Assembly: GCA_029258835.1 (NCBI GenBank)
Contig: JAPDJY010000016.1
Span: 1 to 18,944 of the forward strand
From: Thermoproteota archaeon
GTDB lineage: Archaea; Asgardarchaeota; Jordiarchaeia; Jordiarchaeales; Freyrarchaeaceae
Reading direction: 5' to 3'
DNA length: 18,944 nt
Shown here: positions 1 through 18,944 of the stretch, one piece after another
Layout: each line of letters starts with the position of its first letter
How positions within the stretch are numbered: position 1 is the stretch's first letter
Translations under genes and position numbers: made by a program
The notes under the pieces: model-generated
Seen by the model: the letters and a program-made list of their open reading frames with translations, nothing else
The model's database searches: none
Told to the model about the DNA's origin: nothing

Positions 1-259
1 CCATGACCACCGGCCTCTCCGCCCCTCCCTCCCGTAAGTGCATATTCCGACCTGGCGGCACCCCGCCCTCATGGAGGCGGCGCCGTCACCGTCTCCTTCG
101 CAGTTTGCTAGGGGATATGGGTTTCTAAGGGAGATCTCCATGATTAGGTGGCTGCATCCCGCTCCTCCCCTGCGGCATGTCTCCTCCCCGCCAGCCTGAC
201 CATCCTCCGTCCACGCCCGTCGACGTAGGTCACCGTGAGCATGGATGCGAGCCCGGTCT

Positions 260-557
260 CACACGTTAACCAGTGCTGGCCTTATACGCCTTTCTTAGGG
301 CGGATGCAGTTAAGAAACGTGGATGATTAGCCGTCGCCAGGGCCGCATAGCTGGAAAGGTAAGGCTGAGGATGATCCGGATCGCAAGCGCAATAGCAGCC
401 CCCTATATCCTCACATATTTTAGAAAGGAATTATTTGATGGAAGCACCCCGACCGAAGCATCCTTGACCGTTCCTATTTACCGTTCCCATCCTTCTCGCC
501 TGGCACTTCCCGGTTTGTTGACGGATGCCTGTGGCAGAATTGGATGGTTAACGTGTG
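260..557. repeat. 13-bp perfect inverted repeat pair bounding a 298-bp non-coding segment
   Basis: CACACGTTAACCA at 260-272 and its exact reverse complement TGGTTAACGTGTG at 545-557; no clear target-site duplication. Confidence 0.6.
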
Positions 558-635
558 GATTTAAAGGTCAGCTATGGGGGTTGCGAGGGAAACTTTTATG
601 AGTAAGAGTGTCCAGTAGTTGGCGGAGGGATTTGG

Positions 636-1178
636 TTGAAGGAGTTGGATGCTATTCTGGAGGAGGCTTACCGTAGAGGATACGAGTATTTGAAGAGGTG
701 GCGTGCCTGCGCCCCAACGGTCTTCGCAGCCGTGATGGATACCCTCGGACGCGGCGACGACCCCGTGGTTAGGGAGGTGTGGAAGGCAACTATAGGGTTG
801 ACCGGCGGCACGGGGAACATGTCCCTTGGCACCTGTGGAGCCATGGCTGGGGCTGCCGCGGCGATAAGCTTTAGCTTCGGCTTCACCCAGGAAGAACTTG
901 AAAAGGACATCATGAAGATGCTTAACGTTAACGGCGTCGTAGCCGAGGTTGGAGCTAAGATGAGAGAGAAGTACGGCGGGATAAGGTGTGTAGAGGTCCA
1001 GTTTCACAATTGGGGGAAAGCATACATTTTCACAAATCCCAAAGCCCTGATGGAATTTGCAAGCCTGTCAGAGGGGGCCGAGGCAACACCCGAGTGCCAG
1101 AAGGTGACGGGGGACCTAGCCCGCTGGGCCGTGGAGAAGATCCTCCAGTATAATCCCGGCTTCGCAAAAAGGAAGTAG
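636..1178 (+). CDS. C-GCAxxG-C-C family putative redox-active protein
   Basis: 180-aa ORF with the four family motifs: RACAPTV, GTCGAMAG, IRCVEV, PECQKV. TTG start preceded by GGAGGG; TATA-like AAACTTTTATG at ~590-600. Confidence 0.85.
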   Translation: MKELDAILEEAYRRGYEYLKRWRACAPTVFAAVMDTLGRGDDPVVREVWKATIGLTGGTGNMSLGTCGAMAGAAAAISFSFGFTQEELEKDIMKMLNVNGVVAEVGAKMREKYGGIRCVEVQFHNWGKAYIFTNPKALMEFASLSEGAEATPECQKVTGDLARWAVEKILQYNPGFAKRK

Positions 1179-1392
1179 GCGCTTTTAACGGCCTAAAGAA
1201 GATAATGGCCTAAAGAAGGGAGCCCGCCTGGCGGCGTTAAATCCTGCTTCACGTTCAAAGAAGCTGCTATTCGCCTCTAACCAAGCTAGTGCCAGCTTGC
1301 TGCGCCCAACCTGGAAGAGCAGCGCTGAATAATGCAGCTCTGCGTAACCTATTTAACGGCTTCCCTCTTTTTACACTAAACTTACGGGGTGG

Positions 1393-2528
1393 ATGATGCC
1401 ACTTAAAATGCATGAAATGGAGACCATGACGCCGAGGGAAAGGGTGGAAGCCACGTTAGCGTTGAAGGAGCCGGATCGGGTACCCTTCATCGCCGATTTC
1501 CACGCGGCGCAAGCCCTGTTGACCGGAATGACCATAGAAGAGTTCTTCTTCGACGTGAAGAAGTCCTATGAGGCAACAGGGAAGGTTTGGGGGTGTTTGG
1601 CGGCTTCGACATGTACTCCGGCTGCTCCCCCATAATAATATACTACCTCCCCTGGCCTAACCCGCATAGCATCTCTACTTCGACTGGCAGCTTCCAAAGG
1701 GGGACACCCCCAAGCAGATGATAGAGAGGGAAATAATGAAGAGGGAAGACTACAGGGTTGTGATGGAGGAGGGATTCACCCCGTTCAAAAGAAGGCCGGA
1801 ACTGGAAAAGGAGTTCGTTAAGTACGTGATGCAGTACGCAGAGCTCGACACTGGCGCTTGGCTAAGGGAGATGGATGTGCTGGCACTGGGACACGCTGTG
1901 GTGGAGCCACCCGTCGACGTGATATCCTTCCTAAGAAGCCTCAACAAGTTTCTTCTGGACGTCGTCGAGATCCCCGACACGCTCGTCGCATCCTGCGAGG
2001 CGACAACAGACGAGATGATAGCAACAGTCGACCCGCAGGTCCAGTTCATGGCAAGGGGGAAGGGGCCAAAAATAGTTGTTTACGGTTTTTCACGCGTTGC
2101 ATCAAACATCATCTCGCCGAGAAAGTTCGATCTCTTCTGGCTACACATTAAAAAGATAGCAGGTGAGATAATAAGGAAGGGTTGCATCGTCCTGTTCCAC
2201 CTGGATAACGACTACACGGCGGTGCTAGACTACTTTACGGAGTTCCCGAAGGGTAAAACGTGGTTCCACCTAGACCAGACGGACATCTTCAAAGCTAAGG
2301 AGGTTCTGGGGGACAGGGCATGTGTAATGGGGAACATGCCCCCACACGTGACGGCTTTGGGGACGCCGAGAGAAGTTGAGGAATACTGTAAGAGGCAGAT
2401 AGAGGGGTGCATGGAAGGGGGAGGATACATGCTCTGTTCGTCATGCGTCCTCCCAGACAGCATCCCGCCAGAGAACCTTAAAGCCATGAAAGAAATCAGT
2501 GATGAAGTACGGGTTTTACAGGGCGTAA
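1393..2528 (+). pseudogene. Uroporphyrinogen decarboxylase / MtaA-CmuA corrinoid methyltransferase family, frameshifted
   Basis: N-terminus MTPRERVEATLALKEPDRVP and C-terminal HLDND...MGNMPP...GTPREVEEYCKRQIE...GGGYMLCSSC...PPENLKAM are family hallmarks. A continuous protein is restored by frameshifts at ~1592 and ~1672 (bridging FGGFDMYSGCSPIIIYYLPWPNPHSI/YFDWQLPKGDTPKQM) and ~2493 (true end SVMKYGFYRA, TAA 2526-2528). The start could be a downstream ATG. Confidence 0.85.
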
Positions 2529-2557
2529 AGCGTGGAGGCGCTCGGCAGAGGAGACGC

Positions 2558-3169
2558 CTAGAGGAAGTCAGCCACTATCAGCTTACCATCCAGCTCCCCT
2601 TTAACTACTTTTTCAGCCTTCTGGATTTGGCCTGTTCACGACGAGCATGGGTATTCGCCGTTCCCCCCGCAAGAGGTCGATCTCTCTTCCTTTAAGGTAG
2701 TTTACGAAGTCCCAGCCTACCGGGCGTCCAGCTCACTCCTCGCCTATAAGGTCTGACCGGGCGGAAACCACTATAGCTTCAAACCCTACGTTGACGTGAG
2801 GTCACGTCCTCAGGCTCCAATCTCCAGAGGGGTTTGACTGCTTCCACTCCAACCTTCCAGTAGGCACGTTCAATCCACTCCCTTTGCTCGTCCAAGTATG
2901 CGTCGCCGAACACTACTCCCTAACGTCACGGGGAAGGGAGCAGACGGCTCCCTGAAATTTTCCTTGGTACTCCTCTTAGCCTGCCCCCACTTGCATGATA
3001 GGTGGGCCAACGATTGGCTTGGACACGTGCAACCTCCACGCTTACTCCGTGGGATCGAACCCTCCTTCGTGAACGAAAATGGAGTGTGATGTTCCGGGGC
3101 TGCTCGCCATCGCCTCGTAGTAGGCGAGGCAACAATCTTTTCCGCCGCTCCGAAAACAGCATAACTCAA
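2558..3169 (-). pseudogene. Diphthine--ammonia ligase / PP-loop ATP pyrophosphatase family pseudogene
   Basis: Fragments in alternating frames on the minus strand: SGGKDCCLAYYEAM (PP-loop, 3135-3149), HGVSVEVARVQA, VVFGDAYLDEQREWIER (~2866-2916), AVKPLW, GFEAIVVSARSDL and CGGNGEY (~2651-2671; family consensus CGENGEY). GAGGTG RBS lies before TTG at 3169. Multiple stops and frameshifts; the 3' end is approximate. Confidence 0.8.
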
Positions 3170-3201
3170 GGTCCACCTCAAAAAGTGGAGGGGAAACGGG
3201 A

Positions 3202-4452
3202 TTAGACGTTGACGTTTTCTATGATGGTTGCTCCTCCCTGTCCGCCTCCTCCGCAGAGGGTGGCGCAGCCGTACTTTGCACCTTCAATGTTGAGTATCCT
3301 CGCCAGAGTCCCGGTGAGCCTTAACCCCGTCGCCCCGAGGGGATGCCCTATCGCAATCGCTCCACCCTTCACGTTAACCCTGTCAGGGTCTAGCCCAAGC
3401 TTCTTGATTGCGAACAGCGTCACCACCGCAAAGGCCTCGTTTATCTCCCAGAAGTCTATGTCCTTAACCTCCATCCCAGCATGCTTCAATGCCATACGGG
3501 AAGCTGGAACAGGCCCCTCGCCCATAACGCTTGGGTCTACTCCTGCCCAGCCCATCGAAACTATCTTCGCCATCGGCTCCAGCCCATACTCCTGCATCTT
3601 CTTCTTGGACATTAAGAGCAGGGCCGTTGCCCCAGCGTTGAGGGGGGAGGAGTTCCCGGCTGTAATCACGCCGTCGGGCTTGAACGCCGGCTTAAGCTTC
3701 TCCATCGCCTCCATGGACGTCTCAAACCTTATGGACTGGTCTACGTCTATCACCTTCCTGCTTCCGTCAGCGAGCTCCACCTCGACGGGCACTATCTCGC
3801 CGTCACGCCTACCCTCCGGGTAGCCTGCCCCATTCCTGAAGTACCCCTCCTTAACTGCTTCAGCGGCCAGCCTGTGGCTTCTGAGGCTCCACTCGTCTAG
3901 GTCTCTCTTAGTCCACCCTAGCTCGTCTTTGTATTTTGCGAAAAGCTTCTCCGCGGTTAACCCCATTGACAGCGCAGTCATCAAGTCATACTTCTCCACC
4001 AAGTCCTTGCGAGCTAGCAGGGTTGGAGTTACGCCTATGTGGGGGTTGAGGTCCATCTGCATTGGGAGGTGGGTCATGTGCTCTATTCCGCAGGCGAAAA
4101 CAATGTCCGAGTAGCCTAGCATTATCTCCATTATCCCCTGATGCATGGCCGACATGGCCGAAATGCACACTCGCTCAGTACCTTGGGAGGGGACGTTCAT
4201 TGGAAGGTCGGCGAGAATGTTGACGACCCTTCCGCCGTAAAGCCAGTTCTCCTTCATCTGCATGGTGCACCCGGTGATGACGTCCCCTATCTCCTCAGGG
4301 TTTATACCCGTCCTGTCGATGATCTTCCTTACGAGCATCGCGGCGAGGTCTGGCATGTAAACCTTGTTAAACACGTCCCTGTCAGGCTCCCTAGGCCTAG
4401 ACCTTGAAAACGGAGACCTGAGGTAATCCACTATGTATACTTCTTCAACCAT
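3202..4452 (-). CDS. Acetyl-CoA C-acyltransferase (thiolase)
   Basis: 416 aa with all thiolase motifs: RVCISAM (nucleophilic Cys), GNSSPLNAGA, EINEAFA, GHPLGATG, CGGGGQG. GGAGGT RBS upstream. Confidence 0.95.
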   Translation of the reverse strand: MVEEVYIVDYLRSPFSRSRPREPDRDVFNKVYMPDLAAMLVRKIIDRTGINPEEIGDVITGCTMQMKENWLYGGRVVNILADLPMNVPSQGTERVCISAMSAMHQGIMEIMLGYSDIVFACGIEHMTHLPMQMDLNPHIGVTPTLLARKDLVEKYDLMTALSMGLTAEKLFAKYKDELGWTKRDLDEWSLRSHRLAAEAVKEGYFRNGAGYPEGRRDGEIVPVEVELADGSRKVIDVDQSIRFETSMEAMEKLKPAFKPDGVITAGNSSPLNAGATALLLMSKKKMQEYGLEPMAKIVSMGWAGVDPSVMGEGPVPASRMALKHAGMEVKDIDFWEINEAFAVVTLFAIKKLGLDPDRVNVKGGAIAIGHPLGATGLRLTGTLARILNIEGAKYGCATLCGGGGQGGATIIENVNV

Positions 4453-4489
4453 AACTATTACCTCCTTTCAGCACCACCATCAAAAAACT

Positions 4490-4507
4490 TTCTTTATAAA
4501 AATTTCG
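4490..4507 (-). promoter_or_regulatory. Putative BRE/TATA promoter of the thiolase gene
   Basis: Minus strand reads CGAAATTTTTATAAAG about 40-55 nt upstream of the ATG at 4452. Confidence 0.55.
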
Positions 4508-4867
4508 ATTTACGGTGGCTCAGCCGAAAACTGGGCGTAGAAGGCCGCCCCCTCCGAGGCTAAGGGCGCCTCCATCCGGCAGCCAAGTAGGAGGATAAAT
4601 GAATAGTTTGAGGGTTGCAGAAGGGAGTGCGAAGCCTAAGAGTTGCCGGAATGGGACGGTGCGGCCGAAGCCCCATCATTCCGCCTTTTCGATGATGCGC
4701 TATCCGCTTTGGTTGAGCTCCCGGAACGGTTGAAACGTTAATGGTGGGGAGGGAAGGTTGAGGGAAAGTTGAAGGAGAGTAAGGATGGTGAATCATTGAA
4801 GAGGGATCATTCAAATCAGACTAGAATGCTGTGAAATCCTTAAATATGATGTTCGTCACCACTTTGA

Positions 4868-6091
4868 GTGGTGGTTTCCTTGACGGAGGGGAAATATTAC
4901 TTCTTTGACGAGGATTCATGCGACCTTTGCGGCGTCTGCCTTAGTAAGTGCCCTGTGATGGGGTTGCCCGTCGAGGAGGCGAAGGAGGAAGTGAGAAGGC
5001 TGGTTGAGGGAGAGGAGGCAAGGCATGTTTTCTCGAAGTGCACTGGCTGCATGACGTGTAACCTCCTCTGCCCTAAAGACTGCAAGCCCTACGATCTCAT
5101 CCTTTACAGGCTCTACGAACGCTACAGGAGGGATGGCTTGCCGTCCATTGCAAGGTTCATGGTAACCCCGACTCAAACCCCATCAAACGTTTGGTCCCTC
5201 GCCCTCTCCGAGGACGAGAGGGAAACGTTCAGGCTATGGGAGGAGGCGGCCGAAGCGGCCGAAAGGAGAGGGGTTGAGGAGGTCGTCTACCCGGGATGCG
5301 TGATGTGCTTCCCTCCATACCTCAGCCACTCGAAGCTCTTTGACGGCCTCACCATCGCCGTGAGAAACGAGCTTTGCTGCGGGGAGCCATTTTACAGGAT
5401 AGGCGTGCTCGACGTGGCGGAGCAGGCTGCGAGAAGGCTGGAGGAGTGGTTCGGGAGGATAGGCGCTAGAAAGGTGGTTTTCCCGTGCCTCGGCTGCTAC
5501 GACACGATAATGAAAATCTACCCTGAAAGGTTCGGGGTCAAGTACGACTTTGAAGGCGTAGCGTTCCTCGACCTCATCTGGGACAAGATCGAGAGCGGAG
5601 AGGTGAAGGTTAAAAACAGGCTTAACATCAAAGTTACGGTGCACGACAACTGCCATTCAAAGCCATTCGGGGACAAGTACCATGACCTAACCCGCATGAT
5701 CTTGGAAAAGCTGGGGGCCGAGATAGTCGAAATGAAGCATAACAGGGAGAACGCCTCGTGCTGTGGGCTGGCAGCGTTTGCTATTAGGCAGGACCCAGCA
5801 GACGTGGTTAACGTAGCAACGGGGGTAATCGAGGAAGCCGAGGAGACAGGCGCTGAAGCACTCGTGGTGAGGTGTGGAGGGTGCCTCACCACCCTCTCGG
5901 CGGCAAGCACCCTATCCCCTGGCAGGATGCCCGTCTATCACGTAATAGAGCTTGTACAGAAAGCTATCGGAGAAGAGCTGCAACGCGGAAGCGTGGAGAG
6001 AGCAGGGAGAATAGTCAAACTATTGTTTGAGGAGCTGCCGAAACACCTCGCCAACCTACCAGAGAGATACTGGGTGACATTGCAAGATTAG
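4868..6091 (+). CDS. HdrD/GlpC-like (Fe-S)-binding oxidoreductase with two 4Fe-4S motifs and two CCG domains
   Basis: CDLCGVCLSKCP and CTGCMTCNLLCP ferredoxin motifs; CCG domains YPGC...CCGEP...FPCLGC and HDNCH...CCGLA...RCGGC; TATA-like CTTAAATA at ~4839-4847. Confidence 0.9.
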   Translation: MVVSLTEGKYYFFDEDSCDLCGVCLSKCPVMGLPVEEAKEEVRRLVEGEEARHVFSKCTGCMTCNLLCPKDCKPYDLILYRLYERYRRDGLPSIARFMVTPTQTPSNVWSLALSEDERETFRLWEEAAEAAERRGVEEVVYPGCVMCFPPYLSHSKLFDGLTIAVRNELCCGEPFYRIGVLDVAEQAARRLEEWFGRIGARKVVFPCLGCYDTIMKIYPERFGVKYDFEGVAFLDLIWDKIESGEVKVKNRLNIKVTVHDNCHSKPFGDKYHDLTRMILEKLGAEIVEMKHNRENASCCGLAAFAIRQDPADVVNVATGVIEEAEETGAEALVVRCGGCLTTLSAASTLSPGRMPVYHVIELVQKAIGEELQRGSVERAGRIVKLLFEELPKHLANLPERYWVTLQD

Positions 6092-6280
6092 GGAAGAACG
6101 GTAACCCCGCATTACAAGCATGAAAAAATAAAAGAAAAAGATATTGATGAATTTTTCACTGGAGCTGGGAGGGAGCTGGTGGGGGCAAGGCGTTCCAGCC
6201 CGGCATGAACTTTAACCGGGGACTAAAAGTTTAAAATCCGTGTAGAGTGAAAAGCTTTATCGTCTACATTATTTAACTGG

Positions 6281-6380
6281 TTGCGGCGTCTTCTTCGCTG
6301 AAAGGTCATCGGGTGAAGGCAACTTCACCCTTTCACCCAACCGCTTAGAGCGGAGTGAAACGGTGGAAGATTGACGGCAA
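6281..6380 (+). ncRNA. Candidate structured small RNA (three-way junction)
   Basis: Imperfect closing stem 6281-6300/6361-6380; hairpin GGGTGAAG-GCAA-CTTCACCC (6311-6330, GNRA loop); nested stem TTTCAC..CCGCT-TAG-AGCGG..GTGAAA (6331-6360); upstream BRE/TATA-like AAAAGTTTAAAA (~6226-6237). Confidence 0.4.
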
Positions 6381-6436
6381 AGGGTCGCTCGATTTAAATA
6401 CCCTTTAACCTTAAATAATTTTTTGGAGAGGGATGC

Positions 6437-7264
6437 GTGTTGGTAAGCTATAGAGAAGAGCTTAAAAAGGAATTCCTGAGAATGCTTAGAGAGGACGACG
6501 CTTTCAGAGCTGAAGTTACGTCGATGCTTGCAGGAGGAATACTTGAAAGAGAGGAAATACGCAGCCTCACAAAGGAAATACGGAACCTAGCAGAAAAAAT
6601 ATCAGCATTCACCGAGGAAACAAGGAAAACAAACATCAGCATCCAGAAAGAAATAGAAAACGCCAACAGACGCCTCGACGCATTCGAAAGAGAAATGACG
6701 AAGTTCAGGGAGGAGTCGGCGAAGCGCATGGACGCCTTCGAGAAGGAGATGATGAGGCTGAGGGAGGAGTCGGCGAAGCGCATGGACGCCTTCGAGAAGG
6801 AGATGGAGATGCGTATTAAGCTTTCTGAGGAGCGTTTGAGGTTGCTTGAGGAGTCTGTTGAGGAGTTTAGGCGTTTTGTTATAGGTGGTTTGGGTGCTAG
6901 GTGGGGTCTTGCTAGTGAGGAGGCGTTTAGGGATGGGCTTCGTGGTTTGATGGAGAGGTATGGGGTGAAGGTGAGTAAGTGGGAGTATTATGATTCTGAG
7001 TGTGTGGTTTTCAGGCGTCCTAGCATGGTTGAGGTTGACGTTTTGATTAGAGATGAGGAGCATGTGCTGGTTGAGATTAAGTCGAGTGTGAGTAAGGAGG
7101 ATGTGGAAAAGTTCCTTGATAAGGCCTCCCTTTACGAGAGGGTGAAGAAGGTTAAGCCCTCCCTCGTCATAATTTCACCTTTCGTGCATCCTAAAGCAGA
7201 GGAGTACGCTAAGGAAAACAACGTGAAAGTATACACTAGCGTAAGGGAATTTGTCTCGAGATAG
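6437..7264 (+). CDS. Coiled-coil PD-(D/E)XK nuclease-fold protein (DUF3782/DUF1626-like archaeal paralog family)
   Basis: N-terminal LREDDAFRAEV, long heptad coiled coil, then GLGARWGLASEEAFR and EVDVLIRDEEHVLVEIKSS (D...E-x-K catalytic motif). Confidence 0.88.
   Translation: MLVSYREELKKEFLRMLREDDAFRAEVTSMLAGGILEREEIRSLTKEIRNLAEKISAFTEETRKTNISIQKEIENANRRLDAFEREMTKFREESAKRMDAFEKEMMRLREESAKRMDAFEKEMEMRIKLSEERLRLLEESVEEFRRFVIGGLGARWGLASEEAFRDGLRGLMERYGVKVSKWEYYDSECVVFRRPSMVEVDVLIRDEEHVLVEIKSSVSKEDVEKFLDKASLYERVKKVKPSLVIISPFVHPKAEEYAKENNVKVYTSVREFVSR
6707..6805 (+). repeat. Intragenic tandem repeat, 45-bp identical unit with 54-bp period (18 aa)
   Basis: AGGGAGGAGTCGGCGAAGCGCATGGACGCCTTCGAGAAGGAGATG at 6707-6751 and 6761-6805 (REESAKRMDAFEKEM x2). 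A synonymously diverged third unit (RRLDAFEREM) precedes it. Confidence 0.95.
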
Positions 7265-7418
7265 CCATTCTTCAACCTTAGTGAACTTTAAGTGGATGTG
7301 GCGGGGAAAGGCGGCAAGCAGCGTTTTTCATGTAGATGAAGTGCACTCTTCAGCGTGAAGGGTCGTGAACATTTATTCACGGTTGAGGTGCTGATGAAGG
7401 TGACGGCGGTCTGAGTTT

Positions 7419-7429
7419 AAAAAAGGGGG
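7419..7429 (-). terminator. Oligo-T archaeal terminator candidate after the membrane-protein gene
   Basis: Minus strand CCCCCTTTTTT about 11 nt after the stop; conserved after the paralog (15771-15782). Confidence 0.5.
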
Positions 7430-7440
7430 TTGTTGGGTGT

Positions 7441-8814
7441 TTACCTCCATGGCCAGTGTTCGAACCCTTCGTATGCTAGCAGGTAGAAGATTAATACCGT
7501 TAAGATCCAAGCAAACATCACAGCACTTCCTACGAGCTCAGCTACCCCTTCGAAGTATAAGGCGTACACTATGGCGTTCCATATGGCGCCTGTGGAGCCG
7601 AACATCAGCCCTATTCCAAGGTAGAACATGTAGAGTGTTTCGAGCCCGCTCACCGGTAGCAGTAAATTGGCTCCTGTGAACGGGATGGCTAACGCCGGGT
7701 TCACCAAGAAAATGTAGAACAGACCTGTCCCGATCAGGAACGAGACCACGACGAAGGCTATGCTACCCTTTATGCCCCACCTTGACCATGGCCACATTCC
7801 GAAGGTTAGCTGTCCTGCAAGCAGGGTTACTAACGGGAAGGCCACGTACGCGGCGATGTTTCCATGGTTCATACACGGGAACGTGAACAGGAATGGTACT
7901 TCTCCTGGAATCAGCACGGTCTGCAGCGAAGGACCTATTATTGCGGAGAGTATCCCCCATAGGGCGACCCCGATGATGACCGCCAGCGTGAGGTTTACTA
8001 TTCCTCTCTTAGGCTGAGGCATGTTCGGGAACGGAGCGACCACGCCCATGATCGCTCCCCCGACGATTATGCTTAACAGCAAGGAGTTGTAGAAGTCATA
8101 CGGCTCGGTTGGTGTTAGCGTTATCATGGGTACGCCGAAGAGGTACTGTGCCCAAGCGGTCCCAACAGGGTTTGACCAGAGAAGGTAGGTTACTATGCCA
8201 CGTATCACGAAGGCAAGCACCCAAGATATTGAAGCGTATACTGCCCCTCTAACCACGGGGTGCGTCTCCGGCCTCTTTGGGATGAAGGGCCAGTAGGTGA
8301 ACAGTGAAGCCCACAGGGGGAATACTAGGAAGGCGCAAGTGCCAAGGATGATCATCTCGTAGCCCTTCCAGTGAAGTATGATTGCCAGAATGTACCAGGT
8401 TATGAATGCTAAGATCATTGATAATGCCATCACTATGATCCCGTACCAGGGCTGCTTTATCCTCGGAGGCGTGAACGGCCTCGCCAGCAGCCCTATGGTG
8501 ACGAACCATGCGATGCAGAAGATGAAGTATGGAACCCAGTCGACGATGTAGCCGAGGGGGTACAGCTCCATGTTCATAGCGTTACTAAGCGATAGGACTA
8601 AGCCCATTTCAGGGGCTCCCACCGCCATGCCAAGCATCGTGGCGATAAACGCGTTCATTCGAACCATCTTGGTGGCGAGTCCCCAGACCGGGTGGATGAA
8701 AATGTATAGTGTAATGTATGCTAGGATGAAGATTGTGAAGAATGACAGGAACCCCTCCCAAGGCTGCTTGAACTTTGGTGCAGCCTCTGCCTCCTGACCT
8801 GCTACCTCTGTCAT
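7441..8814 (-). CDS. Multi-pass membrane protein, putative amine/amino-acid transporter built from (W)PF..KQP..G repeats
   Basis: 457 aa with about 11-12 hydrophobic segments; recurring motifs KQPWEG, RPF..KQPWYG, WPF..HPVVRG, APF..PQPKRG, WPW..WGIKG and FEHWPW; RBS GGAGGT. The transporter role is inference. Confidence 0.85.
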   Translation of the reverse strand: MTEVAGQEAEAAPKFKQPWEGFLSFFTIFILAYITLYIFIHPVWGLATKMVRMNAFIATMLGMAVGAPEMGLVLSLSNAMNMELYPLGYIVDWVPYFIFCIAWFVTIGLLARPFTPPRIKQPWYGIIVMALSMILAFITWYILAIILHWKGYEMIILGTCAFLVFPLWASLFTYWPFIPKRPETHPVVRGAVYASISWVLAFVIRGIVTYLLWSNPVGTAWAQYLFGVPMITLTPTEPYDFYNSLLLSIIVGGAIMGVVAPFPNMPQPKRGIVNLTLAVIIGVALWGILSAIIGPSLQTVLIPGEVPFLFTFPCMNHGNIAAYVAFPLVTLLAGQLTFGMWPWSRWGIKGSIAFVVVSFLIGTGLFYIFLVNPALAIPFTGANLLLPVSGLETLYMFYLGIGLMFGSTGAIWNAIVYALYFEGVAELVGSAVMFAWILTVLIFYLLAYEGFEHWPWR

Positions 8815-9038
8815 CCATCCTCAACCTCCCATCTAAACCCCTTTCTGGAACTTTTTAAAAGATGCTATACAATCTTTTACTATATAACTTTTTTTTCCTC
8901 GTTTAATCTTGGGAAAAAATAGTGTAATGGCAAACGGTTTATTTGATATGAAATGGAATAGCACTGGTGGGCTGGCGGTGTCAGCAATTTTTCCCTCATC
9001 TTTTCCATCAAAAAATGTGGAGGAATGTTTGACGTGGA

Positions 9039-9257
9039 TTATTGGGAGAGCTGCTCGAATATTTTTTCAGCGTCTACTCCACGAAGGCTTTGACCCCCAT
9101 CGACGCATAGGATATGCCCGGTTATCCACTCTGACTCGTCGCTTGCGAGGAAGAGAGCCGCTGCAGCCGTATCGCTTGGCTTGCCAAGCCTTCCCAGGGG
9201 GGTTTCCCTGATGAACAGTTCCTCCACTCCGGGTATTTTCAGGAATGCTTCGGTCAT
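9039..9257 (-). pseudogene. Short-chain dehydrogenase/reductase (SDR) C-terminal remnant
   Basis: [10 protein letters not shown]...[38 protein letters not shown] is the canonical SDR C-terminus. No TGxxxGxG or YxxxK is present upstream. Confidence 0.85.
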
Positions 9258-9465
9258 CACAGCCGACGACCCCGCCACCGCAGAAATACACGCAAACACG
9301 TCATCCACGTTTAAGCTTGCAGGAAAAGAGTGCCATATAAACGCCGTGCAGGTAATGACGCAGTCAAAACTCACCGTTACCGCAAAGATCACCGTGAACG
9401 GCGAAACGGTCTTCGAGAAAACCTTTGAGAAGGAGCATAGAATAAACTATCCCCCAGGCGACTAG
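9256..9465 (+). pseudogene. 3' remnant of a gene, resembling the C-terminal tail of CocE/NonD-family hydrolases
   Basis: [19 protein letters not shown]...[22 protein letters not shown] resembles the DDPxxA...VFERxW tail I recall for long CocE/NonD proteins. Codon usage is coding-like; the 5' part is absent. Confidence 0.5.
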
Positions 9466-9900
9466 CCATAGCGTTAACGTGCACCTCTTTCCCAGCCTTC
9501 AACCACAGAAGACTGCTTCCAAGGGTGCCTATTCAATGCTCAAAGCCCATTCCTTCATCCACGAATTCCAGCATCCATCCCTCTTTTTCCACCATCATCA
9601 GCCCAAAGAACATGTAAACGTAAATTAATCGAAGTTGAAAGGGCTCTTCGAAGCCGAAGAAAACGCAAGGAAACGTTAAACCAAGCTAAAAACGATAAAT
9701 CACTTAAGAGTTGAAAGGAAGGGTGAAGGCTGCACCCTCACGTTGACGCACAGCACCGCCATCCCCTTGAAAGACGCACCTCCCTAGCCGTCATCCAAGC
9801 AGTTCATTACGGCAACACGCGCCGATAAAAGGGGTTTTTGTGAGGTCAGATACAAGCCTCAACAAGGTTTAAAAAAGGAGGAAAAGGAGGAAGGAACGCG

Positions 9901-10842
9901 TTACCGCCTTCTAAGGTAGTACACGGCTACTCCAACCACAACGGCAGCCACAGCGACACCGACACCAGCCATAATCATCATGTTAGTCTGCTGCTGTTGC
10001 TGCTGCATGTTCCACAGCGTGAACAAGGTCAACATCTGGATCATCTCATGTATCGGATAGGACACGCTGTAAGACGTTAGGTTCCACGTGGTGGTGAGGG
10101 TTGCGCCAGTATAATCTTCCCTGTAAACAACGTTCTTAACCTCAGGATTATACCACATAAGCGAGTACATGGGCTGAGCCGTAAGCGCTTCAAATACATT
10201 TGTAAGGTTAACTAGCCAGCATTCGAAGGTTCCTGCCCCTGTATTAACATCGGTCACGTTAATGACCTCTCCAGTAACCGTGATGTTTGACGGGGTAGCA
10301 TTATTCCAATCGTAGGTCTCGTTTGCCCCCGTTGCACTATTCCAACTCCACCCGATGAAGTAAACCGATAAGTTCTTTCTCCAGGTTTTACCCTCCTCTA
10401 GTGGAAAGTCGAACATCTTCCAAGTATCATTGAAGTGGAGCCAACCCTTCGTTATTGTAGTAATTGTTGTGGGGGTGGTGGTATTTACTTCATAGTAAAT
10501 GTACATGGCAGTTACGTTTCCATCCATCGAATAATACGTATGCGTGATCACAGTCATGTTTACCGTCGAGCTCGTTGTTTCCACGATTGTGGTGTAGTTG
10601 TAACAGTGGTATTCTTCCGTCTCGTTGACTCCCGCCTTTATGTCTGCGGTTCCCGTGACGTTTAGCGTGGCGGTACCCGTTGCTCCACCAGACGTTACAT
10701 TGTATTTCCACGTGTCGCCCGTTGCAGGTATGTCGGCAGGCATACCGCTTATAGCAGCTGAGAACGGGGCTGAAGCGGTCACAGCCGCCAGGAGCAACGC
10801 CACGACCATTACGCCGGCGGCGAGCAGCACCCTTCTCCTCAT
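9901..10842 (-). CDS. Secreted, C-terminally membrane-anchored surface glycoprotein
   Basis: Signal peptide MRRRVLLAAGVMVVALLLAAVTASA; Thr/Asn-rich beta domain with ~15 N-x-S/T sequons and a VNTGAGTFECW motif; C-terminal Q6 run, TM helix and RRR; RBS GGAGGG; TATA-like TTATAAATTTAAA on the minus strand at ~10879-10892. Confidence 0.88.
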   Translation of the reverse strand: MRRRVLLAAGVMVVALLLAAVTASAPFSAAISGMPADIPATGDTWKYNVTSGGATGTATLNVTGTADIKAGVNETEEYHCYNYTTIVETTSSTVNMTVITHTYYSMDGNVTAMYIYYEVNTTTPTTITTITKGWLHFNDTWKMFDFPLEEGKTWRKNLSVYFIGWSWNSATGANETYDWNNATPSNITVTGEVINVTDVNTGAGTFECWLVNLTNVFEALTAQPMYSLMWYNPEVKNVVYREDYTGATLTTTWNLTSYSVSYPIHEMIQMLTLFTLWNMQQQQQQTNMMIMAGVGVAVAAVVVGVAVYYLRRR

Positions 10843-11351
10843 TTTTTAACCCTCCACACCGAAAGGGAAGTTATTCTCTTTAAATTTATAAGTGTTTTTC
10901 TGGGGCGGGTTATCGGGTTCCCCCTTCCTTGTCGGGTTCTGAAGGCGTTCTGAAGGCAGGATGGTGGGTTGCCTGTTCTGGCTGTCAAATGCTTGAACAT
11001 AAGTGTATTACTGGCGGTGTGGACGTGCGCCACTTCACCTCAGGCAGCGGCGTTAAGCTTCAAAAGCACGTACACCTGCAGGTGGCAGCGTGCACCGTAG
11101 GCTGCCGCCGCTCCCAAGCCTTCCTCCAAGGTCTCACTTAAGACCCAAGGCAGCCAGCACAGCCAACTCTCTCAAAGCTTAAGAGGATACCTCACGTAAC
11201 CGCTTTCTTGGATGAGAAATTCACCCGGAAGAATCATGATTATACTATTTTACTTTTCATTCTTGAAGTTCCCGGAGAAACCCGTTTTCAGCTTCGCTTC
11301 CCCTACTGGCGCCTCGCTCCCTCTTAGAAGGAGGAGAAAAAATGTTAAAAG

Positions 11352-13928
11352 TTAAGGGGGAGATTTCTTTCTCAGTTTGGCGGCTGCTGCGGTGATTACT
11401 ATCAGGATCACTGTGGCGGCTCCGCCGACCATGAGGTGGAAGCTGACTGAGTAGCTGACCATTAGCTGCGATAACCCCTGTAACGTTATAAGGGAGTATG
11501 CTAACTGGAGTAGCTCCTGCTGGCGTAGCTGATAGATCATGTTCATGGTCTCGTTAAGCGTGTACACTTGCACCTCGCTTTCCGACTCTTTATGTGCGGC
11601 GATGTCATCCGGGTAGAAGTAGTCCTGGTGTAGTTTATCGCTACCATAGTAGTTGAGGAGCTGGTCTGCGTAGTGCTTTGAGGATGGGCTGTTGCTTTCA
11701 CCGTATGGTAGCACGCTGAAGGAGGTGACGTTTCCGGGCTCAAGGTGGACAACCATTATGTAGGACGAGCCTCCCGTACACTTCCACTCACCCGTCTCGT
11801 TGCTAAAGGTGTACCATCTCGGGTTTAGGCAGCCGAAGGGCTCCCCGTCGGTTCCGTTTAGTCCAACCCTGTAGCTTCCCCTTTCAACGTAGTGGACGTT
11901 CGCCCAGTAGACGCTGACGTTCCCGTAAACCTCAAGCATGTAGTTCACCGTGGCGTTAAGCGTGTCGACAGCCTGCTGCTGGGTTAGGCTCCCGATGTAC
12001 TCCTCGAAGTCCCATATGCTTGCCTCCTCGCCGTAAACCTCCCTGCACTCGTCCATCAGCCTCTGCACCCACAGCTGGAATATCGTCATAGCAGTCTGGT
12101 TTGTCGCCTTCATGTCCCAAGCCTTCAACGTTGCTATCGCGTCGTTAAGCGCCTTACTTCCTCCGGAGACGCTGTCAGGCAGCTTGCCTATACAGTCCGA
12201 TGCAAGGTAGCTGACTGACACGTCAACAGCCATGCTGAGCATCTCATCCATCGTGACGCTTGAATCCGACTCCAGCATTTTGAAGAGCATGTACCCCCTG
12301 GTGTACTTGCTCATCCCCCTGTACCCTTCCCACCCCACCAGGTACCTGGGGAACGGGTTTGCCTCGTGTGTCTCCGACACGTTGTTCGGCTGCACGGTGA
12401 TGTTCCATGATGGAATGTTGCAGTTCTGCATCCACCCGCTTCCAGGGTTCTCCTGCTGCGGCAGCTCGCTGAAAGGTATTATCTCCCCCCAGTCTGTTTC
12501 CGGGGTCCACCCCGGAACCGCCGCAGTCCAGTTGTAAGTGTCGTTCCTCTCAGGGCACACCCCACTCCAAACGTAGAACGTCTCGTTGTACACGTCGGCG
12601 AACATCACGTTGAATATCGCCGTACCCTGCTTAGCCCACGCCTTCTTAAACTGGGTTAGGTTTTGAGCCGTGTCAACAAGGTACCACTGCTCGAACCCTA
12701 CAGCGTTCTTCCTCGTACTGTAGTTTACTGCTAGCGCCCAGTGATCCGTCGTGTTAATCGTCAGGAGAACGCCGTGGTGGGTGTAGTAGACGGGTATCTC
12801 CTGGTAGAGCACTCCAATCCCGCTGATCTTCATCGGCACGGTTATATCCTCCTGCTCCAGGGGGCGCCATGTCCCATTGTAGAGGTACATCGTGTTATCG
12901 TCGCTAAGCCTCTCTATCCAAACATCCCCAACGTCGATCTGGTTCACGGTCTCGGACCATGCGATGTACTCGTTGTGCCCCATCCCTATGAAGGGTAACC
13001 CGAAGAAGATGACTCCTATAACGTTTAGCTCTGGTAAGCCGTCATGGGCGGGAGCCATGAGGTGAGCCTGATACCACTGGAGGACGCCGTCCCATGGCAG
13101 GTGCGGGTTCATCCCGTACATGGGGTGCCCGGTGGCTGACCGGTCGGCGTTAACCACCCACTGGTTGCTGCCAACGTAGCCTACCGCTGGTCCAGGCGAC
13201 GAGGTGGATGACGTGCCAGCTGGCTGATACTTGCTGAGGTACCCCTCAACACCCATCAACTCTATTTCTTCTTCAGCAACTATCCACTCCTCAAGCACCC
13301 TACTTGAGAAGAGCAGGTTTATCAGCTTCCCCATCGACGCCACGTCCGTCGGCTTTACCGGCGCGTTCTCCTTTATCCATGAGGGTAGCTCGTCCCAGTG
13401 GGTGTAAATGTAGTAGTTTATCCCCGCTGTGAAGGGCTCGATCATAACCCTCCTCATGGTCTCATTTACCTTCAGGTAGTCTTCCTCGCTTGCTGGAACC
13501 CCCAGCTCTCTTAGCAGCACGTCGCTCTCAATGTTGCTCAGCGAAGGATACCACGTGTTATTATAGTTGAAGGGTCCAAACGTCTTCGACAGGCTTCCGG
13601 TAGCCGTAAGGAAGTTTAGCATTACCGTTTCTATTGCGTCTTCTGCCTGGGCGTAGCCGAAGCCGAAGAATGCAGCCTCCTGACTACTAGCATTAATATG
13701 AGGAACACCAAAGACATCCCTAACGATGGTAACGCTCTCGCCGTCCACACGGATTTGAACAGCCTTACCGGTTAAATCGTTAAAACCACGCTGCCCAGCG
13801 ACTGTAAGGGTGGCTGGGGCAGTGTAGCTGGTAAACGCCGCTTGCAGGGCTAAGCCGCCTACGCTGGCTACAAGGAGGACGCTGACGATAGCTACCAAGC
13901 ACGCCAGCTTACCATCACGCATTCCCAT
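11352..13928 (-). CDS. Penicillin acylase family (peptidase S45) Ntn-hydrolase, secreted and membrane-anchored
   Basis: IVRDVFGVPHI...FGFGYAQAED (alpha subunit); spacer, then GSNQWVV with the beta-1 catalytic Ser (codon 13167-13169); NPHLPW; QNCN. N-terminal signal peptide, many sequons, C-terminal TM helix plus KLRKK. Confidence 0.93.
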   Translation of the reverse strand: MGMRDGKLACLVAIVSVLLVASVGGLALQAAFTSYTAPATLTVAGQRGFNDLTGKAVQIRVDGESVTIVRDVFGVPHINASSQEAAFFGFGYAQAEDAIETVMLNFLTATGSLSKTFGPFNYNNTWYPSLSNIESDVLLRELGVPASEEDYLKVNETMRRVMIEPFTAGINYYIYTHWDELPSWIKENAPVKPTDVASMGKLINLLFSSRVLEEWIVAEEEIELMGVEGYLSKYQPAGTSSTSSPGPAVGYVGSNQWVVNADRSATGHPMYGMNPHLPWDGVLQWYQAHLMAPAHDGLPELNVIGVIFFGLPFIGMGHNEYIAWSETVNQIDVGDVWIERLSDDNTMYLYNGTWRPLEQEDITVPMKISGIGVLYQEIPVYYTHHGVLLTINTTDHWALAVNYSTRKNAVGFEQWYLVDTAQNLTQFKKAWAKQGTAIFNVMFADVYNETFYVWSGVCPERNDTYNWTAAVPGWTPETDWGEIIPFSELPQQENPGSGWMQNCNIPSWNITVQPNNVSETHEANPFPRYLVGWEGYRGMSKYTRGYMLFKMLESDSSVTMDEMLSMAVDVSVSYLASDCIGKLPDSVSGGSKALNDAIATLKAWDMKATNQTAMTIFQLWVQRLMDECREVYGEEASIWDFEEYIGSLTQQQAVDTLNATVNYMLEVYGNVSVYWANVHYVERGSYRVGLNGTDGEPFGCLNPRWYTFSNETGEWKCTGGSSYIMVVHLEPGNVTSFSVLPYGESNSPSSKHYADQLLNYYGSDKLHQDYFYPDDIAAHKESESEVQVYTLNETMNMIYQLRQQELLQLAYSLITLQGLSQLMVSYSVSFHLMVGGAATVILIVITAAAAKLRKKSPP

Positions 13929-13929
13929 C

Positions 13930-14183
13930 TCCTCTCTCCTTCCTCGCTTAAGAGGAATCTGATACCGCTAACACTTATTAACTTTAACTTTTTTAAAAAA
14001 CTTTCAGGTCATAAACTTAACCGAGTCCTCTTAACCTTTCCATCCCTTACCTTAAAAACTTAAATTTTAATTCCTTTTTGATTTATTTTTTAATTAAGTG
14101 GTTTTTCACAACTTTCTTCCGAGAAATGTTGGAAAAGGTAAAGGATTATTCAGTTAAAGGTTTCGGAAGGAGGTAGAGGAAGG
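13930..14183. promoter_or_regulatory. AT-rich divergent promoter region (acylase leftwards, transporter paralog rightwards)
   Basis: Very AT-rich with multiple TTTAA/TTAAAAA tracts between divergently oriented starts at 13928 and 14184. The 14138-14186 part is homologous to the upstream region of the intact paralog. Confidence 0.55.
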
Positions 14184-15759
14184 ATGGGGTTCACGCTTGA
14201 TAGGCTTTTATGGGTAAATGTGGAGATTTTGGTCTGTCAAGCGTTTCCCCATCATCGAGGCGTACGCCTCTAATGGGGCTTTCGGGGTAACCCCCGGAGC
14301 CCCACATCCGAAGACTCCACCCATAAGCCACCCCGTGGCCAAACCAGCACCCCAAACACCCACCAAATATTTAACTGCTTCGCAAGGCGAAGGAAGTGAG
14401 GAGGCAGGGGTTGCACCGAAGTTCAAGCGGCCCTGGAGGGTTTCTGTCCTTCATAACGGTTTTCATCATAACATACCTTACATTGCAGTTGTTCATCCAC
14501 CCGGTTTGGGGTCTCGTCACCAAGATGATCCGGATGAACGCCTTCACCGCGTCGATGCTTGCGATGGCAGCGGGATCCCCTGAGCTAGGCCTTCTCATGT
14601 CGATTAACAGCGCCGTATACATGGAGCCGTACCCCCTCGGCTACATCGTCGACTGGGTTCCATACTTCATCTTCTGCATCGCATGGTTCGTCACCATAGG
14701 ACTGCCGGCGAGGCCGTTCACGCCTCCGAGGATAAAGCAGCCTTGGGCCGGCATCACGGTGCTAGCCCTATCAATGATCCTAGCATTCGCAACATGGTAC
14801 ATTCTCGCAATCGCACTCCACTAGAAAGGCTACGAGATGATCATACTAGGCACCAGCGGCTTCCTGGTGTTCCCAATATGGGTCACATTGTTCAACTACT
14901 GACCCTTCATACCCAAGAAGCTAGACGTGCACCCGGTGGTTAGAGGGCCATCTACGCCTCAATATCATGGGCACTCGCCTTCGCGATACGTGGAGCAGTC
15001 ACCTACCTTCTCTGGTCAAACCCGATAGGGGCAGCCTAGGCACGGTACTTCCTTGGAATCCCCCTGCTAACGTTAATGCCCACCGAGCCATACGACTCCT
15101 ACAACTCCCTGCTACTATCCATAATCGTCGGGGCAGTAATCATGAGTGTGGTTGCACCGTTCCCGACGATGCCGTAGCCCAAGAGAGGCGCAGTAAACCT
15201 CACATTATCAATCCTGATCGGGGTAGCCTTATGGGGAATCCTCACCGTAATCCTGGCCCCATCATCCCAAACCATCATGGTCTCGGAAACGGTCTCGGGA
15301 ACGGTGCTATACCTGTTCACGTTCCCCTGCGTAAACTACGGAAACATAGTCGCATACTTAGCCTTCCCACTTGTAACCCTACTTGCAGGACAGCTAACCT
15401 TCGGAATGTGGCCATGGTCAAGATGGGCATAAAAGGAAACATAGCACTGGTAGCCGTATCATTCCTGATCGGGACAGGTCTGTTCTACATTTTCATGGTG
15501 AACCCCGGGCTAGCAGTCCCCTTCACAGGAGCCAACCTACTGCTACCGGTGAGCGGGCTCGAAACACTCTACATGTTCTACCTTGGAATAGGGCTGATGT
15601 TCGGCTCCACAGGCGCCATATGGAACGCCATGGTCTACGCCCTCTACTTCGAAGATGGCAGAACTCGTAGGGCAGTCCACACTGTTCTCCTGGATGCTAA
15701 CAACACTAATCTTCTACCTGCTAGCATACGAAGGGTTCGAACACTGGCCATGGAGGTAA
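14184..15759 (+). pseudogene. Pseudogenised inverted paralog of the 7441-8814 membrane protein
   Basis: Original start ATG 14184 (GGAGGTAGAGGAAGGATG vs GGAGGTTGAGGATGGATG in the intact copy) is separated from the body by a ~190-nt insertion. Nonsense codons at 14822, 14900, 15037 and 15175; frameshifts at ~14435, ~14946, ~15426 and ~15654. Ends FEHWPWR-TAA (15757-15759). Confidence 0.93.
14187..14376 (-). mobile_element. Non-autonomous mini-element probably derived from an IS607/IS200-IS605 tnpB 3' end (omega-RNA region)
   Basis: Absent from the paralog; removing it restores ATG-GCT-TCG-CAA (MASQGEGSEEAGVAPKFK). Minus strand 14313-14191 reads LRMWGSGGYPESP...AYQA*, like the post-RuvC tail of archaeal TnpB. 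Dense stems. Exact ends are uncertain by 1-2 nt. Confidence 0.65.
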
Positions 15760-16119
15760 ACACCCAACAACCCCCCTTTTTTAAACCCAGTTTTTAAACC
15801 CGGCATCACCCTTCACCAGCCCATCAACCGTGAATGAACGTTCACGGCGAAATGTACAAGTGTGTGTCCATGCTCCAGCCTCCCAGCTTGAGGGCGAAGC
15901 TCAGGTTAAGCGTTAAACGCTAGCTCGCATAGCTATTCGTTAACCTCCGGCATCCGGCTTGTACATACGTGATACGTGACCCCTCCGATGCCAACCCTTA
16001 AAGCCACCACTCCTCTTTCCTCATCGTCGGAGGGCGTCTTGTAGCTCGCCTACGCCCACCGCCGCCTGTTAGGTGACCCCGGTGAGGAGTGGGAAGCACC
16101 GCAACAATCAACCCTAATG

Positions 16120-16573
16120 TTATTTTTCGTTTGCTATCCGTAGTCGATTATTTACGAACTCAGCGAGCTTCTCTGGCTCATCGGCTCCAATCAAGTAACG
16201 CCTCCCACTTCCCATCTTTTCCACCGCGTATGAGCCTGAAACCCTGTACAATAACCCATCAGGCACCACTCTAATCCCCCACCCATAATACCAGGGAAGT
16301 TTAACCACTCACAGGATAAATATCTCTAAGTGAGAAATCTCTTGCGAACCACAAAACCGATTCGAACCTCAAAACACTCTTCGTCGCACACCACGGTCAT
16401 GGTTGAAAATAAAACGAGACAAACTCCAGAACAGCAGATACCATCATAAAAGCGGTAAAATCGTAGGGAGCAACCAAAACGATGAAAACAGTAGACGCTA
16501 CCGCCAGCCCCACCACCGCAATCACAAGCCAACCAACCTGTATGCGAATACCCCCTCCAACCCCTTGCCTCAT
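16120..16573 (-). pseudogene. Small membrane protein (two TM helices plus a WYYGWGIR-type, PH-like domain), frameshifted
   Basis: Pieces in different frames: YSH(T)QVGWLVIAVVGLAV..., FSTMTVVCDEECFEVRIG, VVKLPWYYGWGIRVVPDGLLYRVSGSYAVE..GRRYLIGADEPEKLA. At least three frameshifts; start approximate. Confidence 0.75.
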
Positions 16574-16917
16574 CCCACACCGCCCCTAGCCCTCTCACAG
16601 CCCCGATCAGCAATTTTTGAAGTAGTGTTATTCAGGTTTACGCCCATCGTTCACGTGCATGCTTGGAACCCGGGGTAAGAAGCCCTCCCGCCCAACCCCC
16701 TTTAACTCTCCCCTCTCCAACCTTCAACACGGTCTCAAAGTAAAACCCTTCATCCAATACCCTGACGAGAGAAAAAATGAAACCCATAAAAAAGCGTCTT
16801 ATCCACCCACTCCCTCCACCACCCCTATAACAGCTTAACCCGAAACAACCCCTCCCAGCAACCTCAAAGCCACCCGTTTAAACAAAACCCCCTGTAAAGA
16901 CGTGAGAAAGGCAGCTG

Positions 16918-17116
16918 TTAAGCGACTCTTCCTACCAATCGATCCTTCCTCCGCGAAGCCGCAAATGCAGCAATCACCGCCGCCGTGACAGACGCCGTAA
17001 CCGACACGGTAAAATGCATGGATTCCAAGCCGAACACTTCAGACACAAATGCACCCAACCCCCGTCACAAGGGCAACCGTCAACGCCAGAACAACTACCT
17101 GCAAAACCCAAAACAT
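16918..17116 (-). pseudogene. Small two-TM membrane protein interrupted by a +1 frameshift
   Basis: GGAGGT RBS, ATG at 17116. Removing one G of the G5 run (17059-17063) gives the 65-aa MFWVLQVVVLALTVALVTGLGAFVSEVFGLESMHFTVSVTASVTAAVIAAFAASRRKDRLVGRVA*. Confidence 0.55.
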
Positions 17117-17508
17117 CTTAACCTCCACCCCAACCATCCACCACACCACCCTCAAACCAAAACAACCACCACAAATCCAATTCAATATTCCAAATCAATA
17201 TTTGTATTTTCCCCGACTCCCAATTAATTAGTGATAAAAGCAAACCCGCATTTCTCCATAATTTTAGTAACCCACCCTAAGCATCCCATAAAAGCAGGTA
17301 ATGGTTTGATAGCAGAATGACTAAACGCTTCATAAAGCCCCAAGCACCACCAATCCAGCCAATGAAACCCCCTCACCACCCCCTCAACCACCACCTCCCC
17401 TCCCCCCTCAGCCTCACCGAAAGCTGTGCAGCCAGGCAACCCAGAAACCGCAGCAATATAACCCTTCTAACCTCCATCTCTCCACCGTGGAACCTGTTCG
17501 CATCCGCT

Positions 17509-17754
17509 TCAACCCTGCACTTTAACTTTGAATCTACTTGCATTGAGAATGGTCATTCCAACAAGCTTGCTTCCCCTATATCTCAGCAGGATCCCCTCAT
17601 CTGCAATTTCAGTATCCGTAGCTTTCTGAGGCCTTTCAAAGCTTATGTAGAGAACGTCGGCTTCCTCATCATAATCAACGTGAAACCTCTTTACGGGAAA
17701 ATCCAAAAGCACGGGAACCACGCCAACCACCATCCTTCTCAACTCCTCCGCCAT
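17509..17754 (-). CDS. DUF2283 domain protein (putative antitoxin)
   Basis: VDYDEEADVLYISF...EGILLRY...LVGMTILNAS matches the DUF2283 YD.EAD.LYI signature. Confidence 0.88.
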   Translation of the reverse strand: MAEELRRMVVGVVPVLLDFPVKRFHVDYDEEADVLYISFERPQKATDTEIADEGILLRYRGSKLVGMTILNASRFKVKVQG

Positions 17755-17813
17755 ACTACCCCTCTCCTCAACACCTCACCCACTTTCCCCGTTATGAAAG
17801 GCGTAATGAGGAA
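17739..17813 (-). pseudogene. C-terminal remnant of the cognate (RelE-like/DUF4258-type) toxin gene
   Basis: FLITPFITGKVGEVLRRGVVWRRS* overlaps the DUF2283 ATG (GTATGG), like the ITAF...W tails of toxins paired with DUF2283. The upstream sequence has an in-frame stop and no toxin-like N-terminus. Confidence 0.6.
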
Positions 17814-18555
17814 TGTAAACATCAAAACCCCTTTTAAGGAGCTCTGATGTAACGATAACCCCCCGTCCTCTCCCAAAGGATGCTAGAGTTCTACAAGTTG
17901 CTCTATTCCTCATACTCACAGCCTTAACTACTAGTTTAATTTATAAATTTTTTGGATAACATGCTTTGTTGCATAATCGTTTCTTTTCTCTTCGCTGCGC
18001 TTTTCCCTCCGCCCCCGGTTTCAGGGTGTTCAGCTGAGCCGGCTGTACACCGCAGCCTTCAGGCCTGCCTCCAGCCGGGCTACTCCAGAGCCCGCGCCAT
18101 CACGCTATCCCCGATGTCCTTAAAGGACCCATGGCGTCAGCCGACGCCATCCGCCTTCGGCTCCACCTCACGTCCCGGGAGCCTCTCTCAGCGGGCCTCC
18201 TCCGGTAGACCGGTTGAGGGTCGGGGTCGGCCTGAACCCGGGATGCGGCGAGCCTTCCGGCGAGGCTGGTGAGCCGCCTGTAGGCGGGCGAGGCGCCTGG
18301 GCGTCGCCAGGGTTCGGGTGAGGCTGCCACGTAGGCGAAGGGGTGTCCTCCACCCTCGTTCATGTGCTTGGCCTCCTTCCCGTCTCCCTCGCTGACGAGC
18401 ACGGTGAGCTTTCTGGCCAGCTTATCGTCCGATACGTGTTCATCCTCTTGGATCGTGGATCGGGGGACAGGTCTATGGTTCTTCAGCCGAGCAAACCTTA
18501 CCCCTTTGAGGGCAAGGGGGGCACAACTAACCGTGCAACGAGGCATTTGAAACGG

Positions 18556-18570
18556 AAAAGTTTATAATAT
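18556..18570 (+). promoter_or_regulatory. BRE/TATA promoter candidate for the radical SAM gene
   Basis: AAAAGTTTATAATAT about 60 nt upstream of GTG 18628. Confidence 0.5.
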
Positions 18571-18627
18571 ATTCGAAATTTAGAATAGTTGCCGTATAAT
18601 GTCGCTCTGTTGGTGAAGTGGTGGAGG

Positions 18628-18944
18628 GTGATAGATACGAGGTATGGCTATAAAGTAGTCCTGACTGCTGAGAGGTGTTTAATGAGCAACTACAATAATG
18701 CATTATTCTCAGGTTTTACTGCGTGTGGACCTAAAAATCTTTTTAAACCGTTTCTCTACTTTAGATTGGTTTGCCCACCCGTGCCAACCCATAATGGTGG
18801 TGTAGCTAGGAACGCTCCTTACGGTTTACGTAAAATAGAAGCTGCACTCCTAGACTACGGATTCGATGAAAATGAAGTTGTGGTTGTAGCTCCAGATAAA
18901 ATAAGAAAATTTGTTGGTTCTAACACGAAAATTATTGGGGTATC
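18628..18944 (+). CDS. B12-binding-domain radical SAM protein, N-terminal part (runs off the window; absent from ORF track)
   Basis: GTG after GGAGG; open frame MIDTRYGYKVVLTAERCLMSNY...APYGLRKIEAALLDYGF...TKIIGV. VVLTA..LMS.Y and APYGLRKIEAAL are hallmarks of this archaeal family. Confidence 0.85.
   Translation, partial: MIDTRYGYKVVLTAERCLMSNYNNALFSGFTACGPKNLFKPFLYFRLVCPPVPTHNGGVARNAPYGLRKIEAALLDYGFDENEVVVVAPDKIRKFVGSNTKIIGV

Follow-up and report, generated by a model that had tools for sequence, protein, structure and literature searches.

A multi-copy, gene-less element of probable IS607 type that retains a candidate TnpB guide-RNA scaffold in an Asgard archaeon

Here, we characterized an insert that follows the start codon of a decayed membrane-protein gene in an 18,944-nt stretch of an Asgard archaeal genome (the window). 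The best explanation, which we hold at a probability of about 85%, is that the insert is a non-autonomous, IS607-type derivative of an element encoding an HTH protein and TnpB, which would move in trans and may provide a guide RNA for use by TnpB. The identity of the element is close to certain, whereas the chance that copies of the window type make a working guide RNA falls slightly short of even. An earlier note on this DNA, made from the letters of the window, had described a miniature element without protein genes that stems from the tnpB 3′ end and carries an omega-RNA. This core reading is upheld by the further copies in the genome, by 80–93% identity to a parent element and by a covarying RNA structure.

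Boundaries, copies and the decayed host gene

The start ATG of the host gene is directly followed by a segment that is missing from the intact paralog (7441–8814, minus strand) and from the orthologous genes in three genomes of the same family, in keeping with the insertion proposed earlier. When the 190 nt first delimited as the insert were used as a query against the archaeon's own 2.72-Mb assembly, ~23 full-length copies with 81–95% identity were found, along with seven further sites that match only bases 1–127 of the query. With ~23 copies and none of the sequence in the orthologs, a single-copy segment native to the 5′ end of the gene, which the earlier note had named as the alternative outcome, was not what was found. 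Alignment of all copies with their flanks placed the ends of the repeat at window positions 14186 (GGGGTTCACG...) and 14388 (...CTTCGCAAGGC), and the flanks beyond both ends were unrelated among the ~23 copies. Contigs of four sediment or vent metagenomes, in which the repeat reaches ~100x vs. ~4x for the flanks, branch at 14185–14188, 14313, and 14388–14389. Alignment and branch points thus replace the coordinates originally given for the insert, 14187–14376, with 14186–14388, the earlier right boundary being 12 nt short. Since these 12 nt (GCTTCGCAAGGC, read as ASQG) occur in all copies, they are element-borne; the claim that excision restores MASQGEG is therefore wrong, and excision of 14187–14376, which leaves 12 nt of the element in the gene, was dropped.

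The amount of inserted DNA was deduced from the copy at C40:1630–1828, which interrupts a gene for a P1B-type ATPase. The motif EYYAELLPHEK is kept in seven orthologs and paralogs of that gene, and it is restored only if GCC (Ala) stays in the host. As the orthologs keep this Ala codon, GCC is host DNA and the inserted DNA amounts to 200 bp; removal of the whole 203-nt unit deletes the conserved codon in the ATPase copy and was rejected. Excision of 200 bp from the window gives the empty site ...GGAGGTAGAGGAAGG ATG GCG AAG GAA G..., reading M-A-K-E where the orthologs have M-A-E-K, so the element went in directly after the start codon and ahead of codon 2 of the membrane-protein paralog, near the place given in the earlier note. 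Among contigs of the four metagenomes none joins across the insert, and no empty site was seen for the window locus; two short internal "joints" in such contigs, with 23-nt sides, come from other copies. The predicted empty site was also sought in JGI metagenome contigs with an exact pattern (flank, N{0,8}, flank), which gave 0 matches. The features of the locus are listed in Table 1.

Table 1. Coordinates of the host gene, the repeat unit and its predicted or observed parts in the window.
Feature	Position	Strand	Details
Host gene	14184..15797	+	Decayed paralog of the 457-aa membrane-protein gene 7441–8814 (minus); start ATG 14184–14186
Predicted guide template	14166..14185	-	Guide 5′-AUCCUUCCUCUACCUCC.. 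if transcribed past the right end; predicted from the TnpB/omega-RNA mechanism (PMC10055086; 10.1101/2023.11.20.567912)
Full repeat unit	14186..14388	-	203 nt, of which 200 bp are inserted DNA; multi-copy alignment, contig branch points, ATPase empty site
Putative core dinucleotide, two copies	14186–14187 and 14386–14387		GG; CC on the element's own strand
Right end, candidate omega-RNA scaffold common to the 1.42-kb elements	14186..14313	-	Three structural domains
Decayed TnpB C-terminus	within 14186..14313	-	~40 codons; old stop TGA 14191–14193
Long-range closing helix, 3′ domain	14193..14244	-	ACGCUUGA (template 14237–14244) pairs with UCAAGCGU (template 14193–14200)
Hairpin, helix 3	14257..14270	-	GAGGCGUACGCCUC, lengthened by CAUY/GAUG
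Two-tier hairpin, helices 1 and 2	14275..14303	-	GGGGCUCC-GGGGG-UUA-CCCC-GAAAGCCCC
Left-end part	14314..14385	-	Shorter than, but homologous to, the long elements' left end
Left-end hairpin	14327–14340	-	GGCCAC/GUGGCU; within the left-end part
Copy-specific arm	within 14314..14385	-	GGCUUAUGGGUGGAG; can pair with the right end
TATA-like box	14367..14374	-	TTAAATAT; 14 nt inside the left end; candidate omega-RNA promoter
Target-derived triplet (TAM-like)	14386..14388	-	GCC; host gene reads GGC, part of ATG|GCG

The condition of the host gene requires a correction: it is a pseudogene, which was already dead at insertion or has since decayed, and not a gene broken by the insert alone. Its start ATG and the conserved APKFKQPW block stand in different frames, 2 nt are deleted near 14432–14440, at least three more frameshifts are present (at least four in all), and two nonsense codons are both of TGG (Trp) origin. 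One of the two contains position 14823, where a related strain in one metagenome has G for A; if the stop in the window is TAG, this G would turn it back into TGG (Trp). BHB-type introns were considered as the source of the frame breaks and rejected, the breaks being 1–2-nt indels and TGG-to-stop changes with no inserted segment. Pfam gave no match for the membrane-protein family, whose closest relatives in public genomes lie in Candidatus Jordarchaeum/Jordarchaeia MAGs, which places the host archaeon in this Asgard group. The dead gene (14396–15797, plus) and the inverted paralog (7425–8814, minus) are 80% identical and share exact tracts of 94, 72, and 69 nt, which suggests gene conversion between them.

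Several of the other copies also lie in or near genes. The split ATPase gene (C40:1219–2578; L014) is of the heavy-metal P-type (DKTGTLT, VGDGVNDAP), and removal of 200 bp gives a 388-codon open frame. At C24:25910–26109 a copy splits a PIN/VapC-like ORF, where excision of 200 bp yields ..RLGIAVPIPLK.. in a 151-codon frame. In the region C2:74657–75002 (L007:1353–1698) a copy lies 70 nt downstream of a tRNA-Met gene and directly adjoins the T-arm-like GGTTCGAACCC, which was not called by ARAGORN. Two more short gene-less families have the same left end, GCC|TTGCGAAGCAGT, with sites at C6 (~74819), C33 (~10804), C81:1761, C82 (~4138), C9:8622; C4:53493, C27:30201, C66, C86, C20:22203, and C31:28682. 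One of them is ~265 nt long, with 91–97% identity among four copies, and has the GGGG..CCCC two-tier hairpin; the other is ~213 nt long, and its copy at C27:30294–30409 is a weak match of the scaffold model described below. A junction 19-mer of the mini-element gave only two chance matches in species-representative genomes, both bacterial, and among the genomes searched the copy family of the window insert was not found outside its own genome. With 81–95% identity among the copies, their burst is not a recent one.

Parent element and the right end as a candidate omega-RNA scaffold

At each of the seven partially matching sites lies a copy of a 1.42-kb, parent-like element, which shares the first 127 nt of the mini-element and has a related other end; the BLASTN search suggested in the earlier note thus returned both a multi-copy family and seven parent-like HTH-TnpB elements. 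On the strand opposite to window plus, the long element encodes a 58-aa HTH protein (ORF 1) and an overlapping 394-aa TnpB (ORF 2). The 58-aa protein, of HTH_17/MerR/excisionase type, matches residues 2–49 of the IS607 transposase model, and therefore corresponds to the N-terminal DNA-binding domain of IS607 TnpA only, without the recombinase catalytic domain. TnpB is intact in one of the five long copies that are not cut by a contig end. This copy, on contig C9, scores 119.1 bits against NF040570 (cutoff 100), 63 bits against PF07282 and 33 bits against PF01385; its FDIN, ILEDL, and LDRD motifs align with the RuvC D-E-D catalytic residues of ISDra2 TnpB, and the zinc finger CPLC..CKKC is present. 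In this genome the 58-aa HTH protein upstream of TnpB lies at L021:355–531 (contig C9), and the same arrangement was also matched in L044, L045, L052, L054, L055, L059, L064, and L065. At least eight such HTH-TnpB loci occur in Desulfurococcaceae, Baldrarchaeota, Bathyarchaeia, Geocrenenecus, Jordarchaeia, and Archaeoglobaceae, and the pair looks like a conserved architecture rather than a stub left at random by a transposase.

In the long elements, the stop codon of tnpB is found 5 nt before the right end, which makes the common 127 nt the final 127 nt of the parent. This part is 80–93% identical to the 3′ end/right end of the seven HTH-TnpB elements of the same genome and 91% identical to the long copy with the intact TnpB, so that the similarity to a tnpB 3′ end on which the earlier claim depended is found seven times over. 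The window copy has no TnpB gene. What is left on the minus strand is the decayed tail recognized earlier, LRMWGSG, then GVTPKAPLEAYASMMGKRLTDQN, then ..YQA*, in three frames, where the parent TnpB tail reads LNLRMWGSGVTPKVPSEAYASMTGKRLTDQNHLPIKTYQA*. At the opposite end, 14314–14388 of the mini-element and the left end of the parent both start with GCCTTG.G.AGC.GT and have a T/G-rich stretch in common. The mini-element is most readily explained as an internal-deletion derivative in which the 127-nt right end survives together with ~73 nt from the left.

The right end is strongly structured. Its 128-nt part in the window folds with −50.8 kcal/mol (z = −3.76), and none of 200 shuffles was as good. 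Both hairpins named in the earlier note are present, GAGGCGTACGCCTC at 14257–14270 and GGGGCTTTCGGGGTAACCCCCGGAGCCCC at 14275–14303. The consensus of 22 own-genome copies gives the same three-domain fold, in which the closing helix is lengthened by GGGG/CCCC up to the last bases of the scaffold, and one-sided changes among these copies are G-U on the tnpB-sense strand. A covariance model was built from the own-genome copies and matched the 3′ end of TnpB homologues in 23 foreign loci, from Desulfurococcaceae, Baldrarchaeota, Archaeoglobaceae, Nitrososphaeria, Brockarchaeota, Jordarchaeia, and Bathyarchaeia. Compensatory changes were seen in 19 of 28 pairs, a level reached by 0 of 500 shuffles, with slid controls at 5–8; as covariation was counted on the alignment fitted to the model, pairing is somewhat inflated, but the margin is large. 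All nine pairs of helix 3 showed compensatory changes, and helix 5, the closing helix, had both-sided changes in 7 of 8 pairs with 93.5% of cells paired. In the long elements the structure occupies the 3′ end of tnpB, overlapping with the ORF, and extends to the right end of the transposon, as expected of an omega-RNA scaffold. Rfam 15 gave no match at gathering score, and searches at E up to 10 gave chance-level matches only; a tRNA scan of the window found none. From the occurrence of the 127 nt at TnpB 3′ ends in many archaeal lineages, together with the strong covariation, we identify this right end as the scaffold of the omega-RNA that belongs to the element's TnpB.

It is nevertheless conceivable, if rather unlikely, that the mini-element is an inert deletion remnant, in which both ends were kept for mobilization in trans, the right end serving the transposase, with no functional omega-RNA. 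Consistent with such decay, the TnpB coding remainder is frame-broken, the copies have diverged to 81–95% identity, and comparison of the ends with those of intact IS607 copies revealed no autonomous partner. The long stem of the earlier note also bears on this point. It does appear in the MFE fold of the window copy, but it is not a feature of the family, being part of the MFE fold in only ~9 of 23 copies and missing from the consensus. It joins the 5′ arm, which is specific to the mini-element, to the right end, competing with the covarying closing helix; judging from the MFE folds of many copies, this competition could impair folding of the scaffold in gene-less copies. Against an inert remnant, the 127 nt that were kept contain all five covarying helices, with the deletion break just upstream of these in every copy, one-sided substitutions preserve G-U pairing on the tnpB-sense strand, and CAGTTAAA in the left end is unchanged in all 23 copies. 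Moreover, the copies score 125–169 bits against the structure model (159 bits for the window copy). A derivative that has retained its guide-RNA scaffold is thus our preferred reading.

Target site and transposase family

Across 34 left-end junctions, related families included, GCC is present at 32 and is preceded by C or T at 31, never by G; the right end finishes in CC. The target of the element is accordingly YGCC, with CC at both junctions. Neither terminal inverted repeats nor a target-site duplication were found in the flanks of the 23 copies or at the ATPase empty site, which confirms the absence of target duplication reported earlier. For this reason the term "MITE" fits the element only loosely. 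As in IS607 elements, one dinucleotide is common to the two junctions and the target, GCC being retained in the ATPase empty site, and by analogy crossover may take place within CC, although the sequence by itself fits insertion after GCC too.

The genome contains at least six intact IS607 serine tnpA genes, whereas only two Y1 tnpA genes (PF01797 matches) were found in this 94.7%-complete assembly, both broken by stop codons. The element has no serine-recombinase TnpA of its own, and no autonomous partner with the same ends was found. BLAST of the element ends against the intact IS607 copies of the genome gave no significant similarity, and the mobilizing enzyme is therefore not pinned to any of them; a short GCGAAG..TAAC-like motif is common to the element and the intact IS607 elements. 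Judging from the junction dinucleotides, the IS607-type HTH and the census of transposase genes, the element probably belongs to the IS607 family rather than to IS605. The earlier assignment to IS607/IS605 would therefore stand in its first part (CC junctions, HTH, intact serine tnpA) and not in its second.

The principal competitor on this point would be an IS200/IS605-type PATE, moved as ssDNA by a Y1 (HUH) TnpA acting on subterminal hairpins and inserting 3′ of a short motif. The absence of target-site duplications and terminal inverted repeats, the hairpins at both ends and the insertion beside a fixed short motif are what one would expect of such an element, and TnpB-only elements are typical of IS605 (PMC10055086). 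We nonetheless consider it very unlikely, given the stops in both Y1 tnpA genes as opposed to the intact serine tnpA genes, the element-borne HTH, which is the N-terminal domain of IS607 TnpA, and CC at both junctions, an IS607 hallmark (10.1101/2023.11.20.567912). That the segment instead belongs to the membrane-protein gene as its native 5′ leader or coding sequence, or is a small-RNA gene of the host, is refuted by the copy census and the ortholog comparison and retains next to no probability: a frame through the insert is open from ATG 14218 and joins the APKFK frame, but 23 copies lie in unrelated contexts, some interrupting other genes including the P-type ATPase gene, the sequence is absent from the paralog and three orthologs, and it is homologous to a TnpB 3′ end.

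Proposed mechanism and relation to known elements

If the element is, as we favor, a non-autonomous IS607-type HTH-TnpB derivative, a TnpA of the serine-recombinase type would have mobilized its copies in trans. An RNA of ~150 nt may be transcribed from the TTAAAT box of the left end and would comprise a short leader and the scaffold, plus a guide taken from the flanking DNA; this conserved box is the one feature that points to the "self-promoted" omega-RNA of the earlier note. The guide predicted for the window copy would be antisense to the host gene over its ribosome-binding and start region. The intact C9 TnpB might load RNA from the mini-element and cut empty sites that combine YGCC with a match to the guide, and cutting of the uninterrupted site would favor retention of the insertion, along the lines of the Meers et al. 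homing model (PMC10055086). The neighboring gene on the other side of the insert encodes an 858-aa protein of the penicillin-amidase family (11352–13928, minus). Its start is 257 nt away from the element's right end and its direction is that of the predicted omega-RNA transcript; read-through from the element could extend into it.

The closest experimental counterpart is CboIS607, an IStron of Clostridium botulinum, for which a GG core, the TAM TGGG and a scaffold ending in UCGG were shown experimentally (Zedaveinyte et al., bioRxiv 10.1101/2023.11.20.567912). Like IS607 elements in general (Chen et al., 2018; PMC6188088), the element described here lacks inverted repeats and target duplication and has the same dinucleotide at both junctions. 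As in CboIS607, the target/TAM ends in the core dinucleotide (YGCC here, TGGG there), the scaffold end and the TAM differ at position −3 (..ACCCC vs. GCC here; TCGG vs. TGGG there), the omega-RNA would overlap with the last part of tnpB and reach as far as the right end, and the HTH resembles the N-terminus of TnpA. In contrast to CboIS607, the parent carries only the 58-aa HTH domain without a recombinase catalytic domain, the core on the tnpB strand is CC and not GG, an intron is lacking, the host belongs to the Asgard archaea, and the window copy is without any gene.

Gene-less elements that keep an omega-RNA are already known as a kind (Meers et al., 2023; PMC10055086). PATEs, or palindrome-associated transposable elements, are gene-less derivatives of IS200/IS605 (Dyall-Smith et al., 2011; PMC3119063) that "often encode omega-RNAs" for use by TnpB in trans (Meers et al., 2023; PMC10055086), and an equivalent has been shown for IStrons (10.1101/2023.11.20.567912). 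Like PATEs, the mini-element is short, multi-copy and protein-less, and it keeps both ends and the guide-RNA scaffold while transposase and nuclease are encoded elsewhere. Unlike PATEs, its ends and junction dinucleotides point to serine-recombinase (IS607) and not Y1/HUH chemistry, and its left end contains a conserved TATA-like box. With classical MITEs it shares a size of ~200 bp, a high copy number, the non-coding nature and the origin by internal deletion of a larger element, but it differs from them by the lack of terminal inverted repeats and target-site duplication.

Accordingly, knowledge of how such elements work is unchanged by the window element. What it adds is a well-delimited Asgard example of a gene-less, probably IS607-type element with only its ends and a candidate TnpB guide-RNA scaffold, which comes with a structure model ready for use, a target/TAM deduced as YGCC and a precisely defined empty site. 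A bolder and quite unlikely proposal is that the ~23 copies and the two sister families constitute dispersed, promoter-equipped guide-RNA genes that program the single intact TnpB in trans, each guarding its own insertion through cleavage of the allele that lacks it, with the HTH-only partner acting as a regulator and not being a dead transposase stub. If this were true, copies at gene starts, in toxin genes or in the ATPase gene would be small gene drives against restored or incoming intact alleles. As an aid to annotation, the ~30 copies and the two sister families account for many of the "orphan structured RNAs" and split genes in this genome.
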